DNA of 64,000 bases. It comes from Octopus vulgaris. Taxonomy: Eukaryota. The notes under the pieces are model-generated. The model made no database searches. It worked only from the letters and a program-made list of their open reading frames with translations, and was not told the DNA's origin. A program made the position numbers and the translations under genes. The stretch is taken from assembly GCA_951406725.2 (NCBI GenBank), contig OX597818.1, positions 101,618,001-101,682,000 on the forward strand, written 5' to 3'. Numbering within the stretch: the first letter of the stretch is position 1; every line of letters begins with the position of its first letter. Shown here one piece after another: positions 1-64,000 of the stretch.

Positions 1-141
1 ACCGCTCGGTTCAAAGTCTCTCTTGACCAGAAATGGATTGAACTCATTGCATGAACACCCTCCCTGTACATAACTCCATGTTCCCCTACATGGCCTTCCT
101 TTTTGGTTTTTGAGCCAAAAAATTAACTTAACTTAACTAAT
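1..141 (+). mobile_element. 3' end of a CR1/L2-like LINE, cut by the window edge
   Basis: Frame 1 reads TARFKVSLDQKWIELIA*, resembling the FKxxLDxxW C-terminal motif of CR1-type ORF2. A short (TTAAC)n tail follows at about 122-141. Confidence 0.35.
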
Positions 142-1589
142 GTGGATTATAACAGTCTTCATCAATACTAATATGGGCAGGTTTTCTATGGACTATTCAT
201 ATTTTTAGTGTCATGCCTGTTAGCGTATAGAGTCAAAAGATATTCAACATGATAAATGATAAATAAATTAATTTCTCTTGGTTGCCATCTCCTGTGTAAT
301 CTATATTACCGTCTATGTTAAGTCTTCCTGACTGCTAAAACTATACTTTATATACAGAGGATACGTGCTTTGTTGTCGTTATCATTTTAACATACGACAA
401 TTTATATAATTAAGATAATTTACTTTAAAAGCACTAATTTACTTTAAATTTCAGTTTACATCATAGTGCTATTTGCTATAAAATATATGTAGGTGCTCAC
501 AATTCTTCTCCCAAAAACATTACTTTTGTTTGATTTTTACGTAAACGTAAGCGCTTCTATAACATACTAGCCAATATAAATTGGTTATTATTATACATTG
601 CGAGGATATGTATAGCATTATATAACATCATAGAATAAGACTCTGTGACAATACCAATACGAATATCAAAACGGTTTTTATCAGTTAAAGATTAACGGTC
701 TCCAAACATTTCAACACAAACCGCACAACAGAATCTATATTCAATATATATATATTCTATAAACCTTACACTTTTATTCCCAAACATACTTGGATGAATC
801 CGAATAGTAATATCAGCATTTATCACTGATTTTATACACTAAACGCAAACAACGTAAAAAGGAGTTACTTCCCTGGATAAAGTGTAGAGAATGCAACTTG
901 TCCAAGCATAGTAATATCCTATGGATTACTGCATCATTTCACAACATTCGCTATAAACGCTCAACAACATTTTTTGGTTCCTTTCTTCCAGGCTTCTTCC
1001 TTTTTTTATTCTTCCTATACGAATAATTCACCACACTCTTCTCCTTTCATCTCATGCTATTTCGATATTTCAACATCAATTTCAGATCCTCTTTGCCCCA
1101 CAGAAGAGATAGACAAACGATAAATTTAAAGCTTAGGAAACTACTGTTACAAATGATAGTACAACAAAAATTGCGGGAATCTAAATTTTCCCAATTCATA
1201 TAAATAAACTATGTCAACCACACCAAGATTCCGTGTTGTCAAGGTGTGGAGATACTCAGTAGTATCAACAACCATCCAGTATCGTCAAAGATCGACTGTT
1301 CTCAGCAACCGTAATAAAAAACATTCCATCTACCGAATGGAGGTTTACAAAAAAGCGTTCTAATATTGATTCCTCATACTTTGTTGGAAGTTTACAGGCG
1401 TAAATTTGCGAAGATATGAAAGTAGTACTTGTACAAAATGTATGATGAATTTATGGAAACTATCCTCTACAAGAATTAAACTTCTTAAAAAATTGAACAG
1501 CTTGTTTCCTGCATTCTTAAGAAATTTGATGAGAATTTTGGAACTTCATTGCATAAATTCCTCTTGCATTATATACATTTATATTTATC

Positions 1590-1790
1590 TGTGTGTTCCG
1601 TTCTTTCTGTGTTTGTTCCCCGACATTGTTTGACAACCGATGATGATGTATTTACGTCACTATAACTTAGCGGTGGAGTAATACATTCCGATAGAATGAA
1701 TTCTAGGCTTACGAAGAATAAGTCCTAGAGTCGATTTCTTCGACTAACACCCTTGAAGGCAGTGCTCCAGCAATTAAATCAATAAAATGA
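1590..1790 (+). mobile_element. SINE family B, degenerate 3' half
   Basis: Shares TAACTTAGCGGT...CTAGGCTTACGAAGAATAAGTCCT...TCGACTAA...GTGCTCCAGCA with the copy at about 46180-46360. Confidence 0.55.
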
Positions 1791-1831
1791 TTAAAAAAAA
1801 ACAACTGTTAATAAAGAAAATATACATAAAT

Positions 1832-2018
1832 TGGTGAGGAGGTCTAATATCAGTTCCTATTAATGTATTTCATCTGCCGCTAAGGTCTGAGTTAAAATTC
1901 CACTGAGGCCGACATTGCATTTCTTCCTTTCGAGGTCGACAAATTAAATACCAGTGGAATACTGATTTCGATGTAATCGACTATTTCAAACCCTTTTGCC
2001 TTTAATAGAAAGGATTAT
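1832..2018 (+). mobile_element. SINE family A, degenerate copy
   Basis: Matches the window's recurrent motif GAGTTCAAATTCCGCCGAGGTCGACTTTGCCTTTCATCCTTTCGGGGTCGATAAA...GTCGATGTAATCGACT. Confidence 0.7.
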
Positions 2019-5000
2019 TTGTTATTTAAATTCAATACCAAACATCTTGGAAATACGCTAATATTTGAGACACGTACGTGCAAATTATCCTGCTCCAAAT
2101 TAGAAGCATAATTACTTCGTTAGGAAGAGATAATATGCAACGTTTAATAAAGAGCTACGTGTCAAAAGTTTTATTTTTAAAATGGGCAGGACAATAAAGC
2201 TTAACACTTATTTGTATGCACTGAAATTGCATTATATAAGATGGTCTGTTTACTTGCATTACCTTGGAAATATTCCCAGGAACTTTTTAAATGAGTTTAT
2301 ATTTTCAATCCAGAGAAAAATTACCAAGTAATGACTGGTTACATATCTAAATATACAATATTATGCAAAACACACACTGCCATGACATACACACGCACAC
2401 ATGCACACACACACACACACACACACGTGTGTACCATGGACACACACACACAGGCGCGCTTATATGCCATCTCTTGTAAACTAAAACCTTTCACACATTT
2501 AAATAATGTTGGCATTACCCGGCATTCATCAAGGTAAATCGCTCAGCTGGAACACACGAGTGGCTGTGCTAGTCTCAAAATTTATCACACTCGCAAGAAT
2601 ATGTTTAACATTTCATATTTGGTAACAGTTAGTTCGAGAAAAGAAGAAACTCACATTAGCGATAGAAAATATACAAATACGTTATTTATTTAGGAATTCG
2701 ATTATTTCACTCATGTTTATAAATATATAACAGCAGAGTTATTATGTAGCGGGTCGAGCATATGTTAACTTACATCTGCAGAATGCGGACGGACACTTTT
2801 ACAATAAGATTGACTCCAATTCTTAATATATCTTAGAGAGAAAAAATTGTGTTGATATGCTAATTCTGGAGAGCTGTTCAATCAAATGATCCAACTACAT
2901 ATCATACAACTGGGAAATTATTGCGCTTCGAAATTTTACGTTATTGCTACTCAGTTTATCTGACAGCGTACAAGTTTCTTTAGTATATTTGAAAAAGTTA
3001 TGTCAAAGTAGTAATATTTTTTGCACACAATTCATAATTTTTTTCAGCAGCGTCTGTTTGTCTTCATTTAACGTAGCTTTATCTTATTGACATATTAACT
3101 TTTACAACGCGATATTCAAAATAAAAAAAAGACAAATTCAAATTACTCTTCTTATGGATTCTACGTTGTATTTTTCTTCTTCCTGTTCATTTACTCACTC
3201 TTATATCATTTGCTTCACCAGCATCTCAAAACGTTTTTCGACTTTTCCTGCTCTTATATATTTGTTTTCTTTTTTTTGGCGGTGGGATACATTAGTTCGT
3301 ATCCTCGAATTCCCGTGCTGTGTGGTGGAAATAAACGCAATAACTTTCAATTCATTACTTTTTCGTGTTTTTTTTTTTTGCATTTCAATTAGCACATTTG
3401 TACTCCCGACTGCGTACAAGTGCGTATGTAAAAGGACGTCCATTATTATTTAACTATTATGTGCTGATATCAAAAGAAGTAGTATATTGAAAAACAATTT
3501 CTAGGGGGCCATTTCTGACTCAAAGCGTCAAAAGGGGGCCTTTAGCCAAAATTGGTTGAGAAAATTTAGTGTATGTTACATTTAATTTATATATACATAT
3601 ATGTATAAATATATTTTTACTTGATAGCATCTTTGGATGCTATCATACTGAGTCACGAAAAATCGCCTCTATCGAAAAATCGCCTCCTGTACTTGTTCAT
3701 TTTAAGTTAACCGGAATTAAAGAAATCTCTATGCCCGCGCGTGTATATACACATGTACCTATGTAGGGAAAGGAGTAGACAGGACTAGAGGTAGAAAGTT
3801 TGGTGTATAGGGAAGAAAGTAGGTAAGTAGTTAGGTAGGTAAAGAGGTATATTTGTCTTGTATATCATTCCATGTATTTAATCTCTTCTATTTTTGTTTC
3901 ATAATTTTGAAACTTGAATGAAGATCTTCGGAACAGCATTATAAAATGTGCCGAGTTTGTTCGATCTTGCCAAGAGAATGAATACATAGTGAATACGCTG
4001 TGTTTGCTTGCCGTCCTGCAATAATTCACAGATAATTGTAGCCAACACAAACCTGGAAGTTTTTTCCAGCATATCATTTTGCCACTCGTTAAGTGATGCT
4101 GATGACATCTACATACTGATTAAACTTTTTTATAGATTTATAAATTGCTAGAAAGAATATAGTACATCCTTTTGCAGCCGTAATATATATAAAAAAAAAG
4201 TAGATTAATGATTTGCAAGTCAATATTGTGCCTTATTTTCTGTGTTAGATGTGCGATGATCGCATTTTTAAGCTTCTCGAAAATTCAGTGACAGCATTCT
4301 GAATTGTGTAGAAAATGTGTAAAGATAAACTTTCAAAAGGCAGCATCGCAGTATTAACACAAAAGTAAGTAACAAATACGTAAACATTTCATATACTTGG
4401 CAGTATATTATATTTATGGAATTACATACCATGTACTTGCTGGTAATTAATATTAACATATCGCATGGCATAAATCTGTTTACAACGTTAATTGGTTTTC
4501 TAGTAGTGCTACAATTTGTAGGTTTCATACAATATGATCGTGGATAGTTAATGGGTTGGATGTGGGTCTATTGAAAGCGCCATATATCCATTACCTACTT
4601 TTGTGTATTTTCGATGGTATTGTTTACATAAATGTATTCTAATACAAATTATCGTAACTTTCAGTGCAAGCTCCGACTTCCTTAGAAAATATGTACAGAT
4701 AAACAGAACATTTAGTTCATTTAAAAGTAGTCTCACATCTTTATGATCCGTATAATTACAAGTGAATAGAGTTTACCCTAAATAAACGTCACATTACCAA
4801 TCAATTCATATATGTAATCGAAGAAAGTAGAAATATACTATATGAAAGATAAGTATACGGGAAAAACAATGACATTTATACGAGTAGTGTTCAAAATCAT
4901 TACTCAAATGCTATGAAAGAGTTATGCAAAATGATTTCAGTAGACATTCCTCTATATATGGTGTTGTAGATTTTAGAAATATTAATATTTTGGCACTATG

Positions 5001-5024
5001 CACACATGGACAAAACGCTCACAC

Positions 5025-5296
<272 letters not shown>

Positions 5297-6420
5297 GGGA
5301 TTAAAACTGGTTGGTATGATAGAAGGCATGAGCTCTCCACAGCCATCAGACTAAAATGACACTTGCTTACTTGCCATGCTTCCAGAACCCTGCGAAGAAG
5401 TCTTGCAGTTCCAAGGAAAGCTGATTTTTGTAGGTGTTATACCGTCACACACGCACCGAACGTGTTCAGATATGTTGGTAGTTGAATGCTGATATTTCCA
5501 AGTGCAACAATTACTATTCGTATCACGGCTACTCTCTCCATTGACCACAAACTTCGTATTTCCCACTTCAAATCGTCATAGTTGTTATTATCTTCTTTCG
5601 TTTTGCTGCTATTCTCTCCGAGGTATGCTATGTCGATTAGCATACATTTTCTTTCTTTTTTATTCACCACAACAATCTCCTGTTTCCGAAGTCTGGTCAG
5701 GTGATCGCACTGGATTATTGTATCCCACAGGATTTTGCAATTCTCATTTTCGGTGATTCCTTCTGGAGTTTTCTCATACCACGTCTCTCTTCTCTGTAAG
5801 CCCTTATTTCCACAGAGCTTCCAACTGATCCTTCTTACCACATTGTCATGACATCGTTTGCATTCGCATTGTGCCAATTTCGGGCATTCGCTAACGATGT
5901 GCCACACCGTTTTGCCCCTCTCACCACACATTCTGCATTAGCCGCTATCACTAGTGTTGTCTATTCTACACTTCATATAATTGCTCCTTAACGCTTGTTC
6001 CTGCGCTGCTCATATGAGTGCTTTTATCTCTATCTTCACATAAATCCTTCTTATCTATAGCCACTTATCCTCAGTATCTGTTTTGACGTACACATCTCTT
6101 GCAAACTGGCCGTACATTTTCTTTTCCTTCCATGTATTTTCTTTATTCTTTTGGTCATTTAATTAAAAAAAATTTTTCTTTACTTACACAACTTTCAGTT
6201 AGGATGACGCCGGCCTTCTTCGTGTGTTTGTGACTCTACGCCATTTTTTATAAATCACCCCAGGCTGTTTTCCTCTGCTTCGATACAGTCCTGGCAGCTG
6301 ATCAAATCTCTCCCACCCATTCCTCTGGACAAGTACGCACATCGGTATCACTTTTATTGCGGACGATTCGGTGTACTGTCAACATTTTTCTCAACTTGAT
6401 ATCAATTTTCTTTATTTCTC
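5297..6420 (-). mobile_element. 5'-truncated, decayed R4/Dong-like RLE non-LTR retrotransposon
   Basis: Minus strand encodes WKEKKMYGQF, AAQEQALRSNY, zinc knuckle CRMCGERGKTVWHIVSEC, an RHD-like RCHDNV, KILWD, LIDIA and terminal GTARLLRRVL, then a (TAA)n tail. Several stops and frameshifts. Confidence 0.85.
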
Positions 6421-9400
6421 ACACACACTCACACACACAAACACAGACACACATTCACTCACAACCATGCACACACACGCGCACGCACACATGTACACAT
6501 AAGTATGTATATATGTAATGTTTAGAATGCTACACCGAGAAAATTGTGAATGCGTATGTATCAATTTTGTGGGTTTTTCCCCATTTAACGGTGATCATAC
6601 GTGAGCACATAACGAGAACTATTTCAACATTCATATTTTATTTTGCAAAATATATTCTTCTGTCCGTCTCTTTTCAATTAAGTTACATTATTAGAGGCAA
6701 TTAACGTGAATGCTAAGAACTAAACATAATATCTTTTGAAAACATATTCCAAAGTTACGAAAATGAAATAGTTTTTTGAAACATCGGCCATTTGCATTAA
6801 AACGAATAGAGTACATGTTAAATTGTAGTTTATATCGTCGGACCATTTTACAAGAAAATAATGTTCGTTAGCTGATTTAGTCAACACATCAATTCAAAAT
6901 CGTTTTCTAACTGTAGTAAACAAATAACATACATGTATTTGTACGGCGAAATAATGTATCGGTTTGTGTGAGTGTGCGCCATACAATACTAACATTGGTG
7001 TTAATATTGTTGTATGCATTATTGTTGCGTATTCAATGGTGATACCAAGAACCAAACAGTTTTCTGGAATTTTGCGCATCAGTGTATTGCACCATGTTAT
7101 ATCGAATTTGTAATTGAGAATGTCAGTGGATAAAGTCCAAGAAATGTCAAGGCTTGGATCCTTCTTTTCTATAGTTAATCGATAGGAATATTCTGTATTA
7201 ACATGCTGAAATAATTCCCCAAGTGAATTCAATGTGACGTCTCTATAGAACGTGTGAAATTTCAGGAAATACAAGAACATCAACCGAAGTGCCTTAATTT
7301 AAATTCCAATAGTAAATTGAAAATTGAATCTATAGCTGCAGAAATGATATTGAATGTCGTTTATTTAGAGCATTTAAGCATAGAAAGGTGTTCTGTCTTG
7401 TTAAAGCTGTTTCGTAATGTCCGTTTGTACATTAGATTTCCATCGTCTGGAATTATATCCAATTGCTTAACAATACATTTAGCTGACACTTTTAAGCTTT
7501 ATAACTCTCAAACAACCTCTCTTTATAAATCGTTATAATACAACACATCACATGATCAGCTTTGAACATTGCAAATGAAAATACGTGTCCTTCATTAGGC
7601 AGGTAATTATAGTTTTGCATGATAAATATTCATTCTCTTATAAGCGCATATGATACGCTTATAAGATACGCAAATTTTATAAATGTTTTGTTTATTTTGT
7701 TTTGTCTGTTTTATGTATTTTCGTGGGTAATTTCATGTGTTGGTACTTGTATAGGCACTGTATTTTTGAAAGGTAACGGTGTTGTAAATATTTGTTTGAA
7801 TATACTTACTTGTCATACACCTGGCATTATTCTGTTTCATTTTCATCGCTATACCATGCTCAGATAATACTACTGCTAAACCGACTACATTCTTCAGCAA
7901 TTTAAATTAATCTAACGGGAGTCTTATAAAGGCCATACTACTCCGGATTCAACTTACATATTTTTAATATACACAAATTTTATAAATTCATTAATTATAC
8001 GACATTGATATACAAATAATATCGGTGTTATAGAAAATCATGTTCTTGTAATACTCATACAAACATACAAGTTGGTAATATATATAATATTGTTTTAGAA
8101 TATTCTTCGAAATTACCCTTCTATCTTGGTGTGTACAGAATATTAGTCAAGTTCTTTAGTAGTTTCACAACCGTTAGGTAATAAATAGGTTAACTCAAAC
8201 TCACTTCATTTGGATACTATACATATTTCTACTCTGTTCACCAATTATTTTAAAAAAACATTGGTCCCTCACGACTCTCATTAATGTCATGAGCTTCTAA
8301 ACACGTTTTAATTAACAAGTTAATTAACTACTTGTCACGGTGTTATTGTAATTTTCTTCCTAAACAAGTCTTCCCTTTAGCAGGAAATTTTGAACTTTCA
8401 AGCATTTACTGATGTTTTCAAATCAATATCGACTGATATATATTGCTTCACACATCATGATCTTCTATTAATGATTGCTGAAAGGCTGTGTTATTGCATA
8501 ATGTTTGGTTAGAGGTAACACAGATGGAATTTAGTTATTCTGGCATTATTGGCAGCGTGTAATCAGTCGTTTGTTTTAATATAATTATATACTAAATTAT
8601 TTTTAGCTATTAAAAGGTTTTATTTCGGATTAATGCTAATGTTCCACATCTGTTTTCGTATCGATACTGTTAAGCATTTAAAATTGTTCTGAAATCGAAC
8701 GGAAGTAATTATACTAGGAAAAGTCGCAAGCAACTAGGGCCAAACAATGCAAACAGAATGAGACTTTAGTGAAGAGAGATGTAGAGCTAAGATAGAAGAG
8801 AAGTAATCGACGCTACACAAACATAATCACACGTAGACACACGAGACACACGAGAAGTGTAGCATTATGATGTTATAGTCATAGTTAGCGATGTTATTAA
8901 ATAGAGATGACAAAGATGGCTCCGTATCAGTGGAGCTGAGTGTAAAATACCCTAATTATTAATTTTACAAAAATTATTAAATGTAGTTTGTGAATTATCT
9001 TGTCATGAACCTTACAGTAATAAAGCTGCGTCTGATAAACGAGGATAATTTTATATTGTTTTTTTTTCGATATTTTGTATTAATTACAGACAGCAATAGA
9101 TGAGGTGAAATGATAAGAGATAGTAGCAGAGCAATGTTTATGGAAGGAGAAAGACAAGAAAAGAATAATGAATCAGAAGAATTAATATTGTAGAACCTAA
9201 GAAGAAAGGAAGGAAAATAAGAGGAATGAAAATCACAATGCCGATCTGTAAGACACCTGCGAAAGAGGACAAAAATCAGCATTTTCATTTACTCAGATGC
9301 TCAATGCTTTGAAAGTTCGATGAGTACAACGGACATACAATTTCATATAGTATATAATTGATAGAATCAGTGATAAAGTAACGCATTTGTCATTTGCTAA

Positions 9401-9444
9401 TACATTTCGTTTCAGGTGTCATGGACCTCTTGACAGAAAATAAA

Positions 9445-9703
9445 GGCGGTGACCTAGCAGAATCGTTAGCACATGGGAGAACATTGCTTAGCGGCATTTC
9501 TTCCGTCTTTACGTTCTGAATTCCAATTCCAATGAAACGAGTTTGGACTTCTTTGAGCAGATGAGGGAACTGTTTATATGTCGACTTTTCCTTCCAACCT
9601 TTCGGAGTCGATAAATTTAGGAACAGTGAAACACTGAGGTCTATATAATCGACTAGTCCCCTCCCCATAAAATATCAGGCCCTGTGCCCTTAGTAGAAAG
9701 AAC
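9445..9703 (+). mobile_element. SINE family A copy with an internal foreign insert
   Basis: Head GGCGGTGACCTAGCAGAATCGTTAGC, conserved core and GTAGAAAG tail. About 45 extra bases sit at 9532-9576. Confidence 0.8.
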
Positions 9704-10495
9704 CATTTGGTAGAACATGAATGAAATACAAATATTAATGAAAATTACATACGAAACCTCGATTTAACCAACAACCCACAAGTTTAGTGCCCTCGTGCCA
9801 AAATTTGAATTCAATATTAAATATGAAATAATCTTTGTTTTGATCTTTTACATATGTAGTTATTTCTATAATGCTATATGAAATGCCTTACACCAGCAAG
9901 TTCTAACTATTAGCTCCTTCTCTTCTTGTGTATGTCTACCTGTATACATATATATGTATGTGTGCGTGCACAAAAGTATTGTCGTGTATCAGAGCATCCA
10001 ATCTTCTTTTGTTTATATAGCGTGTATTTTATTATGCTTCTATATTTACATTTATGCCTGTGTCATTTTTTGTTTTCTATGTTTACACCATATTGTTAAA
10101 CTAACAATATTATCGCTAAAGTCTTGGGATTGTAACGAGTATATGAACGATATCTGACGAGGGAATCGCATGTCCATGCCCTGTGTGTGAATTTTCCGTT
10201 CGTTCTTTTCGTCTTGCAAGTTCCTTTTTAATAATCTTTTAAAATTTTATTTTGCTTGATTGCTTACTTGTTCTGTGAAGCTTCCACCGGCCTCAGCACT
10301 GTTCTGTACTTTTGACATCAGCTTATTTCACCTTTGGTTCTATGTTTTCGTCTCTCCTCTTTCGTTTCCAGTCGGATTGGACATTTTCCATTGCGTTACT
10401 TATACATATGGTTTGTCTTATCTCGGCCTCACGGCCTATATTTTATATAGCGAATATGTTATGAAGATATTCAATAAATTCACTGTTTTTTACAT

Positions 10496-11225
10496 CCTCC
10501 AAAATTGAGGTCATCATGCCATCACTTACATTGAAGATGAAACGACCTTGACCTTCTTTTGAGCAGATGAGGGAGCTGTTAATAGTGAATGGGTTGTACC
10601 TTTGTCTTTGGCTCAAATCCAGTAGTCATCCTTGGTTAGAAAATATACAGGGAAACCAGCTGGATCTGTTTCAAACGATGCGAGACGTTACTCTCAGGTG
10701 ATCAACCTGGACGGCTTTTGATCAGATGCCATATAAAGTGTCACCAACCTTCGTCAGAATATTCTCAACCTTCTCACTTGGCTATTTTATTTATAGTCAG
10801 TCATGTCATCCATCCCCATGTGGTGAACCAAATCAACACTTTAATTCTGTAGTGCCACTTGCACAAATATGTAGAACTTGGGTAAGATTCAACAATTGCC
10901 CTTTCCCTCCTAAATACAGTTGCTCACTTTTGCACTGATGAGAAAGCTGAATCGTATTCCCTGCAGTAGCTTGCTGCATAACTGTCATTAGAGACTAAAT
11001 ACTTTTTTCTACAGGCAGTTGATAAAACGACGATGGCAGATATTGTTAATTTTGAAGTGAAATCATAACCAGTTACTTTTGAAGTCTTCTTTTAAAATTC
11101 AGAGGCTAGTTCACATTGAAAGAGACAATACAGTTACTTAGTAGCGTTGACAGTAATGCATGCAAAGCTTCAACACTCTAGCATCACTCTTTTATTCTGA
11201 CCCTGTTATATTATCAGTCCATTAT
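10496..11225 (-). mobile_element. mariner transposon relic (5' half), same family as 24965-26270
   Basis: The reverse complement shares ATGCTAGAG..TTGCATGCATTA, TGACTATAAAT, GTTGAGAATATTCTGA, CTGATCAAAAGC and CAG.TCCAG.TGGTTT with 24990-25740. Confidence 0.7.
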
Positions 11226-14200
11226 GGCGTAATGTAATGATATAAGTTTTGCTATTCCAGATTGAAGGAGACACCTATAACAGTAATTTGAACACGCATT
11301 ATTAAACACTGTTTGTTACTGCTGACTAGGTTTTAGAATGATGTCCGTATTTTTGAAAGCTTGATCTCCATTGAATATTTGCAGTAAACTGGGTTTAAGC
11401 CACAGAAACATTTGGAATGCTACAAATGTTTTATCGTTTAACCTTTTTCGCTGCTACAAGGGGTTCAAGAATGATAGAAATCAGATGATAGACGATAAGA
11501 GGTTTGTGTGTGTGTGTGAGAGAGAGAGAGAGAAAGAGAGAGGGAGAGACAGAGAGAGAAGCCTAAACACCAGATCCGTTATAGAAAATACGTAATTTTT
11601 GGATGAAACCATCGTGTGTCTATAAATGCAAAGAGCATAGAGTTTGGAGTTGGTGTGGAAAATGTACACATAATTGTGCATGATGATCTGTACATGCGCA
11701 AATTTGTTCTCAAGGTGCTGAGTGATGAAATGGGCTACAAAACTGTCCCTTGCACACACAACAACCTAGGTCTTTGTCCCTGCGAATTTTGATTGTATGC
11801 CAAGTCGCTGGGGTAGTAGAATTACATTGAAATGAGAGGATACAGCTTTGAAGAAAAGGAGTGTTTTTTACTGTGAAATTCATATTTCTTGATAAAATCT
11901 GAAAATTTATGGAATGCATCTTGCATATCTGTTTTCTATTTAAAGTAAACAGATGATAATACCTAACTCATCATAACCTAAATGGTTCATACTATCCTTT
12001 TAAAAGATAAATATTTATAGATTAATATTTTAAATACTTTGTTCTTTCTCAACTGTTATAATTACATTTATTATTTCTCATTTAATACTTGACTGCTTTC
12101 CAATGAGTTTAAATCGCAATAATTCTTTGCTGCTGAAAATAACGCGTTGTATTATAATACTATTTAAAAGCATTCTACTTATAGTTTACAACTAATTATA
12201 TGATTACCACGTGACCTACAAAGGTATTAGATATAAATGTACTTTAGAGAATCAAATCCGTAACCACCCCACACATACGCACAATAGTCCTACAGCTAAT
12301 TTCAGATTTACTGATTAAAAACAATCTATACTTAGAGTATTAACATTCATGTGCTATCTGAAATTTCGCGTTTTGGTTTTAAAACTTTCATATTTTTAAT
12401 GAGAATTATACTGCAATTATACTGAGAATATGAATTGTGAAAATTTGAAAATGAAACAGTTCTGGGTTTTCTTTTGTTATGTTAATTTTAGAAAGATAAG
12501 TGGGGTAGTCGTGCTCGTTTGAAGCAACGTTGATTGCGACTGCTCTCACCTCAGAAAATACTGCCAAAAAAACACAGATTACAATGCTTTAAGTGATACT
12601 TCGGTTGCTCTAATGTTTCATTCACGCCTTGTCCCATGCAAATCATGAAAAGAATTCACTTATATTAAATGGATGACGATTGCTTTGATGCTGATTCCAA
12701 AAGTGCTTCAAGATACCATTTAAAAAGATGGACAAGCATGCACTGATCCTAATATATCTACAGATATTTCTTGGCACCAAACTCGGTGAGCTTATCAGTT
12801 ACCATCCTTACACACCTCTTTTGCGCATCATGGGTTATTAACCAGAATTTCCATCCTCTGTCAAGACCAGAACGAGATTTAAGTCTTTCGTAACTAGAAC
12901 TTGTTGTTATCCTGCTTCAAACAAAGAGGTCGGAATTGGCGATTTTCAAGAGACTGATGACACAGCTTTCTTCTCCAGAACACCAGTAATTAATATTTCA
13001 AATACTTCTCGAGGAGACGTATTTTGGCTGATTGCGGCTCTTGACATCATTTTTCATGTGTAAGATTGGTAAAATTGTATTGAATATATGTTACAACTTT
13101 AACTGAAATTGTTATGCTTACAAACGGAATTGCCACGCACACAGGTGTACTGTATTCAGTGTCAATGCGAGATTATTTGTTAAAAGCTACTTCACCTTTC
13201 CAAATATAATTTACACTTATGATCTATTTCTTGCTTTATGCGTGTTTACTGTATAAATTGGATCACAAAACCCTATGAAGAATTCGCTGACACCTGCTTT
13301 TTCAGTATGTGACAATATTCTCTGTGTTGCGAACATTCTCGATTTCAGATGTTTTCTATAGAATTCTCTAGGCAAATTTCCACTTGATTCAACTCACAAT
13401 GGTTTTCGTTCATATCATTAAACATATTTCTTCTTCTTTGTGTTATTTCTAGTTCGAAATATTACGACGTTTTGCTAATGCTAAGAATTGCAATATTGCT
13501 TGAATTATTGTCTACATATTTGCGCTAACTTGGAAGTTTCTTCCACTACAGTTGAAATTAGAAACAAATTATATTCTATTAAAATTATTCTAAATAAATT
13601 AATTCCTCAATTCGAATCAAAGATATGACAGTAGCGCAAAAGGAGATTCATGAAGAAACTGAATTAAAAACTTATATTTTTGCAATTGTTGTTGTGGTGT
13701 AATACTGAAATATTTTGCAACATTATATTGGAAATATTGATAATACTGAAATATAGTGCGGTATATAACATTTATTGTAGAAAGTTCAAGTCAATCAAAA
13801 AATAAAATATCTAAGCAACCATATGAATTAAAAAAAAATTCTTCTCATTCACCTAAAATAAACGATTGCTCAGTGTATGCCTCGAAAATCATCAATGAAA
13901 CAATGGCTGCGTAACAAATTTGAACGCAAAATCATTTTAAAGTGTATTGAAAATGCAATTTTCATGCTTCTAAAGTGACCTATAAATTCGAGAGTTATGA
14001 TAGTTATTAGAAACTATTTGCTAGATCAAAAAGAATATTGTTGCAAGGTACAATTATGCACAAGAACTATTAACTGCTGATATCTTTTTGATGTTTAAGA
14101 ATATACACACTAACTAGAGCTTCTTCCGCTAGTGAGGAAAAGTAAATAAGCATAGATTAAATGTCCTGACGAAGTTTTGTTTTTGTTGGAGAAAATAATG

Positions 14201-15211
14201 CATTTGATATGAAATTAAATTCCTGACAGAACACTGAGAAAACCCAGTGAATTTTGAAATTGTTAACTATATTTAAGCTATCTGTCAGTGATTTAGCATT
14301 TAAATTGGGCATGTATGAAGACGAATCTTTTCAGAGATTAGTGTAATAAAATATGTAATTTTAATTGTAATAATTAAAATTAAAGCGTTGCTCTTTTTCC
14401 TCTTCGACACTGAAGTAGAGCTCAAGTGGAATCATATACAGTTTTCATTAATGTAAACGTGGAATATATATTAGATATGTATCGAAACACTGAGCATCGT
14501 CGAACGTGCTACTGTTAACTTGAAAACAAGTTAACAGTTAAAAAAGATCGTCAAAATAACATAAATAACATATAAATTCAAGTGAGGGGAATCGTAAGTT
14601 TTCTATTAATTATTTCTATTAAAACAATTTCAGTTTGAATATTGCGTTTATGATTCTACACTGAAGAATTTTGTTTCAAAAATGATTATGCAAACAAAAT
14701 ATTCTCTGTGAATGTATAAAACGATATTTTCGAGCATAAATGTGGTTACACTTCTTGTAAATTTATAAAAACAGAATCCTTCACTATGCAACTTGATATA
14801 AAGTAAGCAAACCCAATAACAAAAATGTCTTTAGATTACGGAATTCCAAGTTTCAGTATAATTTTCAAGAATGTTGGTTTCTTTAACCAAAGGGTTATTT
14901 TCACTTCTTATTCCGTGTATAATATTCTTGAAGTAATTTTCTCTCAATTATATTCAATCGTTTTGATTTTCACTGAGAAACAATCCTGTTAAAAAGGAAA
15001 CAATTGGTCATTGAGCATATTATGTTACATGATTTCCGTTTGTTGTTTTCCATTCCAACTGAGACGGTGGAGTGATAGGATATATTTTTTCTATGTATTA
15101 TTTGGATTGACTTGCTCAACTAAATGTAACAGTCTGCTGCCCTGTTTTTCTTTAGGAAATCTATAATATCCATTTTACTTATATAATTGATATTAATATT
15201 TTGGGGTTATA

Positions 15212-15428
15212 GGGTGACGAACTAGCGGAATCGTTAGCACGTTTCGGGAATTGCTTAGCGGCATTTCTTCTGCCTTTATGTTGTGAGCACAAACTCCGCT
15301 GAGGTCGAACTTTGCCTTTCATGCTTTCAGGGTCGACACCTTAAACAAATATCACGCATTACAGTCAATGAAATCGACTAAACTCTTCCACAAAATTCCA
15401 AGCGTTGTTCCTGTATAAGATAGGATAT
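15212..15428 (+). mobile_element. SINE family A copy
   Basis: GGTGACGAACTAGCGGAATCGTTAGCAC...GAGGTCGAACTTTGCCTTTCATGCTTTCAGGGTCGA. Confidence 0.75.
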
Positions 15429-15503
15429 TTCAAGGTAAAGTTGAGACATTTTATCTTTTTGAAATTCGTGACTAGGTATTACATTCAATATTTGCATCAT
15501 TTA

Positions 15504-15650
15504 AGGTGATGAGATGGCAAAATCGTGAGCAAACTTGACACAATTCTTAGCGGCATTTTGTTTATTTTGACGTTCTCAGTTTAAATTCTGCCAAGGTCGA
15601 CTTTGTCTTTCATTCTATTGATGTCGATAAAAATGTACCAGTCGAAATTT
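15504..15650 (+). mobile_element. SINE family A copy, 3'-truncated
   Basis: GGTGATGAGATGGCAAAATCGTGAGC...AAGGTCGACTTTGTCTTTCATTC. Confidence 0.7.
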
Positions 15651-16999
15651 CTGGTCTTTCACAAATGATTTTAATCAACATTTGCATAATTTAGTTTGCA
15701 TAATATGGCACACCACGTATACATGCTATATTTGCAACTGTTTATTTATGTGACCCAGTTTCTTGAAATGGATTGCGTGTCTAACGCAAACTACAATCTT
15801 TATAATAAATTTTCGCTGTACCATCACGTGTATATAAAGGAAAAAATGTTTTCGCCAATATTATTAAAAGTACTTAATCCACTTATCATGAACATAAATG
15901 ACATATTTTTATTCAGGACTCTAAAAACGCAAATATGATTGACACACATCAGGTTCAAGAACACGATAGTTGGCTTGCGTTCACATGTTGTTTGCCCTTT
16001 CATATAATGCATATTATATTAGTGCATCATATATATTTATTTTTAAATAAAGATATTAGTATACATATGTCTCCTACGAAAGAAGTGAATGTATACCATA
16101 TTGGAAATTTGGTGATGAACTTTCTGCATATAATTGTATAGATTAGTTTAGCTCCATCTTCAGTGACTCTTTCGTGTACAAACACACATATACACAGATA
16201 CACTTACGCATGCACATATATCAATATATATAAAAAGACACGCACATATAGTTACACACACATACACTGACGTACATATATAAATAATTTCATAGATTAT
16301 TTACTATATTAGACGTTTTGCGTCATTGAATTAATGTATCTGTAAAGGTCAGGAACGTTTAAGATGAATAATATAAGCTTGAAGGCAGGGTGAATTCTTG
16401 AAAACAGTTAAATCCGCATGTGTGTGTGTGTGTGCTTATATACACACAGATATACACACATATATATTCATAGATATGTATATATATGTATATGTTTAGT
16501 GATGCAAAGAAAGGCGTTTGGGATTGATATATAAAATATATAAACATATTGACATGTAAATACATATGGAGATAAAACTATGGAGAAATATTTAGAAGAT
16601 GAAATATTTAGAAGATGAAGGATTGGTTACAAACAAATAGATATATTTACATTTAAAGCATAAATTTACAGGGAGTAAAAATATACAGAAAACTGAGAGA
16701 GAGAATGGTATTCCATGTCCAATAGCTATATCTGGGGTCTCGGAATTACATAATCGTTGTAATTCTGGCGGACAAAATTTGTCAAATTTCATAGTTATTC
16801 AACCAGTAGCAGATACTTATAAAAAGTACCGTAAAGCCGACCTTCATCTTCAGGGTGGAAAAACAGAAGGCTATTTCAGATTTATTGAGTCTGCAAAGCT
16901 TGTCGCTGAAACAATTCTGGAATTTATGAACTACAAATGTTTAAGCTGGGTTTCTGGCATGGTTGAAACTGTATCACGTGGAGAGGTTTTTTTTTTGTG

Positions 17000-17041
<42 letters not shown>

Positions 17042-17116
17042 ATATCTATCTATCTATATGTCTGTCTGTCTGTCTGTCTATGTATCTATCTATCTATCTA
17101 TTTATCTATCTATCTA

Positions 17117-17165
<49 letters not shown>

Positions 17166-17565
17166 CTTTTCAAGTGCTGTGTTTTTACTGAGATCCCCCT
17201 TTTAGTAGAAGGAATAGCTATATCTCTTTGACTGCTATTTCTAAATTCGGTGTGTTGGTGAGGCAATTCGTTGCTAAACCCTTAATTACTTAGTATTACT
17301 TAAATTTTCCTCGAATGGGGCTTTTACATGCCGAAATCTACTTGGTGTAATTGATAATTATTCCAAATTAATTAATTTCACCCTTTATTATTACTGATAA
17401 CCATATTTTACCCCAGTAAATGACCGCAGCATTTTGTCTTGGCTACACGCTGGTGGAAGGGGGCTGGTGACACAAACTTTCATTCAAACTTTGAATTTCG
17501 TGGTACTGGTCATGCTTTGTGAGTGCTTCTGTGAGGCAATTCTTTGCTAAACCCTTAATTACTTA

Positions 17566-17604
<39 letters not shown>

Positions 17605-18477
17605 GTGTGTGTGTAAATGAAATAAATAGTTCGATTATCAAACGAACATCATCGGTTTTCTTGTACCAAAATTATTCTGCTATTTGCATCAATACTGCCT
17701 CAAACTTTTAAGATAATACTACACACTCATAACGATTCAATAAGTCGATTTTGTCGGCTTTGGAAAATCCAGTATCATGAAAATGTAAACCGAAGTAATA
17801 GGGGACAAGAGATGAAGATTTCTAGTGTTACTACACTTATTTCTCAGGATGTATATCAGATCGAGCTACAAATATACTTGACTGGAGTGTAGTTCTTTAC
17901 CATCAACGTGTAAGGAAACAACACTGGTTTCAGCCATGATTACATTCCTATGGTTAGTTCTTACAATAACGCTTTGCTGATATTTCTGCCAAATAAATGA
18001 CACTTGTCATTTGCGCTAAATTACGCAGAACCAGAGCTGAAGAAGACTTGCTGGTAATATCCAAGATATGTAAGAGAGTGTTATTGCGAATGTTTGTCAT
18101 TTTACCGGTTTCCCGCTGTTGAATATGCATCTTTATTACTTTAAACGTTTTAGATCTACAAGCCTGTGTACTCTCAGGAGATGACATAACTTATGTTTGC
18201 AAATATGACAGATTAAAATCGTACGTCAGTTTCACTCTCAAACCTACATAGTTTCGGATCACATCGGAACGAATAACTGCTCAGGCAACCCAAAATAGAC
18301 TTGATGTTCAGGATAATGTATTTCCAAGGAAATTGATTTCAGTTACAAAGCTCTCCAAGGAAGACACTGTGTTTGAGAATATATATACTGAATATATAGG
18401 CTTCATGTAATAATCTTAACCTAATATGACTCGTATTTCAACGTTGCTGCATAGATTTTAACACGCTTTTTTTATAT

Positions 18478-18650
18478 ACAGTTCTACATTTAAGAGATGA
18501 GGAATTGTGCACATTATGTTCATAATTTTAATTTGACGGATATTTGTCCTCATCTTGTTTGTTGTTAACATATCATTTCGGCTGATATACCCTCGAGCCT
18601 TCATCGGGTGTATTGGGGAAATTTCGAACCTGGGTTCTCATTTCTAAGCT
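18478..18650 (-). mobile_element. short repeat module carrying a degenerate minimal hammerhead core
   Basis: Minus strand reads ACAC-CCGATGA-A-GGCT(CGAGGGTATATC)AGCC-GAAA-TGAT (18611-18572): a CUGAUGA-like box, a 4-bp helix II and a GAAA box. Confidence 0.55.
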
Positions 18651-18667
18651 ATAATAAATATATTATT

Positions 18668-18710
18668 ACTGTTGTATTTGCTGTTGTTGTTTTTGTTGTT
18701 GTTTTTGTTG

Positions 18711-18790
<80 letters not shown>
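18668..18790. repeat. (TTG)n/(TTA)n microsatellite
   Basis: Directly visible. It forms the 3' flank of the Dong-like element. Confidence 0.97.
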
Positions 18791-18793
<3 letters not shown>

Positions 18794-21700
18794 TAGTTTT
18801 ATTTTTATAGCGTGCTTTCACTTCACTCCCGAGCGCAGCTCTGTGTGCCTTGGGTATGTGCTCTGATTTGTTGTGATGCTCTGATGGTTATTGTATGGAA
18901 AGTGTTCTGAGTAGGATGTGTGCAGTGCCTAGTAGTGCAATTTTCTGTATGTTATATGTGTTTGTAAGTCCTGGTGTTTTTGTTATGTATTTGTCTGAAT
19001 ATGTTTTATCATGCCTAATGCACCTACTATGATAGGAATTGTTTCTGTTTTCAGATTCCACATTCTAGTTACCTCTATTTTCAGGTCTTTGTATTTTGAG
19101 AGATTCTCCATTTCTTTTAGAGACACGTTGTCATCTGCCGGTATTGATACTTCAATTAGAAAGCATTTTTTTTCTTCATGATCTTTGACAACTATATCTG
19201 GTCTGTTGGCCTTAATTTCTCTATCTGTGTGTATCGGCATATCTCAGAGTATGGTTGCTTTCTCGTTTTCTGTGACCTTTTCTGGTGTGTGCCAACACCA
19301 TCTTTTTTCTGTTGTTATTCCATAATGTTGGCATAGCTTCCAATGTATGTAGGTTCCTACTCTGTCATGTCTGTGAATATAGTCCTTCTTAACCAGGTCT
19401 GGGCAGCCAGAGATAATATGATTCATTGTTTCTTGTCCATCTCCACATATTCTGCAGTTACTTGTAATATTTCTTTTCATTACATGTTTTTGGTAATTTC
19501 TGGTGGAGAGGCTTTGGTCTTGTGCTGCAATTAAGAATCCCTCTGTTTCTGCTTTGAGTCCTGAGCTTCTCAACCATTGCTGGGATTTTTCTTTGTCTAT
19601 TTCTTTTGCGTTTAGTTTAGTCCAGTATTTACCATGAAGGGGCTTTTCTTGCCATCGTTTTATCATGGTTCGTTGCTGTTCTATTTTTACTTTGGATTTC
19701 ATTTGTTTTATAGCTTTTGTTGTTTCTTCATCTTCTTCTTCTTCTTCTTCATGTTTATTAGGTGGTGTGATTTCTTGTTTGTATTTGTCAGCTTCCTTAA
19801 ATACTGATAACAGTTTTTTGTTTTGCTCGTGTTTTGCCGCTATCTGGATCAGTTTTCCTCCCTTCTGAAGTAGATATTTTTGCAGTCCTATGGTGGTTAT
19901 TTTATAGTAGTTTTCCAGCTGTATAAGGCCTCTACCACCTTCTATACGTTGTATATATAGTCTTTCTATGTCAGATTTTGGGTGATGCATCCTAGATCCT
20001 GTCATTATTTTTCTTGTTTTCCTATCTATTTTGGTCAGTTCATTTCGTGTCCAGTTAAGGATATTGTAGCTGTAACTTATAACTGGGACAGCTAAAGTGT
20101 TGATACCTATTATCTTCTTTTTAGCATTGAGCTCTGTTTTTAGTATTGATCTAACTCGTCTATAATATTTTTTTTTTATTTTCTCTTTCATTTGTGTGTG
20201 TTGTGTCTTATCTAGTTCATGGATTCCTAAGTATTTGTAAGTGGGGCTTTGGTCTAATTCTTTTATTTCATTGGTTTTATCTAGTGTGATGTTGTTACTC
20301 TTAACTAGTTTTCCTCTTTTCATGGTTACTTTGGCGCATTTTTCTAATCCAAATTTCATATCTATTTCTTTGGTAAATCCATGAACTGTTTTTAATAGTA
20401 TTTCCAGATGTTTGTCATTTGCAGAGTATAGTTTTAGGTCATCCATATATAAAAGGTGGCTGATCGTTTTGCCGTAACATTTATATCCGCATCCAGTTCT
20501 ATTTAGTATATCAGATAGAGGTGACAGTGCCAAGCAGAAAAGGAGTGGAGAGAGCGTGTCTCCCTGGAATATTCCTCTTCTAATGGGGATGTCTTTGGTT
20601 TTCATGAGTCCCTCTTTTGTTTGGAGGTGTAGGACTGTTTGCCATTTATTCATAGAGTGATCTATGAATTTTATGATTGTTGGTGCTACTTTGTTAATGG
20701 CTAGTGTTTCGAGGATCCATGTGTGGGGGATGCTATTAGACGCCTTTTTGTAGTCAATCCAGGCCATACTGAGGCCTTTCTTCTTTCTGTGGCTGTCTTC
20801 AATTATGGCTTTATTAATCATTAGTTGATCTTTACAGCCATATGAACCTTTGCGGCATCCATTCTGCTCTTCTGGGAACAGTTTGTTTTCGCCCAGGTGC
20901 TTGTTCAGCCTTTGCGATATCACTGCAGTAAATGCCTTGAACATAGTAGGGAGGCAGGTTATTGGTCTGTAGTTTTCTGGTTTTTTCTGTTTCATTTGAT
21001 TTGGGAATTAAGATGGTTTTCCCCTTCGTGAGCCATTCAGGCATTGTCTCTGGCTCTGCTAGTATGTTGTTAAAGTTTTCAGCTAGCTTTTTGTGCATTC
21101 CTGTTAGATATTTCAACCAGAAGTTGCGGATCTTGTCAGGCCCAGCTGCCTTCCAATTGCTTAGTTTTTGCAGTGCCTGGGTGACCTCTTCAGTTGTTAT
21201 GGGGGTCCAAAGTTGTTCAGATGCCGAGTTTGTTATTTTTTTTTGGCTGTTCGTTCGCCGACCATATTTCTTTCCAGAATTCTTCCAATTCTTCTGCCGT
21301 TGGTGCTGCAGTGACTTCTATTTTATTTTTGCCCAGTTCTTGGTAGAACTTTTTGGGGTCGGAGTTGAACTTTCTGTTCTGTTCAAAGAAGCGTTGGCGT
21401 TTCTCGTACCGGCGGATCCTTTGAGCTTTGGCAAGGATATCTTGCTTCAGCTTTTCTTTTATCTCCGGCAAATCTTTTTCTGTGATGTTATATTTGCGGA
21501 GCATTTTTGTTCTCTTTTTGTTGCTCAGTAGCGTTGCCTGTTTGCTGATTTCATTAAGAATCGACAGGTCTTTTCTAATTTTTTTTTTTTTGCTTTGGAT
21601 GTTATTTATCCACAGGGTTTGTTTGAGTGGTGGTACTCCTGTTTGGGCGCGTTTGGGTGAGTATCCAGCTTCTTTTGTGGCTGCTGTGGCTGCTGCGTAT

Positions 21701-21861
21701 ATTAAGTCATTTAGCTCAGTGATATCACTTTTTTTTGTTTCAGTGGCTGTCAGTTCAGTGACGGCTAGGTTTATGCTGTTTATAATTGGTGTTGTTATTT
21801 CGTTTATTTTGATTCTTGGGAGGTATTGTCGGTGGTCCATTTTGAGCTCTGTGGTTTTGAG
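18791..21861 (-). mobile_element. R4/Dong-like RLE non-LTR retrotransposon, near full length and probably 5'-truncated, inserted in (TAA)n
   Basis: One disrupted reading frame with RT, zinc knuckle and restriction-like endonuclease domains, a 3' UTR of about 100 bp, and TAA tracts on both sides. Dong-type elements are known to target TAA repeats. Confidence 0.92.
18888..21860 (-). pseudogene. disrupted RT-RLE polyprotein (about 990 codons)
   Basis: Motifs: NWKAAGPD, NYRPITCL, EEQNGCRKG, WIDYKKA, RRGIFQGDTLSPLLF, LYMDDLKL, YKYLG, GGRGL, CRICGDGQETMNHIISGC, RHD, NRPDIVV, IEVSIP, KYKDL, LLGTAHILLRTLSIQ*. Frameshifts near 21240, 20990 and 19000, and a TGA at 19244-19246 where the W of ILWD is expected. 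Confidence 0.93.
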
Positions 21862-21935
21862 TTCTTCTTCTTCTTCTTCTTCTTCTTCTTCTTCTTCTTC
21901 TTCTTCTTCTTCTTCTTCTTCTTCTTCTTCTTCTT

Positions 21936-21966
<31 letters not shown>

Positions 21967-22069
21967 TTATTATTATTATTATTATTATTGTTATTATTAT
22001 TATTATTATTATCATTATTATCATTATTATTATTATTATTACTATTATTATTATTATTGTTGTTGTTCC

Positions 22070-22129
<60 letters not shown>
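21862..22129. repeat. compound (TTC)n then (TTA)n microsatellite
   Basis: Directly visible. TTC runs 21862-21963 and TTA follows. Confidence 0.98.
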
Positions 22130-22132
<3 letters not shown>

Positions 22133-22207
22133 AGACATGGCCTGGAATCGAACTCGGAATCTTGGGGTTAATAGCCCGCTCTCTTTACCACTACGCCATA
22201 TGCCCAC
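22130..22207 (-). mobile_element. tRNA-derived SINE head with Pol III A and B boxes
   Basis: Minus strand GGGCATA-TGGCGTAGTGG(A box)-TAAAGAGAGCGGGCTATTAACCCCAAGATTCCGA-GTTCGATTCC(B box)-AGGC runs directly into (AAT)n. The acceptor stem is poor. Confidence 0.75.
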
Positions 22208-22904
22208 GTAAACATCATGTCCATTTTATCATTAGTGGGGAAACTTTCAGATTCTAGTGTGGACAAACTATTTCAGATATTGGGGATGGAGAACAGTTCC
22301 CATTTTAATGTGTTCAACTACGGCGAACAGGGAGCTTGTATGGGTGATGAGTTAAATATATGTAACGTATTTTCAAGTAAGACTGACAAATTAGAATCTT
22401 TACACCTTCTATGTGTAAAGGAAAACCCAGTTGATAACGGTTTGCGTAGCTTCCCCGATATTCAAGCGAGATATTGTCAACATAAGCAAAACCCCTTTCA
22501 AATGTCACGTATCTAGATTCGTCACTTTCCTAGTTTCTTTTGACCACATGTATAACACAAACGTTTGTGAACTGGAGGTTTTGTAATATTGATGGAACTG
22601 TATTTTGAATATATTGTTAATTGTGTCAACAGCCATTGGAATCCAAATTGAAATTTTGGTGCGATTTAGCAAGTAATCACTACTTAAGAAGATTGTCTCA
22701 ATTACTAAATCACAATATCGCACTTTTCTCTGCTCTACAGCGAATGAAATTATATCAGCATTTCTCATAGACACTGAGTATATAATCTCACATAAACATC
22801 ATCCAAGTTAGCACCGTTTAAAATATCATATATTTCCATACTGAAACTCGTATATTCTCTGTACCGGTGTATACAAATTGTCACGTAATATTTGACACCC
22901 AAAA

Positions 22905-23255
22905 GGTGGCAAGATGGCAGAATCGTTAGCTTATTTCGTCTGCCGTTACGTTCTGAGTTCAAATTCCACCGAGGTCGACTTTGCCTTTCATCCTTTCGGG
23001 GTCGATGAAATAAATACCAGTTACGCACTGGGGTCGATATAATCGACTTAATCCCTTTGTGTGTCCTTGTTTTCTCCCCTCTGTGTGTAGCTCCTTGTTG
23101 GCAGTAAATAAATAGGTATTTCGTCTGTCGTTACCTTCCACCGAGGTCCATTTTGCCTGTTATCCTTTTGGGGTCGATACAGTTGCCTACTAGGACCGAT
23201 CTAATCGACTATCCCCTTCCCTAAACATCTCGGGCCTTGTCTCTAGAGTAGAAAA
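22905..23255 (+). mobile_element. SINE family A, composite (partial dimer) with target-site duplication
   Basis: A full unit plus a second core. Flanked by TAATATTTGACACCCA (22886-22901) and TAATATTTTACACTCA (23256-23271). Confidence 0.88.
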
Positions 23256-24626
23256 TAATATTTTACACTCAGTTTTCACCTGCACAAAAATGATTCTGTT
23301 AGAAATCTTGTTTAAATTATAGATTTCTTCAAATGTTTAAATACGACGTCACAGAAATACGCTATTACGTTTTATTAAAAATGATTTTTGTGTAATTATA
23401 ATTTTTTCGCACAAAATGGGGACACATTTGCTTATTTTATGTTACCTACAGAAATATAGGTGGTGTCTTCTGATTGCAAGAAAAAGTTAGCTATCGTAAA
23501 TATGTTTTTACTCTTTTCAGACACTGGATATACACAGTTGCTGGGGCACCGACTTCTACGCTTTACTCGAACAAGTCTATCACAGAACTCCTTTTTCCGC
23601 CATGCACTTATTCTAACAGTCAACTAAGTTTACCACCAACGCCTATCAAGTAGTAGTGGGGAGAAATACAGTACAAGCAGGAAGACAGACAGACAGACAC
23701 ACACCCACACATATATCCATATATATATATATATATATACATCTTCTATATCAATTCTAAGATCTACAGTAATATGCGGTGCTCAACTTAACGTTTTTGT
23801 CTTCTTCAAATAATACTTGGCACAGGTAACGTGTGACGAAAATTGATTAATTCTTTATCAAGAATTTATTTGTTCATGACTTCACCTGCATAATATTAAC
23901 TTATAATAGTGTCTTTTAATCACTAAACTATATTTTAGAAGATGTAAGTCTGTAGAAGCTATCGTCTTCGACTCTTTATGACTCCATTTACAAGTTGTCG
24001 ATATATATCGTATGTTCCAACCGTAGGGCAACACCGTTTCCTTCCAGCATTTATTATATAAAAAGAATCGCAATATATACCGCACAACATACATATGCAT
24101 GCACGATTATACACAGACATACACAGAAACACACAAAGTGGTGTACACTTGATTGACACTTTCATAAGTTGCTTCTGTGCATTTCATTTATAAAATGTTC
24201 GACGTTGCTTTGATCATGTATATCTGATATCATTTGGGAACTAGCACTAGTTCTGCTATGCATGATATGATTGTCTATGTTTCCATAAAATGACCAGCAC
24301 AAACACGTCTACTAAGGAAACGAAGCAACAGCGTTCTACACCGCTGTTTAATATCCAGAGTGTTTTACATATAGCTGTCAAATGCAAGTGTATCGGTGGT
24401 GTCTAGTAAAAGTTAAAGCGAAAGAAATGCCATATGCCAAAGTCTAATACGTCAGTAGAGAAGTAGAGGAAGCGGCCGAAAGAGACGAAGAGAGAGAATG
24501 GAGGTTGACAAATTGAACAGAAATATACTAAATTGGAAATAGCAGAATAATATTAGTTACAGAAACTATAGCGGATCGAATCATTGATTTGCTTTCATAA
24601 CTGCTGGTTAAGGTATTAATTCATAT

Positions 24627-24930
24627 ATTCCATGGACACCGAAAGGATAGAATCCAAATTCAACCAAAACTGAATTTGAACTGAGTAAAAAAAGCCGCAA
24701 GTATGTCGCTATCCACTTTGTCTGACTTCCTAACGATTCTACTTGATCGCCCCTTTCATTATGATAAGTAATACATTCGTCTGTAGACGCAAGGCCTAAA
24801 ATTCTTGTGGTTAGACGTTTACATCGACCCTAATGGTGCTTAATATGTCAATCCCTAAACAGTGAAAAAGTATAACCAACCTCGGCGGCATTTGAACTCA
24901 GAACGTAAAAGTGGCAGATATTTCGCGAAG
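24627..24930 (-). mobile_element. two adjacent degenerate SINE family A copies
   Basis: CCGAAAGGAT..GAATTTGAACT..CTAACGATTCT at 24627-24752 and ACCTCGGCGGCATTTGAACTCAGAACGT at 24790-24930. Confidence 0.65.
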
Positions 24931-24964
24931 TGAGTTTAACAACTATAGAATAGACTGTGCTGTC

Positions 24965-26270
24965 TACAAGTGTTGGCTGAGAAGTTCATAGGATTACTAT
25001 GAAGAAGTAATGCTAGAGCTGTGAAATCTTGCATGCATTAATTTCACACCTTCTTATTAATACCTGCATTGCTTCTTCTAGGCAAATTGATATCTGGCAA
25101 TTCAAAGAAGACACAAATATATCTACTAGCAATTTCAATTGTAAATGGATAAAAGTTTGCTTCGTAATGTTGTTTAGTACCCGATGAAAAGGGAATTAGA
25201 TCCAAAGATATTGATGTTGAAATGATTTCTACATTATGAGAGATCCTCCAGGTTTACCAAGAGTGAAGAAGTGGGTTGCTTAATTCAAGAAGGGAAAGGA
25301 GATTGTTGAAGATAGCCTAAAGTTTAGACAACCTTAAATTGCCACTAAGAAGGAAAAGTGTTGATAGGGTTCGGCATATTATGATAAATGACAGACGATT
25401 GACTATAAATGATATTAGCATGTTCCAGGAGAGAGTTGAGAATATTCTGAGGAATGATCTTTTCGTGACGAACATTTCTGCTCGGTGGATACCAAGCCAT
25501 CCGACACCTGATCAAAAGCGGACCGACCTGGCTGTTCAGATTACGGGAAAATCTAATGTTGTTTTAAGCAGCTCCAGTTGGTTTTCTTGAACGTTTCCTA
25601 ACCCAGGTTGAGTGTTGGCTTCATCGTTTTCAGCCAGAGACAACAGATAAACCATGCAGTGTGAACAGCCCTCTGCATCTGTTCCAAAGGAAACATGGGT
25701 AATTTCATCTGTAGGGAGGGTGATGGCGTCGGTTTGATGTATGTAAAAGCACCGTTTACATTGAGTATCTTCAAAATGTCTATAATATCTATGGAGTGTG
25801 CTATACCAACTTGATGAAGCAGTTAAGAAAAGCTATCAAGACCAAAGCTCCCAAGAAAGCTGGCGAAAGGAGTTTTTGTTTCATGAGGACAATGTTCCAA
25901 AATAGAGGTGTTTGGTTTCAATAGCAATTGTGGGTGACTCTGGCTTTCAGCTGCTTAATATCGCCATCTATTCTCCTGAAGTGAATCTGACTGAGTATCA
26001 TCTGTTCCTCAACATGAAAAAAGCACTTAGCTGAGAACCAGTATCGCAGTGATGACGTCATATCTGCTGTTGATGACGTTTTAACCAAAAGGATAAAAGC
26101 TTCTTCACCAATGGAATCCATGCAAGCTAACACCAATGGAAAAAATGTGATGTGGCCCGCAAGGTGACTATGTGGAAAAAAAATAAAACTCATTTGGTCA
26201 CATTCCTTGAGAGAAATTTAGTCAGCCTATTAAAGTTACTCAGCCTATGAACCTTTAACCAGCCTATGTA
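24965..26270 (+). mobile_element. full-length but decayed mariner DNA transposon
   Basis: About 1.3 kb, bounded by TA. Degenerate TIRs GGCTGAGAAGTTCATAGG / CCTATGAACCTTTAACCAGCC. Peptide relics ARWIPSHPTPDQKR (WVPHEL motif), ECWLHRFQPET, FHEDNVP and YSPEVNLTEYHLF (YSPDLAP motif). Confidence 0.85.
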
Positions 26271-27577
26271 TGTTTAGTTAGTCTATGACTGTCCTAAAGT
26301 AACAACCGGCTCATTTTCAATGAGTAGGCACCCTACATTACTCCAATAAGTATATGATGAAACATTCTTTCTTTATTGGACATCAGAAGAAAGAATAGAT
26401 TTGAATCAATCAGCAGGTAAATGTATAAGTACGAGAATTCATTAAGAAAAAAAGGAAAATAAAATTCCCTTATTCATGATAGGTAAACACTTTCCAAAAT
26501 CTTCTAAAAATTTACATTATCCCCGATACAACATAATACGAAACCTATTAAACTGAAAAAAAAAAAACACGTAACAATTGTCTTTGTTCAGAAAACTAAA
26601 GAATTTAAGTTATAAAAATTTGATTATATGGACTGCTCAAATGGAACAGAGTGCTGTGCTTGCATATTGCAGTTTTCGTTCACAAAATCTGACGCAATAA
26701 AATTTGCAGATGCTTTGTTTCGCTCTAAGGCATGTTGTACGTAAATCTATTTTGGACCATGTTCATTACATATTTGACAATGTAAATGCTTACTCACAAC
26801 GATATATTTGTAGAGATATAAATTAATCTTTGTCTGGTTGATCAAAAACTTTATTCTACATATCAGCTTACCAAAGTAAGAAGATTGTTTCTTAGAAACA
26901 AAGTCTAATGTAAATGCTATTCATTTATTTCCAGCTCATATCTGTGTATATCGTCATTGGAAAGAAGATTTCAATATATTTGTTAGGATGTGATTTCGAC
27001 GCCTGTAAAACAAGATTTTATATTTTCAACCATCTGAAATGGTAAAGATGATTAAGCTCATATGGCACACATTCGATACTTTGTAGAAAAACCAAAGAAA
27101 TCTTACACTTCATTTTTCATAAGATTGATACTTTTATAATGAAGGTGAAATTTAGAATCAAAATGTGAAGCAGAAAAGGAATATGCTCGATGTTTGTTTC
27201 CACCAAATAAACATCCATTTTCATTTTGCCCTAAAGTTCCAAAGTATATGTATTTAAATGAAATCTGTGTTCAATGAAAAGTATTCCGTTTGCTTTTTGC
27301 TGTACATATTTTCAACAACACCATTAGATATTCCCTGTGTTATGTTCCTCCGGTACAAAGTCTGAATTCATTGAATGAAAGGAAAGAAAAAAATGACGTA
27401 AATTCCTTGTACAAAACTCTGTCTTTACTGTGGTAATTTAACGCATCATTTTGCGTTACTAAGAGATAAACGCATATAATTTGCCTGCTCATCTCAAGCT
27501 GGTAATTCTCATTTAAATGCAAATCTGTATTTCTTTTTTTTTCCCTTCCGATCCACAATTTAATTACAAGCGTAACT

Positions 27578-27987
27578 TCTTTTTATTTGTTTCTGCCATT
27601 CGGTTGTGGCTATGTTGGAGTAAGGCGTTAATGAGTTTCAGTCGAATTAAATGGACCTATTCTTTCAAAGTCTAGCACTTTTTTCTACACGTATTATTTC
27701 TTTTTTTTTATTTTTCATATTGAATTTTTACTCTTTTCGTTGTTTTTTCGTCGTTGTTGAGGCGCCTGCAGGATCTGAAAAAGTATTTCTTCACATTACT
27801 CGCTCCAGATTATATAAGATTCTAGATTTTCGATAAATTTATGTATCCTACATAAAAACAATACTACTAGAATATACTCTTTTTATTTGTTTCTGCCATT
27901 CGGCTGTGGCTATGTTGGAGTAAGGCGTTAATGAGTTTCAGTCGAATTAAATGGACCTATTCTTTCAAAGTCTAGCACTTTTTTCTA
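27578..27987. repeat. 110-bp direct repeat with a 300-bp period (SINE family B 3' end, minus strand)
   Basis: 27578-27687 and 27878-27987 are identical apart from one visible mismatch. Only the second copy continues into further SINE-like sequence, to about 28070. Confidence 0.9.
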
Positions 27988-29358
27988 TTGGATGCTTTCA
28001 ACAAAAAGCCATGGGGACCAACACCGGTTGTCAACCGAAGGTGGGTAACAAACAAAGACAAAGAAACGCACACCTAAATAGACAAACAAAGTATCAAGTG
28101 ACTGTAGTCTAATGACTGAAACAAGGAAAAGATAAATGATATACAAATGCATACATATTTTCACACATGCATACGCACCCCACCAATCACACGCACACAC
28201 GATGGATTGGTAGATAGTATTATCCTTTGTACGTATTGCTATACATTTCAATATTTATATGCTGCTTCATTCCAAAAATGCCTTTTCGACAGGGAAGATC
28301 TTTTATGGTTGAATTTTCTAAACATATTCAATGGATAGATATCGTGCGTTATTCTGTATCATACTATGCAATAATATCGAAATGGTGACATGTTTTATTG
28401 TATTTACCTATTTTTCAGGCTTTTCAATGTCGATATTTGCAATATCCTAACACCTATTTGCAATATTTTCAATGCATTGAATGCCTTATTCTCTCTTCTC
28501 TTTATATCATGTTAAAGAAACTACCTGTAAGCACATGCTGAGTAAACTTATTTAAAAACGCCTAAATTTATCTTGAATTCCTGATAGCTGCTGCCAAGGA
28601 AATTTGCTATCCACCTGCGATACTTATTAATTGTTGTTTTAACAAATGACGTCTGTAAGAGGATTTTATCTCAGAAAAATCGCACAAGCAACTTGTCTTT
28701 CAATGGTGTATATACGTTAAGTCTAATACATATATGACTATGTTATTTTAATGCTGTTTCAATTACTTAACCGGTTTCAGGGATTGCGGAAAAGAACTAG
28801 ATGTTGCCATCTTAATTCCAAGTATGTAACACAATGCATTATTCGTCCTTTCAACATTACATTTTGTGAACAAACCACATTTCAAATATTTGGTTATAAT
28901 TTATGTACTATACAAATATATCAAGGTGTTTGCTAGTCACTGAAGGTGCAAATTTCGGTCGTTTAATTCTCACAAATACAATGATGTACTCTCACTTAAA
29001 TTCATAGGTCTCTACTAGAGATGTATAGAATATTAGAATATTTTACCCTTGTATACAATGAAAATTGCACATGACTATATTGAATAGAATTTGCTTTAGA
29101 ACTTGCTCTGCAATATATATGTTTATAACCAACATTCAGCTACATACGTCGAGGACTCAAACCTATTTTACAATAAATTCTGCTACAACTAGTTGATAGG
29201 GATCCCCTTGCTAATGGTTAAATATTTCTTATAATATTATTCTGTGATAATAACCACATAATGTTTAGAGTCGCGGTTAAAGGATAGAACGACTTTTTAA
29301 AATTAAAATTTTTATGTGCAGGTACAATACGAATGAAATGTATACAACGTCGAGATAT

Positions 29359-29785
29359 GGCGGTACTCCGTCGGTTACTACAACGAGTGTTTCAGTTGAT
29401 CCGATCAACGGAACAGCCTGGTCGTGATCTCAATTTGCAAGTGGCCGAGCACTCCACAGACAGGTGTACCCTTAACGTAGTTCTCGGGGAGATTCAGTGT
29501 TATACAGAGTGTGACAAGGCTGGCCCTTTGAAATACATGTACAGCAGAAACAGGAAGAAAGAGTGAGAGAAAGGTGTGGTGAAAAAATACAGCAGAAACA
29601 GGAAGAAAGAGAGAGAGAAAGGTGTGGTGAAAAAATACAGAAAAAAGTTCACCACCACCCCTTGCCGGAGCCTCGTTGAGCTTTAGATGTTTTTGCTCAA
29701 TAAACAACTCACAACGCCCGGTCTTGGAATCGAATCGGCGATCCTAAGACCTAAGACCGCGAGTGCGCTGCTCTAACCAGTGGGC
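29359..29785 (-). mobile_element. tRNA-derived SINE family C with a 14-bp target-site duplication
   Basis: Head GGCCCACTGGTTAGAGC...GATTCGATTCC. CAACGTCGAGATAT occurs at 29345-29358 and 29786-29799. Internal 48-bp tandem duplication at 29540-29635. Confidence 0.85.
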
Positions 29786-30519
29786 CAACGTCGAGATATA
29801 CTTACCTAATAACTGATCCAAATATTCAAGATTTTGGAGTGAAAAAGGTAAGATCAAAACTATAGTTCTAGACGAAATTGCCTACTTTTCATTTAATTTG
29901 GACATTTAATATAATAACAGTTTTAATTTTTAGACCAATGTTCTGGACATTTGGCCACCACTGTAAACGAACTTCACTTGACAAGATCGGATTTTATTAC
30001 GAGGGTGGGTGATGATGTCTCAAACATGAAGAAGATGCAACAAAATCTTACACCAGCTACATATGCCTTACCATGCCGTTATTGAATCACTTATAGCAGT
30101 ACACAAAACAGTCTACACTTCATCTATGATAATGTGGCACTGAACTTTTGAGTAATATTTAACTGTCTAGCATCGATAGCGCTGCTATCAAGATTAACAA
30201 TATAGAAGATATTACTGTCATAATAACAATGAGTTACTTTTTTCAGTGAAATCAGCACTGCTTGCAATGAGCAACACTAGATTTCTTCGATTAAGGACTT
30301 CAAATAATCTACAGAACAATCAACAAACTGCAAACTGGCACTTGTAGGAAAAAAAAGACATGCAGAATGATGAACAGCGATCTATGAACATCAACGAAGT
30401 GAATCTTCATCATCGAATGAATAATAAACTCGATTCCAGATTTAATATGAGCATTTTTTTAGTCCTGTTTGTTCATACCTACATACATACATTCAAACAT
30501 GCATGTACGCGCGCATACA

Positions 30520-30574
30520 CACTCACACACACGCATAATATATAAACACACACACACACACATATATATATATA

Positions 30575-30622
<48 letters not shown>

Positions 30623-30722
30623 TATATGCATATATGTATGCATGTATGTATGTATGTATGTATGTACATAAGCATGTATGTAAATATATATTTATATATA
30701 AGCTTATGTATACATACGATCA

Positions 30723-30773
<51 letters not shown>

Positions 30774-31051
30774 GCGTGTGCGTGTGTATTTTGTATGTAT
30801 GAGTATATACATACACACGCACAGACGTACAAGAGTGTGTGAGCCTGTACGTCGAAATTTAATTGCATTTATGCATGCGGTAAAAAAAATACTTGAAATA
30901 TGAAACCTATATTAAAAATTTGCCCATTAATCAATTTCTTATTCAATTTGATAATAGAAATTTCAAAGTGCATTCAATATACGCGCAGGAAATTATATTA
31001 CGAGAACCACACGCAAAAAATCATATATGCGTATATACATGTACATATTAT

Positions 31052-31095
<44 letters not shown>

Positions 31096-31285
31096 ATGTA
31101 TACATATATATATATACACACACACATATATATATATATATATATTACATATATACATCTATACATGCATATGCATGCATAGACACAGTAATACACGCGC
31201 ACACATGCACACTTATATATTCATATATAAGCATGTATGTACATATATATAAATGTGTGTGTGTGTGTTTATGTATGTATGTATA
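30520..31285. repeat. (TA)n/(CA)n/(TATG)n microsatellite cluster
   Basis: Directly visible. Confidence 0.9.
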
Positions 31286-33028
31286 TTCGCATATGCTATT
31301 ATTACGCACGCTGAGAACGGTTTGCGATATCACAATTCATCTCTCCTTCAATTTCACTCGCTTAAGTATCTGATTTCCCCCCTTAAATCACATTTTCGCT
31401 TTAATGTTCTATTCTCAATTGTTTCTTTTAATGAATCTCCTACTTTTCACTTAACCGTGAATCACACACTATGCCATTTCGAATGTCAATATCTCCATTT
31501 CAACTACTTTTGCTTTTGGGCTGTTTTTTTCTGCGATTTAACATGCGGTCTTTCATATACTGCCAATCTTTTCCGACAGAATATTCGCATACGCACGTAA
31601 TCATATATTCGATCGCATGCACATCCATGCAAAAAGGTATGTACTCCTAACACACTTACTCGCACAAACATAGATACAGATATACTCATGTATATTTCTA
31701 CTTTCATACATGACTATATAATATATATATATATATATAAATATAGGTGTGATTTTATGGGCATGCATGAATTTGCATCTGAAATGCGCATTTATAAAAA
31801 AAAAATTAAATATATTTAATTAAATCACGAGTCCATTTGTACATCGACCTTATCGAAAATATGTATATGACAAGATTCAATCTTAGTGTTGATGCACAGA
31901 AACTTATATTTATTCATTAAATTTACTTCCTATCTCCACTGCAAACCCTATACACAATGCAACGGAATGTAATTAAACAAAAAAAGCAAAGACATGAACG
32001 GTAAGAGTGGATAAGGAATCGACGACTTGATATTCCATTCAATAATATACACAAATCCACGCGTATAATAATACAAACGTACCCAAACACAGATCCATAC
32101 ACGAAAATATGAATAGATACATGAATGCAGGAATAAATGTATATTTACCGTTACATTGTACTAAAAGTTCTTAAATCTACCCGATTTAATATCACATAAA
32201 TTAAGAATCCTGTTCAAAAAGTATAATTCCGTCTATCAATGTAGATATGTCAGCATATCCTTGAATATGTTACCGAGTATATGTGTGAGTGTGTATGTGC
32301 ATGTAAAAAGTAAGAGTTGTCAGGTACGTATTTGAAAATGTAAAAATATATTTTGTTTTTCAAACATTATCTGATATGAATCGCAAGAGTCAAGTTACTT
32401 TTAATCACAAACTGTTCTGATATACTGGAACGCAAACTCATGTATGAGCGAGACATTTTCATTTGCATATTCACACCAACACACACACACACATATGGAT
32501 AGAGGGATCCATATATGTATGTATATGTGTGTGTAGGCGCAAAGCTTAATCGGATATAATTGCGAGGTCCTGCTGTGTGGCTTATAATTCCCAGGCCTTG
32601 ACCCCACAAGTTTTGTCGGTGCAGCCTCGTGACCTACAATAAGGAAACGCTACTTTCCAAATCCGGCAATACAGCGGATTCTGTGTTCATTTCCACCTTC
32701 GAGACATTGAAGAGTTGGAGACATTTCTTGGTACATCTCGTTAAGTTTGTTGATATAGAGGACGTTGTCAGTGTTTTGGCTGAAATGCATTATTTAAAAA
32801 AAATGTGTAAGTAAATTATACGAGAAAAAGTTGGAAAAAAGTTCAGTTCTCCCCTTAAAGGGAGACTTTCTTGACTCGATACGTCCCCTGATAAGAAGGC
32901 TCAGAGTCGGTAACACACAAATATTCAAAAACATAACACAATTTAGGTTGACACATTGCAAAACTCACAAAAGGAAAAATATCACGTCATTTCGGTCGAA
33001 ATTGTCGCCATCTACGACGGGAGAGTTC

Positions 33029-33067
<39 letters not shown>

Positions 33068-34203
33068 GCAGAATAGTAAGTGCTAACTTAGAGATTGAAG
33101 GTTGGTTTTAGTGATCAATGGGTAACGTTTGACCAAGGATGATGCAAGATTGGTTGATCGAAATGTTGCTATATTGAACAGAAGGTGTGTTTGTGAGAAA
33201 GACAGAAATATAGATAGTGAGAGAGTGTTAATTAGATAGATAAATAGATAGGTATGTTGATATGTATAAATAAATAGATAGATAGGTATGTTGATATGTA
33301 GCAGGGGGCCGTTACAAGAATCGCACGCGCAATGCAGGTGAGAGTACAATATAGATGCCGGTGAAGAATGTAAATTTGACTAGTCGTCCGAACGGAAGAG
33401 TGATGTAAAATAAGGATGGCGAGTGCAGTATTTTGGGTGAAGTACGGATATCGCTGGAAAATGTTATCGAAATAATCAGAAAGATTAGTGCAAACGTCTC
33501 GAAAATGGATGCATAATTTTATATCGTACTAGATACATTATCCATACACAACGATGGCAATAATATTGTTGGAGAGCCTTGTGACAAGATGTCAATTTGT
33601 TAAGATATAAGTAAATGTATATGTGTACAAAGGAAAAGATTTGTACTCTTCAACAAGTCGATCTGCTTTTGAAACATTAATATGAAAATGCGGCAATTCT
33701 GGATTTGGTTGAGTGTATCAAGAAAAGATATACTGAAAAATGGGGGCCGAATGGTAAAGGGAATTGGTATTTAAAAACAATATATATATATATTGCGATT
33801 CATTTAAATAATGTCCACAAATATGTGTAGAATCTGCCCAGCAACTATATTAAGTTCATTATTGAATTTAGTTTAAAGTAATTATTTACTGATACCTATA
33901 TGTGGAAAACTAAGGAACACGTATTTTAAAATACTATACGGAAAAAAAGAATACAAGTTTTGTTAAAGGCATGCAGAAAGGTAAAAACAGAATAAATTAC
34001 AGATCGAAGAAGTGGTACCTGCAATGATCCGAACCGTTCCAGCTGATTGCAGGACATGTGGAATTGACGAGCGAATCGCGGTAAACTTATTTGTAAAAAG
34101 GATATCCTCTCTATTCCTGAAAATTTCGACAACAATTAACTTTCGTCTGCATTTGTAAGTTCGCATGAATGACAATAATTGATATTGAGAATACCGATTT
34201 TAC

Positions 34204-34592
34204 TTCTGGCACAAGGCCAACACGTTCGCCTCGTTCATGTGGTACTTGTATTATCAACTTCGAAATGATGAAAGCAAAGTCGACGTTGGCGAAATTCGAA
34301 CACAGAACGTGTAGATGAACGAAATGTCACTAAGCATTTTGACCGGCGTGCTATCGTTTCTTATTTACTTATTGCTCACAAAGGGCTAAACATAGATGGG
34401 ACAAACAAGGACAGACAAAGGGACTAAGTCGATTATATCGACCCCATTGCGTTACAGGTGCTTATTTAATCGACCCCAAAAGGATGAAAGGCAAAGTCGA
34501 CCTCGGTGGAATTTGAACTCAGAACGTAACGGCAGACGAAATACGGCTAAGCATTTCGACTGGCGTGCTAACTTTTCTGCCAGCTCGCCGCC
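34204..34592 (-). mobile_element. SINE family A, composite (dimer)
   Basis: Reverse complement of the 22905 and 43941 structure: CCAGCTCGCCGCC head and two GGATGAAAGGCAAAGTCGACC-like cores. Confidence 0.85.
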
Positions 34593-35759
34593 CTTAGCAG
34601 AGCTATCGGTAGCTACCTTTGGTGGTGCTATCGATTCTGGTAGCCCGCCAGCTTTCATACTGACTGAGACTACTGAAAATAATAACAAAATATATTAAGC
34701 TGCATCTTTTTTTTTTCTAGAGGCTGCATTTCGAACTTAACCTCATATTTGAAAGTTTCACTTGGATATGGATAAAATTTATCACTTCTAGAAAATTAAG
34801 TTAATTTCTTTACAATGTCAGCAGTGGTGTATGTCACTGTATTTCGAAAATTATACGCTCAAAAATTAACATACATGCATTTATCGATATGTAAGAAAAG
34901 TCTTTAACAATTATAGGGCAGCAAATCTTCCATTTATCTTTCTTGTTCTCAGTTAAGAGGAAGAGTTCATTAATGCTGAATATGAAAAGAGTTAATATAA
35001 AATACTCTTAAAGTTTATGCAGGTAAATGTTTATTCATAACCAAGTTTATAAGTGTCTTATGAATATGGAATTACAGAAATATGTGTCTTTATAATTAGT
35101 GAAATGAAATGAAAAACTATTCAAATGCATGCATCTTGCTAACCAATTTTCTGCAGACGGGAAATTTTCTGCAGACTAATTTTACAATTAGTCCGCTTAG
35201 CGCAGCCCTGAGCATGAAGAAATTTAACGGACTGAAAAAACATTTTCTGAATTTATAATATTTTTATAACCACAAAAAAGTTATAAGATATTTTGATACA
35301 CGGCATTAGAAATACTTTACTTGATTTCTCTATCAAAGATTGTTGTGATGTATCTTGCTTAGTGTTGAAGTTATATAACTTGAAGTCGAAAACAGCAATA
35401 TATAAGTTGTCCATGAGGGCAAAGTGCTTTTGGAAGAGACTATTTTATGGAATAAATTTTAATGCTGACATGTTGTTTATTATATTGTCCGTGACTCCAC
35501 CATATCTCATGTCGCAAATATGAATAGAATAATGGTTGAATTTTATTTAGTTTCCCCCTTTAAATGGTAAAAGCAGAAATAGTTTCACACAACTGATACA
35601 CTATCACTGGATATGTACATATATATGATAAAGGAATTCGTCAAAAGTTTGATTTCTCATAATTATACTTGTACATTGTCATCCTTGTGTAACGTACATT
35701 ATGCGTATATGACCAAGTCTCTATCTATCTATGTATCTATCTACTTATCTATATATGTA

Positions 35760-35815
<56 letters not shown>

Positions 35816-35933
35816 AATCAAGGAACGGCCATAATAGGCCATTCACCCACTAGAAATAACAGCCAAAGCTTCAACCGCAAAATTACATTAATTCCGCAAA
35901 CCAGGAGAAAATTAAAAAAACATTTACCCTGTA

Positions 35934-36040
35934 ATTTCTTATACGATGCACCGTTTCATCTCTTGTTTAATGGTAAACTAACCTGATTAAATTAAATCAA
36001 GCCAATCTTCCATAGGCCCTTAGATTCGTCAGTAAGAAAT
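35934..36040 (-). ncRNA. type I hammerhead ribozyme, inverted copy
   Basis: Reverse complement of 36267-36373 with no mismatch seen by eye. Confidence 0.88.
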
Positions 36041-36266
36041 AGCCAGATCGGAACAGATATTTTCACGAGGCACTTCTGTCCCTGCCTCGGCAATATCTGA
36101 CCTAAAATTTTCAAATCATCGCACTCGCGCCAAATTTATCGGCAGCAAATAAATATAAGCCGCGATTCCATTACGGAATCAACCAGAAAATTCATAATTA
36201 ATCAATATAGGGTGGCAAAAACATTTTGTAGAATTGCCTCATGAAAATATCTGTTCCGATCTGGCT

Positions 36267-36373
36267 ATTTCTTACTGACGAATCTAAGGGCCTATGGAAG
36301 ATTGGCTTGATTTAATTTAATCAGGTTAGTTTACCATTAAACAAGAGATGAAACGGTGCATCGTATAAGAAAT
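36267..36373 (+). ncRNA. type I hammerhead ribozyme with intact core
   Basis: Helix I ATTTCTTA(36267-74)/TAAGAAAT(36366-73); CTGACGA(36275-81); helix II closed by ATCT(36282-85)/AGAT(36346-49); GAAA(36350-53); quasi-palindromic helix III ACGGTGCATCGT; GUA triplet (36363-65), with cleavage predicted after 36365. Confidence 0.88.
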
Positions 36374-36593
36374 TACAGGGTAAATGTTTTTTTAATTTTC
36401 TCCTGGTTTGCGGAATTAATGTTATATTGCGGTTGAAGCTTTGGCTGTTATTTCTAGTGGGTGAATGGCCTATTATGGCCGTTCCTGGATTGTGATGTTG
36501 AACTTATAAATGGTCTATGACTATTTAATTTTTTCCCACTAGGCTGCTGGTGGCAAAAAAATTCTACAAAATTTTTTTGGCACCCTATATTGA

Positions 36594-36645
<52 letters not shown>

Positions 36646-36749
36646 AAAAATGTGTGAGATGCTTCGTACAGTTAGGCATCTTTGATAAAAGAAAGTGAAT
36701 GACTTTACTGGTAGTTCTAATCAGTTTAATTTAATATTTAAAATATTTA

Positions 36750-36807
<58 letters not shown>

Positions 36808-36814
36808 GTATATA

Positions 36815-36861
<47 letters not shown>

Positions 36862-37685
36862 TGAGTACCTTACTTACTGTGGTTAACCCCGAATCAACCC
36901 GGGACCTACATATATATATATATATATATATATATACCCGCGACTCCGCCGGAGTCTATAGACGCTTTTCCGAAAGATCGGGACAAAGGATATCATCCCA
37001 ACATTCTGAAAGAATGCGGAACAAAAAAAATCAGACAAGTTGGAAGCCAGAAGGCAGTGAGGAGATGTAAGATGTGGCCATCGCGTCTGACCCGCAAACG
37101 ATGTGTGAGGGTGGGGCAGTTATGAAGTTCAGACTACAAATGTCCGATGCATGTTGGATACCCGTCTCACGAGATCAATTCTCCATGGCCAGGGCTCCAT
37201 TCGCTTAGACGAAGGGAAAAGCACCTCTTTGTAGGTGTTATTAATATATGTTATTAACATACAAATACATTCTCACAGACACACACACACTCACCACACC
37301 ACACAAAGACACACACACACACACACATATATAATAGTAGGTGTGAGAAAAAATGAGTTTCATTGGGAAGGTAAATCCTCATAGGCGTATATGGCATTGC
37401 GCGGCAAAAAATCCTATGAAGAACCACCAGGAACACCTATCAACTATAAAACTCCCCCTTATAAACGAACTAAGAATTCCAAAACTACTCATTTAAAATT
37501 AAACGAATTTGACTAAATAGTGGTAATAACAACACAGTTTCAGCTAATACAAATTCTAATTTAATTTCTAACGAGACTAAGAAACAAACGGAAAGAAATC
37601 GAACCAATAGAATATTAATGTAAACCCTTCCGACGAGAGTAACACCGATCATATAAGAGGACTTAGGGGTAGAAACAGTAGATTC

Positions 37686-38851
37686 CGTAATTATATATGT
37701 TATAACATACTATATAACATAGTGGTTAAGGATAAATTAAGCAATAAAATATTCTCAATAATTTCCAATAACTTCCCACCCACCCATAAGTATAGAAGCA
37801 TCCTCTCAAACCAAACTATTAGGATATCCTACTCAACTCTACCTAACATGAGCTGCCTCATAGCTAAACACAATAATATTAAAATTTGAACAGCTAGATT
37901 AGTGACAAATAATAATGATCACTCGAACCCCAACAATCCAGGCATTAGCATTAGTAGCAGCCAAACCCATAACATTAATCTTAATCATTGTAATAGTCAA
38001 TATAACAATAATCAGGACAGTAACAGTAACACCGAAACTGCTAGTAACAACACCCATCACAACAACACCGGCAGCACTATACCCAATTAATATATATCTA
38101 ACGAAGATAATACTGCTACTACCCTTAATGTGATAGCTCAATCCACATTGAATAATAATTGTAAACTTGATTATACCAATTGTAATAACTATATAACTAG
38201 CACTAATAATAATAACAACGCAGAACACAGTTCCAATATCAGGACTCGAAGCGGAGGAAAGATAGACCAAAACAACTTAAATAGCACCAATAGTGGCAAT
38301 AACAGTAACAACGGCGAAAATACAAGCAGAACTTCCATCCACCACAATAGCAACCTCCACAGTAACCATACACAATTACCTGCCCTAGGACTAATAACAG
38401 ACGGCCGGGAAATGCAACACACGGATGCAACTGCGCAAATGCACCAGCATGTCCCTTACGCGGAAAATATTTAGCTAAAAACGTAATTTATTCCTGTGAA
38501 GTAAGTACCCAATTCAACATACTTACCTACATTGGTTGCTCATCCGTCTGGAAATCCATATTCTATAACCACCGGTCATCCTTTAGGCTCAGACACAAGG
38601 CTAGTAGCACCACTTTATCTAGAAAAAATTGGGAACTTATAGACAATAATATAGATTTTAGCCTTAGGTGGTCCATTATCGGATCAGCTGCGCCTTATAA
38701 AAATAATAGAACAGGGTGCCAACTGTGTTGCGTAGAACTCCAGAATATCTTCAAATTCAAGGAGAAAAACAAATTAATTAATAAAAGATCTGAATTTAAA
38801 CCTTCTTGTACGCATAAATTGACTAAAACCTTCAAATATTACAAGGCTTAG
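37686..38851 (+). mobile_element. Penelope-like element remnant (Naiad-type linker plus GIY-YIG endonuclease), no RT seen
   Basis: NNFPPTHKYRSILSNQTIRISYSTLPNMSCLIAKHN linker, then an Asn/Thr-rich tract, then a stop-free frame 38366-38851: CNC..CPLRG..NVIY..TYIG..YNHRSSF..STTLS..W..WSII..APY..CQLCCVE..LINKRSE..CTH. Confidence 0.85.
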
Positions 38852-39659
38852 GCTCATATACATAAATCTCCAATGTAATATCCTCATATCCACTTACAGC
38901 ATTGTTAACTCCAGCACTTCTCGATTACTCTTCCCCATATCATTTTCCGCTTCTAACTTTGATGTTGAGTCTATTTCCCTGAATTTGTTTCATCCCCCTC
39001 ACCTCTCTTTTATCGCTTATGATTGTTCCCTAATTTCTCCTTTTCCTACCTATGTCTTCCTAACTCCAACCTTTCCTTTCTGATTTTTCCTACCTTTCTG
39101 GGTTTTTATGTTTACATTCACGTTTATTTTTATTTATTTTATAAATTTTTTTACTTTATTTATTGTCAGTTTACTCTCTCAGCCCGATTTTACTTTTATT
39201 TTTTCATTAGTATTTTTTTATCTTCTTTTTACCTTCATTTTCGTCTTATCTTTATTTTCTCCTCTATTTTAAATTTCTTAATCATTTTTAATTTCTTAAT
39301 CTCTAAACCTCTAAAATTTTGTTTAACATGTTCTTCCCTATTTTTATTTCTGTTTTTATTTTTCTCTAATTTTGCCGCATCTTTTTTTTTCTGCTACCCT
39401 TACACATCATTAACTTGCTAATTATTTATTTATAATTTATTTATTTAATTGTTTATAATCGTTACATCAACGTATTCGAGTGAGACATTTAGACTATGTG
39501 GGTTATTTTTGCGTGTGTGCATGAATGAATCTTCGAACGCATAGGTGTGGAGATTTGTATTTTTCGAGAGTCACACGTACCCTTGCGTGGAAGTATGTAC
39601 CTACGCAAATGTACACACACTCGTGCACGCGTGTGTATATGCGAATATGGGCATATATG

Positions 39660-39738
39660 TGCATGTGTGTGTCTATGTGTGTCTATGTGTGTCTATGTGT
39701 GTACCTGTAGATGTGTGTGTATATATATGTATGTATGG

Positions 39739-39774
<36 letters not shown>

Positions 39775-39787
39775 ATATATATGTATG

Positions 39788-39828
<41 letters not shown>

Positions 39829-40196
39829 TACCCTTTTGCTCGAGTGCATAAGGATATATATGCAGGTGTGTGCATGCATGTGAATGGGTGTACAGGTTTC
39901 TGTGCATGTGGGTGTATATAAGCATATGTAAGCATGTGTGTGTACGCATGAACTTGAGTTAACATGTACGGACGCATACATGTGGGTGTATGTGTGTATG
40001 TGTAAGGGTATCATTGTATATGTGTACATATGTAAATGTACATATATATATATATATGTATGCATATGTATATGTGTGTGTAGGGATATATACATATATG
40101 TGTGTGTGTATCTGTGTGTGCGCATGTGCGTGTGTACGTAGGTTTTTGTGTGCAGGTGCATGCACGATTTTCCTTGTGTGTATATGTATATATATA

Positions 40197-40282
<86 letters not shown>

Positions 40283-40555
40283 ATCCCAACAAGAAAGCAC
40301 AAAAAAAACACAACAACGCGAGGATGTGGAACAGATATAGTATTATTGGACGCTCAAGAAAGAAAGAAAGAAGGAGGGTTTAACGTTTCGAGCGGAGCTC
40401 TTCCTTGGAGAAGGATAGATCCAGAGAAGGGAAGACAGGAAAAAATCGCCAACGAGATATATATATATATATATATATATATGTGCGGATTTGTGTATGT
40501 GTAGGGGTATGCATGTATATGTGCATGCGTGCATGTACTTATATATGGGTTTATT

Positions 40556-40616
<61 letters not shown>

Positions 40617-40670
40617 ATATGTATATATATATATATGTACGTGTATATGTATAAATGTATATGTTGATTG
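39660..40670. repeat. (TA)n/(TG)n low-complexity array
   Basis: Directly visible. Confidence 0.9.
40290..40455 (-). mobile_element. short pLTR-like repeat with a degenerate hammerhead core, inserted in (TA)n
   Basis: Minus strand CCAAGGA-A-GAGC-TCC-GCTC-GAAACGTT-AAA. Homologous to 41240-41430 in the opposite orientation. Confidence 0.6.
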
Positions 40671-41080
40671 ATAGTAACACCGTTTCAGACGGTTTTTATC
40701 TGCGAAAGTAGATAAGTATATAGACACACACGTATATACAGACTCATCATACTTAGAGCACGCACCTTAGAATGACCATTCGCCCACTACCATATCGCTC
40801 CCCAGATAATTAAAATTTTATTACGGCACTCACCAAGACATCAAAATCCTAACCCATCATCTCTAACCGCCATGCATTTTTCTGTATCTCTTTATCTTTA
40901 TCTCACTTGATCTTTATCTTCTTTTTTTATTTTTTTATCCTTTTATCCTTTTATTTTTCGTCTTTATTTTTTCGCTTCTTTATTTTTATTTCCTTGTAAT
41001 TTTTTACTTTTTACTTTACTTCTTACCCTTTATGTCTTGTACCTTCTACACTTTCACAATACATTCACCCTGAATTTTTC

Positions 41081-41174
<94 letters not shown>

Positions 41175-41239
41175 TATATGTATACACCCACACACGCACA
41201 CACACACACAATAATCAACACACACACATACACACATAT

Positions 41240-41430
41240 GTTACCGCTTGTGTATAGTTGGCCCTTTTCTTTCTCCATCCTCCCTTCTTTGGACTTTTCT
41301 ATATTTCTGACGAAGACCTCCGCTGGAAACGTGAAACACTCTTTCTTTTCTTTCGTTTCCTGAGCTTCCAATAAAACAATACTTGTACCACATCTTCGCG
41401 TTGTTGTTTTTTCTTGCTTTCTTTTCTCCC
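41240..41430 (+). mobile_element. short pLTR-like repeat with a degenerate hammerhead core
   Basis: TTT-CTGACGA(41307-13)-A-GACCTCCGCTG-GAAACGTG(41326-33)-AAA. Flanks align with the reverse complement of 40290-40455. Confidence 0.6.
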
Positions 41431-42889
41431 TTGTTGTTGTTTGGATTGACTCGCTCACGTGGTTGCACGAGTATTATCCTGTCTCCACCACCAACTACTA
41501 TACTCAGCAGTTCAACCTTAATATAGTTCAATATCTATATTTCTCGTATATAAACTCTCCCTGACCCCCCCCCATATTTTCGAACCGAAATAAGGGATTT
41601 GCAGCGGTCAGGATACTTGATTCCATGCAAAAAATCATTTTTATTTTCCTAAGTGAAATTCGTGCGGGTGTTAATATAGAAATTGACCGTAATGTCATTT
41701 TTTAGCCTCAAATCAATCCTGATACTACAAACGTATCAAAGAGATTCCAGCCTTCAGCAAACCGGTATTTTTAGACTGTCAAGCGACAAGGTAGAGGCTC
41801 TTTCATTGGTTCGATTGATGAGATATTTTTACTCATATATGTAATAATATGTATATATATCATCGGCAGATATTAGCGAGTCAAAAGCTGAGAATTTTGT
41901 GTATTGGCAATTATCAAACCCGCATATGTCCATTGTCACTCTGTAACTGACGAAATAAGGTCTAAAATACAAAATTTTGGTCAAAACATTAAGAGTAATC
42001 CCCTGTGTGATGTACATCAGTTAAAGATGAAATATTTATTAACATATTATTATGTATGTATGTATGTATGTATGTATGTATGTATGTATGTATGTATGTA
42101 TGTATGTATGTATTGAACACATGAAAATACATAGTTAAAAGAAGACAATGACAGCAATGTAACAAATAAAATATTCAAAGAAAAGAAACTTAATTCATTT
42201 TTTATACGTACGTACAATAGAAAATACGACAATTTCAGTAAATGATGAAAAGAAGTATTAACAAAACGATAAAGTGTAAATGTATATTTCTTATTTAAAA
42301 TCTTATCGATTTTTGAAATGCGTTACGAAATTAAATTAATGATTAATTAATGAAGATAGCTTCTATTCTTATACAAACGTGTTACTTATTTAAAGCTACG
42401 AATATTAACATTTTTAAATTATTTTCATTATCGAACTTTAAATCTTATCTCTAATAATTAATATAATATTTAGGATCACATATACTGTACTATTAAAAAG
42501 TTTATGTTAATTGAAGATGAATAGGAGCCTTAGTGCCCCACCCCTTGAGGTTGCAGATATTTGGATGTAACTTTTTTCTATTGAACCACATCTCAAACTA
42601 TATATGGGAAAGTGTAGTTGAGGAGATATCCTCTTTAAAATTTTTAACAATTTGCGATTTAGTTGAGAACTCTTAGTGGTGAAGCTTGGAAGCTGCTGTG
42701 ATTGACGGAATGGTAGACTTAGGAATATATTCAACAACTACAGTGGTTAAAATTATATATATATATATTGGAAGGTTTGCAGATTACGTACAGGCATTTT
42801 ATATTAGAAGAAATTCGGTACTCAGAAATTCGGATGGTTTTATAATTACAGATATTTATTAGCATGTTACATGATCTTATACATCATAT

Positions 42890-42925
<36 letters not shown>

Positions 42926-43940
42926 GATAGATTGATAGATAGATAGATACAGAGAGAAAGAGAGAGGGGAGAGGAAGGGACAGAGAGAGATTGGAGGGAG
43001 CTGTTTTCTCACAAAGATAAAATCATCCTCGGTGTAATGTAGATATCGTAAACTTAGTTTTCAAACCTTCACAAAATATGATACGCATATATTATGTATG
43101 TATGTATGTATGTATGTATGTATGTATGTATGTATGTATGTATGTATGTATGTATCTATAATGTATGTATTCATGTGTGTATGTATATATGTATGTATAG
43201 ATTTATGATCTCTGTTATAAAGCAAAAGTTTTCAACATTTCGAAAATACTTATCCAAATACTAATTGCATTTCAATTATCCTCATGAATCACTATCTACC
43301 ATAAGAATATCACATCAGAGCATTAGTTTATAAATGATATCATTATATTGCATGCTATCGAATATTTTTTGAAGTAACGATGAAAGTGTAAATGTAATTT
43401 CTAATGCTATATTTCGTAAAATCTTATCGATTTATCATTATTGAAAATGTGATGCGTTTTACGATTAAATTTAATGATATAATGGAATGCTTAATGGGAT
43501 ATTATGAAGATGATAGCTCTATTGGTAAGACAAATGTTAGCGGGGAGTTATAAGGAAAGCCGGTACGAATATTTAACATTTTCAGTATTATATAATTGGT
43601 TATCGAACTTTAAATTACACTACGCATCTCTGTAATCCCAGCAGAATGTTATAATTCACAATATGTAATGAGGAATCACAATGAAAACTTAATGTACATT
43701 AAAACAGGTTTTCATAGGAAATTCAATAGGAAAATATCTTAATCATTCACACATACTTGTTACATTTACTACATAATACAAACACGCATAAAATATTATG
43801 CGATAATACCACATACATGCGCACGGACCCTCGCATATTGGTATAACTTATCGAGTAGAGAATAGTCAAATCAAAGAGGGAAGTACATGTTATTGTAATC
43901 GCCAACAGTCCAAGTTACAGCAGTATCTATAGCGCTAGTA

Positions 43941-44375
43941 AAGCGGCTTCCTGGCAGAAACGTTAGCACGCTGGGTGAAATTCTTCGCGGTATTTCGTTT
44001 GCCGTTATGTTCTGAGTTCAAATTCCCCCGAGGTCGACCTTGCCTTTCATCCTTTCGGAGTCGATAAATTAAGTACCAGTTACGCACTGGGGGTCGATAT
44101 AATCGACTTAATCCTTTTGTCTGTCCTTGTTTCTCCCCTCTGTGTTTAGCCCTTTGTAGGCAATAAAGAAACAAGAAACGTTACCAGGCCGGGTGAAATG
44201 CTTAGCAGGATTTCGTCTGCTGTTTCGTTCTGAGTTCAAATTCCGCCGAGGTCGATTTGGTCTTTCAACCTTTCGGGATCGATATATCAAATACATGTTG
44301 CGTACTGGGGTCGATCTAATCGATTTGCCCCCTCCACCATAATTTCAGTGCCTGTGCCTAGAGTAGAAAAACTAT
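43941..44375 (+). mobile_element. SINE family A, composite (dimer)
   Basis: Two tandem units, each with GAAACGTTA.C head sequence and a GAGGTCGA..TTTCA.CCTTTCGG core. Confidence 0.88.
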
Positions 44376-45158
44376 CATTTCATTCATAACCGTTGTTTCA
44401 GCGGTAACGTATTACATCGTAATGACAGAAAACGACCTCGAGAATCGTCACCATCGAGAATCACTATTCCTCTACCATAAGAAAGTGAAGACCAACATCA
44501 GAGCATTAACAACTTATAAAGTGATATCATTATACCATATAGATAGAATTAACGATAATTTTTGCATCACATTCAAGATTGCAGATTACATGAATATTTC
44601 TTTCATATCATGTCTGCATCACGATTAATCTGTACTTCGCTATTTGAAATATTTTTTTTCAATTCGGAAGCATGGTTTAACAGAATTATATTGATATTTG
44701 TTTTTGTGCTTCGTTGTCTTTTCTGAACAAATGGATTACATTAGAATAATCGTTTACATACGCCAGTGTTGTTTTATAGCAGATGCAACTTCATTACATG
44801 CTATTTATATGAAACGGTAGAGAATATATATTAGTTTAGTCTTTTAGAAATTTTGTAACAAATTAACTATTGAAACTTAAAAGTTATCATTCCATTTTGT
44901 AGACATGACATGGAATTCAGGCAACATTTTTTTTTGTATGTGTATCATAATGAAAATAAGAAATATTTTATATTGTAAAGTTGTTCTAATCATCTTCGAA
45001 AAATATTGCATAATTTCATATTCACTGTCAGTAGATGGAGTACATATTAATAAAAACATATTCACAAAATTTATTCAATTTAACTGTAACGATTATTTAA
45101 ATGGGAGGCACTACATACTCTACAAATTATCTCCGAAATATAAATGGAGGAATACGTT

Positions 45159-45193
<35 letters not shown>

Positions 45194-45569
45194 ATGTGTG
45201 TGTGTGTTTGTGTGTGTGTGTTTGTGTGTGTACTTTTTCGGACTAATGTGTTAATCTTTATTCCGTACGAAATGCGTTTCGACCCATTCTCCGGCTATCA
45301 TTTATGCGTGGGATGACGTGCATCATATTGTTTTACATCAATTTTTCAGTCTCGGTAACGTCTGGTACATGCAGACATAAAGTTGTTTCCTGCTGAAAAT
45401 ATAGAGTTCAGGTAATCATGTTGGTATTTGCCCGACTCGTTGCAGAGTGGTGTTTTGTAACGATTGTTATAACAAAGAATTGTAAAAAACAAACATATAA
45501 ATTATAGAAAGAAATACTTAGGTATGTTTCGACCAAAGATTGATGCAGGCCAATGTCTTACTTAATAGA

Positions 45570-46035
45570 ACCACGTGATAGGGTTATCTAATTCCTTTTT
45601 AAGTCAGGTTTTGTTTATGATCCATTCAAGCAGTGAGAAACTGTTCAGTGAGTTGTCTCCAGGTATGCGTTTAGGCAATACTGGCGGTATATTCTCTACA
45701 TCGTACAAATGATGTACCGCTCGAGGCGGTGCTAGAGAGAGTAGAGTTTCAAGGCTTTAAGGTGGTCCCAGTAATCGAGATCAGTCCCGCCTTCAATTAA
45801 ATTTTCGAGATATTTTGTTTTGTATGGGGAGACTACCACAAGGGGCAGCAGTATTCGAAGTGTGGCCGTACAAGAGAGGAGAAAAGTGGAAAGATGACAC
45901 ATTATTCTCTGGGCCGGAATGTTCTTAAGATCTAGGAGCTCATCCAATGAGCTAAATCGACCTTATGGTTGATGTGGGCACTCAAACTGAGATTGTTATC
46001 AACAATTACACCTAGGTCTTTGATATTATTACATA
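45570..46035 (-). mobile_element. CR1/L2-like LINE, decayed ORF2 C-terminal fragment
   Basis: Minus strand: IKDLGVIVDNNLSLSAHI, ILRTF, SSLVRPHFEYCCP, LDYWDHLKALKLYSL*HRLERY, KKELD. Confidence 0.75.
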
Positions 46036-46179
46036 ATATATGAGAGGTGCCGTGAAGGAGGAGATTTTGGCTGCTTTAGTATAGATTTTCTTCGAAAATT
46101 TCTCTCGTTTAGTTGCATTTTGTTTTTCTCTGTCCATTCTCTGTCCATATATGTGTGTGTGTGTGTGTGTGTGTCTGTG

Positions 46180-46462
<283 letters not shown>

Positions 46463-46556
46463 TAGATGTAAATATACATATACCTGTCAAACTATAATTA
46501 TGTAGTGTGTATGTGTGTGTGTGAATGTGTGTATTTGTTTTCTGCATGTATGTATA

Positions 46557-47423
46557 TAGAGGGAGCGGTGAATAAACTGACGTCTTAAATAAGCAACATT
46601 GAAAATAACTCTGACATCTCATTTTAAAAGCTAAATTTACCAAATTTATATTAAAATTTCTGAAAATGCTAAAGATTAAATTTATTTCATAAAATCGCCG
46701 TTGGCTTCAACCACGACCTCGAGACGACTACAGAATCAACTGCAGCTCTTCTGCAGTCTCCTTGTTTCATTTGGTGACTGCTGCCATAATCCTTGCGTTT
46801 AGTTCGTCTTTGGTGTTAGAAGGATTATGTGTCGGTCTCTCGCTCAACTGCGCTCTACATATAATAGTGAAAGGGTTTGCAGTCTGGGGAGTTATCTGGC
46901 CAGATGTTAGGGGTGATGTGGTTGAATAAGTTGTATGACAGCCATGACTGGGTTTCCTGCCTGTTGCCACACGTTATTCCAGCAGATATCCTCTTGATCC
47001 AAGGTAGCACTACCTCCTCCAGGCACCTGATACAGGTCTCCGTGTTGAGTGCTAGGCCTTGAGGGAACATGAATGGAGGCATACGGTCATCATCACTAGA
47101 GGTCTCTCCAAATACCATGATATTGACTGGCTGTTTGATTTTTGCCACGCACGGTACATGTCCTCGGATTTCATTGTCTTAAGATTCACACGCAAACAAA
47201 CTGAAATCTTCGTATTGGAAATTCTGGATCGAATGCAAAGTATTACAGAATGTCGGTTCCAAATTTCTCGCAGAGTGAATTGCACCAAGGGGCTTTCTTG
47301 TTTTCTCACAGACGGTGCTCAACTGACCCTACAATTCGGTATTTTTGACAAAATCAAAAAGTACCATTGCGCATGCACAAAATAAAAATATGCATGCCGA
47401 CAATTTACCCATTGCAAACTGTA
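46557..47423 (-). mobile_element. internally deleted Tc1/mariner-superfamily (maT/DD37D-like) transposon
   Basis: IMVFGETSSD..PPFMFPQGLALNTETCIRCLEEVVLPWI and WPDNSPDCKPFHYY (WPPNSPDLNPLDY motif). Degenerate TA-bounded TIRs at 46557-46582 and 47398-47423, about 16 of 26 matching. Confidence 0.75.
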
Positions 47424-47702
47424 TGTATATGTGTATAAACTTCGCTAGGTGTATCAATGAATTAATAGGTGTTACACTCACCCATCCATACACAAATAAA
47501 CATCTTCATCAACTGAATTACATTTTGTATTTCCCTGTAAGTTCCCTGCGCTGCACTTCATTGTACACTTGTTTGCTTGATGGATTTTCGCTTTCTATTT
47601 CTAGAAATGCAAGCAAGAGTTTTCATAGTGTGAGATCTTAAAGAGACAATCAATATGTAATGTACTTCTATTGCGTTTAACTATATATAAATATATACTT
47701 CC

Positions 47703-47758
<56 letters not shown>

Positions 47759-47805
47759 CGCGAATACTGATATAATTTTATTTAATTAATGAAAATCTCT
47801 AGTAC

Positions 47806-47842
<37 letters not shown>

Positions 47843-48464
47843 TAATGAATGTTTGAAACATGATAATATCTAACCACACTCAACATATTATTACTATCAA
47901 TATACAAATGTCTAAATATTTTCATTTTTATTTTATTTCCAAGACGTGAAAAATCGATATAAGCGTTAAATAAAATTAAGTTTAGGCATGTAATTGAGAT
48001 GTGATACGATATATTGTCAGTTTTATTAGATTATATATCAGTTAATATTTTATCAATATTCACTCGTGTTCGTCTCGTACATTTTTTTACCAATTTTACT
48101 AGGAAATTCAATGCTAATTGTATTCATTAATTTTTAATCTTATGTAAGTATAACAAAAGTAATTATAAAAATATACATCGATTACATATACTGGCACTGA
48201 TATATGTTGAATATATCAGTTTTAAAAATTTATTTGAAATATTTCTGTTGAATTCTTTAATTGCTAAGCTAACAATGTTAGGTACATTCAATATCATGTC
48301 TAAATTTTCAGAAATCTTTGAGATACTATGGTCATATATAACAAATATATTTTACACACGCATACACACGCGCACACATACATACACACAAACACACACA
48401 TACACATATAAGAACTACTAATTTGCAAAATATTTGATTTTGTAAATTTTTCGCAAGATTTAAA

Positions 48465-49290
48465 ATCAGGCTTTTATAAGTTTATCATAAACCAGATGAG
48501 AAGTGCCACATATATATAAATAGTCCTGTCACTCCCTATAACCAACATCAATGATAAAATATCTAATCTATTGTCTTCAAAAGAAATTATTGATAATGTA
48601 TATCCTATTATAACTATGCTGTAGCTAAGACCGTCTTCAAATAGATCTGATATAACCCTTTAGTTTAAAATTCGAATCCTAAAGATTAACATTGGAAAAT
48701 CATATGGGTCAGCTTTGTTTCTCATAAAATGTTAAAACAAACATCGGCAAGAAATTTCTGCCATTATTGTAAAAGCATTTCCCAATAAACCAAATATACA
48801 GGAATATCTTTAATAAACGTTCAATAATTATTCCCTACAGCTGCTGTCCCAATATGAATGGCGTTATCACTTCTAATGCACAGCAAGGTTTTACTCCCAT
48901 GAAAGCTGCCGCTTGATCAAGTGTGCTTTTAACTGTTGTTGTTATAAAGTGGAAGTTCCAGCGGTACCCCAAGACAACTTAAGTGGGGAAAAAAATTACA
49001 TCGGTTTATGAAAAGTCAATTTTAAAAAACCTAATGCAAAACACCAGTCTTCTTTCCGACATGTTGAAAATCATTATGAGTACTAAGTTTACTAGACATG
49101 CATGGAATCCAAAAGCAAATCAATGACAACGAACTGGTGAGTCATAGACAAATCTACGCCAAATATAAGTGGATCACAGACATGCAAGTTATGCGTAACT
49201 AAAATGAAAACATATACGTTTTAGACCCAATTAGACACTGTTTAATTCCAGATCCTAAATATTTAACAAATGCCAGTATATGGACAGGCT
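48465..49290 (+). mobile_element. second Penelope-like (Naiad-type) remnant: RT thumb, linker and GIY-YIG, heavily decayed
   Basis: HKPDEK..YI, KIIW, NVKTNIGKKFL..KHFP..IFNK..YSCCPNM, NYIGL..NFKK..HQSSFRH and TCKLCVT across several frames with stops. Confidence 0.8.
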
Positions 49291-49684
49291 AATTGACGAG
49301 CTAGAAGTCACCTCACACTAGGGATTGTGTAGCTATCACACAATAGACTTTCGCCTTATTTCTATTTCTGTTATATTATTCTGTCCAATCTACTTTAATT
49401 ATGGCGAACAGTGTTAGAGAGGAGAAAACTCGTGGTTTTCTCATTCGTTTTTTTGTATCAATCCTCTTCGAAAGATTATTTCTGTTTTCCCCATGTTTTC
49501 TAATACATAACCTCTCAACTCAACCTGCGAGATTGCTTGGGGCATGTTTCATAGCATGTCCTATAATTCTTCTAAGTTAATGTATCTTAAATGTGTAAAT
49601 CACAATATATGTATAATTATGTGCAGAACGTTGAAACGAATCACATGACTTGTATAAGGAAAATCAGACAAAGTAGAAGATGCT

Positions 49685-50060
49685 AAAATAATGTTATCAT
49701 GAAGTAGATTTTAGTACCGGTTTCAGTCCTTACGAGTAAAGCATGAAAAACAATTAAAATATGGAAAAATTAAATGAAATATTTATCTAAAAATTATTTC
49801 CGTAGAATTCAAATGCAAGGAACATTTTTCTTTTTTCTGTCTGTCTCTTTCTTTCTGTTTTACACATGAGTAAAAAGAGAGGCAGAGATAGACAGAAAAA
49901 AGGAAAATGCCCATGCGTTTGAAAACTATGGAATTGTTTAAACGAAAACATTTCATTTAATTTTTCCACAATGTATTTGTTTTTCATGCTTCATTCTAAA
50001 TTGAAAGAGTCTCAAAGTCTGAAACCGGTACTGAAATGTACTTCATGATAAAATTATTTT
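49685..50060. repeat. degenerate inverted repeat with hammerhead-like GAAACCGGTA boxes
   Basis: 49685-49784 is an imperfect reverse complement of 49946-50060. Both arms carry CTGAAACCGGTACT. It lies downstream of the PLE remnant and close to (TA)n. Confidence 0.75.
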
Positions 50061-50088
50061 AGCAGGTTCCACCTTGTATTATTTTCCT

Positions 50089-50224
50089 TATATATATATA
50101 TATATATATATATAAACATACACATACATACATATATATACACAAAGATACATACACAAAGATACACATATATATTTTAAAATGTATGTATGTATATATA
50201 CATATATATATATATATACATACA

Positions 50225-50313
<89 letters not shown>

Positions 50314-50400
50314 AGTATATTCATATGTATATATATATATATATATGTCTTTGTGTGTGTGCGTGTGTGTATGTGTATACATATGAATGATTGTATGCAT
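50089..50400. repeat. (TA)n-rich microsatellite array
   Basis: Directly visible. Confidence 0.9.
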
Positions 50401-51815
50401 GGTTGTATGAGATTAATGGTTAGATCCATCGGATTATAGCTGGAAATGTATGATCAGATTTCATTGGATGGTCATCGTTACATTTCTATGTGTAAAATAG
50501 TGTGTAGAATCACCATATTTTTAAGGTATACTGTCTTTTTCATATGGTGATTCTCTTCCACGTGTCGATGTTAAACTATGTTGTGTCCTATTTCAATTAT
50601 GCCATTAAATGTATCCTGAAAATGACTTGCTATATGTTCGAATTGCCATAGACTTAGTTGTATTTATTTTAGTCATCTCTATATATAATAGGAAAAAGGA
50701 AAAACATGTTACTATAAAGAATACTTTTGCCAGGCTGGAATAATAAAACAAGAGAGAGTTAATCCCCGTCACCATAAAAATAATCAATGAGTAAATCTCA
50801 GCTTGAGAGTAAATTTCCCTTGCAATCCCGATGGAATAAAATTCCGCTCTACAGAATCAGAAATCTGATCAGGTTATACTTTGAATTTATGTTTTCCCTT
50901 ATACATGAATAATACGATTTGGAAGCAATGTTAAGTGTTTTCACGTGATATTTCAAGAATGAAAGATCGAATGAGAACTTATGTAGCTACAATCGAATTT
51001 GGAACGGATAATCCATTATACATTGCCGTCTGTCCATTCTGTAATAGCGAAGTCATAAGCGTATTACATACGTAATATATATAAATACGTTAATCATATA
51101 TTCGTGTCAGAAATATTTATAATCTGCAGGGAGTCCCTACCTTAAAATGTACTGCACATTATATAGTAAAATTTCAAAGACCTATAAAAGAAATGCAAGA
51201 TTATATAAAATGGAAGATATAAAGTTGTAAATAAAGTTTATTATTTTTCATTACACTGCAGATAATGCCATGATAAAACAGATGTTTTAGAACAGCGAAA
51301 ACAATTTGTTAATTTTGTTCCGCCATCGTCAACTTTGGCATACATCAATTCGTCCTCGATGAAAGTCACTTCGTCTTATTTATCAATTAGAGACCATTAT
51401 TAGCCTTGAATTTTCTTTGCTGGCCAGGATAGAATTTACATTGGTTTATAACTTAAAGTGATGTGAGTGTAATTCAATTGCATTATATTCGGAATGAATT
51501 AGAATTACCACAAACACACACATACATATATAAATACACACACAAATGTGTGTTTGTGTGTGTGTATGTGTATGTATATTTGTGTTTAATGTGTATGAAA
51601 TAGAATCTGTAGCTAAAATATCAAGAAGATGTTTAAAATTTGGTTCTGGATAATTGAGATCAATATCAATATCTATACATTTATTTAGATGATTCCTTAT
51701 ATCATCAGAGTGTCCCAGAGTGTACGAAACGTTAATAATCCAGTATATTTCATCTCACTAATATCCTTCAATTATTGGCTGAAATTGATTTTGTGTCTGT
51801 TATTAGCAACCAGAC

Positions 51816-51884
<69 letters not shown>

Positions 51885-51900
51885 TGGTTACTAATAATCA

Positions 51901-51954
<54 letters not shown>

Positions 51955-53742
51955 ACTAATGGAGAAACACAATATGGACAGTGGTTTTTGTCTACTGTCT
52001 AGGATGAAATGTCCCATTTATAAAACAATTTATACGGATTAGTCTTTGTTTCACCTATCGTATCAACAATATCACTTTGATATAATACTGTTTAGTCATT
52101 GACAAATTTCAAATGTAATTTCCTATTCATTCTGACTATGGTTGTGTTTTTATAAATATATATATTTTTTTTTTGCTATATGTCGACATTATCGAAAAAG
52201 GAAATTATTGGGTGCATCGAAGAAAGAAATATATTATTGATATGAATCACTAGGCCAGCAAGAGTTATATGAATATTTTAATAACCGATTCAGTTATTTT
52301 TTCGTTCTCGAGTTATATGATGGAACATGGTAAATTCCAATCTATTATGGCATTATAATCGAGTTCCTTTAATCAAAGAGAAACTATTTTCAATTGGGTC
52401 TTTTATTAATCTGTACATTAATAGTCATTACTCAATATTGCATGAAATAAAATTATAATTTATACTGCTGCTTAGAATCAATTCATCGAATAATCGAAAG
52501 GTCAAGAGACGTAGTATTTAATTATATATATTCAAAAAATATTTTCAATCATCGATTCCAAAATTAAGACGTTCTGTTCAAATGTTCTGTTGTATTATCA
52601 AAATTAGAGAACAACATTTTTTAAAAAGCTAGTCAAGTGCTAGTCTTGGAGAATGCTCTACGAAAAATTCTACATGAGCCTTAAACTATTGGAAAATGTA
52701 TTTCGATTAGGCAATACGGGACATAAAATATTGCCTAAAAATAGCACAGTGCCTAAATGACATTATTTTTTTTAACGCAATGGTAGTTTCTTTGCATTAT
52801 ATTTAACATTGCTTAAATAAAAAATTATTACAATTTCTTTTCCCCTATAAGATGCCAGACAACCGTTCTAGTCAGTATTCGAAAACTAAGGCAAAAGCAG
52901 TGACATACAATAGAAGCGAAACATCTCCAAATTTATATCCTGACATCTAAAAACAATACACCGGAATATTTCAGATTTGGGGCACGGCCGCTTACTCAGT
53001 AATGTTAATTTCTTAGGAGTAATACGCAGGTTGTTCAAACTTCCTCGGTCGAGTTTTCATTGTTTTCATAAATATATATTTATTCTTGCATTAACTATGT
53101 TTGTCAGACGTCCCCTTTAGATTTAATCTAACGATGTAGCTATTTTTGGCATTTTCCATATGTAAATTTTGTTTTCATATACAAATTTTATTCATTAAAG
53201 ATTCTACTGTGGAAATAAATAGTTACATCAGCACAAATATAATAATGATTATGTTAATAAAGCTTGGTGATATATCTATTTTTGGAATATAAGCTCAGCT
53301 AGTCGAGAAAAGAAAATATTTGTCATGTTCAAGAACACAATATAGGTAAGTATGTGTGTACTTCTGCATTAATTCACTCATGGATGCATGTATGTATGTA
53401 TGTATGTATGTATGTATGTATGTATGTATGTATATATATATATATGGTAGAAATAGGTTACGAAAAGAAAATATAAAATACACGTGGAAATGTAAGGGTA
53501 AAATATGAAAAATCAACGAAAATGCACATTGCAAATAAAAAAAGGCTACTTATGACAGGTTAAGACAAATATATACATTTAGATTGACTGAGGTAGTAAT
53601 ACGAGTCATAAAAGTCATTATTACGAGATGAGTATAAGATGATAATAAAGTAAGAGAACAAAACGGACCATGGTTTACGCTAAGCTACTCCTCGTTTGAA
53701 CAACACCGGTTAATATATATATATATATATGTGTGTGTATAC

Positions 53743-53816
<74 letters not shown>

Positions 53817-54056
53817 GTATGTATATATATGTGTGTGAGCGTATTATTAAGGAGAATGTCAAACATGTTCAGCAATTTATCTATACAAAAATTCTGTCAT
53901 AGATCAATGCACATCTGTCTTTAAAATATACGAATGAATCAATCGTTAAAATATTAAAACGTATTAATAATTCATGAATATACAAATATATAAAAAATCT
54001 AATATATAAATATGTGCGTATGCGTACGTGCGTGTGTGTGTGTGTGTGTGTGTAGG

Positions 54057-54305
54057 TGTGGAGGTGCGTTGCGTATTGGTTAGAGTGTCAACATCATGAT
54101 CGTAATATTGTGGTTTCGATTCCTGAACCGGGCGACGCGTTGTGTTCTTCAGCAAAACACTTCAGTACACGTTGTTCCAATCCACTCACTTGGCAAAAAA
54201 TGAGTAAACCTGCGATGGATTGGCGTCCCATCCAGCTGTGGAACACATACGCCATAGAAACCAGGAAACCATGCCCATGAGCCTGGCTAGGCTTCAAAAG
54301 GGCGC

Positions 54306-54310
<5 letters not shown>
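54057..54310 (+). mobile_element. tRNA-derived SINE family D
   Basis: Head TTGCGTATTGGTTAGAG...GGTTTCGATTCCTGAACCGGGCG (similar to the family C head), then TTGTGTTCTTCAGCAAAACACTT and CCTGCGATGGATTGGCGTCCCATCCAG. Confidence 0.75.
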
Positions 54311-54350
<40 letters not shown>

Positions 54351-55055
54351 CATACATATATACATGCATACATATAGATATAGGTAGATAGAGCCCTTGT
54401 AATCCGTTAAAGCAAGCACTTACATAGCGTACTAAGTCGTTTAGATCACTTGTGAAGTAAACTACCTTACTTTGTGTGTGCATATATATATATATATATA
54501 TATGTGTATATATATATATATATGTATATGTATGTATATGTATATACGCGCATGCACATATAAGTATATATGTATTATATGTGTGTGTATATAAATATAC
54601 TTCCACACACGCATATGTATATATATAAATATATATTCAAAGAGAGAGAGAGAGAGAGCAAAGTTTAATCATACACATTCATATGCATATGTGCTTGTGC
54701 GTTTGTATGTTACTGTAAATTACATCACCATCTGGTAATCGTGATTTATATTGTTTTTGCAACATGAGACTGTCTTAAATATTGCTATAATAATAAGTTA
54801 GGACACATTAGATGAGAAATGTAGACGCCATTTTCTAGGTATACCGCGAATTTATCTAAGTTTATGCTCCAAATAGTTAGATGAATCGAACAATTTCTCT
54901 CTCTAATGACAGCAATAATTTTTAAAATGTCTGACGGATTATAATCAATTTTATCAGTCTTCAATGATACGCAGATAAATACATATATGTATGCATATGT
55001 ATGTATATGAATATATATGTATGTATGTGTATATATATATATGTGTGTATGTATT

Positions 55056-55121
<66 letters not shown>

Positions 55122-55488
55122 TAATTACATACATACGTTTCTATCTATATTGTCATTGATGCCACCCCATAAATGCAATATTGCTATTAGTTTATGGCTT
55201 ATGATTAATTGAAATGACTAACAGAGAATCACACGGAATGATTACAAATCAGAACCTACTGTCATTTATTATGATTAACTAACGTCGACGAAAACTTCTG
55301 AAATAAATCCATATTGTCCACATAATATACTAAATGAATTTCGCAGAAATTCATTAATGATTACTTTAGATATGTTGAAACATTTTACTCAATATATCAG
55401 ATACAAATACAGCTAAATAGAAGAGGTTCGTACAATACAATACCCAACAAACGTTTTCGAAATTGAACCGAATATATTAATATATATA

Positions 55489-56521
55489 TCTTTATATATA
55501 TAAAACTGGGAATGTGTTTCTGTCTGTCTGCCTGTCTGTGTGTTTCCCTAAAACTTGAGAACTGCACAACCAATACCAATCAAATTTTACACATGCCTTA
55601 CTTAGAGTCCGGGGAGTGTCATCGGCAAAAAGAATGTTCAACTTCTTGCCTAGAGCGAACCCAGAGCAATATCATATCTTCTCCACTATTTCATTATTAC
55701 GTGTTAAAAGTGAAACAAAAACGTTTCTCTATTTTATGTCAGATACTTTCACTTTAACAATAAAAATAATAATAACAATTGAATTATTTGTAGTAAGTAA
55801 TAATTAAAATCAAACTAAAGTAACATGACAAAAGTAAAAATAGTAATTGGTATAAAATTGCATCAATGATTTTAACTTGAATAAGTGGTTTCACATGAAT
55901 GGAGGTAAATAAAAAATAAAATTAGCGTGCAGAAATGAAATAGTCCAGATGGATAATAAGAAATTAAATTAAAGAAAAGACTATTGTCTATAAGTATACA
56001 ATGCAGAGAAAAAAGAAGATTTGAACACATGGAGGAAAGCACCTTCGAAAAGTGTCTTGGTGCGACTATGAATGGTATCTTATCAGAGGTGGTAAATTCG
56101 CCACAATAGAAGCAAGGTTCGAGTCAACAGAGCGTACAAGGGAGTACTCGACTCGAACTTGCAAAGTGGAAATATTTTATTTCTACCTTTATATCTGGGA
56201 AAAAAATTAAAATGCTAGGGAAAATTAAAATGCTACCCCCCTAGAAGTAGAAGTAGGCTGGATTGTAGCCACACTTCTATACAAGTGGGGGGACAAGATA
56301 CAATTGATCGAAATTACAAGACACGGGCTAACAATTCCAGTCTGTTATATATTTTGAGTATTGTTATCGCTAGCGATATCAAGATATAACTTTGTATTTT
56401 GTATTTTATGTGTAGATGTATATATATAGATGTACATGTAATATGTACACATATATCTATATATACACATATATACATGCACTAGCACTATGACCCAGCC
56501 ACAACGGGTCTTTAATGCTAG
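55489..56521 (+). mobile_element. candidate non-autonomous Helitron
   Basis: 5' A|TCTTTATATATATAAAA followed by (GTCT)n. 3' hairpin GACCC..GGGTC (56492-56510) then CTAG|T at 56518-56522. Pairing of the two ends is inferred. Confidence 0.5.
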
Positions 56522-56559
56522 TATATATATATATATATAATATATGTATGTATATAGGA

Positions 56560-56745
56560 AGAGTTCAAGAAAAAAAACAAAATACGAAGACAAGTGGTGT
56601 AGAAAACAAACACGTATCGGTATAACGCTCAATAATTGAAAAAGTATTTTACTTTTCGAGCCTACGCTCTTATACAGAAAGGGACACAAACAAGAACAAG
56701 GAGAGAAACGAGAGAAAAATAGGTGTAGTGGCTACCGAGTTATCA
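56560..56745 (-). mobile_element. related short pLTR-like repeat with a degenerate hammerhead core
   Basis: Minus strand TTT-CTGTATA-A-GAGC-GTAG-GCTC-GAAAAGTA-AAA, flanked by (TA)n. Confidence 0.5.
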
Positions 56746-59700
56746 TATATATATAGATGTATGTATATATTGTATATGAAATATATAGATAGACGAACAA
56801 TTCTTTCTTTATATATATGTATATATATTTACGCATAATGAAAATATATGTTTATGTGCGTGTGTGTGTCTGTGTGTATGCACATTTATAGAAATTATAC
56901 GTCACTATATATAAACATTTTACATTTTCTATAAACATTTCGAAAAGCAAAAACTTAATATGTTGTCTCCAAGAAACATTTCGATGAGCATTTCGTTCAA
57001 AGAAACGCAAATATCGCATAGAATATCGGTGATGAATCATCAATCATAACTTTTGACATGATTTACTCATTTTTCAAGAGGAACACACTTCATAATCTGT
57101 GCTTAATCGATATATCTGAGGGAGGCCTATTGTTTTCTATCAAACGCCACAAATCTACTACCTACAACAGTTACTATATTTCAGGATAAAACATTCACCC
57201 TGAAATTTTTGCTGTTCTACAGATGTACACATTCACATACACCAAAAATGTAGTCACAAGGATGGGCATGCATAGTTCACAGCCAATATTTCTACTACGT
57301 GTAGTGTGTTCTGAATTTCAAAGATCTGATCTGTCTCCTATGCCGCCACATGTATTCTCCACCACGGTATATTTCGTGGCCAGTCATTTATCAGCAGGTC
57401 CTCACTCACACAACACCGACATTTTTATTTCTCCAAAACTTGTTATTTCAAAGAAAATATAACCCTTCTCATCAACCAGTTATCGTCAATTTTCGTAGAT
57501 TCACATGCAAACTTTAGTTCCATGAAGATGATGCCTGCAAAAACGCATATATTAACAATGTTAGACATGTTTAATCTTAAGTAAAATTTTATGAATACAT
57601 ATATGTGTTATACAATAATAGTTATTTATTAACAATCTGCTATATTCTTTTTCACGCCACTATATTTCACACAATTATACTACAAAGAAAATCTGATGCA
57701 AAATAATTACTTAAAATCTACAGTCGTACAATGTTTTACTGGATAGATGCATCATTAATTACCCCTTTTTTTCTCCTACCTACTTTCGTTTATATCACCC
57801 AGTTCAACGTCTACAAAAAGGAATTTGCCCTTAATCGATCATGTTGTTCTTCCCTAGATTAACCCGTAACTGCAATCAAATGTACGTAGTTTCTACCACA
57901 TTCAACGAAGTTGTAATCGATAAAAAGTTGTTCAGATGTTTTACGCATTGTCTCATCATAGAAAAGAACTTTTGGAGGCCAAAATATACATTGTAATATA
58001 TTTTGTACTCCCATTTTCTGTATTTCTGAATTCCCATAAACCATCACGCTGTAGCACTTCCTTCCTTGCAGTCCTGGTAGTAAGAAATAAATTTGATTTC
58101 TATGCAGTGAATATTTTTTCCACTTCCACAAGTTTTTCTCGTAACCTGGATAATATCATTTAGCTCCACGAGTCTTCTCTCATCCGCTAAAACATTATGC
58201 AATGTCTCTACTACCAAACATCTTTGTTACATACTGCAGAAATGTTTTCTCTTGAATTACATAGTGATCTACAAATCTAATTCATTTGACGGATGAACTA
58301 TTGTGTAAAAATCTCTGAGCTCCACATTTTGGTCAATTAGATAACACTTTACTACATATACAGCAACGTATGTACACGATACCGATTCTCTTCGTATGAA
58401 ATCGAATATCATTAACGAAATAATAACATTTAAAAATTAAACACATGAATTTGACATGGGATTTACACTCGATGATAACATATTCGAAACGCTAACACTG
58501 TTAATCATATTAGCTCTGCGTTTTGTGTAAAGAAACTATACGCTATCGCAACAAGGGGAAAGTCATTGATAATACATCCTCTCAATCATGCATCAATTGA
58601 ATGACGCAAACGGAAATGTTATCTCCGTCCTACGTGCATATTTATTGTTATCTCAATTCTATGATGTATATTTTGAAATAATTCCATCGTAAGGAAAATT
58701 CCAGTAGATACGACGCCCATTTTTCATGAGATTTATTACATCAAATTATATTCCTCATAAATACTTTGATTTCAGCGCTTGCCTCATAATACTCTAGATA
58801 GTGTCACTATATGTCTAAATGAATATCGTTTCGATCCAAGAACAAAACAACACTCTCCATTATTTTCTGGCATGATGAGCACATTCCTTTTCTTTGATTT
58901 TTGAGATGCTAAATCGCTTTTCTAAAAATTATCTGACCTTTACTGAAGTTTGTCGAATGTGTCGTGACTTTTCTGTTGATTACACATTCTCTTCATAACT
59001 GCATCCGTAAAACCATTTCTTTTAATTCCTGTTATTAATTGCCAACATTGCATCACGTGTGCAAAGATACCGGTTGCTCACACACGAATATTCCCAGAGA
59101 AATTGAATATTAATAGAACGTGGAATCAAGGAGTTTATTTAGCTTTTCTAAGTGTAAAATCCTTTATACAATAGTCATATGCTTACCCCTCTGATGGTTT
59201 AAAGATGCACGAAAGTTACATACTGTACTGTTCAATGAAGCAAGAGAGGTGCGAGCATTTTCTTATGCACATCAATCACATAATGAACACTAAGTTTAAT
59301 CTTGTGTAAATTAATTCACTGGATAGCAACATCCATCTCTCCTATATGTTTTGTCTGAGGTAGATTGTCAGCCGTCATGTCGCATAACATATTTTCATTG
59401 TTTCTATAATCATATTTCGTCAATTAGGCATCGTCCATTACATGACAGAAGACTTGTATCGTCAAATCCAAAATATATTTAAATTCATTGAAAAAAAGAA
59501 GTTCTCGGAATACATACAACCAATTATAAAGCCTTATCATATATTGGGATTTTAATGAAATCTTCAGAACTTCATATCTGTAAATTACATACAGAGAGCG
59601 ATCCGATTATACTGCGGTTGTGATAACTTGGTCATACTTAATGTAACTTCAATGTGATGAATTGTAAGAGCGACATCATATCACTTGTATTTTGATGATG

Positions 59701-62700
59701 ATGATGGTGATGCTACACGCATAGGTGTCCTGCATCGAAATTGTATATATGATCAGATCCTTGAAATATTAATCTTCAGCTATGATCAAGCCAAGTTAAT
59801 TCCATCACATGTATTATTCCATATTATATCACTTATTTTTCTTAGGCTTTCAAATCGTAGAAATGGTTGCATTCATAGCAACACGTAGAGGGTTTTTTTA
59901 CATTTATAAAGACAAAAATATAATAAAGACTGTAATATACCAGATTTGCGGCATTATGTGTCATGTCGTTCTCACCATATGCAATGGAGATCTTTCACCT
60001 GTCCGCTTTTCCTTTTTCGCAGATGCACTCTCTCTAGGAACGCATACATCATCTTTGTGTCTACGATCAACCCACTCACTATGTCCATACATAATATCTA
60101 AGATACAAAAACACATCTCTTGTTGCATTACATAAATATCATGGCGTTTAATAATTGTGGACAAAACTGGTCTGTTTTTAGCCACCCGTTTTGTTAATAT
60201 CAATCTAATCGTCTCCATGTCACTGATGAGGTACAATTAATGGAGATAATACAACCTTGTATTTACGTCCTCCTTATATATACAAGGCAAGCATATTACA
60301 TACTCATGATGCACATAAATACAGACACAGAAAACGTGCAAACGACACATGCATTGGTTTTCACACATACAACGTTATGCACACAATCAGACCAGAAACT
60401 GTCGTGTATGTAATTTCACATAATATTTCACGAAATCCACATAGATATTAAGACTATTGCACCTCCAGAGCACTCTTTTAATACCAATTGAATAACGGAG
60501 TGCTAACAAAATATCTCAACCTATTCTGAAGTATTTGAATGAATATCTAGAACTTGTACAAAGAGAGAACATTCACTTCCGTATATATGAAAGGAATGCT
60601 TACACCTTATAAGTATTTCTTCTTTGTAGACATTTATGCCTATACCAGAGAAGGAAGAGAATTTGGTTTTTAAGTGTTTAGTTCCATGAGGTTTCGGGGG
60701 ATATGAACTTGAAAGTCTTTACGAGAACGGCGAAATCGACATCATTAATGATATCCGACAAATGTCAGAAACTGAAAGGAAAAACTTAAGGGAGATGCTG
60801 TATTATTCAGAGAGTATTAGGTGCAAATATGAATACAAAATAAGTCACTAAAATAAATCACATATACCCTGATATAGGTAGGAAACGAATAAGCTAAAAA
60901 TAAGTTTTTGTTATCAAATTTGCGTATATGCTAAAAGACATCTTGTACTATATCTAATTTACACATTTGAAGTAAAATGAGAAACGTAATTGTAGGAAAT
61001 ACTTCTGCAGTTAAAATTAATGAACTCCAATGAATATTAAGAGAGGTTATTTCAACAGCAACTAAACTTTCATGATTTATATGACAACGAATCATCCTAC
61101 ATTTTTGTCATAGATAAATGACGAGAAATGAAGAAACTAACTGAATTCATTTGGAAAGGACTAATACTACAAATATTATAGTTGAAGTTTCGATTAGTAA
61201 AGTGACTGCGGACGAACGTTTCGTTGTGTGCAGCCTTAACATTGAAATAAATGAACGCTTTATCGTTCATATTCATTGAGGAATTCTTAAGATATATAAT
61301 GATCAATATAGTTAATACTCAAATCAATATAAAACCCAGTATAAGGTGATGCAATACATATTAGGCTGCCATAAGCTTGCATTCGCAGTTATTGTCAGAA
61401 CAATTGCGAATGCATCTCATACGAAGCGCACATTTATTGCATCAAGGTTACAAAAGTTTCTGTATAAATATTACGGCGTGATGATTTATACATTAACAAT
61501 GGGATCTGTTTTCATTTTGGTTTATATGAAATTACGAGTTTCGTTAAAATATGAGTTGCTTAGTGCTGACGGAAATCAAACTTTTCATATAGGTTTTGTC
61601 TTATATCATATTATGATGTAAAGTCATCGTTTCTTGTAATTTCAGATAAATGTCCTTATAAGTAAGTATTGTTAGTAATAGCTATGTGAAATATGACATT
61701 TCTTACTGATTCTATACAACATAAAGCGTTCTGATCGTTCAGAATTCTATCAGAAGTATATCTTTACTTAATAATCACCTCACCAAAGTTCGCAGTCCTT
61801 AGCTGGGCAACATTTGTATCCTCTTCTCAACAGAGAAGCTGAAATTGAGGAGAAACACCTTTTCAGTTTGTGGGTGTAATGGATACCTTGATTGTAGGAT
61901 TGACAAAAATGGAAGAGAAAATAACGACGAAAAGTGGATGAAGATAGTGGCAGTGGATGTTGCACTATATTGAGCAATTCCCAAACATGTATGTTATCAA
62001 GAGCTGACATAATTCTATCGTAGCGTGTCAGTGGTGAAGATCCTATTGGCGACCCTCAAGTTAATGAACCAAAAGACCAACAATACCGTAAAGTTCAGAA
62101 ATGAAAGAATAAAAATATGTTACATATTCATGGGATACAAATACCAAATTTTAAATATATTTCGGGCATCCAAAACGTAAAAGTACTGAATACTTTATTT
62201 ACAATCATGCATGAACAAGGTATCTTTCTACGTATTACTCAACAAGTCAGTATGTATAATATCATTTTCATTATGTACCAGGAATGTTCTTCAATTCACC
62301 CAAGTAATGAAAAGGGAACCTAGAAATAATTAGGATGTTTCAATGTTTTTCTGTCTCAAATTTAATGTTCTTTCCGACTTGAATGTACTTATGTGCCCGC
62401 TACAACAGAGGAGGGATATTAAAAAAGCATATATCATAGCCACACCAAAATAATGTTATTTTATATATTATTTAAGCATAAATTCTGCTTTCCACTTCAC
62501 CATTACTATATTCTCTTCATAGATTCCTGTTTATATTGGTGTGCTATACGTTCAAATCTGCTTTTCAAAACGGTTATCAAAATGTTTACCCACCAAATGC
62601 AGAGTTGCCTAAATTTTTTCAGTCAAACCTTCAACAACAATTGCCTTAGTAGTCAGGTATTGTATCACTTTAATTAGAAAAAAAAACGTATAAGTATTTA

Positions 62701-63709
62701 AACCTAATTATTACCAGAAAGTAATCATTTTGTTCAGAGTATCATCCTTTCAGTTTTGAGACTACGATAAAATATTATTTCAAAACGCTTTCTATATTGA
62801 AATAATTGTTCGAATGTTAAGTCATATCTGTATTTTATAATGGTTTACTTAAATTAATGCCTTGGGATACAATGATTGATTCGTTTAATAATATTATAAA
62901 ATCAGTTTTATTTGCGATGAATTTCGTATTATTCCACTGTGGTTGAATTCCTATTATTTGTCAACAGTAATATTCCCTCAACAAGATCATAAATATAATT
63001 GTACAACGTGCGGTGTTGAAAGAGAGATTTTTTTTCCTTTAGAATTATTAATGGATTATATAATTCAGTTGGGCAATCTGTTTTCAAAGCAATTGCACAT
63101 TCATTTAAATTGTTGTACAATAACATATAAGATTTAAAGTTAATCTACGCAGAAACTGAGATCATTAAATAAATATTATTCTTTGAGAAAATATAATCTT
63201 CATGGTTTATAGTTCATATTTATGAATAAGTATTCTTCTGAGTAAAATGCACCAGCAATTCTATCTCCAAAATATTAACCGAAAAACCATAAAATATGCG
63301 TGAGAATTCAATACAGTTCATTATATAAATTTACTCCGTCAATAATGTAAAGTTATATTTTCATTATGCATTTATGAATATATTAAAACATTCGTTCCGA
63401 TGCGAATATGAATTGCATGAAATTCTGAGTGTTATGTATTTGAACTGTTGTTTGTGACCATGAAACTTTTAATAAAATAAATATGATATCATACTAAAAG
63501 TCATTAGTTGCGGCGACATATTTTCTCCAATATAATGTGTGCTCCAGTGTGTATAGTATTAGTTTTCGAGATTGTGACATACCTTATATGTGTGATTAAG
63601 ATAATTAGCAGTCTAAAACCTGGTCTGTGATAATTCCCATAATAAATAAAACATTCATAGCACTAAATAAATAATTATCCAAAATTCTGAGGCCCTCCTT
63701 TTACTTAAG

Positions 63710-63799
<90 letters not shown>

Positions 63800-64000
63800 A
63801 TGAGTGTGAAACGTTACTCAAACTGATCTCCCTCGATCTGGACGAACAAGTTCTCTCCATAGTGGGCCACCGAAAATTCTGTTCGAGGAAATTGAAAATT
63901 AACAAAGCGGTTCAATTCAAATTCCGACCAGAAAATACCTTCGTTAACTAGGAAATATGTAAGAACTTGGTTAACGAAGCCCTCGACATCATATTTCAAA
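63800..64000 (+). mobile_element. possible Tc1/mariner transposase N-terminal relic, cut by the window edge
   Basis: TDLPRSGRTS resembles the DxPRSGRP linker. Nothing else is supportive. Confidence 0.3.

What the first reader, a model, noticed from the sequence alone, without database searches (positions are those of the whole stretch)
35811..36601. Two intact, oppositely oriented hammerhead ribozymes in a young palindromic element inserted in (TA)n
Seen: a 791-bp non-coding unit bounded by (TA)n on both sides, with 267-bp inverted arms that are about 98% identical by eye. Each arm holds a complete type I hammerhead: 8-bp perfect helix I, CUGACGA, GAAA, a GUA triplet and a quasi-palindromic helix III (ACGGUGCAUCGU). 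Known: Penelope-like element pseudo-LTRs and retrozymes carry type I hammerheads with palindromic helix III, and inverted pLTRs arise during PLE retrotransposition. Inference: this is a recently mobile, protein-free, TA-targeting ribozyme element. A read-through transcript from either strand would carry one ribozyme plus its antisense, so self-cleavage would compete with formation of a long dsRNA hairpin, a potential ADAR or siRNA substrate.
Basis: partly seen in the sequence, partly recalled or inferred. Interest (0 to 1): 0.9.

Follow-up and report, generated by a model that had tools for sequence, protein, structure and literature searches.

The report
Penelope-driven hammerhead retrozyme, two-ended insertion
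The palindrome is one of several hundred scattered insertions of a 488-base, protein-free repeat carrying a predicted self-cutting RNA; the insertions nearly always end at two fixed points, one per side, which suggests that a Penelope-type jumping gene likely copies the same RNA onto both ends of a cut in a TA repeat at once.

Summary
In detail: a 791-bp unit with 267-bp inverted arms (98%), two type I hammerheads and (TA)n flanks. The unit is not a palindromic element in its own right. It is one head-to-head insertion of a 488-bp tandem repeat, a non-LTR retrozyme (922 exact hammerhead 20-mers genome-wide).

Of 41 insertions sampled in genome order, 30 are two-armed, always with 3' ends outward. 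In 24 of those 30, one arm ends about 131 nt and the other about 235 nt past the cleavage site; none has two ends of the same kind. Both arms share one haplotype. Young Hydra-clade Penelope-like elements (PLEs) in this genome show the same two-end rule and TA target, but none shares sequence with this family.

The likely mechanism is two-site target-primed reverse transcription by a PLE; the 104-nt difference is the PLE 'tail'. One correction: on read-through the antisense arm is made first, so the hairpin is predicted to bury the ribozyme, and this locus cannot release a circle. Cleavage and expression are untested.

This is a new member of a known kind with unusually clean mechanistic evidence. 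The scan has noted similar PLE-type insertions on other DNA.

The parts
35780..35812 (.). (TA)n target, left side; the left arm's 3' end joins it through a terminal AT
35811..36235 (-). Left arm: monomer positions 195-488 then 1-131 (counted from the cleavage site); ends at the 'short' start site
35934..36040 (-). Type I hammerhead, minus-strand copy (core from 36032, predicted cleavage after 35942)
36230..36235 (.). Head-to-head junction: 6-bp overlap (microhomology) between the two 5'-truncated arms
36230..36601 (+). Right arm: monomer positions 353-488 then 1-235; ends at the 'long' start site
36267..36373 (+). Type I hammerhead: helix I 8 bp, CUGACGA 36275-36281, helix II 4 bp plus long insert, GAAA 36350-36353, quasi-palindromic helix III, predicted cleavage after 36365
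36497..36601 (+). 'Tail' of about 104 nt between the two fixed 3' end points; includes a 12-bp hairpin at about 36549-36584
36599..36643 (.). (TA)n target, right side

Best explanation
The 791 bp are a single insertion of a 488-bp hammerhead-bearing tandem repeat (a non-LTR retrozyme), likely made when a Penelope-like retrotransposon protein cut both strands of a (TA)n run and likely primed reverse transcription from both DNA ends on the same RNA. Steps: (1) Shown: the monomer, tandem arrays, TA flanks, two fixed 3' ends (about +131 and +235), outward-facing arms, variable 5' truncations and a shared haplotype between arms. (2) Inferred: tandem loci are transcribed, and the hammerhead cuts, probably as a dimer through the palindromic helix III, giving monomers that can circularise. 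(3) Inferred: a dimeric Hydra-clade PLE protein binds the 131-235 region, one subunit starting at each site. (4) Inferred: both cDNAs run through the cleavage site, often several times, so the template is a circle or an uncleaved multimer. The two cDNAs stop at scattered positions and are joined 5' to 5', often by microhomology. The window copy is a dead-end product: one ribozyme per strand, predicted to be buried by its antisense on read-through.
For: 922 exact hits of a 20-nt hammerhead motif, 0 for the reversed control. 488-bp period in a 7-hammerhead array. Of 41 insertions in 40 regions taken in genome order, 30 are two-armed, all with 3' ends outward; 24 of 30 pair a short with a long end, 0 are short/short or long/long, and 6 have one end elsewhere (p about 5e-8 for independent choice). 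67 of 71 3' ends abut TA runs, against 4 of 11 free 5' ends. Opposite arms differ by 0.69%, same-arm copies by 0.61% and different loci by 3.2%; at 23 polymorphic columns opposite arms agree 1224/1238 against 67% between loci. No register effect between arms (0.66% vs 0.65%). The same short/long pairing holds in sister family C (8 of 9) and in autonomous PLEs P1 (9 of 10), P2 (6 of 7) and P3 (2 of 2). P1-P3 carry the Hydra hallmarks. Hammerhead helices covary between families A and B: 9 of 16 pairs change on both sides, 94.6% of cells paired. In vitro, a PLE cuts and extends both strands and starts at two internal sites bounding the tail (PMC11167929).
Against: No autonomous PLE with a pLTR homologous to this family was found (P1, P2, P3), so the driver is unidentified. 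Cleavage is untested. The monomer's lowest-energy fold misfolds the core, 2.0 kcal/mol below the active fold. Pair 10.1-11.1 is A-U (A·C in some copies) rather than the usual G-C, and 8 of 9 predicted retrozymes failed to cleave in one study. In PMC11167929 the start site did not differ between top and bottom strands in vitro. One family C locus has two long ends (L170). A circle cannot be told from a homogeneous multimer, and one RNA cannot be told from two RNAs of the same source locus. Covariation comes mostly from one A/B split, so it counts few independent events.
Confidence: 0.8

Rival explanations
1. The family is a retrozyme, but it is integrated by L1-style twin priming or by fold-back self-priming on an antisense template (as proposed for Penelope inversions), not by paired use of two fixed sites.
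For: Junctions often overlap by 1-7 nt. One locus (L078) has the long arm starting at 136, just past the short site, as twin priming predicts. Self-priming is proposed in PMC3846280.
Against: Twin priming gives non-overlapping arms and a random internal priming site. Here both ends are fixed, and both arms copy the same upstream sequence, up to 2.2 kb. Fold-back priming gives symmetric centres, whereas the paired 5' truncation points differ in nearly all loci (e.g. 195 vs 353 in the window).
Confidence: 0.08
2. The repeat is a satellite or minisatellite spread by DNA-level recombination, with a relic hammerhead that no longer matters.
For: Tandem arrays exist. The preprint 10.64898/2026.07.22.740005 discusses local amplification by unequal crossover. 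No cleavage or expression data.
Against: Dispersed short arrays with fixed 3' ends at TA and scattered 5' ends are a retrotransposition signature. The CUGA-GA core shows 1 change in 672 against about 6.5 expected, while N7 varies in 42 of 112. Helices covary.
Confidence: 0.05
3. The 488-bp unit is simply the pLTR of an undiscovered autonomous PLE, and these loci are its 5'-truncated ends.
For: The end behaviour matches that of PLE pLTRs here. PLEs are mostly 5'-truncated.
Against: Upstream of each hammerhead lies the previous monomer, not an ORF or 3' UTR. Arrays reach 7 hammerheads. In 54 loci the only PLE protein matches (L001, L021, L080) lay outside the element.
Confidence: 0.05
4. The inversion is a chimeric-read or assembly artefact.
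For: No listed contig piece bridged this locus's own junction.
Against: The arms carry 4 private differences outside the junction. 30 of 41 loci are inverted with fixed ends. Contigs of public runs X15 and X16 hold other head-to-head joints (short sides, 20-28 nt) and the +131 end joined to (AT)n (10 and 7 contigs).
Confidence: 0.02

Closest known systems
Metazoan non-LTR retrozymes (Cervera & de la Pena 2020, PMC7229834; Li, Clavereau & Pollet 2026, 10.64898/2026.07.22.740005)
   Same: Non-coding tandem monomer with one type I hammerhead per unit, GC 37%, no ORF/LTR, stable predicted circle (z about -6), co-occurring PLEs.
   Different: The 488-nt monomer is above the 170-400 nt of the 2020 paper but within the 51-972 bp of the preprint. 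It has a 60-nt helix II insert and a 12-nt quasi-palindromic helix III. Most insertions are head-to-head with two fixed ends in (TA)n, a pattern not described in the parts of those papers that I read. No pLTR homology was found, unlike 24 of 57 Xenopus families that matched Repbase TEs, nearly all PLEs.
EN+ Penelope-like element insertions with inverted pLTR and 'tail' (PMC3846280, PMC8557442, PMC11167929); Hydra clade
   Same: Tandem plus inverted 5'-truncated copy, a tail on one end only, (TA)n target, hammerhead with palindromic helix III.
   Different: No protein. The tail is about 104 nt (70-112 nt in this genome's PLEs) rather than 30-40 nt. The tail is described as optional or often one-sided in the papers; here it is on exactly one arm in 24 of 24 classifiable two-armed insertions.
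Non-autonomous Chlamys elements such as MRC1 (PMC8557442)
   Same: Non-autonomous PLE passengers with multicopy head-to-tail insertions.
   Different: Those share 3' sequence with an autonomous family, and their clade lacks canonical hammerheads.
Rfam hammerhead models
   Same: Core nucleotides and three-helix topology.
   Different: No Rfam match was obtained.

Membership tests
Type I hammerhead ribozyme | CUGANGA, GAAA and UH core closed by three helices, helix I open | tested here: met
   covariation in all three helices
Type I hammerhead ribozyme | Match to an Rfam hammerhead model | tested here: not met
   the long helix II insert is the likely cause
Type I hammerhead ribozyme | Self-cleavage at the predicted site | not testable with these tools
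   needs in vitro assay; active fold 2.0 kcal/mol above the MFE, helix III dimer duplex -17.5 kcal/mol
Type I hammerhead ribozyme | Loop 1 / loop 2 tertiary contact | not tested
   helix I is open and helix II carries a 60-nt insert
Non-LTR retrozyme | [quoted passage not shown] | tested here: met
   488-bp period; tandem hits. The window locus itself has only one ribozyme per strand.
Non-LTR retrozyme | No coding capacity, no LTR | tested here: met
   no ORF >=100 aa within 35811-36601; no PLE protein match inside the element in 54 loci
Non-LTR retrozyme | Expressed as linear and circular monomer RNA | tested here: inconclusive
   no holder on record as RNA; contigs cannot show circles, ends or strand
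PLE-mobilised non-autonomous element | Inverted 5'-truncated copy plus one-sided tail; microsatellite target | tested here: met
PLE-mobilised non-autonomous element | Sequence shared with the pLTR of an autonomous PLE | tested here: not met
   no significant blastn match to pLTRs of P1, P2, P3; other PLE families were not surveyed
Hydra-clade PLE (candidate drivers P1-P3) | C-terminal EN, DKT, CxCX5C linker, CxxC and CxH motifs, RWK, (TA)n target | tested here: met
   read by eye from ORFs against PMC8557442 section 11; P1 has RWA, not RWK; no tree built; Pfam gave no RT or GIY-YIG hit for P1; Atlas neighbours carry HTH_animal, GIY-YIG or RVT_1

The most novel reading that the evidence does not exclude
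A PLE dimer engages one RNA, here a 488-nt self-cleaved circle, at two fixed sites at once, one for each end of a double-strand cut, and rolls round it in both directions of integration. This would explain PLE head-to-head inversions and the one-sided 'tail' as the obligatory outcome of a single reaction. It would also show that animal retrozymes hijack PLEs by presenting a structural two-site module, not by sharing pLTR sequence.
Probability: 0.45. Interest if true: 0.75.

Novelty: new member of a known kind. Interest (0 to 1): 0.5.

Why it matters
Two questions are open in the papers read: what integrates animal retrozymes (PLEs are proposed from co-occurrence and pLTR similarity), and how PLEs make their tandem/inverted insertions. 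This family carries the PLE integration signature itself, with a strict short-end/long-end pairing that it shares with autonomous Hydra elements in the same genome. It supplies a compact natural RNA substrate and intact, very young candidate enzymes (one with an endonuclease domain identical across 150 scored copies), so both questions can be tested in vitro. Roughly 300 inverted loci would also be long double-stranded RNA sources if read through.

Tried and rejected
- Rfam scans gave no hammerhead.
- Search for the autonomous partner: three protein searches found three young PLE families; none matched family A at the DNA level. Apparent links at L033/L115, L116 and L186 were sister retrozymes nested in TA or TC runs beside PLEs.
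- Possible PLE-retrozyme template-switch chimeras (L083, L103): PLE ends lie on both sides, which fits nested insertion.
- A shared GGTR...YACC hairpin upstream of the long end is visible by eye in A, B, C and P2 and weakly in P1; it was not tested statistically and lies at different distances from the end, so it is a lead only.
- Expression: no RNA holder was listed on record. Two runs guessed to be RNA cover all 29 bins, which is not evidence of transcription.
- No listed contig bridged this locus's own junction; a hole proves nothing.
- 5' truncations are not enriched near the cleavage site (10 of 71 in positions 1-49, p=0.17). A post-hoc excess at 200-249 (14 of 71, uncorrected p=0.012) is not relied on.
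- Family B ends could not be tallied because copies were too divergent from the reference used.
- The script stopped after the window copy, so the active-fold energy is for that copy only.
- A target-site duplication cannot be read inside (TA)n.
- Look-ups of earlier findings by sequence and by place found nothing.

Full report
OBSERVATION. The sequence is as described. The arms at 35811-36077 and 36230-36496 are 267 nt and 98% complementary, between (TA)n runs at 35780-35812 and 36599-36643. Each arm holds a full type I hammerhead. On the plus strand: helix I 36267-36274/36366-36373, core CUGACGA 36275-36281, a 4-bp helix II closing a 60-nt insert, GAAA 36350-36353, a quasi-palindromic helix III, and predicted cleavage after 36365. 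A strict descriptor gives these 2 hits in the window and 0 in 100 simulated windows. Rfam does not detect them.

WHAT THE UNIT IS. The window lies in a 2.8-Gb genome. A 20-nt hammerhead motif occurs 922 times exactly, with 0 for the control. On contig C1, 77 hits fall into 37 clusters, so about 440 loci is my extrapolation. Many hits are 488-490 bp apart, and an array on C1 has an exact 488-bp period. Numbering the monomer from the cleavage site, the window locus is a left arm on the minus strand (195-488, then 1-131) and a right arm on the plus strand (353-488, then 1-235), overlapping by 6 bp. The 'spacer' and the unpaired right end are therefore parts of the same monomer. The monomer is 37% GC and folds as a circle about 6 SD below 60 shuffles; the antisense circle folds less well (-108 vs -144 kcal/mol).

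INSERTION RULES. I fetched 36 of the 37 C1 clusters (the 37th was already held as L026-L030, a single-armed array ending at 131) and the first 4 on C2. They hold 41 insertions: 30 two-armed, all with 3' ends outward, and 11 single-armed. Of 71 3' ends, 35 lie at 120-147 (mode 131), 30 at 225-242 (mode 235) and 6 elsewhere; 67 of 71 abut TA runs, against 4 of 11 free 5' ends. Of the 30 two-armed insertions, 24 pair one short with one long end, 6 have one atypical end, and none pairs like with like (p about 5e-8). I then added 14 non-redundant loci out of the 30, leaving out duplicates, loci cut by the fetch edge and the C1 array; the count becomes 35 of 42, again with no like pairs. 5' truncation points are scattered, junctions range from 12-nt overlaps to 20-nt gaps, and arms reach 2.2 kb.

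ONE TEMPLATE SOURCE. Over 54 loci, opposite arms differ by 0.69%, same-arm copies by 0.61% and different loci by 3.2%. At 23 subfamily columns opposite arms agree 1224 of 1238 times, against 67% between loci, and 192 of 337 rare variants are shared across arms. Divergence does not depend on monomer register (0.66% vs 0.65%). Both arms thus derive from the same homogeneous template, and reverse transcription crosses the cleavage site repeatedly, which a cleaved linear monomer cannot allow. A circle or an uncleaved uniform multimer fits; these data do not separate them, nor one RNA from two RNAs of the same source.

IS THE RIBOZYME UNDER SELECTION? The six fixed bases of CUGANGA, which were not part of the selection pattern, show 1 change in 672 against about 6.5 expected from the 0.96% background, while N7 varies in 42 of 112 (tandem copies are not independent). 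Sister family B (383 motif hits) is 62% identical over 395 nt and keeps all three helices by compensatory change: 9 of 16 pairs, 94.6% of cells paired against 37-45% when slid (19 hand-picked copies, mostly one phylogenetic split). Against strong activity: the monomer misfolds by 2.0 kcal/mol, pair 10.1-11.1 is A-U, and this copy has lost a fifth helix II pair (G at 36345 in 8 of 126 copies). Helix III can pair with itself between two monomers at -17.5 kcal/mol, the dimer route described in PMC4209133 (passages).

WHO MOVES IT. A decayed PLE 1-2 kb downstream led to three young autonomous families: P1 (842 aa), P2 (981 aa) and P3 (717 aa, endonuclease 100% identical in all 150 scored copies). 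By eye they carry the Hydra-clade motifs of PMC8557442 (section 11), a clade reported to insert in (TA)n and to bear hammerheads. They obey the same rule: outward-facing pairs are short/long in 9 of 10 P1 loci (nested L071 left out), 6 of 7 P2 loci (inward-facing L178 and L179 left out) and 2 of 2 P3 loci. Tails are about 70, 112 and 70 nt. Retrozyme family C (562 hits; 557-bp monomer) gives 8 of 9, with one long/long exception. None of P1-P3 shares detectable sequence with family A, so PLE mobilisation rests on the signature, not on homology.

MECHANISM. Shown: tandem monomer, fixed paired ends, TA target, shared template, hammerhead conservation. Inferred: a PLE protein, predicted to be a dimer and shown in vitro to cut and extend both strands from two internal RNA sites that bound the tail (PMC11167929, parts 1-2 of 4), uses one site for each DNA end; the two cDNAs abort and join head to head. 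That paper saw no strand preference for the start site in vitro, so the strict pairing seen here is an addition to test. It also argues against the antisense self-priming model of PMC3846280 (passages).

The arms diverge, so any read-through makes the antisense arm first. The predicted fold (-514 / -532 kcal/mol) pairs the entire ribozyme. With one ribozyme per strand and arms of 425 and 372 nt, this locus cannot yield a monomer circle. It is a product of the family, not a source.

READS. Contigs of runs under two organism labels hold the family, the +131 end joined to (AT)n, and other head-to-head joints. This argues against an assembly artefact, although this locus's own junction was not bridged. 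In two runs only guessed to be RNA, A>G at 36294, 36339 and 36343 and T>C at 36393 appear while being absent from 113-137 genomic copies and nearly absent from the two other runs. This is a weak hint of A-to-I editing, without matched DNA.

KNOWN VERSUS NEW. Non-LTR retrozymes (PMC7229834, parts 2-4 of 6 read), their proposed PLE origin (10.64898/2026.07.22.740005, parts 1-3 of 5 read), and PLE inversions, one-sided tails and TA targeting (PMC8557442, passages and section 11) are all known. Seven literature searches showed no description of this family or of strict short/long end pairing in a retrozyme. I read no supplements and had no Repbase or Dfam, where the family may already be listed. 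The genome looks like a cephalopod's to me (recall, not tested). Earlier notes of this scan report similar PLE-type insertions of other non-coding units in other genomes; they are not independent evidence.

VERDICT. A real feature and a new member of a known kind, with clean evidence on how retrozymes and PLEs integrate. Interest 0.5.

Noticed in passing
window 37330-39600 (+), EN frame 38366-38851: Decayed, 5'-truncated Penelope-like element of the P1 lineage (71% aa identity to the 842-aa ORF), with an asparagine-rich linker.
   Followed up: yes
window 36860-36909: 3' tail of another hammerhead-bearing repeat family (seen complete in L108, L130, L164), here without its ribozyme, ending in (AT)n.
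   Followed up: partly
window 19244-21963 (-): LINE-type reverse transcriptase frames (RVT_1, E 4.5e-29) with TTC/TTA arrays at the 5' side.
   Followed up: no
L061-L074, L175-L204: Three young autonomous Hydra-like PLE families (842, 981 and 717 aa). P3 has an endonuclease identical in 150 of 150 scored copies, and its hammerhead-like motif starts CCGAAGA rather than CUGA.
   Followed up: partly
L115:5340-6080, L135-L154 (family B); L116:4365-6538, L155-L174 (family C); L186:2700-3320: Sister retrozyme families of 478 and 557 bp, and a form intermediate between A and B (71% to A) with a GCCGAUGA core.
   Followed up: partly
about 200 fetched loci: At least ten different type I hammerhead families, most with palindromic helix III and many with long helix II inserts, turned up by chance; the genome is very rich in them.
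   Followed up: no
window 36294, 36339, 36343, 36393: A>G or T>C differences in two runs guessed to be RNA, absent from 113-137 genomic copies; possible A-to-I editing on both strands.
   Followed up: partly
window 36549-36584 and equivalents in B, C, P2: A GGTR...YACC hairpin precedes the long 3' end in several families; a possible shared protein-binding signal.
   Followed up: partly
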